Below, piece by piece: positions 1-64,000 of a stretch of 64,000 nt of DNA. This DNA is from Candidatus Enteromonas sp. (lineage in GTDB: Bacteria; Bacillota_I; Bacilli_A; RFN20; CAG-826): the NCBI GenBank assembly GCA_034171505.1, contig JAXFGC010000006.1, positions 11,382 through 75,381 on the forward strand, given 5' to 3'. The position numbers and the translations under genes were made by a program. The stretch's first letter is position 1; each line of letters starts with the position of its first letter. The notes beneath the pieces are model-generated. The model searched no databases, was not told the DNA's origin, and saw only the letters and a list, made by a program, of their open reading frames with translations.

Positions 1-687
1 ATGATAAGTATCAATCTTTAGGTCATTGGGGTTAATTTGGACGTCGACTTCTTCTGCTTCCGGCATCACCAAAACGGTCGCCGTGGAAGTATGGATTCGA
101 CCACTGGCCTCGGTCTTTGGAACGCGTTGGACGCGGTGGGCGCCACTTTCGAATTTGAGTTTCGAGTAGACGTTTTCGCCCTTGATCATAAAGGAAACCG
201 AAGAGTATCCGCCGGCCGCTCCCAAAGAAGCGTCAAGGAGTTGGACTTTCCATCCCTGGCGTTCCGCGTAATGGGAATACATATGAAGCAAATCCCCCGC
301 GAAGAGGTTGGCCTCATCTCCCCCGACCGCGCCACGGATTTCAACGATGATGTTTTTGCCATCATTCGGATCTTTGGGGAGCAAAATGGTTTTGAAGTCC
401 TTTTCCATCTGTTCCATTTTGTTCGTGGCTTCTTTTCGGGTTTCTTTCGCGAATTCAGCAAGTTCGGGATCGCCAGAATTCTCCATTTCAAAAGAGTCCT
501 TCACGTCGCTTTCGAGGGCCAAATATTGAACATAAAGGTCATAGGCTTCTTGGAGGGAGGCTTTTTCCTTTAATAAACGGGTGACTTTGCTTACATCCGA
601 TGCCACTTCGTCGGACGCTAAGTCTTTTTCGATTTCCTCAAAACGGACTTTTGTCGCGTTGAGGCGTTTGCGCATTGATTCTTCCAT
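1..687 (-). CDS. prfA: Peptide chain release factor 1, N-terminal 229 aa; the 3' part lies beyond the window edge
   Basis: Missing from the ORF track because it runs off the edge. My minus-strand translation from ATG 687-685 reads MEESMRKRLNATKVRFEEIEKDL...GAHRVQRVPKTEASGRIHTSTATVLVMPEAEEVDV. It has the RF1-type P-x-T tripeptide (PKT) and GRIHTS. GAGGAA lies just upstream. Confidence 0.9.
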   Translation of the reverse strand, partial: MEESMRKRLNATKVRFEEIEKDLASDEVASDVSKVTRLLKEKASLQEAYDLYVQYLALESDVKDSFEMENSGDPELAEFAKETRKEATNKMEQMEKDFKTILLPKDPNDGKNIIVEIRGAVGGDEANLFAGDLLHMYSHYAERQGWKVQLLDASLGAAGGYSSVSFMIKGENVYSKLKFESGAHRVQRVPKTEASGRIHTSTATVLVMPEAEEVDVQINPNDLKIDTYH

Positions 688-777
688 AATTCCTCACGGG
701 TCAAGCGAGATTATAGCATTTAGGGGCAAGGCTTCCTAATCTTAGATTAGAGACTAGGAAGAAAGAAACGGACTCGG

Positions 778-783
778 TATAAT
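778..783 (+). promoter_or_regulatory. Candidate -10 box (TATAAT) for dnaX
   Basis: TATAAT sits 10 nt upstream of the dnaX ATG. TAGGAA lies 17 nt further upstream as a weak -35. There is no SD between the box and the ATG. Confidence 0.35.
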
Positions 784-793
784 TTCATTTGCT

Positions 794-2617
794 ATGGCAT
801 ATAAGGCTCTCTACAACAAATATCGTCCCCAAACTTTTGACGAAGTGGCGGGACAAGGGGCGATTGTTCGCACCCTCCGAAACGCGATCAACAATGGGAA
901 AATCGCCCATGCGTATCTCTTCTGCGGACCCCGCGGAACCGGAAAAACTTCGATGGCGCGCTTATTTGCCAAAGCTTTAAATTGTGAAGAAGGCATTGGA
1001 CATCAATGCTGCCACTGCCCCAACTGCGAGCAACTCGCCTCGGGTTCCCACCCCGACGTGATTGAAATTGACGCGGCCAGCAACAACGGGGTCGATCAAG
1101 TCCGCGACCTCATCGATCAAGTCCGTTATGCCCCGATTCGAGGACGTTACAAGGTTTACATCATCGACGAAGTCCACATGATGAGCCAAGGGGCATTCAA
1201 CGCATTGCTCAAAACCTTAGAGGAACCCCCGGAACACGTCATCTTTATTCTCGCCACGACCGAGCCTCACAAAGTCCTTCCGACCATTCTCTCCCGTTGC
1301 CAACGTTACGACTTCGGCAAAATTGAAGACGGTGATTTATCCAAAAAACTGGTTTGGGTCCTCGAGCAAGAAGGCGTCGCCTACGAAGAGGCCGCCCTCC
1401 GCCAAATCGTGGAGCTTGCCGATGGCGGGATGCGCGACGCCCTTTCCATCCTCGACCAAGCCCTCGCGTATGGGGGATCGAACCTAAAAGAAGCAGACGT
1501 CCTCACTGTTTTTGGGCTTACCTCCTTAAGCGAAAAGGTCGCCTTGCTCAAAACCATCGCTTCCGGCGACATCGTATCCGTTCTTCAAAAACTCGCGGAT
1601 TTCTATGCCGCGGGCATCGATATCTGTCGCTTAACGGGATCCCTTTTGGATATCCTCAAAGACCTTCTCATCTTCGAACGCACGCGGGAAGAGAGTCTCC
1701 TCCAGGTCTTGAAGAAAGAAAGCGCCATCGACCTTTCCGAAGCGATTGACACGAAGAAGGCCAACGAGATGATCGATGTCCTCCTAAAGACCCAAAGGAA
1801 TTTCAAAAGCGTCTCCAACGTCCGTTCCCTCTTCGAACTGACCTTGCTCCAACTCGCCTCATTGTTCGAAGAAAAAGAACCTGAGCCCGTCACGACCCCT
1901 AAAGTCGAAGAAAAACCGGTTCCGACGCCCGCGCCAAAGCCAGTGGAATCGACCATAGAAGTCCCGAAAAAAGTTACGAAACCCGAACCGATCCCCGAAA
2001 CCGTTTATACTGGCACCAGCGTCCCTTCCTTCCTCGATGCCCCCGATGGACCGATGGATGAAGATTCGCCCAAGCCCGCGCCAGCTCCTGCTCCAACCCC
2101 GGCTCCCGCTCCAGCCCCCACACCAAAAGTTGAGCCTGAAGCACCTCAAATCCAAGTCACCGAACTCGATTTGTCAAAAGTATCCAGCCGACCCTTGGTC
2201 AAAGAGGGTTCCCCCATCCTCCTTCCCGATGATGAAGTCCTAAAAATCATGGTCCTTGGGCAACACTTCAAAGCCGAACGGAAACAACTCACGGAGCGTT
2301 GGGCGCTCCTCAATGACGCGGCCCTCGATCCTCGGGTGGGTGAGGTCGCTCAATTGCTTAGGGACGGTTCCCCCTTCTGTCTTTGCAAAGAGGCACTTCT
2401 GGTCTGCTACAACTTCTCTCCCCTCGCCCAAAAGGCCAACTTCCGCGAAAACAACGAAGCCATCTCCGCCCTTGCTTCCGCTTTGCTTGGCCGGCCCATC
2501 CGGGTCTTCGCCCTCGATTCCGTTTCGCGGGTGAATCACCTCAACGCCTTCTTCAATACCCAACAACTCGGACGGTTACCCCGTTTTGAAGATATCGAAT
2601 TGCATTTACCTCGATAA
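794..2617 (+). CDS. dnaX: DNA polymerase III subunit gamma/tau
   Basis: Walker A GPRGTGKTS, DEVHM box, Zn module CHCPNC, SRCQRYDF. A PAPAPAPTPAPAPAPTP linker precedes the C-terminal tau-like domain. Confidence 0.95.
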   Translation: MAYKALYNKYRPQTFDEVAGQGAIVRTLRNAINNGKIAHAYLFCGPRGTGKTSMARLFAKALNCEEGIGHQCCHCPNCEQLASGSHPDVIEIDAASNNGVDQVRDLIDQVRYAPIRGRYKVYIIDEVHMMSQGAFNALLKTLEEPPEHVIFILATTEPHKVLPTILSRCQRYDFGKIEDGDLSKKLVWVLEQEGVAYEEAALRQIVELADGGMRDALSILDQALAYGGSNLKEADVLTVFGLTSLSEKVALLKTIASGDIVSVLQKLADFYAAGIDICRLTGSLLDILKDLLIFERTREESLLQVLKKESAIDLSEAIDTKKANEMIDVLLKTQRNFKSVSNVRSLFELTLLQLASLFEEKEPEPVTTPKVEEKPVPTPAPKPVESTIEVPKKVTKPEPIPETVYTGTSVPSFLDAPDGPMDEDSPKPAPAPAPTPAPAPAPTPKVEPEAPQIQVTELDLSKVSSRPLVKEGSPILLPDDEVLKIMVLGQHFKAERKQLTERWALLNDAALDPRVGEVAQLLRDGSPFCLCKEALLVCYNFSPLAQKANFRENNEAISALASALLGRPIRVFALDSVSRVNHLNAFFNTQQLGRLPRFEDIELHLPR

Positions 2618-2632
2618 GAAAGGAAATATTCT

Positions 2633-2935
2633 ATGAATCCGATGCAACAAATGCTCCAAAATGCCCAACGCATGCAACGGGAGCTTAAGAAAGCCCAAGA
2701 CGCTTTGAACGAAAAAGAGTTCACTGTCTCCAAAGGCGGAATGGTCGACGTCGTCGCCAAAGGCGATCGCACCATCACCTCCATCCACATCGACAAAGAT
2801 GCTTTGGATGCCGATAACGCGGAGATGCTCCAAGAGACCCTTGCGATGGCCATCAATGAAGTCATGGCCCAAATCCAACAAGAATCCGATGAGATTCAGG
2901 AACGCATCACGGGTCAATCGGGCATGATGTTCTAA
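2633..2935 (+). CDS. ybaB: YbaB/EbfC family nucleoid-associated protein
   Basis: 100 aa, MQQMLQNAQRMQRELKKAQ.... It sits in the conserved dnaX-ybaB-recR position. AAAGGAAA SD. Confidence 0.9.
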   Translation: MNPMQQMLQNAQRMQRELKKAQDALNEKEFTVSKGGMVDVVAKGDRTITSIHIDKDALDADNAEMLQETLAMAINEVMAQIQQESDEIQERITGQSGMMF

Positions 2936-3528
2936 TGAAGGAACTGCCCACTTACCAAGCGTTAGTCGATAGTTTTGCCAAACTTCCGGGAGTCGGCGTC
3001 AAAAGCGCCCAACGGATGGCTTTTAGCGTACTCGAAATGAAAGAATCCGACGCAGAGGAATTCTCCAAAGCGATCGAACGCGCCAAAACCTCCGTCCATA
3101 AGTGCCCCAAATGCGGGCTCTATATGGAAGGGGACCACTGCGACTGCTGCGATGACCCAAACCGGAATCACCGCGTTTGCATCGTCGTTTCCCTCTCCAA
3201 AGACGCGCTCGCATTTGAAAACCTCAACTTCAATGGGGTGTACCACGTTTTGGGCGGACTTCTTTCTCCCTCAAAAGGCATTGGGAAGGGCGACATCGCG
3301 ATTGATGCCCTCTTGACCCGCATCCAAAGTGAAGGAATCGAGGAAGTGATATTGGCCACCAATCCGAATTTGGACGGGGAGACCACCGCGCTATACATCG
3401 CCAAACTCTTGGAGAACGAACCCGTGAAAGTCACCCGTCTTGGATATGGGTTGCCAATGGGCGCATCGCTAGAATACGCAGATGCGCTAACGCTTCAAAA
3501 AGCACTTGAAGGAAGAAAAACGTTATGA
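2935..3528 (+). CDS. recR: Recombination protein RecR
   Basis: HhH N-terminus (LPGVGVKSAQRMAF), C4 zinc finger CPKCGLYMEGDHCDCC, and a Toprim region. TAATG overlap with ybaB. Confidence 0.95.
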   Translation: MKELPTYQALVDSFAKLPGVGVKSAQRMAFSVLEMKESDAEEFSKAIERAKTSVHKCPKCGLYMEGDHCDCCDDPNRNHRVCIVVSLSKDALAFENLNFNGVYHVLGGLLSPSKGIGKGDIAIDALLTRIQSEGIEEVILATNPNLDGETTALYIAKLLENEPVKVTRLGYGLPMGASLEYADALTLQKALEGRKTL

Positions 3529-4157
3529 AGGGATTCATCACTTTTGAAGGAGGCGAAGGCTCGGGCAAAAGCACCGCACTCCGCCTGGTCGCCGAACGTT
3601 TGGAAAAAGAAGGCTATTCGGTCATCACCACCCGGGAACCCGGTGGCACCCCCATCGCCGAGCAAATCCGAAACGTGATTCTCGATAAAGGAAACACCGC
3701 GATGGACCCCCGAACCGAGGCGCTTTTGTATGCCGCGAGCCGTCGGCAACACCTCGTGGAAAAGATTTGGCCAGCCAGAAAAGAAGGAAAAATCGTCCTT
3801 TGCGATCGTTACCTTGATTCCTCCCTTGCCTACCAAGGCGGGGCGAGGGGTCTTGGCATGGATGAAGTCCTTTCCATCAATTTGTTCGCCACGGAAGGGA
3901 CCTATCCCGATTTGACCCTCCTTTTCGACATTGAGCCCGAAGAAGGTTTAGCCCGAATCGCCAAGAACGCAAACCGCGAAGTTAACCGTTTGGATTTGGA
4001 AAAGCTTTCTTTCCATCACGCGGTCCGAAGCAATTTTTTGGCCTTGGCAAAGCGTTTTCCCGAACGATACATCGTCATCGATGCTTCCCGATCCATCGAA
4101 GAAGTCACCGAAGATGCCTATCGCGCCATAATAGAAAGGGTCCAAGATGGCGATTGA
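3525..4157 (+). CDS. tmk: Thymidylate kinase
   Basis: P-loop FEGGEGSGKST, the DRY-type motif CDRYLDSSLAYQG, and an ATGA overlap with recR. Confidence 0.95.
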   Translation: MKGFITFEGGEGSGKSTALRLVAERLEKEGYSVITTREPGGTPIAEQIRNVILDKGNTAMDPRTEALLYAASRRQHLVEKIWPARKEGKIVLCDRYLDSSLAYQGGARGLGMDEVLSINLFATEGTYPDLTLLFDIEPEEGLARIAKNANREVNRLDLEKLSFHHAVRSNFLALAKRFPERYIVIDASRSIEEVTEDAYRAIIERVQDGD

Positions 4158-5124
4158 AGAATACGTCGCCAAATACCAACCCCTTGTTTTTCAGACGTTT
4201 TCGAACGCCTTGAATTCCAACCGCCTTTCGCACGCCTATTTGCTTTCGGGGGAATCGGGTGTCCCGTTGAAGGAAACCGCGATTTACCTCGCGAAATCCA
4301 TTTTATGCGACCACCCCACCCCTTTCGCCGATCTCTCTTGTCGGACTTGTCGGCGAATTGACGAGGGGCAGTATCCCGATTTCATCTTCATCGACGGAAG
4401 CGAAGGTTCCATCAAAAAAGAGGACGTCGCTTACCTGCTCTCTTCCTTCCAGCAAACCGCGATTGAGAAAAAAGGATTGCTCGTCTACGTCATCAACGAA
4501 CTTGAGAATATGACGGTCGAAGCCATCAACAGTATCCTTAAGTTCCTCGAAGAACCCCCTCCGAGCACCTTTGCGATATTGACCACTCGAAACGCATCGA
4601 AGATTCTCCCGACCATCGTCTCCCGTTGCGAAACCATCCGCATGATGCTCGTTCCCCAAGAGGAAGTGAAGAAAGAGGCCATCGCCTTGGGGGTGGATCC
4701 CCTGGACGCGGAGATTCTCTCTTTCTTCCATAACGACGCAGGGCTCGCCAAAGAATACGCGGAGGATGAAGATTACACCGCGACGAAGGAATGTTTCCTC
4801 ACTTCCCTCGAATCATTCGAAAGAGGGGAGGCGTATGCGCGTTTTGTGATGGAGAAGGACATTATCCCCATCGTCAATTCCAAGAAAAACGCGCGCTTCT
4901 TCTTTGACATGATGACCCTTGCCCTCAAGGATATCGTCCGCCTCTCCCAAGGAGGGGAAATCGCCTTGACGAGTTATTTGCCCACCCTTCAAGCCACCCT
5001 ACCCGCCTTGAAGAACCCCGATAAAGCCCTCATGTCCACGATGACATTGCGAGGGGAAATCGAGAGCAACATCCAAATCGGCTTGTTGCTCATTCACCTC
5101 ATTCACGAATTATTTCAGGAGTAA
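4147..5124 (+). CDS. holB: DNA polymerase III subunit delta prime
   Basis: SHAYLLSG in place of a Walker A, Zn-like CRTCRRI, IVSRCETI sensor motif, and the position after tmk. Confidence 0.85.
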   Translation: MAIEEYVAKYQPLVFQTFSNALNSNRLSHAYLLSGESGVPLKETAIYLAKSILCDHPTPFADLSCRTCRRIDEGQYPDFIFIDGSEGSIKKEDVAYLLSSFQQTAIEKKGLLVYVINELENMTVEAINSILKFLEEPPPSTFAILTTRNASKILPTIVSRCETIRMMLVPQEEVKKEAIALGVDPLDAEILSFFHNDAGLAKEYAEDEDYTATKECFLTSLESFERGEAYARFVMEKDIIPIVNSKKNARFFFDMMTLALKDIVRLSQGGEIALTSYLPTLQATLPALKNPDKALMSTMTLRGEIESNIQIGLLLIHLIHELFQE

Positions 5125-5129
5125 CGCCC

Positions 5130-6332
5130 ATGAACGAAACCAATACCGCCCAAGAAAAGAAAGGATATTTCATCTCCGTCCGCTTCCGCGGAGGAGAAAA
5201 GTCCTACTACTTCTATACCGACTATGCCTCCATCAAAGATGGAGACAAAGTGGTCGTCGATACCATCAATGGATACGAAGTCGCGACCGTCACCAAAGGT
5301 TCGATTCCCCTTTCGGAATTCCGTTCGGATTTGGAGCTCAAACCCATCGTTCGCATCCCCGACGCGACCGATCTCAACCGCCTCCGTTCCAACCAAGTAA
5401 TGGAAAAGAAGGCTCTCGCGATTGTCCAATCCTGCGTGGACCGGCTGAACCTTCCGATGGATTTGCTCGAAGCCATCTATTCGTTGTCCGGAGATCATTT
5501 GACGATTACCTACACCTCCGCGGAACGCCGCGTGGACTTCCGTGAACTCCTTCATCTCATCACCCCGGTTTTCCCTTGCCGAATCGAACTCCGTCAACTC
5601 GCGAACCGCGAACGCGCCAGAACCATCGGTGGGCTTGGAATCTGTGGACTTCCCCTTTGCTGCTCCACCTTCCTCTCCTCCTTCGAAGGGGTCTCCATTC
5701 AACGGGCGAAGAACCAAATGCTTACGATCAATATCCCAAAGCTCTCCGGCCCCTGCGGCAAACTCATCTGCTGCTTGCAGTATGAGGATGATGCCTACAC
5801 CGAGGCGAAAAAGGATTTCCCGATACTCGGATCAATGGTTTCCACCCCCGACGGGGAATATGTCGTCCATTCATTCAACATCCTTTCCCGCACGGTCACC
5901 CTCATTTCCAAAGATAAAGGCGACTACAAGACCTATTCCCTGGAAGATATCATCGCGATGAAACGAGGGGTCTACAAAAAGAAGGTCCAGGAACGTCCTT
6001 CCGAGGATTTGCCCGACTTTGGGATCGCGTCAAAAGACAATTCCCCCGAAGGGTCTCGCGATGGCCAACAAGGCAAAAACAAAGGCCAACACCCAAACAA
6101 CCAGCCCAAAGGAAAAGGCCAAAACAATCCTCAAAAGAAGCACCATAACCATCCCCAAGGCAAGCCCCAGCAAAACCAGGGGAAACCGCAGCAACAGCAA
6201 AATCAGGGCAAGCAACCGCAGCAGCAAAACCAGGGGAAACCCCAACAAAATAACCGCCCGAAGCATCATCACCATCGCCCCAACAACCGCCCGAAGCCCA
6301 ATAATGAATCCAATCAAGGAGCGAAGAAATGA
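5130..6332 (+). CDS. yaaT: PSP1/YaaT (RicT) family protein with a ~95-aa Q/N/K/P/H-rich C-terminal tail
   Basis: PSP1 core with Cys clusters GLGICGLPLCCSTF and GPCGKLICCLQYED, in the conserved position after holB. The tail carries repeats of the type QNQGKPQQ and stretches such as KHHHHRPNNRPKP. Confidence 0.9.
   Translation: MNETNTAQEKKGYFISVRFRGGEKSYYFYTDYASIKDGDKVVVDTINGYEVATVTKGSIPLSEFRSDLELKPIVRIPDATDLNRLRSNQVMEKKALAIVQSCVDRLNLPMDLLEAIYSLSGDHLTITYTSAERRVDFRELLHLITPVFPCRIELRQLANRERARTIGGLGICGLPLCCSTFLSSFEGVSIQRAKNQMLTINIPKLSGPCGKLICCLQYEDDAYTEAKKDFPILGSMVSTPDGEYVVHSFNILSRTVTLISKDKGDYKTYSLEDIIAMKRGVYKKKVQERPSEDLPDFGIASKDNSPEGSRDGQQGKNKGQHPNNQPKGKGQNNPQKKHHNHPQGKPQQNQGKPQQQQNQGKQPQQQNQGKPQQNNRPKHHHHRPNNRPKPNNESNQGAKK
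6168..6297 (+). repeat. Short in-frame direct repeats that encode the low-complexity YaaT tail
   Basis: The exact 20-mer cagcaaaaccaggggaaacc occurs at 6168-6187 and 6222-6241 (54 nt apart). The exact 13-mer aaccgcccgaagc occurs at 6252-6264 and 6285-6297 (33 nt apart). Confidence 0.8.
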
Positions 6333-7183
6333 AGCGAGAGCTCAATTTCGAAGGACCTTCCCCGCTTCTTTATTTGATCGCCACTCCGATCGGCAACCGA
6401 AAAGAGGTTTCCCCTCGAGCCGTCGAAGTGCTTTCGGACGCGGATTTTTTGGCCGCGGAAGATACGAGGAATTCCGGCTCTTTGATGGCGAGCCTCGGCA
6501 TCTCCAAACCCTTTATTTCCTGCCACGAGCACAACGAGGAAGCCGCGAGTGACCGCATCGTCTCATTGCTAAAAGAAGGGAAGAAGGTCTGTTACATGTC
6601 CGACGCGGGCTATCCCACCTTGAGCGATCCGGGAACGCGTCTGGTCTCCAAGTGCCTTGATAACGGCATCAAAGTATCCGTCGTCTCCGGCCCAAGCGCC
6701 GCGATCAACGCCTTGGCCTGTTCCGGTCTAGACTCCTCCCATTTCTACTTCGAAGGATTTTTGCCTCCCAAGGAAAGTGAACGGAACGCCGAACTCACCG
6801 AACTTGCCAAGCGGAAAGAAACCCTCATCTTTTACGAAGCGCCCCACCGCATCGTCAAAACCCTAATCGCGATGGCGGCGATTCTCGGGGATCGAAAAGC
6901 GGTCCTCGCCCGGGAACTCACCAAATCCCACGAAGAATTCATCCGTGGCACCTTAAGCGAAATCGCCCTGGAAGAGGAATCTTCCTTACGCGGGGAAATG
7001 GTTCTCGTTGTCGAAGGCAACCATGAAATCGATGAGGTCACCGACAACACGATTCTCTTGGCCTTAAAAGATGAACTCGATTGGGGGAGAAGCGGCAAAG
7101 AAGCCGTCAAAAACGTGGCATCCGCGTTAAAGGTCGCCAAGAACCGCGTCTACGATCTTTATCTCTCCAGTTTTCAAAAATAA
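6329..7183 (+). CDS. rsmI: 16S rRNA (cytidine1402-2'-O)-methyltransferase
   Basis: Tetrapyrrole-methylase fold signatures LYLIATPIGN and AEDTRNSG, an ATGA overlap with yaaT, and conserved synteny. Confidence 0.9.
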   Translation: MKRELNFEGPSPLLYLIATPIGNRKEVSPRAVEVLSDADFLAAEDTRNSGSLMASLGISKPFISCHEHNEEAASDRIVSLLKEGKKVCYMSDAGYPTLSDPGTRLVSKCLDNGIKVSVVSGPSAAINALACSGLDSSHFYFEGFLPPKESERNAELTELAKRKETLIFYEAPHRIVKTLIAMAAILGDRKAVLARELTKSHEEFIRGTLSEIALEEESSLRGEMVLVVEGNHEIDEVTDNTILLALKDELDWGRSGKEAVKNVASALKVAKNRVYDLYLSSFQK

Positions 7184-7198
7184 GCGAGAACGGTACCC

Positions 7199-10100
7199 TT
7201 AATTGGCAGAATCCGTTGGAACTTCAAGCGCAGCAATGCGCTTTTTTTCTTCGTGAATCGAAAGGCCAAGACGAACGCCCGCATACCCAAGAACAAGAAG
7301 CATGCCAACCACCCATAAAGCGGAGGAGAAGTTGCTATATGGAGTCGAGTAACGGAGTTCGTAACGAAGCATCAAAGGATTGCCATCTTCGTCCAAAGCG
7401 TGAGGTGCGACAAATCCCACCAATCCCCCATTGAGTTTGAGCATTTGGCACTTTTTCTTTTCTCCGTTTGGCAAAGTCGCGGTGGCCTGCCATCCGGGAT
7501 CATAACCAATACAGGTAGTCACCAAACGATCCTCATCGTAAGCGGTATCGAAGGTGAACACGTTCGTATCGTAAGAAACGTTTTGAAGCTTATCCTGCTG
7601 AATGATGTCTTGCTTGGCACGCCAAGAAGAATAGGGGACCGCACGCAAATAGAGATCCCGGGGGTTGAATTGAATGGTGGGGTAACGCGAATTGCCGGGG
7701 TAGCAGAAGACAATTGCTTTCGCGCGTCCCTTTGCGTATAACCCGAAACTCGCGCGCGAATATCCATAATATGCGTGCCCGCTGTCCACCTTTCGGGCTC
7801 CATCGAACATGTTGTATTCGAAGCAAAGGACGTCATTTTCTTTCTTCAAGGTTCCATCTTCGTTATAGGAATCTCCAATCACGTAGACACGGGGGACCGC
7901 GTTGTAATAGTCCGAAACATTCGAAGAGGAGTAACAGGAATTGTAGAAGAACATATCAAAGTAGGTGCCTTTTTTATCTCCGTTGAAGTATTCGCCCGTT
8001 TCCGGAGTGAAGGCGACCATTCCTTTATCACGAAGAATCGTGGTTCGGTTTGTGATTTGGTCTTTGTCTTCGTAATGATTGAGGAAAAAGCCTAGGCCCT
8101 CTTCGTAATAAGAGGCATTGACGTTTGGAACCATGAGGTCCCCATCGCTGACGGTGTAATAATCCGCACGAAGACGGAGGGAGGAACCCGTGTTGTAGAT
8201 TTCACTGCTAGGCAAAATATCCGGAATTTCTTCTTTGACCGCGAAGTTTTCGGGGAGTTCTTCCCCTTCCTTGACGATCGCTCCTTCGGTGATGACATCA
8301 CCAAAACGGAGAAGTTCCCGGAACCCCCGTTCTCCCCCGCGCAAGGAAGTGAAGTTGGTCGCGTCACTGGTTTCGGACGTGTGGACAAGGGAATAAATTT
8401 GGTTCGAATCCACCGCGTAACCGAGTTGTGGGCGGGCGGTGTCAGGGACACGGTAAAGGCGCGAACGATTGGGGTCGGAGGTAGCTCCCACGACTTCTTC
8501 CGCTTCAAACGGGACGTTCGGAGTCGGAAACAGGGACGACCCATCCGCGAGTTTCCAAGCCGAATAGGAGTTGGAGACCTGGTAATAACGATACCCTAAC
8601 GCGGAGTCGGTCCCTTCGCGTTTATTCGCGTAATAACCACTCCAAGAGGCGTTTTTGATTCCGCTCGTGCCGTAAGCTTCGCCCAAGGTGCTGCTTCCGG
8701 ATTTCATTTGGTTGGCGACCGCGAATTCCTCGACGTCAAAATTCATCAACGAATGGAATTCCGCGGAGGCGTTGAGCCCACCGACACGGTGAGAGTATTT
8801 ATTGCCAACGCAGTAATCGGCGTACGTACGGGCGTAAGGGGCTTCCGAGGAATCGATCGCCTCCGCAATCAAGGTGATGTTTTCACGGTTGCTTGCTCCT
8901 CCCGCAAAAGAATATTGATAACTCCAAAGGCCATCGTAGGCATAAGCCAAATTGCCCATGACGATGGCTTCCACCGCGACGGAAGCAAGGAAAGTCTTTG
9001 GCAACCACTTCTTCCTTTGACCGGCGATGAGCAAGACCGAATCAATTCCGACAAGCGCCAACTGATAATAGAAATACCACGCAGAAGCGATGTTATTGTT
9101 GTAAATTTCGGATGCGGTGACGTAACTCGATTGCCAATATGTGAGGTTATTGGGGTTGTATGGATCCCGCGGGAAAGAGACCCCGTTTAGTAAATGTTCG
9201 GTGAGATAGAATGTGATGACGGTTCCCGCGATGGCGAGGACCCCTGCCAAAACGGGCATGTATTTCGGGGCTTCTTGCCGCTGATCAAATCCCCAGGCAC
9301 AGTAATAGGTGATGAGGGGGATCAAAACGATGAACCAGCGTCCGTAACCATTCCCCGTAAAGGCGTAGAAAAAGAAATACGAGAAGTTGGTGAATACGGC
9401 ATAGACGCAGAGTAATACCGCCACCAAGTGAAGACCCTTTCTTTGACGGATGGACTCAAGCAACGCCATGAAGAACAAAATGACGCAAGGGGTATAGCAA
9501 AACAAAGAACTCGTCCAAGCGTCGTATCCGCTTCGAGCAAGAGGCAAGGCAATATGGCCCGCGGTCGGGAAAAAGAACGAGAGCATCCCCATGAGTTCGC
9601 GTCCAGGATGATCGCCAACCATTTCAAAAATGAGGCTGAAACAATGACGGAAATCCATCTCTTTGAACGCCCCAATTACGGCATTCAGATACGCACTGCC
9701 AATCGAGGATCCGCGTCCGGAAAGGGAAGATTCGCGAACCGAAGGAAGCAAAGAGAAGGCCGAAAGCAGGATGCCAACCGCGAAGGCGGCCACCCCCATC
9801 GCTATCACCGCCCCGTTTTCCTTCGCGGTTCGCTGATTCAACGTTGTGAAATAACGCCATAAGGCGTAAATCACTCCAAAAATACAAGCGACCACCAAAA
9901 AGAAGAAGGAACTAATGCCTTCGAGAAATACCCCAAGAACCAAAACCAAGGGTTTCCGTTCCTTGATGACCCGTTCAATTCCCCAAAGAATCATGGGGAT
10001 GTATATGGCCGCGCTTAAGAAACTTGGGAATCCAACAAAGAAGGATACGTATCCCGAAAGCGCGGCGGCAAGCGCGGCGAACCGAGCCGTCCATTCTTTA

Positions 10101-10564
10101 ATCCCCATGTACTTCAAATAGCAACGGGTGAGCAATGCGGCACAGACGATTTTGACCGCGGTGAGAATCGCGAATAATTGGGGAATCCAGGCTTTGGGGA
10201 ACAAAGCCATCACAATCACGAAGGGATCGAATAGCCCATAGTAACTATTCGAGCCAATCGAATCGGTGCCAATCCAAGTGGCGAAGTCATACAAAGGGAA
10301 CTTGCCTGTGGTGAAGAAGGTTCGCCAAGCATCGTGATAGGTGTAGGCAAAAGGGACGTATTGCCAGGTGTAGTCCCAATTCAACAGTTGGGTAAATGAA
10401 TTGGCGAAAAGAGAGTAACCAATCCACCCCAAGGCAACGAGAAATACGAGAAGGCCGTAATAGAAAAGCGAATCCGCGCGAAAAAGGAAACCGCAATGAC
10501 GGTGGAGGAAATCACCGCTATGTTTACCGCGCAAGGAACGGAGGGAGGACGTCGACGAACTCAT
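7199..10564 (-). CDS. YfhO family polytopic membrane protein (putative glycosyltransferase), 1121 aa
   Basis: The N-terminal half is multi-TM with a YfhO-like start (LLNWDYTWQYVPFAYTYHDAWRTFFTTGKFPLYDFATWIGTD...YYGLFDPF). A large soluble region and a C-terminal TM follow. ATGA overlap with the upstream PII-like gene. Confidence 0.75.
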   Translation of the reverse strand: MSSSTSSLRSLRGKHSGDFLHRHCGFLFRADSLFYYGLLVFLVALGWIGYSLFANSFTQLLNWDYTWQYVPFAYTYHDAWRTFFTTGKFPLYDFATWIGTDSIGSNSYYGLFDPFVIVMALFPKAWIPQLFAILTAVKIVCAALLTRCYLKYMGIKEWTARFAALAAALSGYVSFFVGFPSFLSAAIYIPMILWGIERVIKERKPLVLVLGVFLEGISSFFFLVVACIFGVIYALWRYFTTLNQRTAKENGAVIAMGVAAFAVGILLSAFSLLPSVRESSLSGRGSSIGSAYLNAVIGAFKEMDFRHCFSLIFEMVGDHPGRELMGMLSFFFPTAGHIALPLARSGYDAWTSSLFCYTPCVILFFMALLESIRQRKGLHLVAVLLCVYAVFTNFSYFFFYAFTGNGYGRWFIVLIPLITYYCAWGFDQRQEAPKYMPVLAGVLAIAGTVITFYLTEHLLNGVSFPRDPYNPNNLTYWQSSYVTASEIYNNNIASAWYFYYQLALVGIDSVLLIAGQRKKWLPKTFLASVAVEAIVMGNLAYAYDGLWSYQYSFAGGASNRENITLIAEAIDSSEAPYARTYADYCVGNKYSHRVGGLNASAEFHSLMNFDVEEFAVANQMKSGSSTLGEAYGTSGIKNASWSGYYANKREGTDSALGYRYYQVSNSYSAWKLADGSSLFPTPNVPFEAEEVVGATSDPNRSRLYRVPDTARPQLGYAVDSNQIYSLVHTSETSDATNFTSLRGGERGFRELLRFGDVITEGAIVKEGEELPENFAVKEEIPDILPSSEIYNTGSSLRLRADYYTVSDGDLMVPNVNASYYEEGLGFFLNHYEDKDQITNRTTILRDKGMVAFTPETGEYFNGDKKGTYFDMFFYNSCYSSSNVSDYYNAVPRVYVIGDSYNEDGTLKKENDVLCFEYNMFDGARKVDSGHAYYGYSRASFGLYAKGRAKAIVFCYPGNSRYPTIQFNPRDLYLRAVPYSSWRAKQDIIQQDKLQNVSYDTNVFTFDTAYDEDRLVTTCIGYDPGWQATATLPNGEKKKCQMLKLNGGLVGFVAPHALDEDGNPLMLRYELRYSTPYSNFSSALWVVGMLLVLGYAGVRLGLSIHEEKKRIAALEVPTDSAN

Positions 10565-10947
10565 TGATTCTCTTTCGGAAGCGGAGCTTGGGGAGCCACG
10601 ACTTCTTCTTTCTCCTCGGGTTCTTCTTCCTTCTTTTCTTCGGAAAGGCCAACAACGTCACTGACGGGAAGGGCAAAGGCGATGCCCATCCCCTTGGTAT
10701 TCATGCCAGCTCCCGCGTTGATCGCGCTTAAAACGTCATCGCGTATTTCACGGGGGACCAAAATCAAGACGATCTCTTTCTCGGGAGTCACGGTCACCCC
10801 AAAGAACGCCTCGGCTTCCTTGTTGCCAGAGCCGCGTCCTGTTAAGACGGTCCCCCCACGGGCACCCGCGGTTTTCGCGGCTTCCATGACGAGATCGGTG
10901 AATCCACGGTTTACGATGGATAAGATGGCGCAATAAGGTTCGTTCAT
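10561..10947 (-). CDS. PII-like signal-transduction protein (copy B) with an acidic E/K/P tail
   Basis: Beta-alpha-beta-beta-alpha-beta pattern: ILSIVNRG..DLVMEAAKTAGARGGTVLTGRGSG...KEIVLILVPREIRDDVLSAINAGAG...GIAFALPV. ATGA overlaps on both sides. Confidence 0.7.
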   Translation of the reverse strand: MNEPYCAILSIVNRGFTDLVMEAAKTAGARGGTVLTGRGSGNKEAEAFFGVTVTPEKEIVLILVPREIRDDVLSAINAGAGMNTKGMGIAFALPVSDVVGLSEEKKEEEPEEKEEVVAPQAPLPKENQ

Positions 10948-11351
10948 TGACTTTTCCTCCGAGATTTGGGAAGGGGGTGTTCGAAGTGCCGGCTGTTGGA
11001 GAGCATTTTATAGATGCTGACCCCAGCCACGGAATCCAAGGGAGTGATGAAGGCGATTCCCGCGGAGAGAGGGCTCAACGAGAAGCGCTCGCTTAACGCG
11101 GTTCGAAGCGTTGGCCAGGCATCCATCCGGACGATGCTGATAACGACGTCTTTATGCAGGGTGCCTGCCCCGAGAATTTCATAGAATTCGTTGGGGGCAG
11201 TGCCGTTTCCATGTAGGAAGAAGGTCGCATAGGCCCCAGCGTTTTTGATAAGGGTCGAAATGGCCTCCCCTTGGCCTTTGGCGACGACGCTGACCAGAAA
11301 ATACAAAGGGGTTAAGCGGTGGGTTTGATCGTAACGTAATGGTTGTTGCAT
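10944..11351 (-). CDS. PII-like signal-transduction protein (copy A)
   Basis: LYFLVSVVAKGQGEAISTLIKNAGAYATFFLHGNGT...DVVISIVRMDAWPTLRTALSERF...GIAFITPL. I trimmed the start from TTG 11369 to ATG 11351, which has a GGGAGGAA SD and lies 1 nt after the DUF1538 stop. Confidence 0.65.
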   Translation of the reverse strand: MQQPLRYDQTHRLTPLYFLVSVVAKGQGEAISTLIKNAGAYATFFLHGNGTAPNEFYEILGAGTLHKDVVISIVRMDAWPTLRTALSERFSLSPLSAGIAFITPLDSVAGVSIYKMLSNSRHFEHPLPKSRRKSQ

Positions 11352-11352
11352 A

Positions 11353-12954
11353 TCATTCCTCCCAAACAAAATGGACGATTTGGTCGTCGTCTTCCTCGAC
11401 CAAACGGCGTCTGGCCCTCGCTAAAGCGGCATTGGCCTTCAATTTGCTCGTTAAGCCTAGAGCCTGTAAAACAATGAGGGGCATCATGGCAACGAGGGAC
11501 ACCAAACCAAATCCATAGAGATAGACGTCTTGTCCTTGGGCATAGGCAAAGCCGATGCAGAAAGGCAAAACGAAGGTTGAGGTCATCGGACCGGAGGCAA
11601 CTCCGCCCGAATCAAACGCCATCGCGGTATAAATCGGGGGCACCAAAAAACTTAAGACAAAGGCGAGGATGTACCCCGGGATCAAGTAATATGCAATCGT
11701 GAATTCGAAGTGGGAACGAAGCAAATGGAGGACGACCGCGACCCCAATGGAAATGGACAAAACAAAGAGGACGGTACGGGATTTGATCGTCCCTTCGCTG
11801 ACCTCCTCGATTTGGTGGACGAGGACGTGAACCGCCGGTTCGGCTAAGACGCCGAAGATACCAAAACACGCCCCAAGAAGCAAAGCCACCCAGAACATAT
11901 CCGAATTCGAACCAAGAGCCTGGCCGAGTTTGGATGCGATCGGCATGAACCCCGCTTCAACCGCGGAAAGGAAGAAGACCAAACCCACATAAGTGACCAA
12001 CATGCCAAGGGCGATTCGGAAAATCTTGGTCCACTTCAACCGCAGGAACAGGAAGTTATATATAAGGAAGAAAAGCAAGATGGGCCCTACCGACAAGGCG
12101 ACGGAGGACAAAGAAGAAAGAAGCGCGTGCCCAAAGTTCGTCCCCAAGCTATCGGAAATCTTCGACAAGGGATCCGCGTACTCGCCCATGGAGGGCAATT
12201 CTTGACCAAGCCCCTTCATGATCATCGCGATGACGATGACGGCCAAAATCGGCCCAACAGAACATAACGCCGTCAAGCCGAACGAATCGCTGGAGTTGTT
12301 GCTTCGGTGGCTCGCCGCGCACCCCAAACCAAATCCGAGCAAGAAAGGAACGGTGACGGGGCCGGTCGTAACTCCGCCCGAATCAAAACAAATGGGCAGA
12401 AAGCGGGGGTCGATTAAGTAAATCAATGCGAAAGCTAAACCATAAAACGCAAGGAACAATGTATTGAGGTTTTTGCCATACAGTATCCGAACCACCCCAA
12501 CCACGAGGAAGGCGCCAACCCCGATGCCAATGGTCCAGACGATGATGGCCTCGTCTACTCCAATTTGGCTGCTGAGAACAGATAAATCCGGTTCGGCAAC
12601 CGTAACGAGGACGCCCAAAATGAAGGTCATCGCAATAACGAAGAAGAAATTCTTTTTCTTCATCAACGACCCGCCGATTTGGGTACCGATTTCGGACATC
12701 GATTGCTCGGTCCCGACGTTGAAGAGCATCATTCCGATAACAATCATCCCGACCGCGAGAGCGAAGGACAACATATCCATGTCATTGAGTCGGAAGGCAG
12801 GGTCAAATACATCGCTTGGAACGGCAAAACGGAACACCAAAAAGAAGGCCGTGATCGTTAAGGCGATCGGCAAAGTGGACAATACGGATTCCCGTAGTTT
12901 CCCTAACCAATACTTAACGTTTCCCATGGGTCTTCTTCTTATTGACACCTCCAT
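11353..12954 (-). CDS. Internally duplicated DUF1538-family membrane protein
   Basis: About 12 hydrophobic segments. The family-like motif appears twice (FDSGGVTTGPVTVPFLLGFG and FDSGGVASGPMTSTFVLPFCIG). An alternative ATG at 12927 (MGNVKYWLGKL) would shorten the overlap with the upstream gene from 41 nt to 14 nt. Confidence 0.75.
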   Translation of the reverse strand: MEVSIRRRPMGNVKYWLGKLRESVLSTLPIALTITAFFLVFRFAVPSDVFDPAFRLNDMDMLSFALAVGMIVIGMMLFNVGTEQSMSEIGTQIGGSLMKKKNFFFVIAMTFILGVLVTVAEPDLSVLSSQIGVDEAIIVWTIGIGVGAFLVVGVVRILYGKNLNTLFLAFYGLAFALIYLIDPRFLPICFDSGGVTTGPVTVPFLLGFGLGCAASHRSNNSSDSFGLTALCSVGPILAVIVIAMIMKGLGQELPSMGEYADPLSKISDSLGTNFGHALLSSLSSVALSVGPILLFFLIYNFLFLRLKWTKIFRIALGMLVTYVGLVFFLSAVEAGFMPIASKLGQALGSNSDMFWVALLLGACFGIFGVLAEPAVHVLVHQIEEVSEGTIKSRTVLFVLSISIGVAVVLHLLRSHFEFTIAYYLIPGYILAFVLSFLVPPIYTAMAFDSGGVASGPMTSTFVLPFCIGFAYAQGQDVYLYGFGLVSLVAMMPLIVLQALGLTSKLKANAALARARRRLVEEDDDQIVHFVWEE

Positions 12955-13999
12955 ATCGTGCCGCGAGGGCTTCGCGACGCTTTTTGCCGTTTTCGATCTT
13001 TGTTTGTCTGCGGGTCAAGCGATTGTCTTTTTGCTCTTTCTTAACGATTTCACGACGGACGTTTTCCGAAATCGCCGCACCGGAAAACAACGCTTTGAAA
13101 TCTTTGGGGAGGGGGGACTTAATGTCATAGGACTTGCCCGTCAAAGGATGGGTGAAGGCGAGTTCATAGGCGTGGAGGCCGAGGCGCTTCAACGGGTCGG
13201 TCGGTTCGCCGTATTTATCGTCCCCGATAACGTAATGTCCGCGGGATCCGAGTTGGACGCGGATTTGGTTTTTCCTGCCCGAGGCAATGGAGACATCCAA
13301 CAAGGAATAAGGCCCTTTCTGATCGAGAACCTTATAAGAAGTGACCGCGAGTTTTCCCTTTGTTTTGTTTTTCGTAACGTACACCAATTGGAAATTGTCT
13401 TGGGCCAAGTAGTCACGGAAGGTACCGCTTGGCTCCTCCATCTTTCCTTCGACAATCGCATAATAGAAACGTTTGGTAACGACTTCTTGCCACGCGTTTT
13501 GGAGGGCTTCCCGTGTTTCAATGTTTTTGGCAAATACCAAAACACCAGAGGTATCCTCATCCAAACGATGGACGACGAAAATACGAGATTTTGGGGATTT
13601 CGCGGCAATGTAATCCGAAACGATGCGATAGGCGGTTTTGCCCTTTTCCCTTTCGGTGGCCACGCTTAAGAGCCCGGAAGGTTTATCGATTGCGATGATG
13701 TTTTCATCTTCGTAAAGGATGGTGGGGCGCTTCACTTCCTTGCGACGAATGGGACGCTCGGAAACAGTGACGACGTCTTCGGGGTAAATCTTGTAATCAA
13801 ATTGGGATACCATGACCCCTCCCACGGCGACTTGGTGATGCGAAAGGAGGGATTTGACGGTTTTCCTTTCCTTTTCTCCGAGTTTGAACAAAAGGAATTC
13901 CATCAATGTGGTTTCTTTATAGACCTTCCATTCTTTAACGGAACGGGGGTCAACGAGTCCGCGAGTCGGACGGGTGGATTTCTTATCGTTTTTATTCAT
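12914..13999 (-). CDS. RluA-family 23S rRNA/tRNA pseudouridine synthase with an S4 domain and a basic C-terminal tail
   Basis: Catalytic HRLDEDTSGVLVFAKN, an S4-like N-terminus, and QIRVQL. A roughly 55-aa K/R-rich tail (...RREIVKKEQKDNRLTRRQTKIENGKKRRE...KKKTHGKR). Confidence 0.85.
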   Translation of the reverse strand: MNKNDKKSTRPTRGLVDPRSVKEWKVYKETTLMEFLLFKLGEKERKTVKSLLSHHQVAVGGVMVSQFDYKIYPEDVVTVSERPIRRKEVKRPTILYEDENIIAIDKPSGLLSVATEREKGKTAYRIVSDYIAAKSPKSRIFVVHRLDEDTSGVLVFAKNIETREALQNAWQEVVTKRFYYAIVEGKMEEPSGTFRDYLAQDNFQLVYVTKNKTKGKLAVTSYKVLDQKGPYSLLDVSIASGRKNQIRVQLGSRGHYVIGDDKYGEPTDPLKRLGLHAYELAFTHPLTGKSYDIKSPLPKDFKALFSGAAISENVRREIVKKEQKDNRLTRRQTKIENGKKRREALAARYGGVNKKKTHGKR

Positions 14000-14867
14000 G
14001 GTCCAGAAATTCCTTCAAGGCACGTAAGTTTTTTTCGGCGACGCGAACACCGGCTTCATAGACGCGAGTAAGTTTCTCGGAGTCATGTTCGGTTTTGGAC
14101 ACCCCAAGCGCCGATTCGGGGGCGATCAGGAAGATTTCGCCGCGCTTCTCCATTTGGAGAAGTTCTTCCACCGCGGCATTATAAACCTTTGAGTAGCCAA
14201 AATAAGATTCCAAAAATTCGGGATTGTTTCGATAGAGGGCTTTGTAAAGGAGTTCCTTGGCCACCCCGACCTTCATTCTCTTTCGGAAATCGCGGGGACG
14301 GGTGAGGATAACCACCAATTTACGATACCCATCTTCCATCGCTTTTTGATAAGGGATTGGAGCGCTTTGTCCCCCATCAAGATAGTAATGTCCATCCACG
14401 AGAACCGGTTTGCTGATCGCAGGCAAAGAGGCGGACGCTTCCACCGCTTTCCAAAAATCCTGAACCACGCCTTTTTCGAAATAGGCGGCCTTTCCGGTCT
14501 CCAAACTCGTAGCGGCGCAGACAAACCGAACGGGGGAATTCTCGAATGTTTCAAAGTCAAAAGGAAGAGATTTTTTCGGCAATTCATGGATTAAATATTC
14601 GAAATCGAACAAACCGCCCTTCTTAACTAAATTTCGGAAAGAGAGAAATTTCTTGTCCGAAAGAAGTTCGGTGGTGACGACCTTGGAACGCCCATAATCC
14701 TCCGAAAGGAAATCCAAATTGTTGAGGGCTCCGGCGGAGGTGCCGATGAGATAAGGAAAACGAATGCCTTCCCGAAGAAAGACATCCTCGACTCCCGCGG
14801 TAAACGCGCCGCGAGAACCGCCTCCTTGAGCGACCAAGGCGACACCAGAGAAAAGTTTAGATTCCAT
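13992..14867 (-). CDS. Patatin-like phospholipase
   Basis: GGGSRGAFTAGV oxyanion motif, GTSAGA (G-x-S-x-G), YLDGG catalytic Asp. I trimmed the start to ATG 14867 (MESKLFSG). The longer ORF, up to 15125, would run antisense into the divergent lipoprotein gene. Confidence 0.85.
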   Translation of the reverse strand: MESKLFSGVALVAQGGGSRGAFTAGVEDVFLREGIRFPYLIGTSAGALNNLDFLSEDYGRSKVVTTELLSDKKFLSFRNLVKKGGLFDFEYLIHELPKKSLPFDFETFENSPVRFVCAATSLETGKAAYFEKGVVQDFWKAVEASASLPAISKPVLVDGHYYLDGGQSAPIPYQKAMEDGYRKLVVILTRPRDFRKRMKVGVAKELLYKALYRNNPEFLESYFGYSKVYNAAVEELLQMEKRGEIFLIAPESALGVSKTEHDSEKLTRVYEAGVRVAEKNLRALKEFLDHE

Positions 14868-14877
14868 TACATTGTAA

Positions 14878-14886
14878 TGGTATGAT
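14878..14886 (+). promoter_or_regulatory. Extended -10 promoter (TGgTATGAT) placed 6 nt before the ATG, making this a candidate leaderless transcript
   Basis: The sequence aaTGgTATGATatcgccATG lies in the 25-bp divergent intergenic gap. There is no SD. Confidence 0.45.
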
Positions 14887-14892
14887 ATCGCC

Positions 14893-16479
14893 ATGAAAAC
14901 CTCAAAGACTTTATCCTTTTTCCGGAAGATTTCCTTAACGGCTTCCCTACTTGCCCTTTCCGCATGCACGATTGCCCCTTCTCGTCCGAACTCTTCCGCC
15001 TCGGAAAACGATTCCAGTTCCTCCGGCGTTACCGACACCAGCGAAGCTTCTTCCCTTCCTTCCGAAGAAACCAGCGAAGAGTCTTCTGAAGTTAGCGTTG
15101 ACACCCGCGAACCCGCGACGTTCAAGTTCTACTGCGTCAACGATTTCCACGGTTCGATTGTCTCTCAAGGATACGAAGCGGGAATCGGCAATTTGTTCTC
15201 CTTCTTGCATGATGAAAAGGCAAAAGACCCCGAGCATACCTTTGTTTTCTCCGCAGGAGACATGTTCCAAGGATCCTGGGAATCCAATTCGAACCACGGG
15301 CTTTGCATCACCGAATGTATGAACGCGGTTCCCTTCGATGCGATGGCCCTCGGCAACCATGACTTTGACTATGGTTTGGAAGCCCAACAAAAATTCATCG
15401 ACATGGCGGATTTTCCCGTCCTCGCCGGAAACATCCTCGATTACAAAACCGGTGTTTCCTGGGGCCGTACCGAAGGGTCCTTCATGGTGGAACGCGACGG
15501 ATACAAGATTGGCATCATCGGCAATATCGGCGCCGGCCAAACCACTTCCATCCAATCCCGCATCGTTAACGATCTCCGTTTTTCCTCTCCCCAAGATGTC
15601 ATCAAAACCGAAGCCACGAAGCTGAAAAAGAATGGCGCGGACATCGTCGTTAGCATCCTCCACGATGCCGTTTCCGCCCTTCGGGCAGGTTTCGGCAGTG
15701 CCAACCTCAAGGATTATATTGACGGCAGTTTCCATGGTCACAACCACTACACCGAAAGCGACGAAATCAATGGGGTGCCCCTCGTAAATGGGGGTTACAA
15801 CGGTCGCGCATACAGCTATTTTGAACTAACGATTGACAATGGGGTCGTAACCGCGAGCAATGCGAAGTACCATTACGCGCCTACTTCCTATGGCAGCAAC
15901 TCCGAGATTAACGCCATCCTCAACAAATACCTCGATGACGAATTCCAAAAGAAGACCAATGAAGTCCTTGGCAACCTTTCGGGAGGCAATCTCGACAATT
16001 ATGGCGTCGCCCGTTTGGGGGTCAAAGCCATCTACGAACGTTACAAAGGAAAATATCCGGAACTCGTCGCGACCATCGAAAATTCCCAACGCGCAACCCT
16101 ATACACCGGCCAAGTCACTTATGGGGACCTCTACAAAGCAACCCCGTTCATGAACGAAATCGTCTTTGCCTATGTCACCGGCAAAGAAATTAAGAGTCAG
16201 TCTTCACATGGAGCCTGTTATACCGGGGATACCGGCACCTATGGCACGTTGAATGACAACGACTATTATCTCGCCGGAATCATCGATTACCTCTATTTCC
16301 ATCAGAACGAAAACAAAATCTACAACTACTTCCGTAGCGCCTCAGATTCGAACAACGTCGTGGGAATCGAAAATGCCTATCCCGTCGATATTACCGCGGA
16401 CTACATCAAGGAGAATCTAAAAGGGGTTATTACCTCCACCGATTTCAGCGGGGTCAATAACGGATTCAATATCTATTAA
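14893..16479 (+). CDS. Lipoprotein 5'-nucleotidase/metallophosphoesterase
   Basis: Signal peptide plus lipobox (LLALSAC), an S/E-rich linker, metallophosphatase motifs NDFHG, GDMFQG and GNHDFD, and a C-terminal 5'-nucleotidase-like domain. Confidence 0.85.
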   Translation: MKTSKTLSFFRKISLTASLLALSACTIAPSRPNSSASENDSSSSGVTDTSEASSLPSEETSEESSEVSVDTREPATFKFYCVNDFHGSIVSQGYEAGIGNLFSFLHDEKAKDPEHTFVFSAGDMFQGSWESNSNHGLCITECMNAVPFDAMALGNHDFDYGLEAQQKFIDMADFPVLAGNILDYKTGVSWGRTEGSFMVERDGYKIGIIGNIGAGQTTSIQSRIVNDLRFSSPQDVIKTEATKLKKNGADIVVSILHDAVSALRAGFGSANLKDYIDGSFHGHNHYTESDEINGVPLVNGGYNGRAYSYFELTIDNGVVTASNAKYHYAPTSYGSNSEINAILNKYLDDEFQKKTNEVLGNLSGGNLDNYGVARLGVKAIYERYKGKYPELVATIENSQRATLYTGQVTYGDLYKATPFMNEIVFAYVTGKEIKSQSSHGACYTGDTGTYGTLNDNDYYLAGIIDYLYFHQNENKIYNYFRSASDSNNVVGIENAYPVDITADYIKENLKGVITSTDFSGVNNGFNIY

Positions 16480-17255
16480 TCCAACAAACCGTAATGGCGT
16501 AAGCCATGATAGAGGCCATCCTCATCGATCATATCGGTGACGTGTTCGGCCTCTTTTTTCACCTTTTCCAAGGCGTTTCCCATCGCGCAGAAATGATCGA
16601 GTCCCTCTTTCATGCCGATGTCAGGTTCATCGTCCCCAAAACCAAGGGCTTCGCTTCGATCGATATCGTAAGCTTCCAAGACTTTGCGGATTCCTTCCCC
16701 TTTGCTATACATGACGGGGGTGACGTCCATCGCATAATCGTGAAAACGGAAGAAATTAAGAGTCGGAAAGGCCGAACGAAACGCATCTTCCTTTTCTTTG
16801 GGAGCGAAAAGAAGAAAGTCAACGACCTGCTTGCTATGGAACGGGGCCACCGGGGCGAAGGGTTCGGTGAAGACCTTCGCGTATTCTGCGAAATAAGCGT
16901 TCGGTTCTTCGTTGTAATAACGGAGCAATGGGGTGATGACTTGCACCATGCATCCTTGTTCTTTGGTAAAGCGAAGGAAATCATGGACAAGCGAGTTATC
17001 CAAAAGAATCTTTTGAACAAATTTGCCCCGGGAATAGGCCACCCCACCTGAATTGGCGACCCAACCATTCCAATGAATGCCAAGGTCAAAAAGCCCAAAT
17101 TGTTTGAGGGAATGATAGGGGCGAGCGGAGCATAGAAAAACCTTAACGCCTTTCTTTTGCAAGGCTTTCACGGCTTCGATTCCAGAAGGAACGAAGCGGC
17201 GGGTTTTCCAGGAATAGAGGGTGTTATCAACGTCGAAGAATACGGCTTTAATCAT
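16476..17255 (-). CDS. Cof-type HAD-IIB family hydrolase
   Basis: FFDVDNTLY (DxD) at the N-terminus and GFGDDEPDIGM near the C-terminus. ATGA-type overlap with the GH2 gene. Confidence 0.85.
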   Translation of the reverse strand: MIKAVFFDVDNTLYSWKTRRFVPSGIEAVKALQKKGVKVFLCSARPYHSLKQFGLFDLGIHWNGWVANSGGVAYSRGKFVQKILLDNSLVHDFLRFTKEQGCMVQVITPLLRYYNEEPNAYFAEYAKVFTEPFAPVAPFHSKQVVDFLLFAPKEKEDAFRSAFPTLNFFRFHDYAMDVTPVMYSKGEGIRKVLEAYDIDRSEALGFGDDEPDIGMKEGLDHFCAMGNALEKVKKEAEHVTDMIDEDGLYHGLRHYGLLD

Positions 17256-18979
17256 TTGAATCGGAGCTCCTTGTGAATCGCGGAGAGCAAGGAAGGATCC
17301 ACCTTCGTCACTGCCCGGTCATAGGTAACGAGGCCATTTACCTCGTCTTCCACGTCACTATATTGTGTGAGAACCGCGATTGACAAGCCTTTTTCCAGCA
17401 AGGGGAGGATCTCCGTCAAGTAAAGCGCTTTGATTCCTTCGTTTAATTCTTCGTGAGAATAGAACCGTTTATAGCCGAATTCTTTCTTGCTATAAGAATG
17501 TTCCGCGATGTGATAGGAATATCCGCCAAATTCACTTAACGAGAGGATGCGTTTATCATCCCCTTTCATTTTCACCTTTCGGAAGTAAATGTGACGAGAA
17601 TCAAAATCCCCCAGGCCTTGGTCACACCAACCGGAGTTCGCGTCAATCAAACGGGTGGAATCAAGCGCGCGTAAACGTTCCACGAATTTTCGGGTTTCGA
17701 ATTGCCCCCAGGCCTCATTGAAAATCGTGAAAACCGCGATGCATGGAATGTTGTAGAAATGGTTCGCGTATTCCTCGAAATTCTTCTCAAAGAAATCCCG
17801 TGACTCCTTCTTTCCTCGGCCGACACTATGAATGAAGCATTTCTTTTCGTCGTTCCATTTTGGAGACAAGAAGGTGCCCAAGGCAAACAGGAAAAGGTTA
17901 TACGATCCTCCACCGTTGATGAAATCTTGAAGGACAATTAGGCCGAGTTTATCGCATAAAGCGTAGTACCGAAGGGGTTCAACCTTGATGTGTTTTCGAA
18001 GCATGTTGAACCCGTAAGACTTTATCTTTTTGAGGTCAAATAACATGGCTTCCTCACTTGGAGGGGTGAGGCCGCTTTCGGGGAAATACCCTTGATCAAG
18101 GGGACCGCTTAAGAAATAGGGTTTGCCGTTTAATGAGAATACGGGATGGCCATTGTAGGTGGTTTTGCCAAATTCCCTCATCGCGAATTGGCTCTTAACC
18201 ACGTCCTCTCCATGATGGAAACAAACTTGATAAACGTTCGGTTCTTCGGGGCTCCAAGGATGGAAGTTCTCACTCAAATCGATTTCAAGGGAGGAATTTT
18301 CCGCCTTTTCTCTAGCGATGACCTTTGAGTCATAAAGGACTTCCACAAAAGTCTCTCCTTCTCCATGTGTTTCAAGGTCAAAACGAACCGCCTTTCTTGA
18401 AAAGATCGGGGTCGTCTTTTGGGAAACGAGGTAACTTTTGGGGGTGGCTTCCAGCCAGACGCTTTGGTAGATGCCGCTCGTGGAGGTATACCAAATTCCA
18501 TGTCCCTTCTTGCATTGCTTCCCGCGAGGATAGATGGGACTAGAAACATCATCGGTCACTTCTACTTCCAAAACGTTTTCTTCCTGGAGATATTTCGTGA
18601 CATCAAAAGAAAAGGGCAGGTAACCGCCTTCGTGAGTTCCAAGGAAGTGTCCATTCAGGCGAACAGAAGCCACTTGATCAACCGCTTCAAAATGAAGGAT
18701 GACTCGAAGCCCATAATAATTCTTTGGCAAGACAAAATTTCTCCGATAATGAAGAACGTCGTCTTGGTTGACCTGTTTTCGGATTCCGCTCGCCTCAGTT
18801 TCCACGGCAAAAGGAACAAGGATTTTGGACGAATATGAATAGATGGGTCCCTTATTTTTGGAAATTTCAAAGTCCCAAAGGCCATTGAGAGTCATGTATT
18901 GTTCCCGTTCAAAATAGGGGTTTGGATGTTCGTTCAACGGAGGAAAGCCATCGCCTCCGATCAAGAAATGGGTTTTCAT
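17252..18979 (-). CDS. Glycoside hydrolase family 2 protein
   Basis: N-terminal sugar-binding/Ig-like region, then a TIM barrel with FNEAWGQ (acid/base) and LSEFGGY (nucleophile). Confidence 0.8.
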   Translation of the reverse strand: MKTHFLIGGDGFPPLNEHPNPYFEREQYMTLNGLWDFEISKNKGPIYSYSSKILVPFAVETEASGIRKQVNQDDVLHYRRNFVLPKNYYGLRVILHFEAVDQVASVRLNGHFLGTHEGGYLPFSFDVTKYLQEENVLEVEVTDDVSSPIYPRGKQCKKGHGIWYTSTSGIYQSVWLEATPKSYLVSQKTTPIFSRKAVRFDLETHGEGETFVEVLYDSKVIAREKAENSSLEIDLSENFHPWSPEEPNVYQVCFHHGEDVVKSQFAMREFGKTTYNGHPVFSLNGKPYFLSGPLDQGYFPESGLTPPSEEAMLFDLKKIKSYGFNMLRKHIKVEPLRYYALCDKLGLIVLQDFINGGGSYNLFLFALGTFLSPKWNDEKKCFIHSVGRGKKESRDFFEKNFEEYANHFYNIPCIAVFTIFNEAWGQFETRKFVERLRALDSTRLIDANSGWCDQGLGDFDSRHIYFRKVKMKGDDKRILSLSEFGGYSYHIAEHSYSKKEFGYKRFYSHEELNEGIKALYLTEILPLLEKGLSIAVLTQYSDVEDEVNGLVTYDRAVTKVDPSLLSAIHKELRFK

Positions 18980-19022
18980 TTGACGCTATTCTACTCGAAC
19001 ACCAGAAAAGAGAGAAACCCTA

Positions 19023-20264
19023 ATGAAAGCGATTATCGTATCGTTTCTCCCTTGCGGAGAAAAAGGCTATACTGATGCCGTTATGAACATGGACATCGCT
19101 CAAATTCAACACAAGATCATCGCCGAAGACGCCGATGCGTGGATTCTCCTCGACTATGAATCCCATAACCCCACCGTAAAGAAACTCCTCGGAGATAAAT
19201 TCTTGACCCGAAAAATCATCCTCGCAATTCCCGCGTCGGGAAAACCGAAGATTATCGCTCACGTCATTGACACTATCTTCCTCGAAGACTGCTCGGATCG
19301 GTTTGAAATCCATCCCTACAAAACCTGGGAACGGATGTTGGAACTCGAAAAAGAGCTCTTTTCTTCCTACGGCAAAGTCTTGATGGATATCTCCGAAAAC
19401 GGACTACTTCCCCGCGTTTCTTTGGCGGATTATGGCTCTGTAGCCTTCATCAAAAGCCTTGGAATTGAAGTCGCTTCCTCAGCGGACGTCCTCCAAGGAC
19501 TCACCGCGACTTTGACGGATTCCCAATACGCCTCCCAAGTGGATGCTTGCCAAAAAGCGTTGAAAATCAAAGACGAGGCCTTCGCCCTAATCGCAAAACA
19601 CGTCAAAGAAAAAGGATCTTCGGACGAATACGAAATCCAACGTTTCATCTGCCGTCGCTTTCACGAAGAAGGAATGGTTTTCGACGAACCTCCCATCGTC
19701 GCGATCGGACCGAACGCCGCGAACCCCCATTACACCCCCAACGAATCGACTTCTTCTACAATTGAGAAAGGCGACCTCGTTCTCATCGACATGTGGGCGA
19801 AGAACAAAGAGCCAGGGTCGGTTTACGCGGATATCACATGGATGGGATATGTTGGCAAAACCGTTCCGAAGAAATACGTGGATCGTTTCGCCATCATCAA
19901 AGCGGCGAGAGATGGTGTTATTTCTTTCTTAACCACCGAACTGCCGAAGCGAAAAGTGGCCTCCTACGAGGCCGATGACGTAGCACGGAAAATCATCACC
20001 GATGCGGGATTTGGGGAATATTTCGTCCACCGCGTTGGGCATAGCATCACCGCGGACGTTTCCCCGCATGGAGCTGGCGCCAATCTCGACAATTACGAGT
20101 CGCACGACACCCGTCATTTCCTCAATAACACATCCTTCTCCGATGAACCGGGGATTTATACCGAAGAATTCGGAATGCGCACCGAAACCGACCTCCATAT
20201 TCGCGAAGGAAAACTCGTGGTCGTCGGGGGACTCCAAGACGAAATCATCCCGATTCTTGCCTAG
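19023..20264 (+). CDS. M24 family Xaa-Pro aminopeptidase
   Basis: Pita-bread fold metal ligands (LIDMWA, HRVGHSI, SDEPGIY, RTE). The true start may be ATG 19083 or 19089 (MNMDIAQIQ). Confidence 0.85.
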   Translation: MKAIIVSFLPCGEKGYTDAVMNMDIAQIQHKIIAEDADAWILLDYESHNPTVKKLLGDKFLTRKIILAIPASGKPKIIAHVIDTIFLEDCSDRFEIHPYKTWERMLELEKELFSSYGKVLMDISENGLLPRVSLADYGSVAFIKSLGIEVASSADVLQGLTATLTDSQYASQVDACQKALKIKDEAFALIAKHVKEKGSSDEYEIQRFICRRFHEEGMVFDEPPIVAIGPNAANPHYTPNESTSSTIEKGDLVLIDMWAKNKEPGSVYADITWMGYVGKTVPKKYVDRFAIIKAARDGVISFLTTELPKRKVASYEADDVARKIITDAGFGEYFVHRVGHSITADVSPHGAGANLDNYESHDTRHFLNNTSFSDEPGIYTEEFGMRTETDLHIREGKLVVVGGLQDEIIPILA

Positions 20265-20528
20265 TTACTCGCTCATCCGTTTCAGGATGTTCTCGACTTC
20301 TTGGATTTTCGCGTCCAACTCATTTTCATCGCTTGCGCTTTTGACGCACCCTTCAAGGTGAGCGGACAAAACCCGGACGTTCAAACGTTTGAGCAGGGCG
20401 ATGGTCGCCAAAAGTTGGGTGGAAACATCGATGCAATACGCATCTTCATCCACCATCTTTTGTATGCCTTCAATTTGCCCGCGGGCGATGGAGAGTTGGC
20501 GGCGAACTTCCGCGTGGTTGGCTTTCAC
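20265..20528 (-). CDS. csoR: CsoR family copper-sensing transcriptional repressor
   Basis: 87 aa. RQLSIARGQIEGIQKMVDEDAYCIDV...SAHLEGC supplies the C-H-C ligand set. It is the last gene of the cop operon. Confidence 0.9.
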   Translation of the reverse strand: MKANHAEVRRQLSIARGQIEGIQKMVDEDAYCIDVSTQLLATIALLKRLNVRVLSAHLEGCVKSASDENELDAKIQEVENILKRMSE

Positions 20529-20761
20529 TTCGCTTCCGCTCCAGAATAGACGAAGCCGACCGATTCAATCGCTTCTTTGAACGCCTCTTCCGCGATTGCT
20601 TGTTTTGAAATCACGCGAGCGGATTTCGTTTCCAAATCAACGGTGGCTTTGTTTACTCCCGGAATGCCAAGCAAAGCCTTTTCGACTTTGGCGGCGCAAT
20701 GGACGCAATGCATACCATCGACTTTCACGACCGTCACGATTCTTTTTCCAATTCCAAACAT
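20525..20761 (-). CDS. copZ: Copper chaperone CopZ (HMA domain)
   Basis: VDGMHCVHCAAKVEKAL (MxCxxC) and a ferredoxin-like HMA length. Confidence 0.9.
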   Translation of the reverse strand: MFGIGKRIVTVVKVDGMHCVHCAAKVEKALLGIPGVNKATVDLETKSARVISKQAIAEEAFKEAIESVGFVYSGAEAK

Positions 20762-20763
20762 GG

Positions 20764-23082
20764 TTATTCTCCTCCTTGTTTTTTGAAGTGTTTGATTCGT
20801 AAAGCGTTAAGGACAACGCTGATGGAACTTAAGGACATGGCAAGCGACCCCAACATCGGGGTCAAAACCAAGTGATTTTGATATCCCGTCAACCAGTTAC
20901 CCGTGACGGGAATCCCGTAGAACACCCCCGCGGCAAAGGGGATAAGCAAGGCGTTGTAAAAAAACGCCCAAGCGAGATTCTGACGAATGTTTCGAACGAT
21001 CTTTTTGCTTAATCCAAAGGCGGATACCACGTCCAAAGGATCGCTATGGGCCAGGAGGATGTCCGCGGAGGAAATCGCGATATCCGTTCCCGTGCCAAGG
21101 GCGATACCGACATCCGCGACGCTTAAGGCAGGGGCGTCATTCACTCCGTCTCCGACGAACGCCACTCGTTTCCCTTCTTGTTGCAAAGCGGTAATGATAC
21201 TTGCTTTTTCTTGAGGGAGAATTTGAGCGTGAATAGTTTCTACGCCAACTTGAGAGGCAATTTCTTTGGCAGCTTCCGCCCCGTCTCCCGTCAGCATCCG
21301 GACGTCTTTTCCCATCGCCCTTAGGAGTTCAACCGTCTTCTTCGAAGTCTCCTTTACAGTGTCGGAAAAAGAAATCCATGCGAGAACGGTGCTCGAATTC
21401 GCAAAATAAGCCACGGTTTTTCCGTGCCGTTGTTCTTGTAAAGAAGATTCTAGAACATCTAGAGATAGATGGATTTGATTTTCACTTAAGAATTTCTCGT
21501 TTCCGACGATGTATCCATCTCCCTTTACCCCTTTTCCCGAGGCGGAATCAAAAACGGAAGGTGGGATGATTCGAACACCTTGTTCCTCCGCGTAACGACA
21601 AAGCGCTTTCGCAAGAGGGTGTTCGGAAAGAGATTCCAAAGAAGCGATTTGAGCCAAAACTTCTTCCCTATTTCCTTCCAGGACTTCTAGATGGGAGACT
21701 TCCATTTTCCCTTTGGTCAAGGTTCCGGTTTTATCAAAAAGAACAACGTCCACTCTTTCCATGGTTTCAAGGGCTTCGGCATTCTTCAAAAGGATTCCGT
21801 TTTCCGCCCCCATCCCGGTTCCCACCATCAAGGCAACGGGCGTAGCTAAGCCTAAGGCGCAAGGACAGCTCACCACAAGAACGGAGATTCCGAGTTGAAA
21901 AGCAAGATTCCAATCGGCGCCTTGGCTCCCAAACCACCCAAACGAAGTCGCGATCGCCCAAAAGATAAAAGTCAATAAGGATAGCCCCATGACCACGGGG
22001 CAAAATACGGCGGAAGCTTTATCCGCCAAACGAGCAAGAGGAGCTTTTTTCGCACTGGCCTCCTCCACGAAAGAAGCGATTTTTCCCATCGTGGATTCTT
22101 TCCCGACCGCCGAAACGCAATAACGGAACGAACCCGACATATTGATGGTTCCCGCGACGACTTTATCCCCGACTTCTTTATCTCGAGGGAGGGATTCTCC
22201 CGTTAAGGAGGATTCGTCGATGGATCCTTGTCCCAAAACGATTTCCCCATCCGCGGGAATGGAGGACCCAGGGACGATCAACACGATGTCTCCGGGAAGC
22301 AAAGATTCCGTCGGAACTTCTTCTTCCCCCTCGTCCCGCACCACAACCGCGGTCTCGGGGATCAAATCCAGCAACGCCCCAATCGAAGAGGTCGTCTTTT
22401 CCTTCGCACGCGTTTCTATATATTTTCCCGTTGAGACGAAGCACGGAATCATGCCCATCGACTCAAAGTAAATATTCATCGTGTAAGGCATCGCCTCCAT
22501 GTAGTCACCATTCCCGAAATAAATGAGAATGATTCGAACAAAGCAATAGATTCCATAAAAGAAGGAAGCCGCCATCCCAACGGAAACAAGCGACTGCATA
22601 TTAGGATGCCCTTGGAATAAGGCTTTGAAACCCGACCCAAGAATGGAAAAATTCAAAGCGGCGATTCCCAACGCGAAAACAATTTGGATCGCGATATCCC
22701 ATATCATGAGAAGGACATAATCCTCCCGCATCATGAAATCGTGTCCTAGGAACATCGGAGTCATGGAGAATCCCATGAGAACGATCATCAAAACCCAGGA
22801 AATCACCAAACGAATGAGCTTTGCTTTTTGTTCCGCCTTCTTCTTTGCTAGAGCGGCTTTTCGGCTTTCACTAACGAAAATAGCGCACCCATACCCTTGT
22901 TTTTCGACACTTTCGATAATGGTTTGGTCATTGCAAAGGGTTTCATCAAACTCCACCAACATGGAGTTGGTCAGCAAAGAAACGGAGTAAGAAGAAACCC
23001 CGGGCAAACCTTCCACCGTCTTCTCCACTGTCTTTTGGCAGGATGCGCACATCATGCCACTCACCGAATATTTTCGTTTCAT
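20764..23082 (-). CDS. copA: Copper-translocating P-type ATPase
   Basis: N-terminal HMA GMMCASC, the CPC motif (VSCPCALGLATP), DKTGTLT, TGD, GDGVNDAP. I trimmed the start to ATG 23082 (MKRKYSVSG); the longer ORF would read through the operator. Confidence 0.93.
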   Translation of the reverse strand: MKRKYSVSGMMCASCQKTVEKTVEGLPGVSSYSVSLLTNSMLVEFDETLCNDQTIIESVEKQGYGCAIFVSESRKAALAKKKAEQKAKLIRLVISWVLMIVLMGFSMTPMFLGHDFMMREDYVLLMIWDIAIQIVFALGIAALNFSILGSGFKALFQGHPNMQSLVSVGMAASFFYGIYCFVRIILIYFGNGDYMEAMPYTMNIYFESMGMIPCFVSTGKYIETRAKEKTTSSIGALLDLIPETAVVVRDEGEEEVPTESLLPGDIVLIVPGSSIPADGEIVLGQGSIDESSLTGESLPRDKEVGDKVVAGTINMSGSFRYCVSAVGKESTMGKIASFVEEASAKKAPLARLADKASAVFCPVVMGLSLLTFIFWAIATSFGWFGSQGADWNLAFQLGISVLVVSCPCALGLATPVALMVGTGMGAENGILLKNAEALETMERVDVVLFDKTGTLTKGKMEVSHLEVLEGNREEVLAQIASLESLSEHPLAKALCRYAEEQGVRIIPPSVFDSASGKGVKGDGYIVGNEKFLSENQIHLSLDVLESSLQEQRHGKTVAYFANSSTVLAWISFSDTVKETSKKTVELLRAMGKDVRMLTGDGAEAAKEIASQVGVETIHAQILPQEKASIITALQQEGKRVAFVGDGVNDAPALSVADVGIALGTGTDIAISSADILLAHSDPLDVVSAFGLSKKIVRNIRQNLAWAFFYNALLIPFAAGVFYGIPVTGNWLTGYQNHLVLTPMLGSLAMSLSSISVVLNALRIKHFKKQGGE

Positions 23083-23086
23083 ATCC

Positions 23087-23103
23087 ATACCCCCGGGGGG
23101 TAT
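23087..23103 (-). promoter_or_regulatory. CsoR-type operator, a perfect 8-1-8 inverted repeat ATACCCCC-G-GGGGGTAT
   Basis: The GC-rich palindrome lies immediately upstream of the copA start. Its G-run doubles as the only SD-like element. Confidence 0.75.
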
Positions 23104-23125
23104 CCATATCATAAAGAATTACCTG

Positions 23126-23164
23126 CAAAAAGAAAAGGGCCCGCAAGGGAGGGAAAGCAGGCCC
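23126..23164 (-). terminator. Rho-independent terminator of hsp20
   Basis: On the minus strand: GGGCCUGC-12 nt-GCGGGCCC (8 bp including one G.U), followed by UUUUCUUUUU. Confidence 0.7.
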
Positions 23165-23198
23165 GGATACGAACGCCAATTTGGCTAGCGTTGGTCAG

Positions 23199-23633
23199 TT
23201 AGTTGATGGAAATGGTGTGAGTCACGTTCTTGATCGGCTTTTCCTTCGGGAAGAAGATGTGAAGGACGCCATCAACATATTCCGCCTTGATCGCGGTTTC
23301 GTCGATGTCACCGACGTAATAGGAACGGCTCGCGCTTCCCGAGAAACGTTCGCGGCGGATAAAGCCCTTCGGTTGTCCTTTTTCGTCCTTTTGAATGGTG
23401 TTCACATGAACGCGGACCGTGAGTTCTTGGTTCTCATACGAGATGTTGATGTTTTCTTTGCGGATCCCCGGCAAATCGATGTCCATGACGTAGCCATCGT
23501 TTTCTTCACGAACGTCGGTGCGCATGGAAAGGGCGCCATGGTTTTCATCCAAAAGGCCGTCTTTGACGCCGAGGAGTTCTTGGAAAAGCGGATCGAGGAA
23601 GCGGGTTCCGTTATAGATGGGATAGTAGTTCAT
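23199..23633 (-). CDS. Hsp20/alpha-crystallin family small heat-shock protein
   Basis: Alpha-crystallin domain (MRTDVREENDGYVMDIDLPGIRKENINI...AEYVDGVLHIFFPK). I trimmed the start to ATG 23633 (MNYYPIYNG), which has a perfect GGAGG SD; the longer ORF overlaps CIRCE. Confidence 0.9.
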   Translation of the reverse strand: MNYYPIYNGTRFLDPLFQELLGVKDGLLDENHGALSMRTDVREENDGYVMDIDLPGIRKENINISYENQELTVRVHVNTIQKDEKGQPKGFIRRERFSGSASRSYYVGDIDETAIKAEYVDGVLHIFFPKEKPIKNVTHTISIN

Positions 23634-23655
23634 ATTGTTACCTCCAATGTGGTTT

Positions 23656-23682
23656 TTAGCACTCACTGCTTCCGAGTGCTAA
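23656..23682 (-). promoter_or_regulatory. CIRCE element (HrcA operator), promoter-proximal, perfect consensus
   Basis: TTAGCACTC-N9-GAGTGCTAA reads identically on both strands and lies between the -10 box and the SD of hsp20. Confidence 0.9.
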
Positions 23683-23686
23683 CAAT

Positions 23687-23714
23687 ATATTACCCCGCTT
23701 TTTAGCAGTGTCAA
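23687..23714 (-). promoter_or_regulatory. Sigma-A-type promoter of hsp20
   Basis: On the minus strand: TTGACA-N16-TAATAT. The -35 box lies inside the distal CIRCE spacer. Confidence 0.65.
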
Positions 23715-23728
23715 GCAATGAGTGCTAA
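23702..23728 (-). promoter_or_regulatory. Second, distal CIRCE-like element
   Basis: The plus strand reads TTAGCAGTG-N9-GAGTGCTAA (2 mismatches in one arm). It overlaps the -35 box and the stop codon of the upstream ORF. Confidence 0.7.
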
Positions 23729-24192
23729 ATTTTTATCGTTTCAAAACAAATCTCGGATAAAGTCGGATCTTTCCAGATTTCATCGATGTTTTTCGTAAGG
23801 ATGTCCTTTATGTAACAACGAAAAATCGAACGATATTCAAAGTCTGCATTCCAAAAACCTATGCGATTACAGTATTCGTACACGCAATGATGAAGGGCTC
23901 GAGATGCCGCGAATATCTTCGAAGCCGCACTCCGAGGTTCCAGAATTAAACGTAGCACCCAACACTTTTGGAAATCCCAATATCCTCCCTGAAGTTCCGG
24001 ATAATTCTCTTTCCTTGGCCATATCTCATTCACCGCGTCATACAACGCCTTTCCCAAAAAGCGAAGGTCCTCTTCGAGCTTTTTATCAGATACGGGATAA
24101 CCTGCCTTCACTATCTCCTTGCCAAAAAAGATACGATAAAGGTTTCCGAAGGCATGCAGAAAATCTTCCCTTGAAATGTGTTGATCATCCAT
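23725..24192 (-). CDS. Hypothetical protein (155 aa); no family recognised; visibly lower G+C
   Basis: Clean ORF with a GGAGG SD upstream. It is rich in W/Y/F/C (GGYWDFQKCWVLRL, HHCVYEYCNRIGFWNADFEY). I recognise no motif. Confidence 0.55.
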   Translation of the reverse strand: MDDQHISREDFLHAFGNLYRIFFGKEIVKAGYPVSDKKLEEDLRFLGKALYDAVNEIWPRKENYPELQGGYWDFQKCWVLRLILEPRSAASKIFAASRALHHCVYEYCNRIGFWNADFEYRSIFRCYIKDILTKNIDEIWKDPTLSEICFETIKI

Positions 24193-24276
24193 AAATTAAA
24201 ATTAACCTCCACCTATTACTTATTTCCATTTTCCGGTGAAGTTGTCGCTAAAAAATTTAAGCCGCAACAATTGGGA

Positions 24277-24744
24277 TTAGTCGGAAGTGAGTAAAACAAA
24301 GGGGGCTTGTATGTATTTCGAGAGTTCCAAAGGGTCCAAACCAATTTGAAAACCGCGTCGTCCGCCGGAGATAAAAATACGGTCAAAACATTGGGCGGTT
24401 TCATCGATAAAGGTCGGAAAGGCCTTCTTCATGCCGATGGGGGAGCATCCTCCATGGATATATCCGGTTAAGGGCAATAACTCTTTTTGGGGAATCATGG
24501 ATACGCTTTTGACTCCCGCTACTTTCGCTGCTTTCTTTAAGTCCAACTTCTTCTTCACGGGAATGCAGAAAACATAGTGGCTCTTGTCAGGGGCTTCGGT
24601 AACCAATGTCTTAAAGACACATTCCGGATCTTCGTTTAACGCCATCGCAACTTCTTCTCCCGCCGTTAGGTCGGGGTCGTAAGTCCGTTCCTCATAGATA
24701 ATGTCCGTAACGGACAAAAGGCGCATCACATTGGTTTTTTCCAT
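24277..24744 (-). CDS. ybaK: YbaK/EbsC-type Cys-tRNA(Pro) deacylase
   Basis: MEKTNVMRLL...FKTLV...KLDLKKAAKVAG...TGYIHGGCSPIGMKK...ISGGRRG, typical of the YbaK editing domain. Confidence 0.88.
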   Translation of the reverse strand: MEKTNVMRLLSVTDIIYEERTYDPDLTAGEEVAMALNEDPECVFKTLVTEAPDKSHYVFCIPVKKKLDLKKAAKVAGVKSVSMIPQKELLPLTGYIHGGCSPIGMKKAFPTFIDETAQCFDRIFISGGRRGFQIGLDPLELSKYIQAPFVLLTSD

Positions 24745-24773
24745 GCCTTCATTTTATGCCTTATCCGCATAAA

Positions 24774-24818
24774 GGAAAATGAAAACGGGCGAATTCGGAA
24801 GACCGATTTTCGCCCGTT
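24774..24818 (-). terminator. Rho-independent terminator of the opp operon
   Basis: Perfect 10-bp stem AACGGGCGAA/TTCGCCCGTT with a 15-nt loop, followed on the minus strand by TTCATTTTCC. Confidence 0.7.
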
Positions 24819-24825
24819 ATTTCCG

Positions 24826-26487
24826 TTAATCGACGGATTCGTCCGCAGCGACTTCGCGTCCGCCACGAATGACGAGTTCGCCCGAATCCAAGGCAGCGAT
24901 TTCTTCGCGGTAAGCCGCTTCCTCGGCATCATTGCAAAGGACGAAGTGCCCTGGCAAGATTTCCCGGAAAGTCGGTTTTTGGGCGGAGTAGTCGTGAACC
25001 AAGTTCGGTTGGTAAACGATGCGTTGACGACGTTTTTCCGAGAAGGGATTCGGCTGAGGAATCGCCGAGAGAAGGGATTTGGTGTAGGGGTGAAGAGGAT
25101 GACGGAAGAGCTCATCCGATGTCGCAAGTTCCACCATGTTGCCGAAGTACATAACCGCGATGCGGTTGCAGAAATACTTGACGGTGGAAAGGTCATGGGC
25201 GATGAAAATCATCGTAAGGCCCATTTCCTCCTTTAGCTCGTTGAGCAAGTTGATGATTTGAGCACGAATCGAAACATCTAACGCGGAAATCGGCTCATCG
25301 CAGATAAGGAGTTTCGGATTCATAATGAGGGCACGGGCGATACCGATACGTTGCCGTTGACCGCCGGAGAACTCATGGGGGTAACGGGAGGCGTGTTCGG
25401 GGACAAGACCGACCTTCTTTAAGATTTCCACGGTCTTTTCGTGGTTCTTAGCGGCGTTGTGTTGGCCTTGGATGCGAAGACCTTCTTGGATAATATCTTC
25501 GACCGTCATACGCGGGTCCAACGAATCCACGGGGTCTTGGAAGATCATTTGAATTTCGTTGAGCAAGCGGCGTGGGGCGTGCAAGTTGTCGTAATGGATG
25601 GCTTTGATTTTCGAACGTTGACGCTCCAAAACGACTTTTTGACGTTCTTGAATCGCGGCGATTTGTGCCTCGATGTCACGGCGGGCTTCTTCGAGGGCGC
25701 TTCCGGTTAAGGTCGCTTCCTTCTTCGCGAGTTCGGCTTTCAAGGCCTTAATGGCTTCGCGGGTATGGATACGGGAATACTTGATTTCCTTCTTGTTCCA
25801 ACGGTCACCGGCGCCGATACGATACCCTTTATAGTAAATGGAGCCACTGGTGATGTCGTAAAGGTGCATAATGCAGCGGCCAGTCGTGGATTTTCCGCAT
25901 CCGGATTCACCGACGATTCCGAAGGTTTCCCCTTCTTGGAGGTCGAAACTCACGTCATGAACCGCTTTGAGTTTGACGTAGTTCGGCCAAGTGCCAAGGC
26001 GGAAGAACATGCGGAGGTGACGAACCGCGAGGATCGTTCCTTTTTCACGAAGTTCCGGCTTGAAGGTCAAGCGGGATAATGAGACGGCAAGTTTGGCGTC
26101 TTCCACGCGTTGTTTGGCCTCTTCCACGAGTTTGGGATCCGGAGCAGCGGTCGTGGAATGGGGTTGAGAGGCGGCGCGAACTTGTTGCGCGAGGGCATCG
26201 TAAGCCTTTTGGGCGGCTTCGAGTTCTGCCTTGGCCACGCTTTTTCGGTGACGACGGACATCTTCTTCCTTCGCGTAGCGCGCACGTGTCTCTTCCAAAG
26301 TGGGGACGTGATCGTCCAAACGGTGTTCACCGCGTTCGTAGGTTTCTTCTTCCTGACGATCGGCGAGGTTTTCGTTTTCCGCCCCTTCCGCTAAGAGAAG
26401 GTTTTGTTCGTCCACCACCGTGGAATCGGTGATGGCGTCGGCGATGTCGTTAGACGAAGTGTCTTGCGGGGACTTACTTGTTTTCAT
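24826..26487 (-). CDS. oppF: Oligopeptide ABC transporter ATP-binding protein (OppF-type) with a ~150-aa N-terminal extension and an internal insertion
   Basis: Walker A GESGCGKST, Q-loop IFQDP, signature FSGGQRQR, Walker B LLICDEP, and a C-terminal oligopeptide-type tail. There is extra charged sequence before Walker A, and a further ~80 aa between YKGYRI and EIQMIFQDP. Confidence 0.9.
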   Translation of the reverse strand: MKTSKSPQDTSSNDIADAITDSTVVDEQNLLLAEGAENENLADRQEEETYERGEHRLDDHVPTLEETRARYAKEEDVRRHRKSVAKAELEAAQKAYDALAQQVRAASQPHSTTAAPDPKLVEEAKQRVEDAKLAVSLSRLTFKPELREKGTILAVRHLRMFFRLGTWPNYVKLKAVHDVSFDLQEGETFGIVGESGCGKSTTGRCIMHLYDITSGSIYYKGYRIGAGDRWNKKEIKYSRIHTREAIKALKAELAKKEATLTGSALEEARRDIEAQIAAIQERQKVVLERQRSKIKAIHYDNLHAPRRLLNEIQMIFQDPVDSLDPRMTVEDIIQEGLRIQGQHNAAKNHEKTVEILKKVGLVPEHASRYPHEFSGGQRQRIGIARALIMNPKLLICDEPISALDVSIRAQIINLLNELKEEMGLTMIFIAHDLSTVKYFCNRIAVMYFGNMVELATSDELFRHPLHPYTKSLLSAIPQPNPFSEKRRQRIVYQPNLVHDYSAQKPTFREILPGHFVLCNDAEEAAYREEIAALDSGELVIRGGREVAADESVD

Positions 26488-28315
26488 TGGTGATTTTCGC
26501 CTCCTCTTCTCTTAATGCGTGATGGATACGTTCGCTGACAATCTTCGGCGGGACCACTTTTGGGGCGCCTTCGAATTCGAGCCAGCTGGCGACAAAGTGG
26601 GTGGGGGAAACTTCAAAGAACGGGGGTTCGTACTTGAAGTCAAGCCCAATGGCGTAGCGGTTGCGGAGGGCAAACGCGTCGCCTTGCGGGGGGTAAATCA
26701 TGTCAGGGGGAGTTCCCGGAATCGCCTCAAGTTTTTCTTTGCTATCGATATCGGGAATTGAAGCAAGAAGGGCCCAGGTGTAGGGATGACGCGGATCGAA
26801 GAAGATTTCTTTGTCCGTGCCATACTCACAGATTTTTCCCGCATACATAACCGCGACGCGGTCCGCCATATTGGCGACGACACCGAGGTCGTGGGTAATG
26901 AAGATGACCGACATGTCGTGGGCTTTCTTCAAACGGTTGATTAGCTCAAGGATTTGGGCTTGGATGGTGACGTCAAGCGCGGTGGTCGGCTCGTCGCAGA
27001 TAAGGATATTCGGTTCCGAAATGAGCGCGATGGCAATAACGATACGTTGCCGCATACCGCCGGAGAATTGGAAGGGATATTGCTTGAATCGACGTTCAGC
27101 TTGGGGGATACCGACCTCGGTCATGACGGAGAGAGCTTTCTCTTTGGCCATGGATTTGGTGATTTTCACCTGGGATTGGTATTCGTAGCGCGCGTCGGTT
27201 TCTTCCTTCTCAAGAGCGATGAAATCTTTCAAAATTTCGTTCAATTCCGCTTCAAGAGGAGCAAGTTTTGCGCTGAATTCCTCTTCCAAGCGGGCGTGAA
27301 CCTTCGGGAAGAGATAGCAGGCCAAAATACGCGCTTTGTAAGAAACCTTCACCTGAAGGATTTCTTTCTTTAACGCACGGACACGGTCCATCTGCGCTTC
27401 ACCTAAAGAGAGGGCGTCGCGTCGGGCGTTGATCGAAGAGAGTTTCTCGGCGAGGACTTTCTTGAGTTCCTCGTGGTGAGCCTTGGTCTTGATCTTGGCA
27501 TCCGTTTGGGCGGCCTTTAGGGCGGCTTTGAGTCCCGGAGCCGCTTTCTTGAACTCTTCTTTGGCAGAAGCGATTCCCACTTTCGCGGCGGCTTTTTGCT
27601 GCGCGAGGTAAGCTTTGTTTTCTGCTTCGAGGTCAACGATTCCTTGCTTGGCGCGTTCGAGGCGGGCAAGGATGGAGGCGGTATCGTCTCCCGTTTTCTT
27701 CGCGGCCTTGAAGGCAGCTTTCGCTTCGGCGATTTCTTCTTGAAGAACCGAATGGCGGTCTTCGTAATCGTTCATCGAAAGAGACGCTTTTGCCCGGGCT
27801 TCGAAGATGGCGATGTCCCGGGCGGACTTCGCGTTCATATAGGCGGTAAGGGCGGGGGCGACCAAATCATCGTAGTAACGCTTCAACATATCTTTGTTGA
27901 TGAGCATCGTTTCGGTGATTTGTTTGCCGATTTTGACGATGGGGTTCAAAGACGAAAGCGGATCTTGGAAAATCATCCCAATCTTTTTGCCGCGGAGGCG
28001 TTGAAATTGGGTTTCGCTCGCTTTGGTGAGGTCGATTCCGTTATAGATAATCGAGCCGCCTTCAATGATGGCATTGGGCGAAAGGATGCCCATAATTGCC
28101 TTCGACGTGACGGATTTTCCCGATCCGGACTCCCCGACGATGCAAAGGGTTTCGCCTTTGTAGAGGTCAAAGGAAACGCCACGGACTGCTTGGACTTTTC
28201 CGTTATCGGTGCGGAAGGAGATAGTGAGATTTTTGACTTGAAGAGCGAGTTCTTTTTCTTTCGAATCGCCGGATTCAATCAATTCACGATCTTTGGGGGA
28301 CAAATCGACTGCCAT
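26474..28315 (-). CDS. oppD: Oligopeptide ABC transporter ATP-binding protein (OppD-type) with a ~245-aa A/K/E-rich insertion
   Basis: Walker A GESGSGKSV, IFQDPLSSLNP, FSGGMRQR, ILICDEPTTALD. Residues ~140-385 are helical and coiled-coil-like (AKAAFKAAKK..., KAALKAAQTDAKIKTKAHHEELKK...). Confidence 0.9.
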   Translation of the reverse strand: MAVDLSPKDRELIESGDSKEKELALQVKNLTISFRTDNGKVQAVRGVSFDLYKGETLCIVGESGSGKSVTSKAIMGILSPNAIIEGGSIIYNGIDLTKASETQFQRLRGKKIGMIFQDPLSSLNPIVKIGKQITETMLINKDMLKRYYDDLVAPALTAYMNAKSARDIAIFEARAKASLSMNDYEDRHSVLQEEIAEAKAAFKAAKKTGDDTASILARLERAKQGIVDLEAENKAYLAQQKAAAKVGIASAKEEFKKAAPGLKAALKAAQTDAKIKTKAHHEELKKVLAEKLSSINARRDALSLGEAQMDRVRALKKEILQVKVSYKARILACYLFPKVHARLEEEFSAKLAPLEAELNEILKDFIALEKEETDARYEYQSQVKITKSMAKEKALSVMTEVGIPQAERRFKQYPFQFSGGMRQRIVIAIALISEPNILICDEPTTALDVTIQAQILELINRLKKAHDMSVIFITHDLGVVANMADRVAVMYAGKICEYGTDKEIFFDPRHPYTWALLASIPDIDSKEKLEAIPGTPPDMIYPPQGDAFALRNRYAIGLDFKYEPPFFEVSPTHFVASWLEFEGAPKVVPPKIVSERIHHALREEEAKITNENK

Positions 28316-28316
28316 A

Positions 28317-30377
28317 TCACTCGCCTCCTTTCAGCGACGGGTTGAACGCGTCGCGTAAGCCGTTCCCGAAGAGGTTAAAGGAAATCATGATGAGAGCCAT
28401 AACCGCGGAGGGGAACAAAATCAAATACGGTTGGGTTGTCATGTATTGCTGGTTCTCCGACAAAGTGGAACCAAAACCCTGCATACCATTAACAAGATGC
28501 AAGTAGGAAAGTGAGGCTTCCGAGAAAATGACGGAGGGGATCATCAAAACCGAGGAGGTAATGAGGGTGCCAATCGCGTTGGGCAAGATGTGACGGAAAA
28601 TAAGTCGCGTGTCACGAGCGCCCAAAGTACGAGCCGCCAAAATATATTCTCGGTCCTTATATCGGTAGAACTGAGTACGTGTTAACGATGCGGTGCCTAG
28701 CCATCCCGTCGCACACAACGCGATGCCAACCATAATCCAGATGGGGAATCCATCCGGTTTATTAATAAGGATAAGGGTCATGACGACGACCCAGGGGACG
28801 CCACCCAAAATTTCGCTGACACGTTCCATGACCATGTCGACCGCTCCACCGAAATAGCCGGAAATCGCACCCCAAATCAAACCAATCGTGAGGTTGATGA
28901 CCGTGGTGATGACGCCAAGCAAGACGGAGAAACGGAGACCGGAGAAGACGAGTTTGAACATATCACGCCCACTCTTGTCGGTGCCAAAGATGAACCGAGG
29001 CTTGGAGGAATAACCGTAGTAACGGTAGTTCGAAACGATACCGCCGAAGTTGGCCGCACGGAGATTTCCGGCGCCAACGACTTTGATGTAAAGCGGGTTT
29101 TCTTCCGAGATTCGAAGCGGGCAATACTTCTCGCCGGATTCGGTCAAGCGAGCCCCAGCGATGAATCGTGCCTGTTCGGAGGAACTCATCGAGGAAGCAA
29201 GGAAGTCCGCCAAAGGATAATCGAATTCAATCCATCCCTTGTCGTTCCATTCCTTCATGTGGGATTTGGTGAGGTCGTAACGGGCATATTCCCCATAAAC
29301 GGCTTCGTAGGGATCGTAAACAAAGGATCCAACGACGTAGTCCGCGTGGAAAATTTGGGCGTCTTCTTTGCCACTAACGGAATACCGATACGACTTCATT
29401 TCGTCTTGTTGGGCACGGTACAGGGTGAGGTTGGCGTCGCTTGCGGAAACCTTTTCGAGGTTTTCCTTAACGCCGTCGTTCACCGCGCTCGCCCCATCGG
29501 TCGCGGAAACGACGACCGATTTCACAAGAATCGAATTCTTGGTGGAGGAATCTTCCTTCAAAGTAACGGAGATTTGGCCGGTGAAATCCGAGGACGCAAG
29601 CGTCGGGAAATCCGCCAAATCGATGGAGACCTTTTGAGCGCCTTGGAGTTCATCCGTTAAGGGAATGGTGGCGCCATCGACGATCATGCCGACGGTATAA
29701 ACGCCACTTGCGCCGTAAGGGAAGTCGTCGAAACTAGCGGGGTCACCCATCTCAATTTCGACGTGATAGTTATAGTAGTTTGTGTAGTAGGTATTCTTCG
29801 GGGAAATCAAACTGCTGTCGCCCTGGGTCGGGGCAGTGGAAACACGGATGTAACCGCCGCGGGCGTAGGGTTGAACGGTGTCAAGTTTAAGTTCGCCAAC
29901 CTTGGAATAGGTAATATCCCCGAGAATTGCGCTGGTAACGAAGATGTTGGCTTGATCGGAATACGGAACGCCAGAATAGGTTCCATCTTCCGCGTAAGCG
30001 TCCCAATCGAAATCAATCGGGGTGTTGGAATAGGCTTTGGTGCCATCCCAGAAACCGGTGCCCGCGTTGAAAAGTTTCGGTTCTAGGAAGTTTTGGGAGA
30101 GCAAATACGGGTTATCCTTGCTAATGTCGTTGGTGTCCAAAACCGGGACGAACAAGGAAAGGGCGAGGATGGTGCCAAGGATGATGGCGCCGGCGACGGA
30201 GGATTTGTTTTTGGCAAAACGCTTCATCGCATCTTTGAAGAAGGTCGTCGGCTTCGACTTCATCTTCACGTCGGTAAGACGGGTATCGTACTGAATAAGT
30301 TGGAGATCGGTTTCAGAGAACGAGATCGTGTGTTCCACGTTCTTCGAATCGCGATAGGTGTAATTTTGGGTAGCCAT
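28317..30377 (-). CDS. oppC: Oligopeptide ABC transporter permease (OppC-type) with a ~385-aa extracytoplasmic insertion
   Basis: TM1 (VAGAIILGTILALSLFVPVL) is followed by ~385 aa of soluble sequence, and only then by the conserved FGTDKSGRDMF motif and the permease core. Confidence 0.88.
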   Translation of the reverse strand: MATQNYTYRDSKNVEHTISFSETDLQLIQYDTRLTDVKMKSKPTTFFKDAMKRFAKNKSSVAGAIILGTILALSLFVPVLDTNDISKDNPYLLSQNFLEPKLFNAGTGFWDGTKAYSNTPIDFDWDAYAEDGTYSGVPYSDQANIFVTSAILGDITYSKVGELKLDTVQPYARGGYIRVSTAPTQGDSSLISPKNTYYTNYYNYHVEIEMGDPASFDDFPYGASGVYTVGMIVDGATIPLTDELQGAQKVSIDLADFPTLASSDFTGQISVTLKEDSSTKNSILVKSVVVSATDGASAVNDGVKENLEKVSASDANLTLYRAQQDEMKSYRYSVSGKEDAQIFHADYVVGSFVYDPYEAVYGEYARYDLTKSHMKEWNDKGWIEFDYPLADFLASSMSSSEQARFIAGARLTESGEKYCPLRISEENPLYIKVVGAGNLRAANFGGIVSNYRYYGYSSKPRFIFGTDKSGRDMFKLVFSGLRFSVLLGVITTVINLTIGLIWGAISGYFGGAVDMVMERVSEILGGVPWVVVMTLILINKPDGFPIWIMVGIALCATGWLGTASLTRTQFYRYKDREYILAARTLGARDTRLIFRHILPNAIGTLITSSVLMIPSVIFSEASLSYLHLVNGMQGFGSTLSENQQYMTTQPYLILFPSAVMALIMISFNLFGNGLRDAFNPSLKGGE

Positions 30378-30378
30378 A

Positions 30379-31419
30379 CTATTTCTTCGCCCCCATGCGG
30401 ATACGCGGATCGATGAACCCGTACGAGAGGTCCAAGAAGACGCCCGACACCAAGCCGATTAAGGTGTAAAGGGACATGTCCGCCATCAAAACGTTGTAGT
30501 CGTTGCTCTGAATCGCGGTGATGTAGAGTTTACCGACACCGGGAATTCCATAGAGCTGCTCGAGAATCATCGAGCCTCCGAGTAAGCCAATGACTTCGGA
30601 GAGGATCGAGGGGAGGATGGGAACCATCGCGTTCTTTAACGCGTGGCGGGTGATGGATTGGCTTTTGGTTAAGCCCTTCGTGCGCGCAAGAAGCAAAAAG
30701 TCGCTGGACATGACTTCGGTCAACTCCGCGCGGGTGAAACGGCAATAACCACAGATGGAGCCAAAAGAAAGGGCCATCGTCGGAATAATGTAGCCTAGGA
30801 AACGTTGAGTGGGGTCCGCCGTGGAACTTGGCCACTGGGTCGGAAGGATTTTCCAGGTATAGGCGAAAATATACAAAAGGAAGTTGATGATAATGAAGGA
30901 AGGAACGGAGATGAACACCATGACGAGGGTCGAAATGATGTGGTCGGTCATCTTGTTCTTCTTTAACGCCGCCCAAATACCGAGGGCGATACCGGAAGGA
31001 ACGGAGATGAGTACCGGCCAAATATTGACCTTAATGGTGGTCAGCAAACGTTGATCGAGGATGATGAGCATCGCATCAACGTTCGGCATGATCTTGTTGG
31101 ACAAACCCCAAGATCCATGAAAAATGCCGTTCACCCAAGCGCCGTATTGGACGAAAAGGGATTCCTCATAGAAGTAATACGCGGTGCCGCGATCCGGAAC
31201 ATAGGAATCCAACATCGCGCCCCATTCAGGGCGTGGAACGGTGTCATAACGCACATAACCGAGGTCCGCCTGATGCAAATAATAGGCGAGAATCGCATCC
31301 GGTTTGGCGCCGATAAGCTTGGGGAACGGTTGAAGTTTCACCAAGAAGAACGTCATCGTGAGAATAATCGCGGTCGTGCAAACGGCCAAGAAAATTCTCT
31401 GCACAGAATAACGAAACAT
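30379..31419 (-). CDS. oppB: Oligopeptide ABC transporter permease (OppB-type)
   Basis: MFRYSVQRIFLAV... N-terminus, a binding-protein-dependent permease core with an EAA-like LARTKGLTKSQSITRHALKNAM, and AAAGGAGGGG SD. Confidence 0.9.
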   Translation of the reverse strand: MFRYSVQRIFLAVCTTAIILTMTFFLVKLQPFPKLIGAKPDAILAYYLHQADLGYVRYDTVPRPEWGAMLDSYVPDRGTAYYFYEESLFVQYGAWVNGIFHGSWGLSNKIMPNVDAMLIILDQRLLTTIKVNIWPVLISVPSGIALGIWAALKKNKMTDHIISTLVMVFISVPSFIIINFLLYIFAYTWKILPTQWPSSTADPTQRFLGYIIPTMALSFGSICGYCRFTRAELTEVMSSDFLLLARTKGLTKSQSITRHALKNAMVPILPSILSEVIGLLGGSMILEQLYGIPGVGKLYITAIQSNDYNVLMADMSLYTLIGLVSGVFLDLSYGFIDPRIRMGAKK

Positions 31420-31481
31420 ATACCCCTCCTTTCATTGTCAAAGTAATAAAACCATATTGCCCGAAATTGTTCAATTTATGT

Positions 31482-31549
31482 TCTCTAATGAAAGGTTTTC
31501 GGGACCCTTTCATTAGAGAAGCAGCGCCAGAGAGGTCCCTGGCGCTGCT
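31482..31549 (-). other. Two adjacent perfect stem-loops in the oppA-oppB intergenic region
   Basis: An 11-bp GC-rich stem AGCAGCGCCAG/CTGGCGCTGCT (31520-31549) sits directly next to a 14-bp stem TCTCTAATGAAAGG/CCTTTCATTAGAGA (31482-31519). Neither has a clear U-tract. Confidence 0.6.
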
Positions 31550-31581
31550 AAAGTTTTGACGAATCGACTTACGAACTAAGG

Positions 31582-34179
31582 TTACTCAGGGAGAACCGCA
31601 GCCGCGTAGGCGGACTTCATACCACCATAGACACCTTCAATGTATTGGTTGAAGTCAACACCGAAGACGGGGATACCGCCGGCGTTGATGATGCCAGTGG
31701 AGAACGGAGCCAAGAGGGTGAAGGTGAAGTTGCCATCATCATCCCAGGAGATGTCGGTGCAGTATTCATCGCCATACATGAAGCTTTCGTCCGGATAGAC
31801 TTCCCAGTAATCGCTGCTCTCAGTGGGGTCCGTAGTTCCGAAGATGTCGAGAATTTCGATTTCGAGAGCCGCATCATTAAGGACGTCGATCTTACCAGTG
31901 ACGGTGACCGAGCCGTCGGCGTTTTGGACGAGCGAGCTGCAGACAACCTTGACCGCGCTGATCGCCTGGCCATCTTCGTCAAGGACGACGCCGCCATCGG
32001 CAGCATCCCAGAGGCCGTCGAAGGACCAGCGTTCGCCTTCGAAGACAAGAGCAGATTCATCTTCGGCAACAGCGGTGGTATCGGCGCCCCAGTTGAGGGT
32101 GAAGCCAGAGGAGTTGGAGGACTTCAAGACTTCCATGAAGTTGAGCGGGTCGAGAGCGTTCCCGCTGATTGAACCAAAGCCAAGGTCGAATTGGCCGAGC
32201 ATCAAGTGTTTGTAGTAGACGTCGGTCCACACAGTGCCGGCATAATTATTGACGGTCAATTTGAGGTTCAAACCAAGGTTAGCAGCCGCTTTGTTGAAGG
32301 CAGTTTCGACGTAACCTTTGATCTTCGCGCCTTCTTCTTCGATTTGGTACTCAAACATCCACCAAACGTCGATGGAGATTTCGGTATCGGTTTCGGAGAT
32401 GGCTTGTTCAGCGATGAGTTCGGTGATAGCCGCTTCGAAGGCACTTTCGGAAAGCGCTAAGTTGTAACCATAGGTGTCAATGGTGTCGCCCCAGAAGTCT
32501 TCGAGGGCCGCTTCGTGCTCCGGAGTGGAGTTATAGGATTGGCCGGTTTCCGGATTGGACATGTAAGCGCCGGAGAAGTAGTTGATCGACGGAGTGCCGC
32601 CCTTGTAGGAGGCGTATTCTTGACGATTGATCGAGTAGAAGAGACCGCGGAGGAAGTTTTCGTTGGACATCCAAGGCTTGACATCCCAGTAATCCGCTTC
32701 AGCGGTTTGGGCGATGGAGCCTTTCACGCCGAAGAGTTCTTCCCAGAGTTCCTGGGTGCAACTGTTGATGTTGAGTTTCCAGACAGCTTCACCAGGGACA
32801 CGGGTGGATTGCGGGTGGCTGGAGTAATCGGCAAGGTAATTGGAGGGGATGCCGACGGAGTCGAGCTTGCCAGCAAGGTATTCTTTGAAGCCGACGGTCT
32901 TGTCTTGGGCATAGCCAGTCAAGATCGCTTCGTGGATACCTTCGATACGATAGAGGTTCGGGTTCTCTACACGTTCGTACCAATTGTCGTTACGCTTGAA
33001 GGTAACGAGTTTTTCCGTTTCCCAGGATTCGAGGTAGTACGGTCCAAGGCAGAGGAGGTTGTCAATCGGGCTGGTGGTCAAATCGTTGCTGTAACCAGCG
33101 AAGTTGTCGATACCAACAAGGTCGATGAACGAAGCCGGGATCGGTTCGTGGAGGTCGCTATTGATGGAGTACATCGCGTAGAAACGGTTGACGGGGATTT
33201 GGAAGGTGAATTCGAGGTAGTCGCCATCCGCGTCGGTGCCGGATTTTATACCGACGTTTTCCCAAGCGGCTTCCGCGGCTTCGCTGGTGTTAACACCTTT
33301 GACGCCCAAGCCCTTGGTGGTGGAGTAGTAGTTGCTGACACCAACAATCGCGCCTTTGCCGGTCTTCTTGGCCATTTCGGTACCACGATAGAGGGCATTG
33401 GAGCCGTTCAAGAGCATCTTGTACGGAGTGATGTAATCTTCGAGGGTGACGTATTTGCCATCGTAAACGGCACGGTCCGCCAACTTCGAATTGGTGCGGT
33501 AGGCAACGCCGCCTTTTTCGCCAGTGCGAACGTGCATACGCCAGGTTTGGTGGAGTTCGGTCGCGGTCGGATTGGAATCGACGACACCATTTTCGACCGC
33601 AAGCATGTGGTCGTCGGTGGAGAGGACACCGTGGAATTCGTATCCGTCTTTGGTCGAATTCAATTGTTGTCCGAAGTAGGCAGAGGTCGCGTTAGCGAGA
33701 AGGTTCGGAACCGCGGAACCATCATCGTTCCAAGCATTCAAGGTACCCGGGTCACTCGAGGTCCAGGTGTGATAGTACATGCCGTACTTATCACTCGTGT
33801 CACCGGTGAGCTTAACGCCTTCCTTGATGTAACCATCGCGCATGATCGAGAAGCCGTAGTTGGTAACGTAGTTGTTGGTACCTTTAACAATACGGTCCTG
33901 GTACATGACGTAGCCGGAGTCTTCGTAAAGAGGAAGACCGGCAATGGCGTGGTCGACGGCATACTTTTCGAGTTTGCCGAGGATTTCGACGCGTTCCTCA
34001 TAGGAACGGTCGATGAATTGATGAGCACCAGAGGCGACCGGTAAAGAAGAGATGGGAGCGGAGCCAGAGTTGCCACCACCGCTGGTAACAGAAGACTCAC
34101 CGGTGGAATTTCCGCCGCCACAAGCAGCAAGCATAAGTGCGCCCAAGGCGAGGGTAGGAACTAAGAATTTTTTATTCAT
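31582..34179 (-). CDS. oppA: Oligopeptide-binding lipoprotein (family-5 SBP), enlarged (865 aa)
   Basis: Signal peptide plus lipobox MNKKFLVPTLALGALMLAACGG, and its position at the head of oppBCDF. I trimmed the start to ATG 34179, which has an AAAGGAGA SD. Confidence 0.85.
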   Translation of the reverse strand: MNKKFLVPTLALGALMLAACGGGNSTGESSVTSGGGNSGSAPISSLPVASGAHQFIDRSYEERVEILGKLEKYAVDHAIAGLPLYEDSGYVMYQDRIVKGTNNYVTNYGFSIMRDGYIKEGVKLTGDTSDKYGMYYHTWTSSDPGTLNAWNDDGSAVPNLLANATSAYFGQQLNSTKDGYEFHGVLSTDDHMLAVENGVVDSNPTATELHQTWRMHVRTGEKGGVAYRTNSKLADRAVYDGKYVTLEDYITPYKMLLNGSNALYRGTEMAKKTGKGAIVGVSNYYSTTKGLGVKGVNTSEAAEAAWENVGIKSGTDADGDYLEFTFQIPVNRFYAMYSINSDLHEPIPASFIDLVGIDNFAGYSNDLTTSPIDNLLCLGPYYLESWETEKLVTFKRNDNWYERVENPNLYRIEGIHEAILTGYAQDKTVGFKEYLAGKLDSVGIPSNYLADYSSHPQSTRVPGEAVWKLNINSCTQELWEELFGVKGSIAQTAEADYWDVKPWMSNENFLRGLFYSINRQEYASYKGGTPSINYFSGAYMSNPETGQSYNSTPEHEAALEDFWGDTIDTYGYNLALSESAFEAAITELIAEQAISETDTEISIDVWWMFEYQIEEEGAKIKGYVETAFNKAAANLGLNLKLTVNNYAGTVWTDVYYKHLMLGQFDLGFGSISGNALDPLNFMEVLKSSNSSGFTLNWGADTTAVAEDESALVFEGERWSFDGLWDAADGGVVLDEDGQAISAVKVVCSSLVQNADGSVTVTGKIDVLNDAALEIEILDIFGTTDPTESSDYWEVYPDESFMYGDEYCTDISWDDDGNFTFTLLAPFSTGIINAGGIPVFGVDFNQYIEGVYGGMKSAYAAAVLPE

Positions 34180-34305
34180 AGTTTGAATTTCTCCTTTCTG
34201 AGATGAGTTGATTAAAAGGTACATTCAAAAATCGTCAAGCGAAAATTTTGTCAATTTTCTCGCTTTTTTAATCTTTTTTCTTGAAAGCGCTACCAAAATT
34301 GTCAA

Positions 34306-34683
34306 CTAGACTAAAAAGAAGCCGACAATTATGGGAATTAAGCCAAAAATCAACCAAGGAATAACAAAAATTCCTGCTTTTTGACGGTTTTCCGTCTTTG
34401 CCTCGTGATAAGCGTAGTAATCCGGATACTTGTCGGAAGAGTTGGTGTAGTTCGGATTCATGTGTTTGAAGATGCTGCGAAATCCGTAAACGATGAAATC
34501 AAATGACCCGAAATGGGCGAGTAAAACAAGCAACCCCGATCCAATGGTCATCGCCCCAGCGAAGAAGAGGGCGTTGCCCCATCCAAACTGGGAATAGTCC
34601 CCTTTTATAAAGAAAAACAGGCAAAACATGCCGATGGCGATGAGGGGATAAACGATAAGGGAAATCCAATAACTTTTTTTCAC
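34306..34683 (-). CDS. DUF3899-like small membrane protein
   Basis: Three to four TM segments, with GSFDFIVYGFRSIFKHM between them. The track's TTG start (34722) lies inside the upstream terminator's U-tract, so I prefer GTG 34683 (MKKSYWISL). The start remains uncertain. Confidence 0.6.
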   Translation of the reverse strand: MKKSYWISLIVYPLIAIGMFCLFFFIKGDYSQFGWGNALFFAGAMTIGSGLLVLLAHFGSFDFIVYGFRSIFKHMNPNYTNSSDKYPDYYAYHEAKTENRQKAGIFVIPWLIFGLIPIIVGFFLV

Positions 34684-34711
34684 ACGGGTATTGTTTGGGG
34701 GAAAAAGAAAA

Positions 34712-34746
34712 AATGCAATCAAAAAGAGCCAGGGCGACCTGGCTCT
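34712..34746 (-). terminator. Rho-independent terminator after the PIN/FtsK-gamma gene
   Basis: On the minus strand: AGAGCCAGG-TCGC-CCTGGCTCT (9 bp), followed by TTTTTGATTGCATTTTTT. Confidence 0.8.
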
Positions 34747-34751
34747 AGGGA

Positions 34752-36749
34752 TTATTTGCGGCGGAGTTTACCGAGCGCGGTTTTGTTGAGGGTGACTTTT
34801 CGCTTTTCCGTGGGGGTCAACGCTCCATAGAGAGCGACTTGGCGTTCAATGGCGGTGTTGATTTGCTCTTTGGTGGCATTGGGGTCATCGAGCAAGGCTT
34901 GAAGCTTAGCCTCTCCTTGGAAAGCGGCGCTTAATGCGGGGCTCTGAGCGGGTTGGGCTTTCGGGCCATTCTCTTTCTTGGGTGAGGAAGAGGGCTTGGT
35001 GCCCACCTTCTTTTGGGTTTTTGGTTTGTCCGACTTCGAATTCGTCGCATCGGGTTTGGAGGGTTCAGCCTTCTTCTTCGCGCGCACGCCATTCTTATTC
35101 GTAGAAGCGGGTTTGGCAACCTCTTCCGTCGGCTTATCCGAAACGGGTTCCTTCTTGGCGGCCTTTCCTTTGGCGGGTTTTACCTGCGCGGGAGATTCCT
35201 TGACAGGTTTCTCCTCGACGGGACGAAGGACCAAGAAACCGCTCGAATCGGTTGGCTTGTCAGCAATAACCCCATCTTGATGGAAACGGGTCATGACTTT
35301 GGCGGCGCGGACGCTTCCCAAGCCGAATTCCTTTTGAATATAGGGCTTCGTGACGTAAGGGATGTTCCGTTTGAAGATTTCCTCTTTGATGTGTTGGTAA
35401 CCTTCTTCCGTGAGGATTTCCGGAGCGGGTCCAGGGGTCTTTTTGGCCTTTTCAGCGCTCGGTTCGGAGCGTCCAACAATGCGGAAGCCCTTCGGACCCG
35501 AGTTTTGGGACTCAATGATGTTCTCCTCTTTGAAGCGGTTCATGACCTTGGTGGCACGATTCATGCCAATGGAGTAACGGTTGCGAAGGTAGGAATAAGT
35601 GACATAGTAGATATCCTTAATCCCTAAGAAATCCTCACGGATTTGTTGATAAAGGGCCTCTTCATCGGGTCCCGCGGGAGCATCTTTAGCTTCTTTGGCC
35701 GGAATGACCTCCGGTTCTTTTGGGGGATTTGGGACGGCTTTCGGTTTCACGGGACTCGTTTTCGGAGTGATGGAGACCGAGGCGCGATATCCTTTGGAGA
35801 GCGTTTCCACAAGGATTGTCATGTCCCGATAGCGGAAGGAAACAACGATTTTCTCCTTCAATTGGGCGCTGCAATTTTCGAGGATGCGTTCCAAATCATC
35901 GCTCGTCACATCCAAGGGTCCATGGAATTGGGCTTGGTAAGGGATGGTTGGATAACGGAACATGATATCCACTAAAGAAGCGGCTCCTTGAATGGCGGCG
36001 TCCAAGGAATTGCTCGTGAAATACAGTTTGTTGTTCGTCTTGACCACCGGGGAATCGGGTTCGGTTGCAGACGGGGTTGGGGTTGCTGCCACATCCGGTT
36101 TCTTTTCCGGAACGACCTCCGCTAGTTTTGGCATTTTGACGGGATCCTTCCCCGTCCCGCCTTTCTTTTGGGCCGACTTTCCGTTTTCAGACGAAGCAGT
36201 CGATTCGGTTTTTGGTTTCTCTGAGAAAGTAGTTTCACCGCGGTTGATGACCAATTCGCCCGTGTCCTTTGCAAAACGATAAACCTGAACCGGACGTCCC
36301 TTTTGGGACATCAGGCGATTCAGGGAAATCAGGTCACTGGCAAGTTTTTTGTCTTGCGTGATTACAAGAATTTTTTGGTTGAGACGATCAAGAGAAACTT
36401 TGACGTAAATGGCGTTATCAGCGAAATTCTTTTCAGATTTCTTTTGTTTTTTCAGGATTTTGAGCAACTTTTGCCATTTTGCGTGCCGAATAATTTTCAG
36501 TGCCCTTTTCGTGGACGCATAACGATCAAACTCTCTTTTGTCGCGTGCAAGCTTTTGCAGTTCGCCAATGCTTTCTTGGTGAACGTAAATGTTGCACTTC
36601 GTTCCAGACAAATATTCTCGTGCAAGCACAAGACGGTCCATCCAGACCGGGAAAGAACTTTCCATCAGAGAACAGGTGTCGATGATTACGTAGTCGAAGT
36701 CGAGAAGGAACTTCGCTAACTCCACCGCTTTGTTCTCGTTGGTGTACAT
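34752..36749 (-). CDS. Hypothetical multidomain protein: N-terminal PIN-like domain, a central unknown domain, two tandem FtsK-gamma-like winged-helix domains, and a K/P/S-rich disordered tail
   Basis: PIN-like YVIIDTCSL and ILVITQDKKLASDL. The gamma-like repeats are LYQQIRE..VTYSYLRNRYSIGMNRATKVMNRFKEENIIE..GPKGFRIV and GYQHIKE..VTKPYIQKEFGLGSVRAAKVMTRFHQDGVIA..SSGFLVL. There is no P-loop and no TM segment. I trimmed the start to ATG 36749 (GGAGG SD). Confidence 0.6.
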   Translation of the reverse strand: MYTNENKAVELAKFLLDFDYVIIDTCSLMESSFPVWMDRLVLAREYLSGTKCNIYVHQESIGELQKLARDKREFDRYASTKRALKIIRHAKWQKLLKILKKQKKSEKNFADNAIYVKVSLDRLNQKILVITQDKKLASDLISLNRLMSQKGRPVQVYRFAKDTGELVINRGETTFSEKPKTESTASSENGKSAQKKGGTGKDPVKMPKLAEVVPEKKPDVAATPTPSATEPDSPVVKTNNKLYFTSNSLDAAIQGAASLVDIMFRYPTIPYQAQFHGPLDVTSDDLERILENCSAQLKEKIVVSFRYRDMTILVETLSKGYRASVSITPKTSPVKPKAVPNPPKEPEVIPAKEAKDAPAGPDEEALYQQIREDFLGIKDIYYVTYSYLRNRYSIGMNRATKVMNRFKEENIIESQNSGPKGFRIVGRSEPSAEKAKKTPGPAPEILTEEGYQHIKEEIFKRNIPYVTKPYIQKEFGLGSVRAAKVMTRFHQDGVIADKPTDSSGFLVLRPVEEKPVKESPAQVKPAKGKAAKKEPVSDKPTEEVAKPASTNKNGVRAKKKAEPSKPDATNSKSDKPKTQKKVGTKPSSSPKKENGPKAQPAQSPALSAAFQGEAKLQALLDDPNATKEQINTAIERQVALYGALTPTEKRKVTLNKTALGKLRRK

Positions 36750-36846
36750 GCTTTTTGTTTTACCTCCTAGCGCGAACATTATATCGGAAAGAGGGAGCAG
36801 GAAAAGACACCAAATCATTCTTCGGTGGTTTTCTCCCGTTCACAGA

Positions 36847-37875
36847 CTACTCCCCAAGGAAATAGGAGAAAGCACTCGGAATGGAAATTCGTTGTTTTCT
36901 ATCTTCCATAGATATAAAGGAAGAGTTATCCGTTTGTCCTTTCAAAATGGCACGATACCCCACCATGTCCCAAATCTTATGAGAAAAGACATGTTCCGCA
37001 TGCCCAATTTCTTCAAAAGAAGCGAGAACGTACCCCGAATTCATCAAGAATTCACGAACTTCTTCTTCCGATAAATGGCCCGAGAGGTTGATGGGTTCGT
37101 ATAAACTGGCAAGCAAGCCATGACTTGGGCGTTTTTGAAGGAAAAGACGGTCTCCGGAATATAGCAAAACGATGGTTCGTTCTTCTCTTTTCTTCGGCGT
37201 GGGCTTTCTTGGGGAAGGAAAATCATTTTCCCTACCCAACAAATGAGCTTTGCAAAGGCCTTTGAAGGGACATTCCGAACATAATGGGGTGCCATTCGGA
37301 AGACAGATCGTTTGACCGATGTCCATGAGGCCTTGGTTGAAAATTGAAGGGTCAATATCCATCAAAGATCGATATACGTTCTCCATCTTTTTTCGTAAAG
37401 ATGCCGTTTTTATGTCGACGTCTTCTGCATATAGTCGGGCATAAATGCGAACGAGATTACCATCAAGCGCGACCTCTTTTTGATGAAAAGCGATGGATGC
37501 TATCGCAGCGCTTACATAAGGGCCGATTCCGGGGAGTTCAGCGAGTTTTTCCCGCGAAGAGGGAAGTTCGCCGCCATATCGTTCCACGATAATTCTCGCT
37601 GCTTTAAGGATATTCCTCGCGCGAGAGTAATATCCCAAACCTTCCCAAAGTTTCAAAAGGACTTCTTCGGAGGCGTTAGCCAAATCAAAAACGCTCGGAA
37701 GGGCGTCCATAAAACGAAGGTAATACCCTTTGACCGTTTCTACCCGAGTTTGTTGGAGCATAATTTCGCTGATCCAAACGTGATATGGGGTAGGATCAAC
37801 TCGCCAGGGCAAAACACGAGGGTTATTTTCGTAATATCGTTGAAGCAGCCGACCAAAAGAATCCATGAACAACAT
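36847..37875 (-). CDS. mutY: A/G-specific adenine DNA glycosylase
   Basis: LPWR...PYHVWISEIMLQQT, HhH-GPD LPGIGPYVSAAI, Fe-S loop CLPNGTPLCSECPFKGLC, and a C-terminal NUDIX-like domain. I trimmed the start to ATG 37875 (37866 is an alternative). Confidence 0.9.
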   Translation of the reverse strand: MLFMDSFGRLLQRYYENNPRVLPWRVDPTPYHVWISEIMLQQTRVETVKGYYLRFMDALPSVFDLANASEEVLLKLWEGLGYYSRARNILKAARIIVERYGGELPSSREKLAELPGIGPYVSAAIASIAFHQKEVALDGNLVRIYARLYAEDVDIKTASLRKKMENVYRSLMDIDPSIFNQGLMDIGQTICLPNGTPLCSECPFKGLCKAHLLGRENDFPSPRKPTPKKREERTIVLLYSGDRLFLQKRPSHGLLASLYEPINLSGHLSEEEVREFLMNSGYVLASFEEIGHAEHVFSHKIWDMVGYRAILKGQTDNSSFISMEDRKQRISIPSAFSYFLGE

Positions 37876-37958
37876 TATAAGCAAAACTTTGTTTGGGGGC
37901 TTTTCTTCTCCTTTGTCCGCGATAAAATTTCCTTGGGACGGGGAGAAAGACCTCATGA

Positions 37959-39275
37959 ATGAAAATACCAGTGATTGCTCTTTCGAGCATCCTTCTTTGC
38001 GCTTGCGCATATCCTCATCCAGTCTCTTCTAATGACGCTTCCTCCCAAAGCGAATCCTCTTCCCTTTCGGAAACGGAACCCATCGAAGTAGAACGCGATG
38101 ATACTCTTCGTTATTGGTGGTTAACCCTCTCTTCGAACAACGGGAAACTCATCGTCGATGAAGAAACGGCTTTTTGGTTTTATTCCTCATGTTTTTATGA
38201 AGAAGGAACCCAAAAGGGAGAAATATCCCTTCCGAATCAAGGAACCTTCGAGTTTGAATGGATGGACCGCGACCTCATTTTTGGCGATTTCGTGGGATTT
38301 GAAAGCGTTCATTCCACTTTTTCATTAACTCGTCTTGCCTCCGCGGCAATCAATTCGTTTACCTATTACGACGGGAAAGCCATACTTACGAACCCCTATT
38401 CTGAATTCCCCGAGATTTGGTTCTCCATGATCGGGGAAGTTCGCGACATCGCGACCCTCAAAAACTTTGAAATCCGTCCGGGTTACAGCGAGTTCTTCAT
38501 CAGTTATTCCTTTTATGAACAAGACGAAAACCAACCGTCCATCTCCGCGAGAATTTCTTCCATTGGAAAAGTTTATGAAGAGGTGATCAAAAACACTTTG
38601 GATTATCCTCCAACAATTCCGAATAGAACCGAATTCGACGAGAACATCCAATCGTTTATCACGGAAAAGACGGGGGACGCCCATGCGATCCCCTTCCCGG
38701 CGGGAGCCACTTTTGCATTCTCCGACAAGATGGAAAACAAGCAAGTCCAAATCAAAAGTTTTGGAACGAATCTACTTCCGAATTATCGAGAGAATTTATT
38801 AGGAAACGGATTCACTTTAGGAAAAGACGGTTTATACACAAAAACCTTTCGGATGGAGAACAAAACCAATCAGGCGGTGGTTTTTCTTCATAACCAAAAT
38901 GAGGTCGAGATTATTGAATTTGCCCTTGGGATGATGGTTCAAGATAGCGAGAACTTGTTCCTCCTAAACCAGCCGTTAAACACCTTGTTTCTCCCGACCT
39001 TCCCCGAGAGCGTTTTCATCACCCATGTGTATCTTGTGGAAATCGAGCCCGATGAAGTCCATTGCGTGCTCGTTTTTTCCGAAGAAGCCAACGCGCGTGA
39101 ATACATATCCGAGATCTATCATCCGGCTTTAACAAAGGCAAATTATTCCCTAGAAAGTGAAGGGGATGGGGCATTTTATCGAGAGTATTCCTATTTTCAG
39201 CAAAGGCTTTCCATCACCCCGGGAGGCCGAGGGAACGAATACGGGTATCCCGTCACTTTCCTCTTTTTTCGTTGA
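37959..39275 (+). CDS. Hypothetical lipoprotein (438 aa)
   Basis: Signal peptide with a Cys-containing lipobox-like MKIPVIALSSILLCACAY, then an S-rich linker. No family recognised. Confidence 0.6.
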   Translation: MKIPVIALSSILLCACAYPHPVSSNDASSQSESSSLSETEPIEVERDDTLRYWWLTLSSNNGKLIVDEETAFWFYSSCFYEEGTQKGEISLPNQGTFEFEWMDRDLIFGDFVGFESVHSTFSLTRLASAAINSFTYYDGKAILTNPYSEFPEIWFSMIGEVRDIATLKNFEIRPGYSEFFISYSFYEQDENQPSISARISSIGKVYEEVIKNTLDYPPTIPNRTEFDENIQSFITEKTGDAHAIPFPAGATFAFSDKMENKQVQIKSFGTNLLPNYRENLLGNGFTLGKDGLYTKTFRMENKTNQAVVFLHNQNEVEIIEFALGMMVQDSENLFLLNQPLNTLFLPTFPESVFITHVYLVEIEPDEVHCVLVFSEEANAREYISEIYHPALTKANYSLESEGDGAFYREYSYFQQRLSITPGGRGNEYGYPVTFLFFR

Positions 39276-39300
39276 GTTCTACCCTCCCTTTTGCTATAGT
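39272..39300 (+). promoter_or_regulatory. Promoter of the riboswitch-VUT transcription unit
   Basis: TTGAGT-N17-TATAGT, overlapping the stop codon of the lipoprotein gene. Confidence 0.55.
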
Positions 39301-39318
39301 CACCGCGGAGAAATCTCC

Positions 39319-39360
39319 CGACAGTTCGCTGTTACCATCCTGTCGTTAAACAAAACCAGG
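39319..39360 (+). promoter_or_regulatory. preQ1 class I-like riboswitch aptamer
   Basis: P1 is CGACAG/CUGUCG, enclosing a loop that starts UUC. An A-rich tail UUAAACAAAACCAGG follows, almost identical to the tail of the Thermoanaerobacter preQ1-I aptamer (UUAACAAAACAAGG). It sits upstream of a VUT/YhhQ-family transporter. Confidence 0.55.
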
Positions 39361-39377
39361 AACGGAGTGAGCATTCA

Positions 39378-39408
39378 GGCGCCTCATGTTCTTGGGGCGC
39401 CCTTTTTA
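39378..39408 (+). terminator. Candidate riboswitch expression-platform terminator
   Basis: GGCGCC-12 nt-GGGCGCC followed by CUUUUUAU, about 45 nt before the transporter's SD (AAAGGAG). Confidence 0.5.
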
Positions 39409-39454
39409 TGCCCCAAAGAGGATCCTCGTTCGCGATTCCTGGAAAGGAGTCCGG

Positions 39455-40210
39455 ATGTCCCATCGATTCATTTCGTTCATCAAAAGAGAACACCACGAAA
39501 ACAAGCTACTCTTCCACAGCATCCCCGCGATGACCGTGGTCTTTTTCGTCGTATCTGTCGTAGGAATGAACCTGCTCGCAAACAAATCCATCAATTTCCC
39601 CGCGGATTGGTTGGCCTTGGACGCGGGCACGTTACTTTCCTGGATGTGTTTCCTAAGCATGGACGTCATCACCAAACATTTCGGTCCCAAAGCAGCGAAC
39701 AAAGTCGCGATTTTTGCTCTTTCCACCAATCTTTTAATGTGTCTTCTTTTCTTCCTCGCCTCCGTTATTCCCGGAGTATGGGGAGAGTCGTTCGTGGAGG
39801 GCAGCGAATCCATCATTAACAACGCGCTTGACCGTACATTTGGAGGACAATGGTACGTGATTTTCGGCAGCAGCGTCGCCTTCATTGCATCGGCCTTTGT
39901 CAACAATTTTCTCTCTTGGGGCATTGGCAAATTATTCCATAAAGACGGCCGTCTCGCCTTCTATGTTCGCAGCTACGTTTCGACGGGAATCGGCCAATTC
40001 GTCGACAACCTTTTGTTCGCCTTAATCGTTTCCCTCAACTTCTTTGGTTGGACAATTACTCAGGTCTTCGTCTGCGCTGCCACAGGCATGCTGGTCGAAT
40101 TGCTTTTGGAGGTTATTTTCTCCCCGCTTGGGTATTATGTAAGTCGAAAATGGAAAGCGGATAACGTCGGAAGTGAGTATCTTGCTTTCGTTCAAAAGGA
40201 GGCCAAATGA
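39455..40210 (+). CDS. VUT family (YhhQ/COG1738-like) queuosine-precursor transporter
   Basis: Polytopic, with LDAGTLLSWMCFLSMDVITKHFGPKAANK, SSVAFIASAFVNNF and RSYVSTGIGQFVDNLLFALIV matching the YhhQ pattern. I trimmed the start to ATG 39455, which has AAAGGAG 6 nt upstream. Confidence 0.8.
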   Translation: MSHRFISFIKREHHENKLLFHSIPAMTVVFFVVSVVGMNLLANKSINFPADWLALDAGTLLSWMCFLSMDVITKHFGPKAANKVAIFALSTNLLMCLLFFLASVIPGVWGESFVEGSESIINNALDRTFGGQWYVIFGSSVAFIASAFVNNFLSWGIGKLFHKDGRLAFYVRSYVSTGIGQFVDNLLFALIVSLNFFGWTITQVFVCAATGMLVELLLEVIFSPLGYYVSRKWKADNVGSEYLAFVQKEAK

Positions 40211-40851
40211 ATATTCTTATCACGGGCACGAGCCTTGGAATCGGCAAGGCGATCGCTGAAAAGTTCCTTCGCGAAGGACACGAAGTCTATGGAATCGACA
40301 TCTTGCCCTCTTCCCTTAATGACAAACATTACCATCATTTTCGGGGAGATATCCGTTCCATCGAACTTCCCAAAATTGAACCTTTGCACATCCTCATCAA
40401 CAACGCGGGAGTCCAAGATAACGACCCCATTGATGTGAATTTGAGAGGAACCATCCGCGTGACAGAAGAATACGTGAACCAATCGTCGATCAAAAGCATT
40501 CTCTTCGTTGCTTCCTCCAGCGCCTCCACGGGAGCGGAGTTTCCCGAATACGCGGCATCCAAAGGCGGGATGCTCGCCTACATGAAAAACGTCGCTTCCA
40601 GAGTCGCCCCTTTTGGAGCAACCTGCAACAGCATCTCCCCGGGCGGAGTCAAAACCGCCTTGAACCAACATATCCTCGACGATCCAAAACTTTACGAGGA
40701 AGTCCTTAATGAGACCATGCTCCACGCCTGGGCGGAACCAGAAGAAATCGCGGAATGGGCTTATTTCTTAACGGTCATCAACCGTTCCATGACCGCTCAA
40801 GACGTTCTCGTGGACAACGGAGAAGCCGCGAAATTCCACTTCGTGTGGTAG
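40207..40851 (+). CDS. Short-chain dehydrogenase/reductase (SDR) family oxidoreductase
   Basis: TGTSLGIGKAIA (TGxxxGxG), NNAG, YAASK (YxxxK). ATGA-type overlap with the transporter gene. Confidence 0.85.
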   Translation: MNILITGTSLGIGKAIAEKFLREGHEVYGIDILPSSLNDKHYHHFRGDIRSIELPKIEPLHILINNAGVQDNDPIDVNLRGTIRVTEEYVNQSSIKSILFVASSSASTGAEFPEYAASKGGMLAYMKNVASRVAPFGATCNSISPGGVKTALNQHILDDPKLYEEVLNETMLHAWAEPEEIAEWAYFLTVINRSMTAQDVLVDNGEAAKFHFVW

Positions 40852-40918
40852 CCCAATCAATCTGACTTGTTGAAAACCTTTTCCCAAAAAGGATATGTGT
40901 CCTTAACTTGGGTGCTGT

Positions 40919-40954
40919 TAACGAAAAACGCCGAAGCGTTAAGGCTCCGGCGTT
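40919..40954 (-). terminator. Terminator after the 189-aa membrane-protein gene
   Basis: AACGCCG-14 nt-CGGCGTT, followed on the minus strand by TTTTCGTT. Confidence 0.5.
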
Positions 40955-40973
40955 ACGAAAAGAGAGAAAGAGA

Positions 40974-41543
40974 TTATTTCTTATTGTAGGCAAGAACGGC
41001 GGATCCCCCAGCAGAGATGCCAGAGAGAAGACCGAAGACGGCCGGACCAGCAACGCCATACATCGGGGCATATTTGCAGGTCTCTAACATGGATTTGACA
41101 TCATCCATCGTCACGGATTCGTCGGTGGCCGCGTAAACCAAGGAGTTACGAGCGGCAAAGAAGAGAATGCCTCCAGCAATAAGAAGGACGGCAGCGCCAA
41201 CCATGACGTAACCGGAGCATTTGATTTTCTTGTACGCCAAGAAAGCGGCGGCGCCAACCGCGAGGAGGCCGAGAACAATGGCGATCCACCCAATGAGAGG
41301 GACGACCGCTGCACGGACACCCTTTATGTATTCGGTGCCATGGCCGACGAGCGTGCGACCAGTGGTTCCGCCAAACAGAAGGCCAAAAGCCGACCCAACC
41401 TCAATGGTCGTGGAAACGGTGATCCCCGCAATGGTTTCGCTATAGTTAAGCGTGTAGGCCATGGCAAACGGAGAGAGTATCGCAACGAGTGCGAGCGCCA
41501 TCGCCACGAGACCAAGAATCTCACTAATTTTGATTTTCTTCAT
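40974..41543 (-). CDS. Hypothetical membrane protein (189 aa, ~4-5 TM)
   Basis: G/A/L-rich hydrophobic segments and an MKKIKISEILGLVAMALALVAIL N-terminus. No family recognised. Confidence 0.6.
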   Translation of the reverse strand: MKKIKISEILGLVAMALALVAILSPFAMAYTLNYSETIAGITVSTTIEVGSAFGLLFGGTTGRTLVGHGTEYIKGVRAAVVPLIGWIAIVLGLLAVGAAAFLAYKKIKCSGYVMVGAAVLLIAGGILFFAARNSLVYAATDESVTMDDVKSMLETCKYAPMYGVAGPAVFGLLSGISAGGSAVLAYNKK

Positions 41544-41653
41544 TTTCGATTAATGCGCAAATGCGCTTCCTTTCTTCCCTAATGTTATCAAAAAGATACA
41601 AATTTGGAAGCATAAATTTTCTTTGTTTATACGCAGTTTTTTGAATATGAAAT

Positions 41654-42817
41654 CTACTTATTTTCGTCTTCGGCGAGAACTTGGCGAAGAAGGCGGGTCA
41701 TGGGGCCAGTTCCGTAATTGAGGGTTTGGGTCGCCATCACATAACAAATGCCATTCTTCGGATCGACCTTAATGTAAGTCCCTAAAGCCCCGTCCCATCC
41801 AAATTCGCCTTTCGCGACAATATGGTTTGCTTTCGGATCGTCCAGCTTAATTCGAAGCAAATTCGCATAGCGATATCCGGGCAGTTCCTTCCAGGGAAGA
41901 ACTCCAACGCTTTCGTAATAATCCGGGTTCACCCAACGCTCGAAGGTGTCGGGAGCGACCAAACCCTCGCCTTTGTTCAATAAACATTGGGCAAAACGCA
42001 GCATGTCATCGAGCGTGCTAAACAAACCCGCACCGCCGAAACAACAAGAGTTGTGGCGACCATCATCCGAAATTCCAAGATGGAATCCCTTTTGCGGAAT
42101 CAAGCCTTCTGGGGTTTTCGCGTATGCGGTTGCAACCCGATGTCTTTTTTCTTCCGGGACTTCAAATCCCGTATCCTTCAAACCAAGGGGCTTGAAAATC
42201 ATTCGATCAAAGATTTTATCGAGGGATTCTCCATAAGCGACTTCCAAGACAGCACCCAATACATCCGCGGAGATGCTATAACGGAACTCGCTCCCCGGGT
42301 CGGCACATAAAGGCACCTTACCGAGTTCAAGAGCGAGGTCCACCGCGGTCATTGGATGCTCGCTCAAAAGAGTCTCCTCAATCTTGTACAACAATTCACC
42401 GCATTTTCTTCCTGTAAGGATGGAGCCATCGGGATATGATAGACCCGAACGCATCATCAAGAGATCTTGGACCAGCAAATCCCGTTTTGCAGGACGAATG
42501 GACTCACCATCTTCCACCAGTGGATTCGCGAACGTCGGAAGGAAATCCTTCACGGGTTGATCCAAACGGATCTTTCCTTGTTCGCAGGCAATCATCGCGG
42601 CGAACGAAGTGAAAATTTTCGTACAACTGAAAATACGGAAAACGGTCTCACGGGAGATGGGCAAACGCTTCTCGATGTTTTGGTACCCCGCCTGCCAATA
42701 TTGGGTTCCTCCCTTGCCGGAAATTAGGATCGAATAACAGGGGAGCTCCGAGGATGCCGCGGCATCGTCAATTAACTTTTGAACTTTTTCGGTGATATTT
42801 TTGGAATAAAGACTCAT
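41654..42817 (-). CDS. Serine hydrolase (beta-lactamase/transpeptidase-like, class C family)
   Basis: S-x-x-K motif FSCTKIFTS near the N-terminus, with length and pattern typical of AmpC-like esterases. Confidence 0.8.
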   Translation of the reverse strand: MSLYSKNITEKVQKLIDDAAASSELPCYSILISGKGGTQYWQAGYQNIEKRLPISRETVFRIFSCTKIFTSFAAMIACEQGKIRLDQPVKDFLPTFANPLVEDGESIRPAKRDLLVQDLLMMRSGLSYPDGSILTGRKCGELLYKIEETLLSEHPMTAVDLALELGKVPLCADPGSEFRYSISADVLGAVLEVAYGESLDKIFDRMIFKPLGLKDTGFEVPEEKRHRVATAYAKTPEGLIPQKGFHLGISDDGRHNSCCFGGAGLFSTLDDMLRFAQCLLNKGEGLVAPDTFERWVNPDYYESVGVLPWKELPGYRYANLLRIKLDDPKANHIVAKGEFGWDGALGTYIKVDPKNGICYVMATQTLNYGTGPMTRLLRQVLAEDENK

Positions 42818-43019
42818 GGGAAAAGTTTAGGAGTTTTCCTTGAAAAGAAAAAGCAAAATGAAGCCGAATTTTCTTAACAAATTTCTGGATCGAAATGACC
42901 AAAAAACCAAAAAGAAAGGGGGCATCTATGCGATTTCAACATTTTCCTATATTTGTTTCTACAAAACCCAATAGGAAAGAGAGCAGTTTTCCCCTACAAT
43001 AATCCCCAGGAATTCCATT

Positions 43020-43937
43020 ATGAAAGACTTCAAAGAAATCCGCATCGTCGACAACTTTTATCAATCTTCTTCTTTCTTCCCGATGCCCTTGACCCTCATC
43101 GGCACGTTAGATGAATCCGGAACCGTAACGAGTTTCGGCGCTTATTCGTTAGTGTTCCCCTATTACATCGCCGGAAAAGAGTATTACGCGATGGTCCTTG
43201 AATGCCGCAACTCCTCAAACACCTGCAAAGGGCTATTGCGACATGGCAAATGCACCATCAACTTCCTTCCCTACACCAAAAAGAACTTCAAGAACCACGT
43301 CGACATGGGATTCCCCGGCGACACCATCGAAGAAAAGAACAAAAACTTGATTTTCACTCCTGTGGACAGCCTCTCCCAAGAACTCGATCCCGAACACCGT
43401 TACCCCAAGGTCCTCAAGGAAGCCCTCCAGGTCATGGAATGCACCTGGATGCGGGAACTCGACGGAGCGGAAAACGACGTCGTCCAAGATGAATACGAAG
43501 GTCCGTACCACGACTTCAACGGCATCACCTCAAAATACGGAGCCCACTTCATCCTTCAAATCGATCACATTCTATTAAAAGGAAAATACCAAGAAGCCTT
43601 GGTCCACGGGGCAACCAGAAAGAACTTCTGCCCTTTGCCCACCAATTGGGGGTATCGCGATTCCCGTTACTTCTGGTGCTCCCCCTATCACAAGCCAGAC
43701 GCAGTTGGAATTCCAAATCGAGAAATTGACTTAAGTTCCCTCCATTACGCCGCGAAACGTCTCAATACAAAAGTTCGTTTCACCGACGACGCCCTCCTGA
43801 CAATCGCGGGAGTTCCACGTCCCTTCCTCAAACTCGTCCTTTCCAAATGTGCCGAGTGGGCGGAAGAAAACGGGGTTGAGGTAATCACCGCAAAAGAAAT
43901 GCAAATCATTAACGACAAGAGGCGAAAAGACAAATAA
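43020..43937 (+). CDS. Flavin reductase-like (FMN-binding split-barrel) protein with a ~120-aa C-terminal extension
   Basis: The N-terminal FFPMPLTLIGTLDESGTVTSFGAYSLVFPY...CTINFLP matches the P-x-P-v-x-l-v-t-T...G..N..p.S pattern of flavin reductase domains. I cannot assign the C-terminal region. Confidence 0.45.
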   Translation: MKDFKEIRIVDNFYQSSSFFPMPLTLIGTLDESGTVTSFGAYSLVFPYYIAGKEYYAMVLECRNSSNTCKGLLRHGKCTINFLPYTKKNFKNHVDMGFPGDTIEEKNKNLIFTPVDSLSQELDPEHRYPKVLKEALQVMECTWMRELDGAENDVVQDEYEGPYHDFNGITSKYGAHFILQIDHILLKGKYQEALVHGATRKNFCPLPTNWGYRDSRYFWCSPYHKPDAVGIPNREIDLSSLHYAAKRLNTKVRFTDDALLTIAGVPRPFLKLVLSKCAEWAEENGVEVITAKEMQIINDKRRKDK

Positions 43938-44040
43938 GCCCCAATTCAAACAACCTCCCTTTCTGCCTTGGCGCTTGCTTTGGGTTCTCCTCGAGGAAAC
44001 CGCGGGCGAGCGGGCGCATTCCGCGTATAATAGGAACAAT

Positions 44041-45201
44041 ATGGATCCCAAGAAATTCCACAAACCATTTCAAAACATCGTCGCAACGACCTTCTCGGGA
44101 GAAAAACCCCTCCCCGAAGGCACCTATGATTTTTCCATTGGCGATCCCGATTTCTCCACGGACGAAACCATCATTCGTTACGCCTTTGCTAAAACTCTCG
44201 AAGAAGAAACCCATTATGGCGTCCCATCAGGAAAGAAAGAGCTTAAAGAAGCAATCGTGGACTTCCATAACTCCCGTCTTGGCCAAAACATTTCCATAAA
44301 TAACGTCCAAATCACCTCTTCGGCTTCCCACGCGATGTTCCTTGCCATGAAGGCTCTCCTAGACCCAGGAGACGAAGTCATTCTTTTCGCCCCTTATTTT
44401 GCCAACTACTTTGACCAAATTACCCTAAACGAAGGGGTTCCTGTCATTGTAAATACCCATTACGAGAATTCCTTTGAACTGGTCGAAGAAGAAATTGAAG
44501 CCAAGATCACCCCAAAGACCAAGGCCATCATTTTCAATAACCCCGCGAACCCAAGCGGGCACCTCTATTCCCATAAATCATTAGAGATCCTTCGCCGCGT
44601 CGCCATTCGCCATGATTTGATCGTTTGCTGCGACGACATCTATACGACTTATATCTATAACGGAGAGGTTTTCGAAACCCTCGCTAATCTTCCAGACATG
44701 GCCTCTCGTTGCATCCAAGTTCGTTCCTTCTCCAAAGACAGCATCATGACGGGTTGGAGAATCGGGTATTTGGTCGCGGACAAAGAGCTCATTGACGTTA
44801 CCAAAGCCATCAATGAATCCATCGTTTATTCCCCTTCCGTTATCAGCCAAAACGCCGCGATTGCCGCCCTTGCAAATTTCGATGAAATCGCAAAAAGAGT
44901 GCAGAACGTATATCGAATTCGTCTCCAAACCGCCTTTGAAGAAATTCAAAAATCCCCCTATTTCGATTGCCTGGCGATCGAAGGGACTTTCTATATTTTC
45001 ATGAATATCGAAAAGACTGGATTGAGCGATAAAGAATTCGCTTCCTACGTTTTGGAAAACGCTCACGTCAAAGTCTTCCCCGGATCTTTATTCGGAGGCG
45101 AGGAATACTCCCGTTTTGTCCGCCTTGCCATCAACATGGGCGAGAAACGAATTCGCGAAGCCTTCGCCGCGCTGAACGCCTTAACTTACCCTGGAAAATA
45201 A
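44041..45201 (+). CDS. Class I/II pyridoxal-phosphate-dependent aminotransferase
   Basis: FNNPANPSGH and SFSKDSIMTGWRIGY (PLP lysine). I trimmed the start to ATG 44041 (MDPKKFHKPF). Confidence 0.88.
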   Translation: MDPKKFHKPFQNIVATTFSGEKPLPEGTYDFSIGDPDFSTDETIIRYAFAKTLEEETHYGVPSGKKELKEAIVDFHNSRLGQNISINNVQITSSASHAMFLAMKALLDPGDEVILFAPYFANYFDQITLNEGVPVIVNTHYENSFELVEEEIEAKITPKTKAIIFNNPANPSGHLYSHKSLEILRRVAIRHDLIVCCDDIYTTYIYNGEVFETLANLPDMASRCIQVRSFSKDSIMTGWRIGYLVADKELIDVTKAINESIVYSPSVISQNAAIAALANFDEIAKRVQNVYRIRLQTAFEEIQKSPYFDCLAIEGTFYIFMNIEKTGLSDKEFASYVLENAHVKVFPGSLFGGEEYSRFVRLAINMGEKRIREAFAALNALTYPGK

Positions 45202-45203
45202 AC

Positions 45204-47390
45204 ATGGAACTCCTTTCTCCCGCTGGTAATTTCGAAAGCGCCATCGCCGCGTTTCACGGTGGAGCGGACGCCATCTATTTAGGCGGAAAAAACTTTTCCG
45301 CTCGTATGGGAGCCGATAATTTCTCCGAAGAAGAGCTCACCAAAATCGCGGATTTTGCCCATCAAATCGGCAAAAAGGTTTACGTGACCCTAAATACCCT
45401 GCTATTTGAGGATGAGTTTGAACCTGCGGTGGAATTCGCCACTTTCCTTTGTTCCGTTGGCATCGATGCGATCATCGTTCAAGATCTTGGACTTGCTTAC
45501 TATCTTCATCAGGCATTGCCGGAACTCCCCTTGCACGCCTCAACCCAACTTAACTGCCATAACATCGAGCAAGCCAAAGTATTAAAACAAATCGGATTCA
45601 CCCGCGTGGTATTAGCCCGCGAAGCCAACAAGGACTTCATCTCCGAAGTCAAGGCAATAGGACTTGAAGTCGAAGTCTTTATCCACGGGGCTTTATGCGT
45701 TTCCTATTCCGGCAACTGCCTCCTTTCCTCCTTCAATGGTGGGCGAAGCGGCAACCGCGGAAGGTGCGCTCAGCCGTGCCGAATGAAGTACGATATTTTC
45801 GAGGATGGAGTCAAAATTAACGAGGACGTCTATGCGATTTCGACCAAAGATCTCCAAACAATCGACGAAGTAAAAGAACTCCAAAACGCAGGCGCGGACT
45901 CCTTGAAAATCGAAGGAAGACTCAAATCCAAAGAATACGTGTACCAAACCGCGAAGGCCTATTTCGACGCCCTTCATTCCGAAGTCAATCCTCAAGAAAA
46001 AGCCAAACTACAAGCCCTTTATTCCCGTGGATTCACGAAAGGTTATTTATTTGATGAATCACCGTTCCGTTTATTATCTCAAGGCACTTCTTCCCATCAA
46101 GGCGAAGAAATTGGAGTGGTCACCCAAGTCCGTAAGGAGCGGGTCACGATTCATTTAAGTAAAACCGTCCATCGCTTGGATGGCATTCGCTTCCTTTCCG
46201 GCGATCCCTTTGGAGTCACTTTGGAAAGGATCTTCGTCAAAGGCAACCCCGTAGAAGAAGCATTCCCTGGAGATTTCATCGATGTTCCAAAAATCGAGAA
46301 CGCGCAAGGCTTAGAACACGTCAAAGTGATTCGGACGACCAATTACGCCCTCGAGGAATCCATCGACGAAGAGATTCGGAAGCCTTTCCGCGTTCCCATT
46401 AAGGGTACCTTGACCATCAAAATCGGGCAGCCGCTTCGCTTGGAAGTCGAATATCTCGGCGTGAAAGTGGAGGCGGAAGGCGGAATCGCGGAAGCGGCGA
46501 AAACCAGCGGAACCCCCGTCTCCCGCATTCAAGAACAGCTCGCTAAATCGGGCAACTATCCCTATTTTATCGATGCCGTAACCGTAAATGGTGACGATGC
46601 ATTCATTCCAATTTCCTTACTCAATAATCTTCGAAATCAAGCGTATGAAGTCCTCTCTCAGAAGTTGATTGTCCGCCGCAACCCCATCAGGAAAGAGTAC
46701 GTTGCGCCCGCTCCGAAAGAGGTCCGAGAGCCGTCAAAAATCTATGTTTCTTGGAAAGCGGATCCAAACGATTCTCCTGTTAATTGGAATCGCGTAATCA
46801 CGGGAAAACCAAAACACGCCCCTTTCGAAATCGTTCCGTTCGCGTGCTTAATCCCCGAATCCTCCAACGCAATTGCTTCTCCTTATTGCAACATCACGAA
46901 CAGTTTCGCGATAGATGCATTCGTCTCTCTAGGGTTCTCCGGAATCGTCTTCTCTTTGGAACTCGATCAACGTTCCATTTCCGCGACCATCGACGCTTAT
47001 CGGTCCCGTCACGATGAACTTCCTGCTCTTGGGATGTTTGTCTATGGCAGACCGGAAGTCATGATTATGAAGAGCTGTCCCATTGGAACGCTTACCCATT
47101 CGAAAACCCTTCATTGCCAAAAATGTCATCAGCACTCCTATTGCCTAGAGGATGCGTTCGGGGCACGCTATCCCGTTCTTGGGGATTCCAGTTGCACCAC
47201 CCGCATCTATGGCAGTAAGAAAATCAATCTGTTCGAATACACGATTCCCCTCCGTCAAATGGGGATTACGTTCTTCCTTGCCCACTTCACCGACGAAAAC
47301 GAGGAAGAAATCGAGAACGTGAAGAACGAAAACGTTCCTTTTAGCCCAAAAATCCACACTTCCGGCCATTTCCGCAAACGAAGTTTGTGA
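45204..47390 (+). CDS. Peptidase U32 family Fe-S protein (long, two-lobed, RlhA/YdcP-like length)
   Basis: MELLSPAGNFESAIAAFHGGADAIYLGG, and a four-Cys pattern C-x6-C-x15-C-x3-C (CVSYSGNCLLSSFNGGRSGNRGRCAQPC, nt 45696-45779). The C-terminal lobe carries further Cys (CPIGT...CQKCHQHSYC). Confidence 0.85.
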   Translation: MELLSPAGNFESAIAAFHGGADAIYLGGKNFSARMGADNFSEEELTKIADFAHQIGKKVYVTLNTLLFEDEFEPAVEFATFLCSVGIDAIIVQDLGLAYYLHQALPELPLHASTQLNCHNIEQAKVLKQIGFTRVVLAREANKDFISEVKAIGLEVEVFIHGALCVSYSGNCLLSSFNGGRSGNRGRCAQPCRMKYDIFEDGVKINEDVYAISTKDLQTIDEVKELQNAGADSLKIEGRLKSKEYVYQTAKAYFDALHSEVNPQEKAKLQALYSRGFTKGYLFDESPFRLLSQGTSSHQGEEIGVVTQVRKERVTIHLSKTVHRLDGIRFLSGDPFGVTLERIFVKGNPVEEAFPGDFIDVPKIENAQGLEHVKVIRTTNYALEESIDEEIRKPFRVPIKGTLTIKIGQPLRLEVEYLGVKVEAEGGIAEAAKTSGTPVSRIQEQLAKSGNYPYFIDAVTVNGDDAFIPISLLNNLRNQAYEVLSQKLIVRRNPIRKEYVAPAPKEVREPSKIYVSWKADPNDSPVNWNRVITGKPKHAPFEIVPFACLIPESSNAIASPYCNITNSFAIDAFVSLGFSGIVFSLELDQRSISATIDAYRSRHDELPALGMFVYGRPEVMIMKSCPIGTLTHSKTLHCQKCHQHSYCLEDAFGARYPVLGDSSCTTRIYGSKKINLFEYTIPLRQMGITFFLAHFTDENEEEIENVKNENVPFSPKIHTSGHFRKRSL

Positions 47391-47479
47391 GGTTTACTCT
47401 TTTTCCTTTCATTTTCTTGTTTGCACAATAAAATGATTTTTCAGTACTCTTGTACGGCTCTCCGCCCGAGGAAAACCAC

Positions 47480-48571
47480 ATGGACGAACTTACCAAAGCA
47501 CGCAAAGACATCGACGCGATCGACGAAGAACTGGCCGCGTTATTTACCAGGCGAATGAAAGCGGCCGCGAACATCGCCTCCTTCAAAAAAGAACATGGGC
47601 TCCCCATTTTTGACGCGAGCCGCGAAAGCGAAATCATCACCGAAGAAGTCCAGCATATCGAGGATCCCGAACTTAAGGAATTCTATGTTTCCTTCCTTCA
47701 TGACCTCATGAAAACTTCCCGTGCCTATCAGGCCAAACTCCTGGAAGGAGCCAAGTACGCTTATTGCGGAGTCCCCGGCGCATATGCCTATATCGCCGCC
47801 CATCGAATGGCTCCCACCTCTAAGCTGATCTCCTTCCCAACCTTCGAAAAAGCCTATAAATCTGTTTTGGACGGGGAATGCGATGGAACGCTTTTGCCTT
47901 TGGAAAACTCTTCCGCGGGAGACGTGGGCCAAGTAATGGATTTGGCGTTCTCGGGAGAACTTCGCCTCACCCGCATGATTGACTTGGAAATCTCCCATGC
48001 CCTTTTGGCAAAACCCGGAACCAAGAAAGAAGACATCGTCGAAGTGTGGAGTCATCCCCAAGCCCTCGCCCAATGCAATGACTACCTAAAGAGCCTTGGC
48101 GTTGCCTGCGTTGAAGCTTCTAACACCGCGGCGGCTTGCCAACTCCTGTTGTCCTCCCCGCGAAACGATGTTGCGGTCATTGCGTCTCCCGAAAATGCGG
48201 AGATTTATGGCCTTGAGATTTTAGAGAAATCCATCAATTCGATGGCGAATAACACTACACGTTTCGGTTTATTTTCCCGTGCAATGGCCCTTCCTTCCCC
48301 TCAAACAAAGGACCAATTCTCCGTTTTGGTTTTCACCGTGAAGAACGAAGCGGGATCTTTGGCGAAAGCCCTCAACATCATCGGGGCGCACGGGTTCAAT
48401 ATGCGGAACGTCCGTAGCAGACCCTTAAGAGGCCTAATTTGGAACTACTACTTCTACGTAGAACTCGAAGGCAACATCAACACGATAGACGGCAAGGAAC
48501 TCTTTGAGGAACTTTCCACTTTCTGCGATAAACTCAAGTTGCTTGGAACCTACGCCCGGGAGGAACAATGA
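47480..48571 (+). CDS. pheA: Bifunctional chorismate mutase/prephenate dehydratase (P-protein)
   Basis: AroQ-type CM N-terminus (RKDIDAIDEELAALFTRRM), a PDT domain with TRF (NNTTRFGLF), and a C-terminal ACT domain. I trimmed the start to ATG 47480 (GAGGA SD). Confidence 0.9.
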   Translation: MDELTKARKDIDAIDEELAALFTRRMKAAANIASFKKEHGLPIFDASRESEIITEEVQHIEDPELKEFYVSFLHDLMKTSRAYQAKLLEGAKYAYCGVPGAYAYIAAHRMAPTSKLISFPTFEKAYKSVLDGECDGTLLPLENSSAGDVGQVMDLAFSGELRLTRMIDLEISHALLAKPGTKKEDIVEVWSHPQALAQCNDYLKSLGVACVEASNTAAACQLLLSSPRNDVAVIASPENAEIYGLEILEKSINSMANNTTRFGLFSRAMALPSPQTKDQFSVLVFTVKNEAGSLAKALNIIGAHGFNMRNVRSRPLRGLIWNYYFYVELEGNINTIDGKELFEELSTFCDKLKLLGTYAREEQ

Positions 48572-49566
48572 AAATCTCCGTTCACGCCTCTCGGCCGTAC
48601 AACATTCACATTGAACGGGGACTCGCCGCGATGATTCCCCATCTTTTGGGCATTCATTCCAAATCGCTTATCTTAACCGATTCTGGAGTCCCTTCCATTT
48701 ATGCCGAATCTCTCCAAAAACGCATACCGAACTCGCTTATTTTCGTAATTCCCGAGGGCGAAAAAAGCAAATCTTCAGACTCTTTTTTAAAGATTCTTTC
48801 ATTCTTGGTCGCGAACCATTTCTCTCGGAAAGATTGCCTCATTTCCTTGGGCGGAGGAGTCGTTGGGGATCTCGGGGGATTTGTCGCTTCCACCTACATG
48901 AGGGGCATCGCTTTCTATAACATCCCGACCACCCTCCTCTCGATGGTGGATTCTTCCATCGGAGGAAAAACGGGGATTGATTTTGAGGGATATAAGAACA
49001 TCGTGGGGAGCTTCTATCCCCCCAAAGCGGTGTTCATCGATCCGGATTATTTGTCCACTCTCGACAAGCGACAATTCGCCGCGGGTTTTGCTGAAATCGT
49101 CAAAATGGCAGCTACTCTCGACAAAGACTTCTTTGACGAGATAAAGGCAGGGACTCTCCCCATTGAAATCCAAATCGAAAAAGCCCTTCGCATCAAAAAG
49201 AAAGTCGTCGAAGAAGACGAAAAAGAATCCGGCATCCGGAAAGTCCTCAACTTCGGTCACACCCTTGGGCACGCCTATGAAGTTTGCGGCGACGGACGTT
49301 TCTTGCATGGAGAAGCCATCGCGATGGGAATGCTTCCTTTCTCTTCCCCGGAAGTTCGAGAAGAAATCCAAAACGTGTTGATCCAAAACCGTTTGCCCAT
49401 CGATCCTTCCATTGATGTCGCTCGAATCGAAACGGCTATTCGCCACGACAAAAAAGGGGACGGGGAAACCGTTGATGCCGTTTTTTGCCCCATCCTTGGG
49501 AAATATGAAATCAAAAAATGCTCAATTTCCGAGATTCTTTCCTACCACAAGGAGGTATTCCAATGA
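48568..49566 (+). CDS. aroB: 3-dehydroquinate synthase
   Basis: GGGVVGDLGGF, DSSIGGKTG and the metal ligands HTLGHA...HGEAIA. ATGA overlap with pheA. Confidence 0.92.
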   Translation: MKISVHASRPYNIHIERGLAAMIPHLLGIHSKSLILTDSGVPSIYAESLQKRIPNSLIFVIPEGEKSKSSDSFLKILSFLVANHFSRKDCLISLGGGVVGDLGGFVASTYMRGIAFYNIPTTLLSMVDSSIGGKTGIDFEGYKNIVGSFYPPKAVFIDPDYLSTLDKRQFAAGFAEIVKMAATLDKDFFDEIKAGTLPIEIQIEKALRIKKKVVEEDEKESGIRKVLNFGHTLGHAYEVCGDGRFLHGEAIAMGMLPFSSPEVREEIQNVLIQNRLPIDPSIDVARIETAIRHDKKGDGETVDAVFCPILGKYEIKKCSISEILSYHKEVFQ

Positions 49567-50645
49567 GCAATGTCATCGGCAAAAACATTACGTTAACCCT
49601 ATTCGGGGAAAGCCACGGCCCGTATGTCGGAGCCACTCTTGATGGCCTTCCAAACGGAATTCCGGTTTCGGAAGCGGAGATTCAAAACGAGCTTTCCAAA
49701 CGCCGCCCCTCCTTTGTCGGAGAAACCCCCCGCCATGAAAAAGATGACTTTCAAATCATTTCCGGGGTATTTCAGGGTTTTACCACGGGTGCCCCCCTTA
49801 CGATTTTGATTCCGAACGAAAACGTCAATTCAAAGGCCTACGAAAGCGAGGTTCGTTCCTTCCGCCCGAACCACGCGGATTATGTCGCCCATGAAAAATA
49901 TCATGGATTCGAAGACTACCGAGGGGGAGGACATTTTTCCGGACGCATCAGCGCCGCGATCGTCGCGGTTTGTGCCATCATCAAAACCTATTTGGAAAGC
50001 AAAGGCATCCAAATTGCCTCACATATTCTTTCCGCGGGAGGAATCCTCGATGAAGGATTTGACCCCGTCCATCCCGAAAAACAAGTTCGGAAATTGCTTG
50101 CCTCTTCTTTCCCACTCATCGACCAAAAGAACGAAGAAAAAATGCGTGAACTTTTTGAAAAAGTTGCCAAAGAACACGATTCCCTCGGAGGCCAAATCGA
50201 GACCGCGATTATTGGTCTTCCCGTTGGACTAGGGGAACCTTGGTTTGGCCGATTTGACGGCGTCCTTTCCAACGCGATTATGTCCATTGGAGGGGTACGT
50301 GGGGTGGTTTTCGGCGATATCGATAGTCAGGAAGACCTCCGCGGGTCCTCTTTCAACGATCCTTTCATCCTTGAAGGAGGGGAGGTCAAAACCAAAACGA
50401 ATCATTCGGGAGGAGTCCAAGGAGGCATCAGCAATGGCATGCCCGTCCTCTTCCATTCTTTCGTGAAACCCACCCCCTCGATCGGTCTTCCCCAGCAGAC
50501 CGTTAACGAAAACAAAGAAGCGACCACTTTATCCATCCAAGGACGCCACGATCCTTGTTTCTTACGCCGCGTTACGCCGGTCATTAATGCCTTAACCGCG
50601 TTTGTCACGATGGACTTCCTTTTAGGGGAATTCGGGAGAAAATGA
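49563..50645 (+). CDS. aroC: Chorismate synthase
   Basis: MSNVIGKNITLTLFGESHG and RPNHADY. I trimmed the start to ATG 49563 (AAGGAGG SD, ATGA overlap with aroB). Confidence 0.92.
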   Translation: MSNVIGKNITLTLFGESHGPYVGATLDGLPNGIPVSEAEIQNELSKRRPSFVGETPRHEKDDFQIISGVFQGFTTGAPLTILIPNENVNSKAYESEVRSFRPNHADYVAHEKYHGFEDYRGGGHFSGRISAAIVAVCAIIKTYLESKGIQIASHILSAGGILDEGFDPVHPEKQVRKLLASSFPLIDQKNEEKMRELFEKVAKEHDSLGGQIETAIIGLPVGLGEPWFGRFDGVLSNAIMSIGGVRGVVFGDIDSQEDLRGSSFNDPFILEGGEVKTKTNHSGGVQGGISNGMPVLFHSFVKPTPSIGLPQQTVNENKEATTLSIQGRHDPCFLRRVTPVINALTAFVTMDFLLGEFGRK

Positions 50646-51865
50646 TGAAATATGGCTTAATCGGTGAAAAACTCGGACATTCCTTTTCCAAGGAAATCCA
50701 CGAGGCGCTTGGCAATCCTTCCTACGAACTGAAGGAAATCGCCCCTTCCGACCTTGACTCTTTTTTGCGCGAGAAAGCCTTCCAAGGAATCAACGTCACG
50801 ATTCCATATAAACAAGCGGTCATTCCCTATCTTGATGAAATCTCCACCGAAGCACAAGCCATCGGGGCAGTGAACACAATCACCAATCAAGGTGGCATCC
50901 TCAAAGGATACAACACGGACGCCACAGGATTTTTGGCCCTCGTCGAAGCCCTAAACCTCGATTGTTTCAACAAAACCATCGCGATTCTTGGAACGGGCGG
51001 AACTTCCCATACCGCCGCTTACGTCCTCCAAAAACAAGGGGCCAAGAAGATTTGGATTGTTTCGCGAAATCCAAAAGAAGGCGCCATTACCTATGAAGAA
51101 ATACCACCCGATATCGACATTTTAGTAAATACCACTCCGGTTGGAATGAACCCCGATATCGATGGTATTCCCGTCCGTTTGGATCGTTTCACCTCCTTAC
51201 TTGGGGTCATTGACGTCATCTACAATCCTCTGCAAACCCGCTTGGTTATCGAAGCCAAAAAGAAAGGGATTCCAGCGATTGGAGGACTTCACATGCTCGT
51301 GGGCCAAGCCTTGGCGGCAAGCGAACTTTTCCTCGGTGCTCCTTCTTCATCGTTATCCATTATCGAAAACAATTTGAGAAAACAACGACTCAACATCGTT
51401 CTCATCGGCATGCCTGGATCTGGCAAAACCACGATTGGAAAACGTTTAGCGGAAGAATTATCCCGCCCTTTCTTCGACGCGGATGTCGAACTCGAAAGAG
51501 TCCATCATATTCACATTCCCGACTTCATTCGAGAGCAGGGCGAACCTGCTTTCCGAAAACTCGAAGAAGAAACCATTTTGGAACTATCCAAGAAAACCGG
51601 GGCGGTTATTTCAACCGGCGGGGGCTGCGTCCTGAATCCCGAAAACATGAGACGTCTCTCCCAAAACGGAATCGTCTTCTTCCTCGATCGGGAATTATCT
51701 CGTTTGGTACCGACCACCTCCCGTCCGTTGACAAGCGACGCGGAATCCCTCCGAAAACGTTTCTCTGAACGATACACCCTCTATTGCAAATACGCGGATT
51801 ACAGCGTTTATCCCTGCGAAAATGTTCGATCCGTTATCCGTTTCATCAAAGGAGTTATCCAATGA
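50642..51865 (+). CDS. Fused shikimate dehydrogenase (AroE, residues ~1-245) and shikimate kinase (AroK, ~250-407)
   Basis: AroE: GEKLGHSFSKEIH, NVTIPYK, GYNTD, ILGTGGTS. AroK: NIVLIGMPGSGKTTIGKRLAE and ISTGGG. It is one uninterrupted ORF. Confidence 0.88.
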   Translation: MMKYGLIGEKLGHSFSKEIHEALGNPSYELKEIAPSDLDSFLREKAFQGINVTIPYKQAVIPYLDEISTEAQAIGAVNTITNQGGILKGYNTDATGFLALVEALNLDCFNKTIAILGTGGTSHTAAYVLQKQGAKKIWIVSRNPKEGAITYEEIPPDIDILVNTTPVGMNPDIDGIPVRLDRFTSLLGVIDVIYNPLQTRLVIEAKKKGIPAIGGLHMLVGQALAASELFLGAPSSSLSIIENNLRKQRLNIVLIGMPGSGKTTIGKRLAEELSRPFFDADVELERVHHIHIPDFIREQGEPAFRKLEEETILELSKKTGAVISTGGGCVLNPENMRRLSQNGIVFFLDRELSRLVPTTSRPLTSDAESLRKRFSERYTLYCKYADYSVYPCENVRSVIRFIKGVIQ

Positions 51866-52302
51866 AGATTCTTGTTATCCATGGCCCTAACCTCAATATG
51901 CTCGGCATCCGAGAACCCTCGATTTATGGCCGCCAAACCTATGATGACTTGGTTCGTTATATCCAGGATTACGCGGTAGAAAAAGGCATCGAAGCATCCT
52001 TTTTCCAGTCCAATCACGAAGGGGCGCTCGTTGATGCGATTCAACAAGCTTATTTCGATAAAATCGATGGAATCCTCATTAACGCAGGCGCATACACCCA
52101 TACGAGCATCGCGATTCTGGATGCCTTAAAATCCGTTGGAATTCCCACCGTGGAAGTCCATATCTCAAATCCCAAGGAAAGGGAAGAATTCCGCCACGTA
52201 TCCTTCCTTTCTTTGGCCGCCATCGCGACCGTCCAAGGGAAAGGGTTCCCTGGATATCTGGAAGCCATCGACATTTTGATGTCCCACAAGGAGGGCGAAT
52301 GA
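51862..52302 (+). CDS. aroQ: Type II 3-dehydroquinate dehydratase
   Basis: MKILVIHGPNLNMLGIREPSIYG, NAGAYTHTS, EVHISN. I trimmed the start to ATG 51862 (AAAGGAG SD, ATGA overlap). Confidence 0.93.
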   Translation: MKILVIHGPNLNMLGIREPSIYGRQTYDDLVRYIQDYAVEKGIEASFFQSNHEGALVDAIQQAYFDKIDGILINAGAYTHTSIAILDALKSVGIPTVEVHISNPKEREEFRHVSFLSLAAIATVQGKGFPGYLEAIDILMSHKEGE

Positions 52303-53498
52303 GGGTTCGTATTTCGAAAGGAATCCCATCGGGAAGCAGTGCCTTCCCTCCGTCGAAATCCTTCGCCCACCGATACCTCATCGGAGGGATGCTTGCAGGT
52401 GGTTCGACCATCCATCACCTCGAATACTCCGAGGATGTTTTGGCGACCCTCGATTGTTTATCCGCGTTGGGGGCCTCGATAAATTTAGAAGGGGGTAGCG
52501 CGAAATTTTCCTCAAGAATTCCGATTGAAAACCATCCGATTCTGCCTTGTCGCGAAAGTGGATCGACCCTTCGCTTTTTCCTCCCAATCGCCGCGGCGTT
52601 ATGTCCTTCTTTCTCGTTAACGGGGACCGCCCGCCTTCTTCAAAGGGGGGTTGGTCCTTATCAGTCTTGCCTTTCCAGTCACGGGGTGACAATCGAAAGC
52701 CACGGAAAAGAAATCGTCGTAACCGGACGCCTTACTCCAGGGCATTACGAAATTGATGGCTCAACTTCTAGTCAATACATCACAGGGCTTCTTTTTGCCT
52801 TACCCCTTTTACCGGGCGATTCCGAAATCCATATTTTGGGCGCTCAAGCATCCAAGGATTACACCAACATCACGCGAAAAGTCTTAGCCGATTTTGGCAT
52901 TCGAATCGAAGAGACCCCCTATGGCTATTTCATTCCCGGAAATCAAGAGTATCAAAGCGGTTCGTTTACAGTAGAAGATGATGCCTCTAATGCGGCCTTC
53001 CTCTCCGCCTTTGCTGCGTTAGGAGCGCCTCTATCCTTGCCATCCATTTCCGAAGATTCTTTGCAAGGAGACCGCGTTTTTGCAAAGCATTTCAAAACCT
53101 TGCATGATGGTTTCGCGGAGATTAACGTTGACAATTGCATCGATTTAGCGCCCGTTCTCTTCGCTTTTGCATCGCTCTCTCACGGAGCTAGGTTTACCGG
53201 AATCGAACGATTGTCCCTCAAAGAAAGTTCCCGCGCGGAAGCCATGAAAGAGGAACTTGCGAAAGCCGGAATCCAAGTCGAACTCACCCCTCATTTCGCG
53301 GTAGTTCACCCCTACAACGGAATCCAACAATCTTTCTATTTTGATTCCCATAATGACCATCGAATCGCGATGGCCTTAAGCCTCTTCTCCTTACGAGGCG
53401 ACGTCGAAATCTCCGGGGCGGAAGCCGTAAAAAAATCCTATCCCAGATATTTTGATGAACTTTCCAATCTCGGAATGGAGGTAACCAAGTATGAGTAA
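52299..53498 (+). CDS. aroA: 3-phosphoshikimate 1-carboxyvinyltransferase (EPSP synthase)
   Basis: PPSKSFAHRYLI, DGSTSSQYITGLLFALP, DHRIAMALS. At 399 aa it is somewhat short. Confidence 0.88.
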   Translation: MRVRISKGIPSGSSAFPPSKSFAHRYLIGGMLAGGSTIHHLEYSEDVLATLDCLSALGASINLEGGSAKFSSRIPIENHPILPCRESGSTLRFFLPIAAALCPSFSLTGTARLLQRGVGPYQSCLSSHGVTIESHGKEIVVTGRLTPGHYEIDGSTSSQYITGLLFALPLLPGDSEIHILGAQASKDYTNITRKVLADFGIRIEETPYGYFIPGNQEYQSGSFTVEDDASNAAFLSAFAALGAPLSLPSISEDSLQGDRVFAKHFKTLHDGFAEINVDNCIDLAPVLFAFASLSHGARFTGIERLSLKESSRAEAMKEELAKAGIQVELTPHFAVVHPYNGIQQSFYFDSHNDHRIAMALSLFSLRGDVEISGAEAVKKSYPRYFDELSNLGMEVTKYE

Positions 53499-54360
53499 AT
53501 TACCCAAGCGGATCCTAATTATCGGCCTTGGCCTCATGGGCGGAAGCATCGCGGAAGCCTTAAGCCACAACGGCTACCACGTCGAGGCCATCTCTTTATA
53601 TGAAGAGGAAATCTCTTTTGCAAAAGAAAAGGGATTCATCCAAGACGGCCGAACCACTTTTTCCAAAGAATACCTTGCTTCCTTTCCGTGCTTCCTCTTC
53701 GCCTTATATCCTTCCACTTTGGTGAAATGGATGAAGGAACACGTAAACGACATCGCCCCAAACACCCTCTTAACCGATGTCACGGGCATCAAAGAACCCA
53801 TCATTCGAGAAATTCTTCCTCTTCTCAAAGGCAAAGACATCGACTTCGTCTTCGCTCATCCGATGGCGGGCAAAGCCAGAAAAGGCGTCGGTTACGCAAG
53901 CAAGGATATTTTCAAGGGATCCAACTTCCTAATTACCCCGATTCCCATCAACAAAGAAGAAAACATACGGGCAATCGAAGAACTCGGTCGGACCCTAGGG
54001 TCCGGGCAAATCGTTCGCGTATCCCCCAAAGAACACGATGAAATGATTGCTTACGTCTCACAGTTAACGCATATTATCGCCATGGCGCTCATGAACGCGA
54101 AAAAGGAGACACATTTAGATGAATATACCGGTGACTCCTTCCGTGATTTGACCCGAATCGCCGAAATGAACGACGAGATGTGGCCAGAACTCTTCATAAT
54201 GAACCAAGCCACGCTTCTTCAGCAGATGGATTTGTTCCTCGACGAAATGAATAAAATCCGGGACGCCATCGCCCACGCATCCATCGATGAATTACGAAAG
54301 ATGATGCAATCCTCCACCGTCAGAAGAGAAGCCTTCTCCTCGGAAAGCAAAAATTTATGA
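53491..54360 (+). CDS. tyrA: Prephenate dehydrogenase
   Basis: Rossmann ILIIGLGLMGGSIA, HPMAG, and the conserved SHLPH-like QLTHIIA. Confidence 0.88.
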   Translation: MSKLPKRILIIGLGLMGGSIAEALSHNGYHVEAISLYEEEISFAKEKGFIQDGRTTFSKEYLASFPCFLFALYPSTLVKWMKEHVNDIAPNTLLTDVTGIKEPIIREILPLLKGKDIDFVFAHPMAGKARKGVGYASKDIFKGSNFLITPIPINKEENIRAIEELGRTLGSGQIVRVSPKEHDEMIAYVSQLTHIIAMALMNAKKETHLDEYTGDSFRDLTRIAEMNDEMWPELFIMNQATLLQQMDLFLDEMNKIRDAIAHASIDELRKMMQSSTVRREAFSSESKNL

Positions 54361-55394
54361 ACCTCACACTCACCCGACAACTCCCCACCCCCAAAGAACT
54401 CCGCCAAATGTATCCGATGGACGAAGAATGCGCGGCCATCAAAGCCAAAAACGACGAAAGAATCCGTGCAATTTTCGAAGGAAAAAGCAATCGTTTCCTT
54501 TTGATTATCGGCCCTTGTTCCGCCGATCGAGAAGATGCGGTCATCGACTATATCCTTCGCCTTCGCGAGATTTATCCCCTCATTGAAGACGTCATTGAGA
54601 TTGTTCCTCGCATCTACACGAACAAGCCGCGCACCATGGGCACCGGCTACAAAGGGATGCTCCATCAACCCGATCCCACCCGTTCTCCGGACTTGCTCAA
54701 GGGTCTCATCGCGATTCGCAAAATGCACATGAAAGCCATTCGCGAAACCGGTTTTTCTTGCGCGGATGAAATGCTTTATCCCGAAAACCACGCTTATCTC
54801 GCGGATTGCTTATCTTACGTTGCAGTCGGTGCCCGAAGCGTGGAAGATCAGTTCCATCGTCTCGTCTCTTCAGGAATCGATGTCCCCGTTGGAATGAAAA
54901 ATCCAACTTCCGGTGACTTGTCCGTAATGCTGAATGCGATTCACGCCGCCCAATTCGCCCAATCCTTCATCTACCGTGGTTGGGAAGCCCAAAGCAAAGG
55001 AAATCCCTTAACCCATGGCATTCTCCGCGGATTTGTCGACGAAGAAGGAAGAAGCTCTCCCAACTACCATTACGAGGCCCTTTCCCGCCTTTCAGAAATC
55101 TATACCTCTGAAAACTTTCAAAACCCAGGACTCATCATCGATTGCAATCATTCCAACTCCGGAAAGAAATACCTCGAGCAGATTCGCATCGCCAAAGAGA
55201 TTCTCGTCTCAATGAACCTCAACCCCAACGTCCGTTCCCTCGTGAAAGGACTCATGATTGAATCCTACATCGAAGACGGGTGCCAAAAGATTGGGGAAGG
55301 AACCTATGGGAAATCCATCACGGATCCTTGCCTTGGATGGGACAAGACCAAGGAACTTCTCCTCGAGATGGCCTCGATACTTCGGAAAATGTAA
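54357..55394 (+). CDS. aroF: 3-deoxy-7-phosphoheptulonate (DAHP) synthase, class I
   Basis: LLIIGPCSADRE, NKPRT and the IDCNHSNS pattern. It is the last gene of the aromatic operon. Confidence 0.88.
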   Translation: MNLTLTRQLPTPKELRQMYPMDEECAAIKAKNDERIRAIFEGKSNRFLLIIGPCSADREDAVIDYILRLREIYPLIEDVIEIVPRIYTNKPRTMGTGYKGMLHQPDPTRSPDLLKGLIAIRKMHMKAIRETGFSCADEMLYPENHAYLADCLSYVAVGARSVEDQFHRLVSSGIDVPVGMKNPTSGDLSVMLNAIHAAQFAQSFIYRGWEAQSKGNPLTHGILRGFVDEEGRSSPNYHYEALSRLSEIYTSENFQNPGLIIDCNHSNSGKKYLEQIRIAKEILVSMNLNPNVRSLVKGLMIESYIEDGCQKIGEGTYGKSITDPCLGWDKTKELLLEMASILRKM

Positions 55395-55413
55395 AAACGG
55401 CCCGAAGGCCGTT
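55392..55413. terminator. Hairpin between aroF and tRNA-Lys; likely the tRNA terminator and possibly bidirectional
   Basis: AACGGCC-cgaa-GGCCGTT. On the minus strand it has a UUCG tetraloop and is followed by UUUUU; on the plus strand an A-tract precedes it. Confidence 0.65.
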
Positions 55414-55423
55414 ACTGATAACG

Positions 55424-55499
<76 letters not shown>

Positions 55500-55525
55500 A
55501 CGTGCCCTTTTTCAAAGGCTGGGTT

Positions 55526-55554
55526 ATTTTACCGCGGGTGCTGGCGCACTTCAA
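55526..55554 (-). promoter_or_regulatory. Promoter of tRNA-Lys
   Basis: On the minus strand: TTGAAG-N17-TAAAAT, ending about 26 nt upstream of the tRNA 5' end. Confidence 0.55.
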
Positions 55555-55674
55555 TAAGGAATTTTAAGCATTTTTCGGAAAGAAAACGCGCTCTTCCTGA
55601 AAGGAAAGAGCTATGTTTTGACAACATAGTTTCTTGCCCCTACGATTAAGGGCGTTTCTACATAGAATATAGCG

Positions 55675-56790
55675 ATGACAAACCTCAGTGAAAACCCGAC
55701 CAACGAAGTGAAAAGAAGCATACGTCTCGCCTCTTTTTGCTTGGATGCGTTGATTTCTTGCGTTTTAGCCATTCTTTTGATTCCTTTGGGAAATGCAATA
55801 TTGGGCGCCTTGCCCTCCTTCAACGAAACCGTTTCCGCCATCACCGAAAACGCGGAAACCAAAGTCGAAATCATCGAAGAAAGCCACTTGGGAGTTCAAA
55901 AAGAGAACGGAGACTTCTATACAGTTTCCGAACTCGCCAACGAATACCTCTATTCCTTAACGAAGACGAGTCTCCTTCGTTACGGAAGGCAGGAAAGCGA
56001 TTTGTCTTCCATCTATTTGGAGGTGGGTGAGATTTCCCTTCATTCCGACCGTCTTGGATACTACTATTCCGAATTTAAACCGAACCATATGGATGGGTAC
56101 CTCGACTTAGGAATTTTCGGAAAAGACCAGTACTTATCGATACTTATTTTAGAGAATGAGTCTCTCTACAACGATGAGGAATACCCCTTATTAACCGAAG
56201 AAGCCGCTGCACAAATCGACGAGGCAATTCGCAACGAAGATTACGCCTTAGGTGGGGCAAAGAAAACGGCAATTCTTAACCGCTATGAGCGACTTCTCCA
56301 GGATGCCTGCGACGAACTCGAATCCATGTATCAGCCTTACCTTCAGGCTCACGCAACGTACCAGACGGCCTATCAGTCATTCCTTATTTACCAATATTCC
56401 GTGATCCTTATTTCCGCCTTAATCGGGGTAATCGTCTGTTACATGGTTCTCCCCTTATTCCTCTCCGGTGCAACAATTTCTATGAAGTCTCTTCACCTCC
56501 AATATACCAAAAATAATGGAGAACGGTACCCGAATTCGCGTATTTTCTTATCCAGTTTGCCCATGCTTCTCGCCGTTCCCTGTATTGGGCTTTTGTCTAC
56601 CTTGCTGACCTCTTCGTTTACGCTGCAAGGAGGAACGGCGGCTAACATCTTCTTATTGCTTGGGACTGTCTCCTTTATTCTTTGTCTCGTGAATTATCTC
56701 TTCACTTTCTTCGGAGCAAAGCAAACCGGCAGAGAAAAATGTTTCGGGTTGTACTTATCCCAAATAACGGAGGGCAACAATGGAAAGTAA
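55675..56790 (+). CDS. RDD family membrane protein (371 aa)
   Basis: RDD-like N-terminus (RLASFCLDALISCVLAILLIPLG), a large soluble insert, then a hydrophobic C-terminal part. TAGAAT lies 6 nt before the ATG, with no SD. Confidence 0.6.
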   Translation: MTNLSENPTNEVKRSIRLASFCLDALISCVLAILLIPLGNAILGALPSFNETVSAITENAETKVEIIEESHLGVQKENGDFYTVSELANEYLYSLTKTSLLRYGRQESDLSSIYLEVGEISLHSDRLGYYYSEFKPNHMDGYLDLGIFGKDQYLSILILENESLYNDEEYPLLTEEAAAQIDEAIRNEDYALGGAKKTAILNRYERLLQDACDELESMYQPYLQAHATYQTAYQSFLIYQYSVILISALIGVIVCYMVLPLFLSGATISMKSLHLQYTKNNGERYPNSRIFLSSLPMLLAVPCIGLLSTLLTSSFTLQGGTAANIFLLLGTVSFILCLVNYLFTFFGAKQTGREKCFGLYLSQITEGNNGK

Positions 56791-57679
56791 AGAGCTAACC
56801 TATCCCATGCCTCCCCTTCATAAATCTTTCTTGGCCAAATTCTTCGACTTGTTCTTGGTATTTCTTTTGGGGGCGACCTTTTTCGGACTCGCTCAAATTA
56901 TCCTTCCTTCCCTCCCCGCCTACGCGGAAGCACAGCAACGCCAAGCATCTCTTCAAATAGAGTCCCGCCTCTATGTCGAAAGTGATATCGGTCTCACTCG
57001 ATTATCCGACTATTTGGATGGACAGGATCTGACAAGAAGAGAAAAGTGCACCCAATACGAAGAAAACCTCACCTATTTCTTTGTCGAATTCTTAGACGAA
57101 GAAGGGTCGGTTCGTTATAAGAACGATAAAGCAGAAGCCAAAGTCGAAGGATCCTCTTTATTTCAAGAAGACGGCTCTTGGGCTTTCTCTTCAAGCGATT
57201 ATGAAGTCCATTACCTCGATTTCTACGAAAACGAATATTCCAACATCGCTTTGGGTCTCCTTCACGAACAAGGGGAATACAAGAAAACAAACCAGAGGAA
57301 ACTCATTTTCGAACTAGTTTCCCTATTCGTTTGTTTTTCCCTCTCCCACATCCTTTTGATGCTTGTGATACCCCTTTGTTTCCGAAGGGGTAAGAAAACC
57401 TTGGGGCTCTTTTTCGCCCACATAGGCCGCGTAGGGAAGGACGCATTGTCCTTAACCCCTCTTCGAATGGTTCTTTTCTGGTTGTTCGACTTTGTTTTTC
57501 TCTTTTGGGGATCGATTGTCACCTTCTTGATTCCCTTGGCCATCTCCATGGGCATGGCGGCCTTCCGAAGCGACCATCAAAGTCTTGGGGAATATGTCAG
57601 TGGAGTGCATCTTGTGGATGACTCCGAACAAAAGATTTTTCGAAACTGTTACGAAGTTGTCGAAGCGGAACAAAAATAA
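56780..57679 (+). CDS. RDD family membrane protein (299 aa)
   Basis: [20 protein letters not shown] at the N-terminus and [20 protein letters not shown] later on (RDD-type G-x-T-x-G motif). 11-nt overlap with the preceding gene. Confidence 0.6.
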
Positions 57680-57717
57680 CGGGTGTATTTTCTAAAAATT
57701 GGTATTATTCTCGTGTT

Positions 57718-59166
57718 ATGGAAATCCGAATTGAGCATTTAGACAAAGAGTTTCCTTCTCGTGACAAGGGCGGCGAACCCACCAAAGCGGTTTCCGACCT
57801 CGATTTGCTGATTCGCGATGGTGAACTCATGGGTCTTTTGGGGCCTTCGGGATGTGGAAAATCCACGACCCTTTACATGGTCGCGGGATTAAAGGACGTT
57901 ACCTCCGGCTCCATTTATTTCGACCAAGAAGACGTCACCCACCTCGATCCGGAAAAAAGAGGCATTGGGCTAGTCTTCCAAAACTACGCGCTGTACCCCC
58001 ACATGACGGTCTACAAAAACGTCGAATTCCCCTTAACGAGCCTGAGAATTGAAGAGAACAAAAAAGATTTCGATTACCTCTTCCATAAAGGCATTCGAGA
58101 CGTCTTGAAGCAAAAAGAAGAGGTACGTATGTGCTTTATCCTCGAAAACGAAGAGGAAAAGAAACCCGAAATAAAGATCATCACCGCGATTATGAAGCGC
58201 TTCGATTTGACCTATCGCGCTTCAAGGAAAATCTATTCCGACGTCAGCAAACTCGGCGGACCAAGAGATGAAAACCTTGACGCATTGATTGACGAAGCCC
58301 AAAGCAAAATCGATCGGGCAATCGCTATACAAACCAAAAAGGGATGCATAATCGATGAAGACGGAACCCTCCTTAAGGACGGGAACCCCATTCCGATCAC
58401 GCGGAGACTATCCAAGGATGAGCGAGACACTTTGGTCCGTCGTACCGCTGATCTCGTTCAAATCGGAGAATACCTCCACCGCAAACCAAGCGAGCTTTCC
58501 GGCGGTCAGCAGCAACGCGTCGCGATTGCCCGTGCTTTGGTCAAACAGCCACGTGTCCTCTTGCTTGACGAACCTCTTTCCAATCTTGACGCGCGCCTTC
58601 GTATCCAAACCCGTGAAGAAATCCGCCGCGTGCAACAAGCCACGAAAATCACGACGATTTTTGTTACCCACGACCAAGAAGAAGCCATGTCCATCTGCGA
58701 TCGAATCTGTGTCATGGAAAACGGCGAGGAACGCCAAATCGGGAAGCCACAAGACATCTATCGGAATCCCAATTGCCTCTTTGTCGCCAAATTCTTAGGA
58801 ACTCCCCCAATCAACGTCTTCCATGGATGCATTAAAAATGGCGCGGTCTATATCGGCGAAGAAAAACTGTTTGCAGTCCAAAAAACCTTGCAGAACCAAG
58901 AGGTAACCATCGGAATTCGCCCCGAAGCGTTCACTGAAATAATCCCACAAAGCGGCGATGGACTATCTTTTGAAATCGAAGATATTCTTACCCAAGGAAG
59001 AGACACCACGCTTGTAGGATCTTCCCCTTTTGCCGAATCCGAACAAATCAAAGCCATTGTTGATGGGGATATCGATTATCAAAAAGGACCCGTGAAGTTC
59101 CGCTTGAAGCCGCACAAAGTCTATTTGTTTGAGGTGGCTACTGGAAAACGAATTGAGACCGAATAA
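57718..59166 (+). CDS. Sugar ABC transporter ATP-binding protein (MalK/MsmK/UgpC-type) with a ~120-aa insertion
   Basis: Walker [11 protein letters not shown]-loop [40 protein letters not shown], and a C-terminal TOBE-like domain. Residues ~110-230 are inserted before the signature motif. Confidence 0.9.
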
Positions 59167-60116
59167 TGGAAAAAAAGAATCAGTGGAAGGCTTGGCTATA
59201 TCTCGCTCCCGTCTTGATATTGATGGCCATTTTCACGTTCTATCCCATTTTTTCCACGATCGTTATTTCTTTCCTCAAAGATTACAACAACGTCACCGGC
59301 GCCCATAACGGTTTTACCTTCTATAACTATCAATATGTCTTGGGCTTTGCTGAAAAATACGAGGGAACGGGTATCTTTAATCAGACTTTTTTCTCCTTAA
59401 ATCCCGCGGGCCACAGCGCCTTTTGGAACACGATGTTCATCACCTTCGTGACAGTTCCGATTTCGGTCGTTCTCGCATTGCTGATTGCTATCTTGATCCA
59501 TTCGATTGGGCCCTTGAAAAAATTCTTCCAAACCATTTTCTTCATGCCTTACGTTACAAACGTCATCGCGGTTGGCATGGTATTCAGCGTTATCTTTGGC
59601 CAATTTGGCATATGGAATCGTTTGTTTGGGCTGGGAACTCAATGGCTAGACGTCAACGGGGCAACTTGGGAAAGCGTCATGTTCGTCCTTTGTCTCTACA
59701 TCATTTGGTCCGCACTTCCCTACAAAATTCTCATTTTCCTTTCCGGGCTAGAAGGGATCGATAAGCAATATTATGATGCGGCCCGAATCGATGGAGCGGG
59801 CAAGGTCAAAACCGCTTGGAAGGTGACCGTCCCGCTTCTTTCGCCCCAAATTCTCTACATCACCGTCACCTCGTTCATCGGGGCTTTCAAGGAATATTCC
59901 TCCGTCGTCGGTTTGGTCAACCGTTATTACACGAACAACCCAAATAAACCCAATCTCTTCACCGCGGTCTATTGGATTTACGATCAGATGAGCAAGGATT
60001 CCTGGAACACTTCTTCCCAATTCGCGGCCGCTGCCGCGGTCATCCTCTTGGTTGTCATTTTGACTTTTACCCTGATTGAGCTCGCGGTCTCCAAAAAGAA
60101 AGTGGTCTACAAATGA
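59166..60116 (+). CDS. Sugar ABC transporter permease (MalF/UgpA-type)
   Basis: Six-TM pattern, EAA-like YYDAARIDGAGKVKTAWKVTVPLL. ATG overlaps the upstream stop. Confidence 0.88.
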   Translation: MEKKNQWKAWLYLAPVLILMAIFTFYPIFSTIVISFLKDYNNVTGAHNGFTFYNYQYVLGFAEKYEGTGIFNQTFFSLNPAGHSAFWNTMFITFVTVPISVVLALLIAILIHSIGPLKKFFQTIFFMPYVTNVIAVGMVFSVIFGQFGIWNRLFGLGTQWLDVNGATWESVMFVLCLYIIWSALPYKILIFLSGLEGIDKQYYDAARIDGAGKVKTAWKVTVPLLSPQILYITVTSFIGAFKEYSSVVGLVNRYYTNNPNKPNLFTAVYWIYDQMSKDSWNTSSQFAAAAAVILLVVILTFTLIELAVSKKKVVYK

Positions 60117-61093
60117 AACAAGCAAAAATTCCGACCACCCTCAAGCTCGTTTTGCCAAAAGGAAGGGGACGTCTATCGAAAAAGGTCCAAACCCCAGAAC
60201 AAATCCGCCGCTCCCAAAACATTCGGAAAGGCATTGCCCTTGGCTTTGTTTATCTTTTCTTGGGCGCGATGGCCCTTGTGGTTCTTTTCCCTTTCTATTA
60301 CATGATCGCCGCCTCATTTATGACTCAGCAAGAGGCCACTAACGGTGCCTTAGTCCCTCAACTCTCCGCGATATGGGAAAACATCGCGTTCAACTATTCC
60401 AACACCTTCCGCAGACTCAACTTTTTCTCCCACGTTGGAACAACCTTAATCATCGCGATTTCGACAACCATTCTCCAATTATTGACCACCATTCTCGCTT
60501 CTTTTGCTCTTGCCCGTCTAGAATTCCGCGGTAGAGACATCGTCTTCATCGCCTTCCTTGCAACCATGATGGTCCCGGGAGAACTTCTTGCGATTTCCAA
60601 CTACACGACGATGTCCAACCTCGGATTCATCGGTAACGACCAGACCTATCTGCAGGCCATTTTGGTCATGATTCTCCCCATGATCGCGTCTTCCTTCTAT
60701 ATCTATCTATTGCGTCAAAACTTCAAACAAATACCCGATGAACTCTATTTGGCCGCGAAGGTCGATGGAAAAAGCGATTGGGAGTTCCTTTGGAAGGTCA
60801 TGGCGCCTCTAGCAAGCCCCACTCTCATCACCATCGCGATTCTCTCCTTCATCAGCTCTTGGAACTCGTATGTTTGGCCATCCCGCGCGGTGTCCAACTC
60901 CGAATACCAGGTGATTTCGGTCATTATCCGCACGGGCTCGCTTACGTATGAGGTGAGCGCAGGGGAGTGGCGAACCATGATTCCCTGGCAAATGGCGGCC
61001 TCCGTTTTGACGGTTGTTCCACTCCTGATTCTCTTTATTGTTTTCCGAAAATCCATCATGTCGGGAACTGGGCGAAGCGGAATCAAAGGCTAA
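60113..61093 (+). CDS. Sugar ABC transporter permease (MalG/UgpE-type)
   Basis: EAA-like LYLAAKVDGKSDWEFLWKVMAPL. ATGA overlap. Confidence 0.88.
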   Translation: MKQAKIPTTLKLVLPKGRGRLSKKVQTPEQIRRSQNIRKGIALGFVYLFLGAMALVVLFPFYYMIAASFMTQQEATNGALVPQLSAIWENIAFNYSNTFRRLNFFSHVGTTLIIAISTTILQLLTTILASFALARLEFRGRDIVFIAFLATMMVPGELLAISNYTTMSNLGFIGNDQTYLQAILVMILPMIASSFYIYLLRQNFKQIPDELYLAAKVDGKSDWEFLWKVMAPLASPTLITIAILSFISSWNSYVWPSRAVSNSEYQVISVIIRTGSLTYEVSAGEWRTMIPWQMAASVLTVVPLLILFIVFRKSIMSGTGRSGIKG

Positions 61094-61160
61094 CCCCACC
61101 AATCAGTAAATCGATACTCATTTTTACCGACATATGAGCACTTTTTTACATCCTTTGGCC

Positions 61161-61188
61161 TTAAAGAATAAAATCTTATTGATATAAT
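61161..61188 (+). promoter_or_regulatory. Candidate internal promoter for the solute-binding lipoprotein gene
   Basis: Extended -10 TGaTATAAT (61180-61188), with a weak TTAAAG 16 nt upstream. An AAGGAGAG SD precedes ATG 61227. Confidence 0.45.
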
Positions 61189-61226
61189 CAATCCGTCTCA
61201 AAACATACTAGATCAAGGAGAGACCT

Positions 61227-62756
61227 ATGAAAGTGAATTCCAAAATTCTTGTTCTCGCCGCCATCACCGCGTTTGGTCTTGGTAGTTGCGGCGGAACTCC
61301 GAGCAATTCGGAAAACCAATCGGAAAAAGCCGAGAAAACCGAGGTCGTTTGGTGGGTTCCCTGCGGATCCGATTTAGAAACCAACACCATTTACAAATAC
61401 GTTTGTGGGATCGCCGACAGCTACAACTCGAGCCACGACGACGTCCATGTGAGCATTGTTTCCAAAGGAAATAAGAACAATGACTACACCGGTACCGCAA
61501 ACGCGGTCAGCGATGCTCTCACCGCGGGCAATACCCCCTCGATGGTCACCACCTATGGTACCTATGTCGCCGCCTGGCGCAAAGCGGCCCCGAAAGCCGT
61601 CGTTGACGTCACCGACTATGGCAAAACCTTAGAAGCCGATTCCGACTTCAACCAAAGTTACCTCGTTGCCGAAAAGCAACAATACGACGGCAAGTCCTAC
61701 TACTCCCTTCCTTACTCCAAGTCCGGTGAAGCCTTCCAATACAATAAGGAAGTCTTCTCTGCCGTTGGCGCGGTCGCCGCGGGCAGTGCCGTGGAAAAGG
61801 GATACCCCGCTCCGGTTTCGCTTGATAGCAAACAGGCTTACAGCGTCCCGACCACCTTTGTCGAAATGATGGATCTTGCCCGCCAAATGAAGGTGGATTA
61901 CCCCTCCGTCAACTGGGGGCGCGGAGAAGATGGCCAATACGTCGCCGTTCCTGTCATCTACGAATCCTCGATGAACCTCTTCGTCACGGTTCTCGAATCC
62001 GCTGGCATCACCTTCATGGATGCCACCAAACCCCTTGCCCAATCCGTCCCTTTCATCGATGATCCCGCCGCGAAAGCCGCGATCGTTCAACTCAAGAAAT
62101 GGTCCAACGAAGGCTTGCTTGCCACCAAAAACCAACTCGGGAAAGATGGCTCCTACACCAAGTATCCTTCCACCGTCGTGAGTGAAGGCAACGCTTTTGT
62201 GATGATTACCTCCACCGCGAATGCCCCCTGGTGCGCCGCGGATGGCTACTCCATCGGCTTTGACCGCGTTCCGAAGTGGGATGATAACAGCGAATACCGC
62301 ACCCTTTCCCAAGGCCCGAGCATCGCTTTCTTCAACCACAACAACCAAGATGAAATCGATGGCGCCCTTGATTTCTACAAGTATTTGACCAGCACCGCCA
62401 ACACCGCGAAGCTTGCCCTTGATACCGCCTACTTCCCCTGCCGCCAAAGCTCCTATGAAGACGAAGGACTCAAGGCGACTCTCGAAAATGCCGCCAAAAC
62501 CATCAACTACGCCACGGATTACGACGTCAAGAAATCCGCTTATATCGGCGAAGTCTTGAACCTCAACAAAAAGGTCTCCGAAGGCAACGAATACTTCATG
62601 TCCCCGGTCAATGAGCTCTCCGCTTCCGTCCGCACCGCCGTTTCGGGCATCATGGACGCGATCTTCAACGATGTGGAGGCCACGACCGACGAAGCCATCC
62701 AATCCCTCGTTAACAGCGCCTTCGCGGACGCGAAAGCCACCATTTTCCGCGACTAA
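61227..62756 (+). CDS. ABC transporter extracellular solute-binding lipoprotein (family 1, sugar-type)
   Basis: Signal peptide plus lipobox ILVLAAITAFGLGSCGG, and its position beside the two sugar permeases. Confidence 0.85.
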   Translation: MKVNSKILVLAAITAFGLGSCGGTPSNSENQSEKAEKTEVVWWVPCGSDLETNTIYKYVCGIADSYNSSHDDVHVSIVSKGNKNNDYTGTANAVSDALTAGNTPSMVTTYGTYVAAWRKAAPKAVVDVTDYGKTLEADSDFNQSYLVAEKQQYDGKSYYSLPYSKSGEAFQYNKEVFSAVGAVAAGSAVEKGYPAPVSLDSKQAYSVPTTFVEMMDLARQMKVDYPSVNWGRGEDGQYVAVPVIYESSMNLFVTVLESAGITFMDATKPLAQSVPFIDDPAAKAAIVQLKKWSNEGLLATKNQLGKDGSYTKYPSTVVSEGNAFVMITSTANAPWCAADGYSIGFDRVPKWDDNSEYRTLSQGPSIAFFNHNNQDEIDGALDFYKYLTSTANTAKLALDTAYFPCRQSSYEDEGLKATLENAAKTINYATDYDVKKSAYIGEVLNLNKKVSEGNEYFMSPVNELSASVRTAVSGIMDAIFNDVEATTDEAIQSLVNSAFADAKATIFRD

Positions 62757-62758
62757 CT

Positions 62759-63112
62759 ATGAATTCGAACCACCCGATTTCGGAAACGAAGGATGCCTTT
62801 TCGGAACCGAAAGAACGCATGGAATCCCTCCATCGAGAACTTCGCCGCGTTGAGGTTGGGAAATCCCATTCCTATGCCGCCCTTGTTCTCGCGGGGATTC
62901 TGCTGGTGGTCGGTCTCATCTTTCTCTACGCTTCGTTCAAATACGACGAAACCAGGACACGTGAATTCCGTCCCCAAAGCATTGAATTCGCGACCTGCAT
63001 CGCCCTCTCTTCCATCGGAGTAATTCTTGGGGTGTATGGAGGTATTCGATTGACCCTCCAAAGCCTCACGAAACGCCGCTTAACGAAGGAAATCAACGAA
63101 GCAAGGAAATAA
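62759..63112 (+). CDS. Hypothetical small membrane protein (117 aa, 2 TM)
   Basis: Hydrophobic segments YAALVLAGILLVVGLIFLYA and FATCIALSSIGVILGVYGGI. It starts 3 nt after the SBP stop. Confidence 0.55.
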   Translation: MNSNHPISETKDAFSEPKERMESLHRELRRVEVGKSHSYAALVLAGILLVVGLIFLYASFKYDETRTREFRPQSIEFATCIALSSIGVILGVYGGIRLTLQSLTKRRLTKEINEARK

Positions 63113-63116
63113 TCCA

Positions 63117-63153
63117 ACAAAAAAGTGCGATTCCCAATTGGGTCGCACTTTTT
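63117..63153. terminator. Bidirectional rho-independent terminator between convergent genes
   Basis: AAAAAA-GTGCGA-tt-CCCAATTGGG-TCGCAC-TTTTT. The A-tract and T-tract flank a compound hairpin. Confidence 0.8.
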
Positions 63154-63160
63154 GCTTGGA

Positions 63161-63985
63161 TTATTTTGCATCCATGAATTCGTCGGAATTCGGATCCTCT
63201 TCTTCTTTGGGCTCGTCCTTAGAGGGAAGATTGCCTTCTTCGTCGGGAATATCGTCTTCGGTCAATCCTTCGAGGGCCATCATGTCCTTCATCGAGGGAT
63301 CTTCTTCAAGAGGCTCTTCCGTATCAGTTTCGCTTTCTTCCTCAATCATCGGGGGCAGAACGGGTTGTTCTCCTCCGTTTCGGGTTTCGAACTCATCGAA
63401 GCTCGTGATGGTCGCCGCGGTGGCGCGAGCCGCCCCGATCGTACGGGAATCGAGAACCCCAATCGAAGCAAGAGAGGCACTGACGTCAGAAGTATCGCTG
63501 ACAAGACCGCTGTCGCCCTTGATAAGACGCGCCAAGGTGTCGTCGTGGGTGGCCGCGTATTCTTTTTCTTCCTGCTCATCATCGAAGATCGCTTCGGTGG
63601 TCTTGTCGTCGATTACCATCGTATGGGTCAACATATCGTGAATCGAAAGGTGATTCCGACCCATCATCTTTACGATGAAAGAAATAAAGACCATGACCCC
63701 GAACAAAAGGAAGGTCAGGAACTGGTTGAAAGGCAGTAAGAACATCGTGAAGGGGAACATCATGAACACCGCATGAAGGATTGTTCTCCCTTTGCTGCAT
63801 TGGTAGCCGTCGCTTCCGATGACGGAGAGACGCATGATGAGTTTTCCGAGGGTTTTCCCACGTTTCAAACAGCAAGGCAAGATCAAGAAAAACACGAGAA
63901 TAGGAGTCAAAATCGAGGGTAAACTCGCGATATAGGAGACGGTGCTCAAACGATTGGAGTATTCCACCATCACATCCTGCGCCAA
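63161..63985 (-). CDS. RDD family membrane protein with a long acidic C-terminal tail; 5' end uncertain at the window edge
   Basis: KRGKTLGKLIMRLSVIGSDG and HDMLTHTMVIDDKT are RDD hallmarks. The C-terminal ~130 aa are D/E-rich. The track start is TTG 63985; ATG 63970 is an alternative, and the gene could also extend past the window. Confidence 0.65.
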   Translation of the reverse strand: MAQDVMVEYSNRLSTVSYIASLPSILTPILVFFLILPCCLKRGKTLGKLIMRLSVIGSDGYQCSKGRTILHAVFMMFPFTMFLLPFNQFLTFLLFGVMVFISFIVKMMGRNHLSIHDMLTHTMVIDDKTTEAIFDDEQEEKEYAATHDDTLARLIKGDSGLVSDTSDVSASLASIGVLDSRTIGAARATAATITSFDEFETRNGGEQPVLPPMIEEESETDTEEPLEEDPSMKDMMALEGLTEDDIPDEEGNLPSKDEPKEEEDPNSDEFMDAK

Positions 63986-64000
63986 AAGGTGCGTACAGGC

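Follow-up and report, generated by a model that had tools for sequence, protein, structure and literature searches.

The stretch of DNA from the gut bacterium Candidatus Enteromonas sp. analysed here (GCA_034171505.1 JAXFGC010000006.1:11382-75381; 64,000 nt, referred to as the window) carries on its minus strand, to which all coordinates below refer, a module of three genes separated by tight junctions. The first gene codes for a fused double-DUF1538 membrane protein (11353..12954, maximal ORF of 533 aa), the second for PII-A, a net basic and strongly diverged PII-like protein of 135 aa (10944..11351), and the third for PII-B, a net acidic member of PF00543 of 128 aa (10561..10947). Read from the sequence, the junction between the DUF1538 gene and PII-A is TGA-t-ATG, as the first-pass annotation had stated, but it spans 11349..11355 rather than 11351-11355; the ATGA overlap between the stop codon of PII-A and the start codon of PII-B lies exactly where it had been placed (10944..10947). 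A Shine-Dalgarno sequence (GGAGGA) is found 5 to 8 nt upstream of the start codons of PII-A and PII-B alike. At a third junction, another ATGA overlap (10561..10564) couples the stop codon of PII-B to the start codon of a gene coding for a YfhO-like membrane glycosyltransferase of 1121 aa (7199..10564; PF09586, E = 4.8e-35). The start of the DUF1538 gene is itself overlapped by a gene coding for a RluA-family pseudouridine synthase (12914..13999), which exceeds the gathering score of PF00849 and scores slightly below the cut-off of TIGR00005 (190.1 bits versus 192.7 bits, E = 5.4e-56). The YfhO-like gene is a lineage-specific downstream neighbour outside the core module and the RluA-like gene a lineage-specific upstream neighbour; they adjoin the module in 36 of 80 and 48 of 80 loci, respectively, nearly all from a Bacilli clade.

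The DUF1538 protein matches PF07556 over two stretches (E = 4.9e-113; 376.1 bits for a gathering threshold of 22.6 bits), in agreement with the domain call and the internal duplication reported earlier. Its true start is likely Met10 (position 12927), which would yield a protein of 524 aa: homologues begin there, and the database proteins P0126 (524 aa, 100% identical) and P0127 (85% identical) both begin with MGNVKYW. Taken individually, the two halves score 184 and 204 bits against PF07556, and aligned to each other they are 27% identical across 193 aa (BLASTP, E = 1e-19). The N-terminal repeat comprises residues 54-245 (12220..12795; E = 2.6e-54 for the N half) and the C-terminal repeat, the best Pfam stretch, residues 292-501 (11452..12081; E = 2.1e-60 for the C half). 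Both repeats carry the signature of the module. In repeat 1, FDSGGVTTGPVTVPF (12343..12387) contains an invariant Asp and a Gly-rich stretch within hydrophobic segment 6, with D182 through P194 invariant among 16 homologues, and in repeat 2, FDSGGVASGPMTSTF (11572..11616) is invariant from D439 through P447. Likewise, the motif AEPDLSVL of repeat 1 (12574..12597), which ends hydrophobic segment 3 and bears an invariant membrane-edge Glu, has its positional equivalent in the AEPAVHVL motif of repeat 2 (11821..11844). The invariant Glu (AEP) and the invariant Asp (FDSGGVxxGP) of each repeat would be compatible with binding of a cation and/or a proton. The PDB contains no DUF1538 structure. With a topology drawn from hydropathy alone, positive-inside analysis gave a K+R distribution of 19.1 versus 6.5 for a 14-TM N-in/C-in model, and a slightly worse one for an alternative 6-TM-plus-re-entrant parallel model (17.2 versus 8.4, summed per-loop K+R). 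The protein thus probably consists of 7+7 TM segments arranged as an inverted repeat.

PII-B passes the gathering threshold of the Pfam P-II family (PF00543; 33.5 bits for a threshold of 25, E = 5.7e-8). Its AlphaFold model (pLDDT 81) consists of E5-13, H17-26, E33-38, E56-65, H66-79 and E88-95, and the top Foldseek matches of this model are GlnK/GlnB, with E-values of about 3e-6. Among its homologues, 28 positions reach a conservation of 90% or more, including G28, G31, G32, T33, G39, T40, P55, E56, K57, G86, G88, I89 and F91, and the conserved residues align with the canonical G24, G27, T29, G35, K58, G87, G89 and F92. The T-loop of 17 residues is also conserved; the B-loop is short (MNTKGMGIAF) and lacks the canonical ATP motif TGxxGDGKI. 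Compared with PDB 3o8w, Gln39 is replaced by K43, Lys/Arg90 by I89 and Arg103 by S102, and PII-B has N42 at position 38 (canonical Arg38; Glu in 3o8w) and G100 at position 101 (canonical Arg; Lys in 3o8w). The Lys58 equivalent is retained as K57 in PII-B (at least 90% conserved) and as K67 in PII-A (at least 80%). The PII-B cleft hence combines an intact glycine scaffold and the Lys58 equivalent with the loss of Gln39 and of every basic triphosphate-binding residue, and because of this loss its ligand is probably not Mg-ATP/2-oxoglutarate. The acidic low-complexity tail EEKKEEEPEEKEE (10603..10641) pointed out by the first-pass annotation is present, but a long acidic tail is not conserved in homologues: its length is lineage-specific, with 28 aa following G100 here versus a median of 14 aa in 72 homologues.

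Membership of the P-II family, which HMM search established for PII-B, did not extend to PII-A, for which no Pfam match was obtained even at E ≤ 10. Profile-profile comparison and fold search nevertheless identify PII-A as a diverged PII paralogue. Alignment of the two profiles with hhalign gave a probability of 97.4% (E = 1.5e-11) at 26% identity. The AlphaFold model of PII-A, of modest confidence (pLDDT 65), shows the beta-alpha-beta-beta-alpha-beta order also found in PII-B, followed by a C-terminal helix (108-118), and 49 of its top 50 Foldseek PDB matches belong to the PII superfamily, the exception at rank 40 being a designed nanoparticle component; the PII fold predicted for both small ORFs is therefore confirmed. 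The C-terminal helix is conserved (AGVSIYKMLSNxRxFE), the B-loop is short (LSPLSAGIAF), and the PII-A profile matches 1444 representative clusters. Both PII proteins are devoid of the canonical ATP/2-oxoglutarate residues: PROSITE pattern PS00638 (TGxxGDGKI) matched a GlnB control and none of the 73 A domains or 73 B domains, and the Tyr51 uridylylation site (PS00496) is absent from A and B. PII-A was seen only alongside fused, tail-bearing transporters; split-type transporters have no C-terminal tail, and their sole PII is of the B type. Judging from these sequences, PII-A appears to be a basic, fast-evolving duplicate of B, and PII-B appears to be the conserved, ancestral-type partner of DUF1538. 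We also considered a receptor of the c-di-AMP-binding PstA/DarA type, as these proteins have a PII-like fold in Firmicutes and PstA is among the fold matches of PII-A. In PstA, the T'-loop is short and contains GGFL, and the B'-loop is long (PMC4316997). The two PII proteins do not share these features: neither has GGFL, and their loops follow the canonical pattern, with long T-loops (20 residues in PII-A and 17 in PII-B) and short B-loops.

The linkage between DUF1538 and PII is kept far beyond chance. In every one of the 74 fused-DUF1538 loci whose downstream sequence was long enough, which come from Bacilli and Clostridia, an A-type followed by a B-type PII domain lies directly downstream. 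One B-type PII lies directly downstream in 61 of 65 split-pair metagenome loci, such that adjacency is maintained in 135 of 139 loci, and these span several phyla. Co-occurrence with paired PII genes, which the first-pass annotation had put forward as a check, holds for fused-type loci, and split-type loci carry a single PII. RefSeq-annotated plasmids of Methylocystis, Chelativorans, Paraclostridium and Peptoclostridium (Alphaproteobacteria, Peptostreptococcales) have the same arrangement. The contexts of the proteobacterial plasmids are mixed, with heavy-metal genes in one and a SulP transporter in another. Across loci, 4-nt overlaps or very small gaps are the norm: the gap between DUF1538 and PII-A is −4 nt in 30 of 73 loci and nearly always falls between −20 and +24 nt, and the gap between PII-A and PII-B is mostly −26 to +12 nt. 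A and B form a single ORF in 29 fused-type loci, RefSeq annotates tandem PII proteins of 222 aa, and P0297 is a DUF1538x2 protein with PII-A fused after the transporter tail. Together with the complementary net charge of A and B in 59 of 73 pairs, these fusions support the heteromeric A/B unit suggested in the first-pass annotation. The RefSeq name "P-II family nitrogen regulator" would suit ordinary nitrogen-regulator PII genes that merely happen to lie beside a membrane-protein gene; such a coincidence is highly improbable in view of the conserved adjacency, the gene fusions, and the absence of both PROSITE PII signatures, Gln39, the B-loop Asp and Lys, and Arg101/103. No other recurrent gene cluster was found beside the module across the distant loci compared. 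Our literature search found no paper on DUF1538-PII pairing, and the near-universal association of transporter and PII at the related loci compared suggests a so far unstudied class of transporters under PII control.

We propose that the locus codes for a DUF1538-family secondary ion transporter with its own dedicated, non-canonical pair of PII-type regulators, a reading to which we give an even chance of being correct. In GlnK-AmtB and SbtB-SbtA, the PII protein plugs or locks the transporter (PMC10710835). By analogy with these systems, a PII-B trimer would sense a small ligand in the cleft between its subunits, the usual site in PII proteins, and its T-loop would bind to the transporter from the cytoplasmic side and thereby close or lock it. 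As with GlnK-AmtB, the PII gene is tightly linked to the transporter gene across phyla, and PII-B has a GlnK-like fold (GlnK being its best PDB fold match), a long T-loop and a short B-loop. Unlike GlnK, PII-B lacks Tyr51, Gln39, the B-loop motif and Arg101/103; moreover, the transporter belongs to another family than AmtB, two PII paralogues are present instead of one, and both the complex and the trimer are predicted here. SbtB responds to adenine nucleotides and locks SbtA, a Na+/bicarbonate symporter. As in that pair, the module would comprise a non-canonical PII-like regulator reserved for a single secondary ion transporter, with its gene directly downstream, and SbtB structures are the best fold matches of the PII-A model. 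However, PII is duplicated or in tandem here, and sequence comparison revealed no relationship to SbtB or SbtA.

The view that DUF1538 has no experimentally assigned substrate proved outdated, as a study of 2017 reported Na+(Li+,K+)/H+ antiport for UmpAB, the DUF1538 heterodimer of Halomonas zhaodongensis (PMC5484666). UmpAB belongs to the same Pfam family and forms a unit of two homologous DUF1538 modules, with about seven hydrophobic segments per module. It differs in being made of two separate subunits instead of one fused chain of 524/533 aa with an added C-terminal cytoplasmic tail, and no PII partner has been described for it. In our reading, the transporter described here is a single-chain version of a two-subunit DUF1538 unit such as UmpA+UmpB. 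It speaks against our proposal that the transporters so far observed under PII control are trimeric (PMC10710835), as UmpAB has been shown only as a heterodimer (PMC5484666). Equivalog identity with UmpA or UmpB (NF041627/NF041628) was rejected: the whole protein scored 138.7 and 102.3 bits, where the cut-offs are 490 and 500, respectively, and each DUF1538 half scored 57-78 bits with either model, favouring neither. Because the scores are far below the cut-offs and the halves match both models equally, the substrate of UmpAB cannot be transferred with confidence. Furthermore, KNabc complementation screens from the same laboratory assigned Na+/H+ antiport to several unrelated families, hence the antiport by UmpAB may be non-physiological. 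We looked for riboswitches and other regulatory features that might hint at the substrate and found none. By family precedent, monovalent cation/H+ exchange is most likely. The same architecture could instead move another substrate, for example bicarbonate, ammonium, a divalent cation or a small organic ion, with the PII pair reporting the matching metabolic state. We regard this as possible but doubtful: the kinship to UmpAB is at the family level only, known PII-controlled transporters move nitrogen or carbon species and the plasmid contexts are mixed, but the only experimental data for the family concern cation/H+ antiport, the invariant carboxylates of both repeats suit cation or proton binding, and at the loci compared the module shows no linkage to genes for nitrogen or carbon assimilation.

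Near-universal co-occurrence, tight translational coupling, the fusions and the loss of the canonical ATP/2-oxoglutarate residues would also be expected if the PII-like proteins were not inhibitors under ligand control but structural cytoplasmic parts that the transporter requires for assembly or function. We find such obligate subunits unlikely. The antiport of UmpAB was measured in E. coli with only umpAB expressed, that is, without a cognate PII (PMC5484666), an argument that presupposes a PII as the normal partner of UmpAB, and the strong conservation of the cleft glycines and the Lys58 equivalent in PII-B argues that ligand binding was retained. Equally improbable in our estimation is that the DUF1538 protein acts mainly as a sensor and anchor, which captures or releases PII according to substrate flux and leaves the PII proteins to control cytoplasmic targets. 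The linkage data are the same under this scenario, canonical GlnK has both roles and is likewise sequestered by AmtB, and the fast evolution of PII-A might be expected if it were adapting to lineage-specific targets. Against it, no third gene is conserved beside the module, and the A-B and transporter-A fusions tether PII permanently, which is more in keeping with a dedicated regulator than with a signal that shuttles.

In a module with a dedicated regulator pair, as we favour, PII-A would pair with the acidic PII-B and/or with the transporter at its acidic C-terminal tail, and could serve as an adaptor or as a second sensor. A candidate docking site for PII-A is the acidic motif EEDDDQIVHF of this cytoplasmic tail (11368..11397). 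The strict pattern Q[IVL][IVLT]H[FLIMVY] occurs in 35 of 77 fused-type tails and in 0 of 80 split-type tails, and it misses near variants such as IISF, IIRF and IIDF that are present among the fused-type tails sampled.

All three minus-strand open reading frames (ORFs) described in the first-pass annotation are present. The ORF coding for the double-DUF1538 membrane protein (hereafter the transporter) occupies positions 11353-12954 on the minus strand and encodes 533 aa, which match Pfam DUF1538 in two stretches (E = 4.9e-113). The two halves share 27% identity across 193 residues (BLASTP E = 1e-19), and the signature peptides of the two repeats are encoded at 12343-12387 and 11572-11616 on the same strand. 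Homologues, one of them 100% identical, start at the equivalent of Met10 (position 12927), which gives a protein of 524 aa. Two small ORFs, PII-A (135 aa) and PII-B (128 aa), lie downstream; the transporter/PII-A junction reads TGA-t-ATG (11349-11355, minus strand) and PII-A overlaps PII-B by ATGA (10944-10947, minus strand). The latter is located exactly as first proposed, whereas the first junction and the start of the transporter each required a minor correction. A GGAGGA Shine-Dalgarno sequence is found 5-8 nt 5′ of each PII start codon. The start of the DUF1538 gene is itself overlapped by an RluA-like gene, and a further ATGA overlap that had gone unreported (10561-10564, minus strand) connects PII-B to a YfhO-like gene.

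These genes are part of a six-gene chain (7199-15125, minus strand) coding in order for patatin-like, RluA-like, double-DUF1538, PII-A, PII-B and YfhO-like proteins, with start and stop codons that overlap or abut. Since a scan of the operon region for promoter and terminator motifs returned counts at chance level, no boundary was placed within this chain. The YfhO-like protein (7199-10564, minus strand; 1121 aa) has its best match to the YfhO model confined to residues 40-284 and is weakly similar to the Streptococcus glycosyltransferases PgfM1 and PgfM2; its greater part has no assigned domain. A 401-aa ORF on the plus strand (12464-13669), antisense to the DUF1538 and RluA-like genes, is most likely a functionless shadow ORF.

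HMM searches bore out the first-pass domain calls for DUF1538 and for PII-B, which scores 33.5 bits on Pfam P-II (gathering threshold, 25), but not for PII-A, which has no Pfam match in a search extended to E ≤ 10. An AlphaFold model of PII-B based on a 54-sequence alignment (pLDDT 81) displays the beta-alpha-beta-beta-alpha-beta order, and GlnK and GlnB proteins head its fold matches in the PDB (E about 3e-6, 20-30% identity). PDB entry 9p1x ("P-II family nitrogen regulatory protein", 105 aa, 12 chains) is also a weak match to the PII-B profile (E = 3.8e-4). PII-A has no match among PDB sequences. Alignment of the PII-A and PII-B family profiles nevertheless gave a probability of 97.4% (E = 1.5e-11), with 26% identity over 99 columns, and the HMM of each cross-matches domains of the other in the genomic loci. 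The model of PII-A (pLDDT 65) follows the fold order of PII-B with an added C-terminal helix, and 49 of its top 50 fold matches belong to the PII superfamily (SbtB, CPII, GlnK1, PstA and the NIF3 insert), the lone exception being a designed nanoparticle component at rank 40. Together, the Pfam, profile and fold evidence indicates that both proteins are PII-like, yet as dissimilar from each other as had been noted at the outset. The PII-A profile retrieved 1444 representative clusters among 1.84 billion proteins, many of them tandem proteins. A database protein (P0265, 335 aa) joins a PII-A-like N-terminal fragment to a TsaD domain and is probably a chimeric gene call.

Classical PII proteins sense ATP and 2-oxoglutarate through Gln39, Lys58 and the B-loop motif TGxxGDGKI (PMC4316997). 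We examined the canonical sites of PII-B using an alignment with Archaeoglobus fulgidus GlnB-1 and conservation over 72 B-type sequences. In PII-B the nucleotide cleft still has its glycine scaffold (canonical G24, G27, T29, G35, G37, G87 and G89), and F92 and the Lys58 equivalent are retained. Substitutions affect Arg38 (to Asn), Gln39 (to Lys or variable), Lys90 (to Ile) and Arg101 (to Gly), and Asp88 and Arg103 are likewise replaced. Neither PROSITE PII signature matched any of the 73 A or 73 B domains; a GlnB control was positive. Judged by sequence, neither protein is a canonical GlnB or GlnK. Their loop lengths are nonetheless those of canonical PII, with a long T-loop and a short B-loop; in PstA these lengths are reversed, and PII-A and PII-B also lack the GGFL motif. 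PII-B is under strong constraint, with 28 positions at least 90% conserved across the 72 sequences, against just M1, V23, G50, T51, F90, G98 and Y114 in PII-A. The acidic tail that had been singled out in PII-B is present, but neither its length nor its sequence is conserved among homologues and we rejected it as a defining feature.

To establish how general the DUF1538-PII linkage is, we collected 80 reference-genome loci coding for fused-type transporters, in which a single chain carries both DUF1538 modules (38-80% identity, from a diverse fused-DUF1538 alignment), from uncultured gut and rumen Bacilli, Christensenella, Scatosoma, Oscillospiraceae, Lachnospiraceae and Anaeroplasmataceae. 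An A-type followed by a B-type PII domain lies directly 3′ of the transporter gene in 73 of them. One more locus (L075) has an A-type ORF alone before the contig end and the remaining six have lost their downstream sequence to contig ends, so that all 74 loci with usable downstream sequence fit the A-then-B order. Junctions are tight throughout, with a transporter-to-A gap of -4 nt in 30 of the 73 loci and A-to-B gaps that nearly all fall between -26 and +12 nt. The two domains are encoded by separate genes in 44 loci and by one ORF of about 230-290 aa in 29 (L018-L041, L045, L047, L050, L056 and L073). These fused ORFs usually retain an internal Met about 8-10 residues N-terminal to the B domain, at the place expected for the start of a stand-alone B gene; such loci might therefore yield B both within the fusion and as a product of independent initiation. 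The metagenome-assembled genome RUI057 holds two fused DUF1538 loci (L008 and L016), that is, paralogous copies of the module within one organism.

For split-type systems, in which the two DUF1538 modules are encoded by separate genes, 80 metagenome loci were retrieved with a split-type query and PII adjacency was scored by domain coordinates. A lone B-type PII lies immediately 3′ in 61 of the 65 loci with sufficient downstream sequence; two of the four exceptions offer only 332 nt of room. Against the B profile this PII reaches about 100 bits, and against the A profile about 35. Searches of plasmids by tblastn returned both arrangements: a split DUF1538 pair followed by a single annotated "P-II family nitrogen regulator" in Methylocystis and Chelativorans, and a fused DUF1538 gene followed by a 222-aa tandem P-II gene in Paraclostridium and Peptoclostridium. 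Clustering of all ORFs of the 80 fused-type loci revealed no recurrent partner other than PII, and the adjoining RluA and YfhO genes are almost wholly restricted to the Bacilli clade. The pairing proposed from this single locus is thus conserved (74/74 fused-type and 61/65 split-type loci), and a merely coincidental operon is very unlikely. One protein among the clusters retrieved with the PII-A profile (P0297, 654 aa) is a single chain in which two DUF1538 modules are followed by the conserved QVIHF tail, then a linker (about 35 residues) and PII-A; as the sole cluster of this architecture, it may be an artefact of assembly or gene calling.

Transporter type and number of PII domains correlate completely in this sample, fused transporters being associated with two and split pairs with one. 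We infer that the ancestral module comprised two DUF1538 subunits and one B-type PII, and that fusion of the transporter genes, duplication of the PII gene and divergence of the upstream copy, A, occurred in Firmicutes. Comparative genomics strongly supports the linkage and the heteromeric PII unit; the interpretation given in the first-pass annotation is borne out in part. Fused-type transporters bear a C-terminal extension of about 30 residues, in which a basic stretch precedes an acidic motif. The strict pattern Q[IVL][IVLT]H[FLIMVY] occurs in 35 of 77 fused-type tails and in none of 80 split-type tails, and near variants turn up among the sampled fused-type tails that it missed. PII-A has a basic net charge in 89% of loci and PII-B an acidic one in 92%, with A positive and B negative in 59 of 73 pairs; the lone PII of split systems is acidic and B-like. 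The tail and charge patterns suggest that PII-A contacts PII-B, the acidic tail of the transporter, or both.

Mean hydropathy of 115 homologues of the transporter revealed 14 hydrophobic segments. A 14-TM model with both termini inside gave summed per-loop K+R values of 19.1 inside versus 6.5 outside, and loops at equivalent places in the two repeats have opposite bias, which favours an inverted 7+7 repeat. A model with parallel repeats and re-entrant sixth segments performed only slightly worse (17.2 versus 8.4). Both repeats preserve, without variation, a Glu in the AEP motif and an Asp in the FDSGGVxxGP segment. Ion-coupled secondary transporters typically have carboxylates beside glycine-rich breaks. 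DUF1538 had no match among PDB sequences, and searches for remote links between its halves and Pfam at E ≤ 10 returned only noise. Rfam scans of 22 distant loci at gathering thresholds detected no element 5′ of the DUF1538 gene. The cobalamin, glycine and M-box riboswitches and the T-box leaders detected in the flanks of some related loci (L072, 8386-8570, plus strand; L060, L061 and L062, about 4550-4712, minus strand; L063, 11759-11914, minus strand) belong to neighbouring genes or lie on the opposite strand, and were rejected as clues to the substrate.

The first-pass statement that DUF1538 has no assigned substrate is outdated. In the sole functional study of the family, co-expression of the two DUF1538 proteins that make up the UmpAB heterodimer of Halomonas zhaodongensis conferred pH-dependent Na+(Li+,K+)/H+ antiport on E. 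coli KNabc (PMC5484666). Against the UmpA and UmpB equivalog models (NF041627/NF041628), with cut-offs of 490 and 500, the window protein reaches 138.7 and 102.3 bits. Each half matches both models equally and we therefore did not assign the halves to UmpA and UmpB; at the level of sequence, the relationship is one of family only. By analogy, the transporter could carry out monovalent cation/H+ exchange, an assignment we hold with somewhat less than even confidence; the rival reading keeps the same architecture with another substrate.

Most likely, the locus codes for a secondary ion transporter whose gating is exerted from the cytoplasmic side by a non-canonical PII system dedicated to it. 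PII-B, the conserved component, would sense the ligand and engage the transporter through its T-loop, and PII-A would be a derived adaptor or a second sensor. Direct binding and regulation of the transporter by PII is, in our judgement, somewhat more likely than not. The same linkage could reflect sequestration of PII at the membrane as the signal output, or PII as an obligate structural subunit of the transporter; the overall picture of a PII-gated secondary ion transporter seems to us evenly poised. A more ambitious and rather doubtful reading would make DUF1538 plus PII the third phylum-spanning class of PII-gated transporters after Amt-GlnK and SbtA-SbtB, with an obligate two-paralogue (or tandem) PII assembly in Firmicutes, such as tethered A3 and B3 trimers, whose basic A docks on the lineage-specific acidic tail, and which senses a ligand other than ATP/2-oxoglutarate to place ion flux under two signals.

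Few signal transducers are as widespread as PII proteins, yet to our knowledge a mechanistic understanding exists for only a handful of the transporters they target (Amt, SbtA and the Nrt and Urt ABC systems). A near-universal DUF1538-PII module would extend these targets by a whole transporter family, common in gut Firmicutes and present in Proteobacteria too. In a 2023 review of post-translational transporter control, the PII targets named are Amt, Nrt, Urt and SbtA. Literature searches combining DUF1538, UmpAB or PF07556 with PII, or for tandem PII or PII-like regulators of antiporters, found no paper on the pairing; a preprint on TnSeq in a methanogen proved irrelevant. The pairing is discernible in RefSeq annotation; what is new here is a PII-transporter pair in which the transporter family is new and the PII is duplicated. 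The UmpAB study does not mention PII, and its cloned fragment ended after umpB (PMC5484666). UmpAB was characterised without a PII partner, and that study may therefore have overlooked how it is regulated and possibly what it does physiologically. For DUF1538-linked PII genes, annotation as a "P-II family nitrogen regulator" probably misleads. Split pairs with one PII, fused transporters with tandem PII, fused transporters with two separate PII and a transporter-PII fusion form a natural series of architectures for the study of PII-target co-evolution.

What the first reader, a model, noticed from the sequence alone, without database searches (positions are those of the whole stretch)
45204..47479. 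U32 Fe-S protein placed directly upstream of chorismate mutase, a possible prephenate-dependent hydroxylase wired to its co-substrate supply
Seen in the sequence:
- A 728-aa, two-lobed U32-family protein lies between the aminotransferase (3-nt gap) and the CM/PDT gene, with no terminator in the 89-nt spacer.
- It carries the four-Cys pattern C-x6-C-x15-C-x3-C (CVSYSGNC...CAQPC, nt 45696-45779) and further Cys clusters in the C-terminal lobe.

Established knowledge:
- E. coli U32 members are not proteases in vivo. They are O2-independent hydroxylation factors: RlhA for 23S rRNA ho5C2501, TrhP for tRNA ho5U34, and UbiU/UbiV for ubiquinone.
- Their activity has been linked to prephenate and the shikimate pathway, and to an Fe-S cluster bound by conserved cysteines.

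Inference: embedding the gene in the operon that makes prephenate would couple the hydroxylase to its co-substrate. The length suggests an RlhA-like rRNA enzyme.
Basis: partly seen in the sequence, partly recalled or inferred. Interest (0 to 1): 0.6.

Follow-up and report, generated by a model that had tools for sequence, protein, structure and literature searches.

The report
RlhA-type hydroxylase inside aromatic operon
A pig-gut bacterium with a tiny genome keeps its only "U32" iron-sulfur enzyme, most likely an oxygen-free ribosomal-RNA hydroxylase, inside the operon that makes prephenate, the enzyme's proposed oxygen donor; relatives show the same pairing in other gene arrangements, which supports that still unproven chemistry.

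Summary
ORF 45204-47390 encodes a 728-aa U32 protein between an aminotransferase gene (2-nt gap) and pheA (89-nt spacer), inside a complete shikimate/Phe/Tyr operon.

By architecture and tree it is a long-form RlhA: U32 barrel with CX6CX15CX3C, DUF3656, then a second degenerate U32 lobe with four invariant Cys. It is the only U32 gene in this 1.37-Mb RF39 'Enteromonas' genome. That genome shows no tRNA-xo5U or quinone genes.

The link to prephenate supply recurs:
- Two congeners share the AT-U32-pheA order.
- At least four other arrangements in the order place U32 genes beside a chorismate mutase.
- In the window's family, U32 and chorismate mutase co-occur almost perfectly: 34 both, 1 and 1 alone, 128 neither.
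- All 28 sampled genomes with the mutase but no chorismate synthase have a U32 gene, in 27 within 3 kb. In ten of ten loci fetched a DASS transporter lies between them.

Caveats:
- Some lineages have RlhA-like genes but no mutase.
- No adjacency was seen outside this order.
- No biochemistry exists for this protein.

The protein is a new member of a known family. I found no paper reporting the linkage. This scan has noted mutase-U32 pairs on other DNA before.

The parts
43020..43937 (+). 305-aa ORF at the head of the gene row; possibly a flavin-reductase-like (split-barrel) protein
   Evidence: It has no Pfam or NCBIfam hit. Language-model look-alikes are flavin reductase (DIM6/NTAB) clusters, score 0.97, which is a lead only. 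It is 90% identical in G053 and was not found beside the operon in G049.
44041..45201 (+). class I/II PLP aminotransferase (likely aromatic/aspartate type); the ORF is open from TTG 43975 and the likely start is ATG 44041
   Evidence: Pfam Aminotran_1_2 at 7e-54 and NCBIfam PRK06348 at 362 bits, below that model's cut-off. Sequence read.
45204..47390 (+). long-form RlhA-type U32 Fe-S protein, 728 aa
   Evidence: AlphaFold2 model has pLDDT 91.7 and pTM 0.90. Foldseek matches the two solved U32 pieces, 5d88 and 4he6.
45426..46058 (+). N-terminal U32 (RlhA1-type) barrel, aa 75-285
   Evidence: Pfam PF01136, 262 bits.
45696..45779 (+). CX6CX15CX3C motif (C165, C172, C188, C192), the presumed 4Fe-4S site
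   Evidence: Invariant in 53 homologues. Aligns with E. coli RlhA C169/C176/C192/C196. C169 and C176 are essential in E. coli (PMC5727448).
46326..46667 (+). DUF3656 domain, aa 375-488, the hallmark of the RlhA subfamily
   Evidence: Pfam PF12392, 67 bits; Kimura 2017.
46821..47387 (+). C-terminal lobe: a degenerate second U32 motif (RlhA2-type) with four invariant Cys (C625, C638, C641, C664; nt 47076-47195)
   Evidence: Second PF01136 match at 23.6 bits. Invariant Cys. The lobe is confidently folded in the model.
47409..47441 (+). A/U-rich hairpin plus U5 in the 89-nt U32-pheA spacer; a possible weak terminator or attenuator
   Evidence: -6.4 kcal/mol, z -3.0. The G053 copy folds at -8.5 kcal/mol, z -4.6. 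G049 has a different hairpin plus U6. No Rfam match.
47480..48571 (+). pheA: chorismate mutase (CM_2) + prephenate dehydratase + ACT; makes and consumes prephenate
   Evidence: Pfam CM_2, PDT and ACT. CM_2 match at window 47501-47731.
48568..55394 (+). aroB, aroC, aroE-aroK fusion, aroQ, aroA, tyrA and DAHP synthase: the rest of the shikimate/Tyr operon
   Evidence: Pfam.

Best explanation
What it is:
- The gene encodes a long-form RlhA-type U32 iron-sulfur enzyme.
- Its parts are an RlhA1 barrel with a four-Cys Fe-S site, a small beta-barrel, DUF3656, and a second degenerate U32 lobe with its own four-Cys site.

What it most likely does (inferred by homology):
- It hydroxylates C5 of the cytidine equivalent to 23S rRNA C2501, giving ho5C, during 50S assembly and without O2.
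- Prephenate serves as the O donor.
- Under the mechanism proposed for the family, prephenate is decarboxylated to phenylpyruvate as its hydroxyl is passed on.

What the gene order does:
- In this Enteromonas clade the gene lies in the aromatic operon, between the aminotransferase gene and pheA.
- The enzyme, the chorismate mutase that makes its donor, and the transaminase that could turn the by-product into Phe are therefore inherited together and probably expressed together.

Shown here: family placement, domain and Cys conservation, gene order, its recurrence, and co-occurrence with chorismate mutase.
Inferred: RNA target, prephenate use, co-transcription, and recycling of phenylpyruvate.
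For: Family:
- Pfam U32+DUF3656.
- 33% identity to E. coli RlhA over 529 aa, the best of the four E. coli paralogues.
- Groups with E. coli RlhA in the tree, SH-aLRT 94.
- Eight invariant Cys, and E157 matching E. coli E161.
- Confident two-lobed model that matches the solved U32 pieces.

Only U32 gene in the genome:
- No TrhO, no TrmR-type methyltransferase and no UbiA were found.
- tRNA or quinone roles therefore lack their usual partner genes.

Linkage:
- Identical AT-U32-pheA order in G053 (71% identity) and G049 (56%).
- Independent metagenome contigs span it.
- Other arrangements in the order:
  - U32 convergent on the aro operon in G006.
  - Chorismate mutase divergent from and abutting long U32 beside aro operons in G101, G112, G154 and G148.
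  - The same in G238, G332 and G277.
  - Long U32 divergent from (TrhP-like)-DASS-mutase in 10 of 10 loci fetched.
- 20 of 77 genomes with a long U32 have CM_2 within 3 kb.

Co-occurrence:
- Genus: U32 in 7 and aroC in 6 of 58 genomes, 5 shared.
- Family f1: 34 both, 1 U32 only, 1 mutase only, 128 neither.
- All 28 sampled genomes with the mutase but without aroC have U32, within 3 kb in 27.
- Five such genomes also lack PDT, PDH and DHQ synthase, so the mutase has no other visible use there.

Published genetics:
- RlhA, TrhP and UbiU/V need prephenate (PMC5727448, PMC6599085, PMC10990095).
Against: - No direct assay exists for this protein, and RlhA catalysis has not been reconstituted in vitro for any member.
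- The nearest orthologues outside the genus (G234, G252, about 50% identity) are not next to their aro operons. The insertion is therefore recent and clade-specific.
- Family f2 has U32 genes in 11 of 11 genomes but no CM_2 and no aroC. CM_1 was absent in the 5 of 5 tested. Most of f5 and class family f14 (12 of 23 with DUF3656, 0 of 23 with CM_2) also have RlhA-like genes without any detected chorismate mutase.
- Among 94 RlhA-like genes outside the order in the class sample, none was seen near CM_2.
- G052 has the aro operon without any U32 gene.
- A conserved hairpin plus U-run between U32 and pheA could uncouple transcription.
- Related genomes are not independent, so the raw counts overstate the statistical support.
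Confidence: 0.6

Rival explanations
1. It is an ordinary housekeeping RlhA orthologue that happens to sit in the aro operon of a compact genome. The adjacency has no functional meaning.
For: - The closest out-of-genus orthologues are unlinked to aro genes.
- No adjacency was seen in 94 RlhA-like genes outside the order.
- Several lineages have RlhA-like genes without a chorismate mutase.
- A possible weak terminator lies in the spacer.
Against: - At least four or five differently arranged U32-chorismate mutase or U32-aro neighbourhoods lie on separate branches of the U32 tree.
- Co-occurrence in family f1 is near-perfect, genome by genome within patchy genera.
- Orphan chorismate mutases are kept only beside U32 genes in genomes that lack both the pathway before and the enzymes after prephenate.
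Confidence: 0.15
2. The enzyme hydroxylates tRNA U34 (TrhP-like), alone or in addition to rRNA, because it is the only U32 protein in the genome.
For: - It is the sole U32 gene.
- Its N-terminal half scores 214 bits on the NCBIfam TrhP model.
- Many relatives carry both a long form and a TrhP-like form, so loss of the latter might be compensated.
Against: - The TrhP score is far below that model's cut-off (534 bits).
- The tree places it with RlhA, not TrhP.
- DUF3656 is specific to RlhA.
- No TrhO, TrmR-type or other xo5U follow-up gene was found in the genome.
- 51 of 58 congeners have no U32 gene at all. Neither modification is therefore essential in this genus.
Confidence: 0.1
3. The enzyme hydroxylates a small molecule (an aromatic metabolite or a free nucleotide) tied to the aromatic pathway, rather than RNA.
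For: - It sits inside a biosynthetic operon next to an aminotransferase.
- A possible flavin-reductase-like gene heads the row.
- Earlier notes of this scan propose free-nucleotide substrates for some double-module U32 proteins. I did not check those notes.
Against: - It is orthologous to long forms that are widespread in the order and class in unrelated contexts.
- It has the full RlhA architecture.
- No extra tailoring genes lie in the operon, which is a plain, complete shikimate/Phe/Tyr set.
Confidence: 0.08
4. It is a collagenase or peptidase, as the historical U32 name implies.
For: The Pfam family name, and reported collagenolytic activity of PrtC and HP0169. Those proteins belong to other U32 subfamilies.
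Against: - No signal peptide is apparent in the sequence.
- The Fe-S Cys motifs are invariant.
- It belongs to the RlhA subfamily, not the PrtC/HP0169 subfamilies.
Confidence: 0.02

Closest known systems
E. coli RlhA (YdcP), 23S rRNA 5-hydroxycytidine C2501 synthase (Kimura et al. 2017, PMC5727448)
   Same: - U32 barrel with the four Cys. C169 and C176 are essential in E. coli and correspond to C165 and C172 here.
- The conserved Glu (E161 in E. coli, E157 here).
- DUF3656 and a Cys-rich C-terminal region.
- 33% identity over 529 aa, and the same tree group.
- The E. coli enzyme needs the shikimate pathway up to prephenate, and Fe-S assembly.
   Different: - E. coli RlhA is 653 aa and has no second U32 motif. 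Its C-terminal Cys spacing (C572, C580, C611, C614) differs from C625-x12-C-x2-C-x22-C664 here.
- E. coli rlhA is not near aro genes.
Long-form RlhA1+RlhA2 proteins (about half of the RlhA subfamily; common in Clostridia and Bacteroidia; Kimura 2017)
   Same: - The same three-part architecture.
- The window protein is one of these. 102 of 221 sampled genomes of its class have such a gene.
   Different: - None has been tested experimentally, as far as I could find.
- In the class sample outside RF39, none was seen beside a chorismate mutase gene.
TrhP (YegQ) and TrhP1/TrhP2 (YrrO/YrrN), prephenate-dependent tRNA U34 hydroxylation (Sakai 2019, PMC6599085)
   Same: - The U32 barrel, the four-Cys motif and the genetic dependence on prephenate.
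- Relatives of the window genome carry TrhP-like genes in the same clusters as the long form.
   Different: - They are about 400 aa with a U32_C domain and no DUF3656, and form a separate tree group.
- The window genome has no such gene.
UbiU-UbiV(-UbiT), O2-independent ubiquinone hydroxylases, with prephenate shown as O donor by 18O labelling (PMC10990095)
   Same: - U32 family, with two Fe-S-bearing U32 modules working together. Here the two modules are fused in one chain.
- This system is the source of the proposed mechanism that yields phenylpyruvate.
   Different: - Lipid substrate, heterodimer and the UbiT partner.
- The window genome has no UbiA-type prenyltransferase.
- Pairwise scores are weak (115 and 44 bits).

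Membership tests
RlhA subfamily of U32 proteins | Peptidase_U32 domain with the conserved CX6CX15CX3C cysteines | tested here: met
   PF01136 at 262 bits. C165/C172/C188/C192 are invariant and align with E. coli C169/C176/C192/C196.
RlhA subfamily of U32 proteins | DUF3656 domain following the U32 domain (unique to RlhA among U32 subfamilies, per Kimura 2017) | tested here: met
   PF12392 at 67 bits, aa 375-488. Statement of uniqueness.
RlhA subfamily of U32 proteins | Conserved Cys cluster in the C-terminal region | tested here: met
   C625, C638, C641 and C664 are invariant in 53 homologues. Their spacing differs from that of E. coli, and the alignment to E. coli C580/C611 is uncertain.
RlhA subfamily of U32 proteins | Groups with RlhA rather than TrhP, UbiU or UbiV in a tree of the U32 domain | tested here: met
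   One group with E. coli RlhA and 23 long forms, SH-aLRT 94 (quick search, one bacterial reference per clade). Pairwise bits: RlhA 230, TrhP 166, UbiU 115, UbiV 44.
RlhA subfamily of U32 proteins | Required for ho5C at 23S rRNA C2501; binds 50S precursors | not testable with these tools
   Needs LC-MS of rRNA, or complementation of E. coli delta-rlhA.
Prephenate-dependent U32 hydroxylases (RlhA, TrhP, UbiU/V) | Activity depends on prephenate supply | tested here: inconclusive
   Only genomic evidence is available. For: operon placement beside pheA, and co-occurrence and adjacency of U32 with chorismate mutase across the order. Against: lineages with U32 but no chorismate mutase.
TrhP / TrhP1 tRNA U34 hydroxylases | About 400-450 aa with the Peptidase_U32_C domain; reaches the NCBIfam TrhP equivalog score | tested here: not met
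   214 bits against a cut-off of 534. No PF16325 hit, and a separate tree group.
UbiU / UbiV | Reaches the NCBIfam equivalog scores; genome makes ubiquinone | tested here: not met
   143 bits against 440, and 69 against 275. No UbiA family gene in the genome, which is 94% complete.

The most novel reading that the evidence does not exclude
In RF39 gut bacteria, chorismate mutase is kept mainly to serve U32 hydroxylases.
- Where the shikimate pathway survives, the RlhA-type gene has been drawn into or beside the aro operon. The window is one such case.
- Where the pathway is lost, an orphan chorismate mutase persists only in a cluster with U32 genes and a DASS-family anion transporter.
- This implies that chorismate (or prephenate) is scavenged from the gut solely as an oxygen donor for RNA hydroxylation.
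- That would be comparative-genomic proof of the prephenate donor hypothesis for RNA-modifying U32 enzymes.
- It would also identify the first candidate chorismate importer.
Probability: 0.4. Interest if true: 0.75.

Novelty: new member of a known kind. Interest (0 to 1): 0.5.

Why it matters
U32 proteins are thought to carry out a new kind of oxygen-free hydroxylation with prephenate as the oxygen donor. This has been shown by labelling only for ubiquinone, and no U32 enzyme has been reconstituted in vitro.

What this locus and its relatives add:
- They give independent, purely genomic support that the RNA-modifying members depend on prephenate. The hydroxylase gene is co-inherited with, and repeatedly placed next to, the enzyme that makes prephenate.
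- This holds even in genomes that have no other use for prephenate.
- They offer compact systems to test: a single-chain two-cluster RlhA, and in relatives a U32-transporter-chorismate mutase set.
- They hint that tiny-genome gut bacteria scavenge chorismate.
- If the proposed by-product, phenylpyruvate, is transaminated by the adjacent aminotransferase, hydroxylation would cost the cell no carbon.

The window protein itself is an ordinary member of a widespread family.

Tried and rejected
- Sequence search of the PDB with the protein and with a 53-sequence profile found no U32 chain. Only the fold search found the two partial U32 structures.
- The genome-contig scan gave a single relative, so I used the genome search instead.
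- The Rfam scan of 42700-47700 found nothing. No T-box or riboswitch was found.
- The promoter and terminator scans were not above shuffled expectation.
- Expression: no RNA holder was listed among public runs, so co-transcription could not be examined.
- A DASS transporter homologue was not found in the window's own genome or in the window. It was also not found beside the long U32 genes of the families that lack chorismate mutase, in the loci I held.
- I checked whether family f2 uses the AroH-type mutase (CM_1) instead. It was not found in any of 5 genomes.
- Literature searches for U32 with chorismate mutase, prephenate or gene neighbourhood found no report of the genomic linkage. This covers only the open-access library held here.
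- I did not compute a phylogenetically corrected association test, because no species tree was at hand.
Full report
**The observation**

ORF 45204-47390 (+) encodes 728 aa.
- Pfam finds Peptidase_U32 (aa 75-285, 262 bits), DUF3656 (aa 375-488) and a second, weak U32 match in the C-terminal lobe.
- The gene upstream is a class I/II aminotransferase. Its TAA stop lies 2 nt before the U32 ATG.
- The gene downstream is pheA (CM_2 + PDT + ACT). Its likely ATG is at 47480, which gives the stated 89-nt spacer.
- After pheA come aroB, aroC, an aroE-aroK fusion, aroQ, aroA, tyrA and a DAHP synthase. The U32 gene therefore sits inside a complete shikimate/Phe/Tyr operon.
- The motif C165-x6-C172-x15-C188-x3-C192 is at the stated nucleotides.
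- Single contigs from independent pig-gut metagenome assemblies of other studies span the aminotransferase-U32-pheA junctions. The order is not an assembly artefact.

The claim of 'no terminator' needs one qualification. No G+C-rich terminator and no Rfam element is present. However, an A/U-rich hairpin (47409-47436, -6.4 kcal/mol, z -3.0) followed by U5 lies in the spacer. It is conserved in the 71%-identical relative, and the 56% relative has a different hairpin followed by U6. It may be a leaky terminator or an attenuator.

**The organism**

- The window is part of a 1.37-Mb, 94%-complete genome.
- Its nearest named relative is a 'Candidatus Enteromonas' MAG, a small-genome gut Bacilli lineage of the RF39 type.
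- Near-identical DNA occurs in pig-gut metagenomes from eight studies.

**What the protein is**

- Among the four E. coli U32 paralogues, fetched from the MG1655 record, the best match is RlhA. It gives 33% identity over 529 aa covering the U32 barrel and DUF3656, at 230 bits. TrhP gives 166, UbiU 115 and UbiV 44.
- In a tree of the N-terminal U32 domain, the window protein, 23 long (670-800 aa) RF39 proteins and E. coli RlhA form one group (SH-aLRT 94). That group is separate from the ~400-aa TrhP/TrhP1-like and ~300-aa TrhP2-like groups.
- Kimura et al. [quoted passage not shown] They also state that about half of its members carry a second U32 motif (RlhA2a/b) at the C-terminus. This is exactly the architecture seen here.
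- The four N-lobe Cys align with E. coli C169/C176/C192/C196. C169 and C176 are essential in E. coli.
- E157 matches E. coli E161.
- Four more Cys in the C-lobe (625, 638, 641, 664) are invariant in 53 homologues down to 34% identity.
- The AlphaFold2 model is confident (pLDDT 91.7, pTM 0.90) and has two lobes. Foldseek finds the only solved U32 pieces, 5d88 and 4he6.
- NCBIfam equivalog scores for TrhP, UbiU and UbiV are far below their cut-offs.

This is the only U32 gene in the genome. The genome shows no TrhO, no TrmR-type methyltransferase and no UbiA prenyltransferase. A tRNA-xo5U or quinone role therefore lacks its usual partner genes. The most likely function is O2-independent formation of ho5C at the C2501-equivalent position of 23S rRNA. 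This is inferred by homology and was not tested.

**Is the link to prephenate supply real?**

Within the genus (58 genomes):
- U32 is found in 7 genomes and chorismate synthase in 6, with 5 shared.
- G053 (71% identity) and G049 (56%) have the same aminotransferase-U32-pheA-aroB...aroF order.
- G006 has a different RlhA lineage, convergent on the end of an aro operon.
- G052 has the aro operon without any U32 gene.
- G011 and G057 lack aroC. Each has a long U32 gene divergent from a DASS-family transporter gene followed by a 91-aa chorismate mutase gene.

Across 301 genomes of the order:
- About 77 have a long U32 gene, and in 20 of these a CM_2 gene lies within 3 kb.
- The arrangements differ and fall on separate branches of the U32 tree:
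  - in-operon, in the window clade;
  - mutase divergent from and abutting U32 beside aro operons (G101, G112, G154, G148; also G238, G332, G277);
  - long U32 divergent from (TrhP-like U32)-DASS-mutase, where the transporter was confirmed in 10 of 10 loci fetched.
- In the window's family (164 genomes), 34 have both U32 and CM_2, one has only U32, one has only CM_2, and 128 have neither. The match holds genome by genome within patchy genera. Only 9 of these genomes have aroC.
- All 28 sampled genomes that have CM_2 but no aroC have U32, and in 27 the mutase is within 3 kb of a U32 gene.
- Five such genomes also lack prephenate dehydratase, prephenate dehydrogenase and dehydroquinate synthase. 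Their mutase therefore has no visible source enzyme or consumer other than the neighbouring transporter and U32 genes.

**Evidence against, and limits**

- The closest orthologues outside the genus (G234, G252, about 50% identity) are not adjacent to their aro operons. The insertion into the operon is recent and clade-specific.
- Family f2 has U32 in 11 of 11 genomes, no CM_2 and no aroC, and no CM_1 in the 5 tested. Most of f5 is similar. Another small-genome family of the class has DUF3656 in 12 of 23 genomes and CM_2 in 0 of 23. All these carry RlhA-like genes with no detectable chorismate mutase.
- Among 94 RlhA-like genes outside the order in a class-wide sample, none was seen near CM_2.
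- Related genomes are not independent, so the counts overstate the significance.
- The RlhA tree is incongruent with taxonomy: three lineages occur in one genus. This points to lateral transfer of these clusters.

**Mechanism proposed**

- Following the mechanism suggested for UbiU/V (PMC10990095), the substrate base is oxidised by two electrons through the Fe-S clusters. Here there are two clusters in one chain, which may replace the heterodimers of UbiU/V and TrhP1/P2.
- Prephenate is decarboxylated and delivers its hydroxyl, leaving phenylpyruvate.
- In this operon the mutase domain of PheA makes the donor. The aminotransferase encoded 2 nt upstream could convert the by-product to Phe, so hydroxylation would act as a side branch of Phe synthesis at no carbon cost.
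- These steps are inference.
- The electron acceptor is unknown. The 305-aa ORF at the head of the row looks like flavin reductases to a language-model search, but it is not conserved in G049, so I give it little weight.

**Novelty**

- The protein is a new member of a known, widespread family.
- The three key papers and a 2024 review do not mention any genomic linkage of U32 genes with chorismate mutase or aro genes. My searches found no other report.
- This scan has noted chorismate mutase-U32 pairs before on other DNA, in at least 115 genomes. One first-reader note describes the U32-DASS-mutase cluster. Those are unchecked AI notes. I verified the cluster independently on my own loci.

Noticed in passing
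L059:2974-8248 (G312); also L037, L044, L056, L060-L065: In RF39 genomes without a shikimate pathway there is a conserved cluster: a long RlhA-like U32 gene divergent from a TrhP-like U32 gene (optional), a 482-aa DASS/CitMHS anion transporter gene and a 91-aa chorismate mutase gene. The transporter is a candidate importer of chorismate or prephenate.
   Followed up: partly
window 43020-43937 (+): A 305-aa ORF with no Pfam or NCBIfam hit heads the gene row. Language-model look-alikes are flavin reductase (DIM6/NTAB) clusters, score 0.97. It is 90% identical in G053, higher than most neighbouring genes, and is absent beside the operon in G049. It could be a redox partner, but that is unsupported.
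   Followed up: partly
window 47409-47441 (+); L058:12016-12048: A conserved A/U-rich hairpin plus U-run lies between U32 and pheA. It is a possible weak terminator or attenuator separating the first three genes from pheA-aroF.
   Followed up: partly
genus-wide: The whole aro operon and the U32 gene are accessory in this genus: 51 of 58 genomes have neither. The genus holds three unrelated RlhA lineages, which suggests lateral transfer of these clusters among RF39 families.
   Followed up: partly
window 50642-51865 (+): AroE and AroK are fused in one 407-aa ORF, and the fusion is kept in all related aro operons compared.
   Followed up: no
order families f2 and f5, class family f14: Small-genome lineages carry RlhA-like and TrhP-like U32 genes but no CM_2, no CM_1 (in the 5 tested) and no chorismate synthase. 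How these enzymes obtain an oxygen donor is unexplained.
   Followed up: partly
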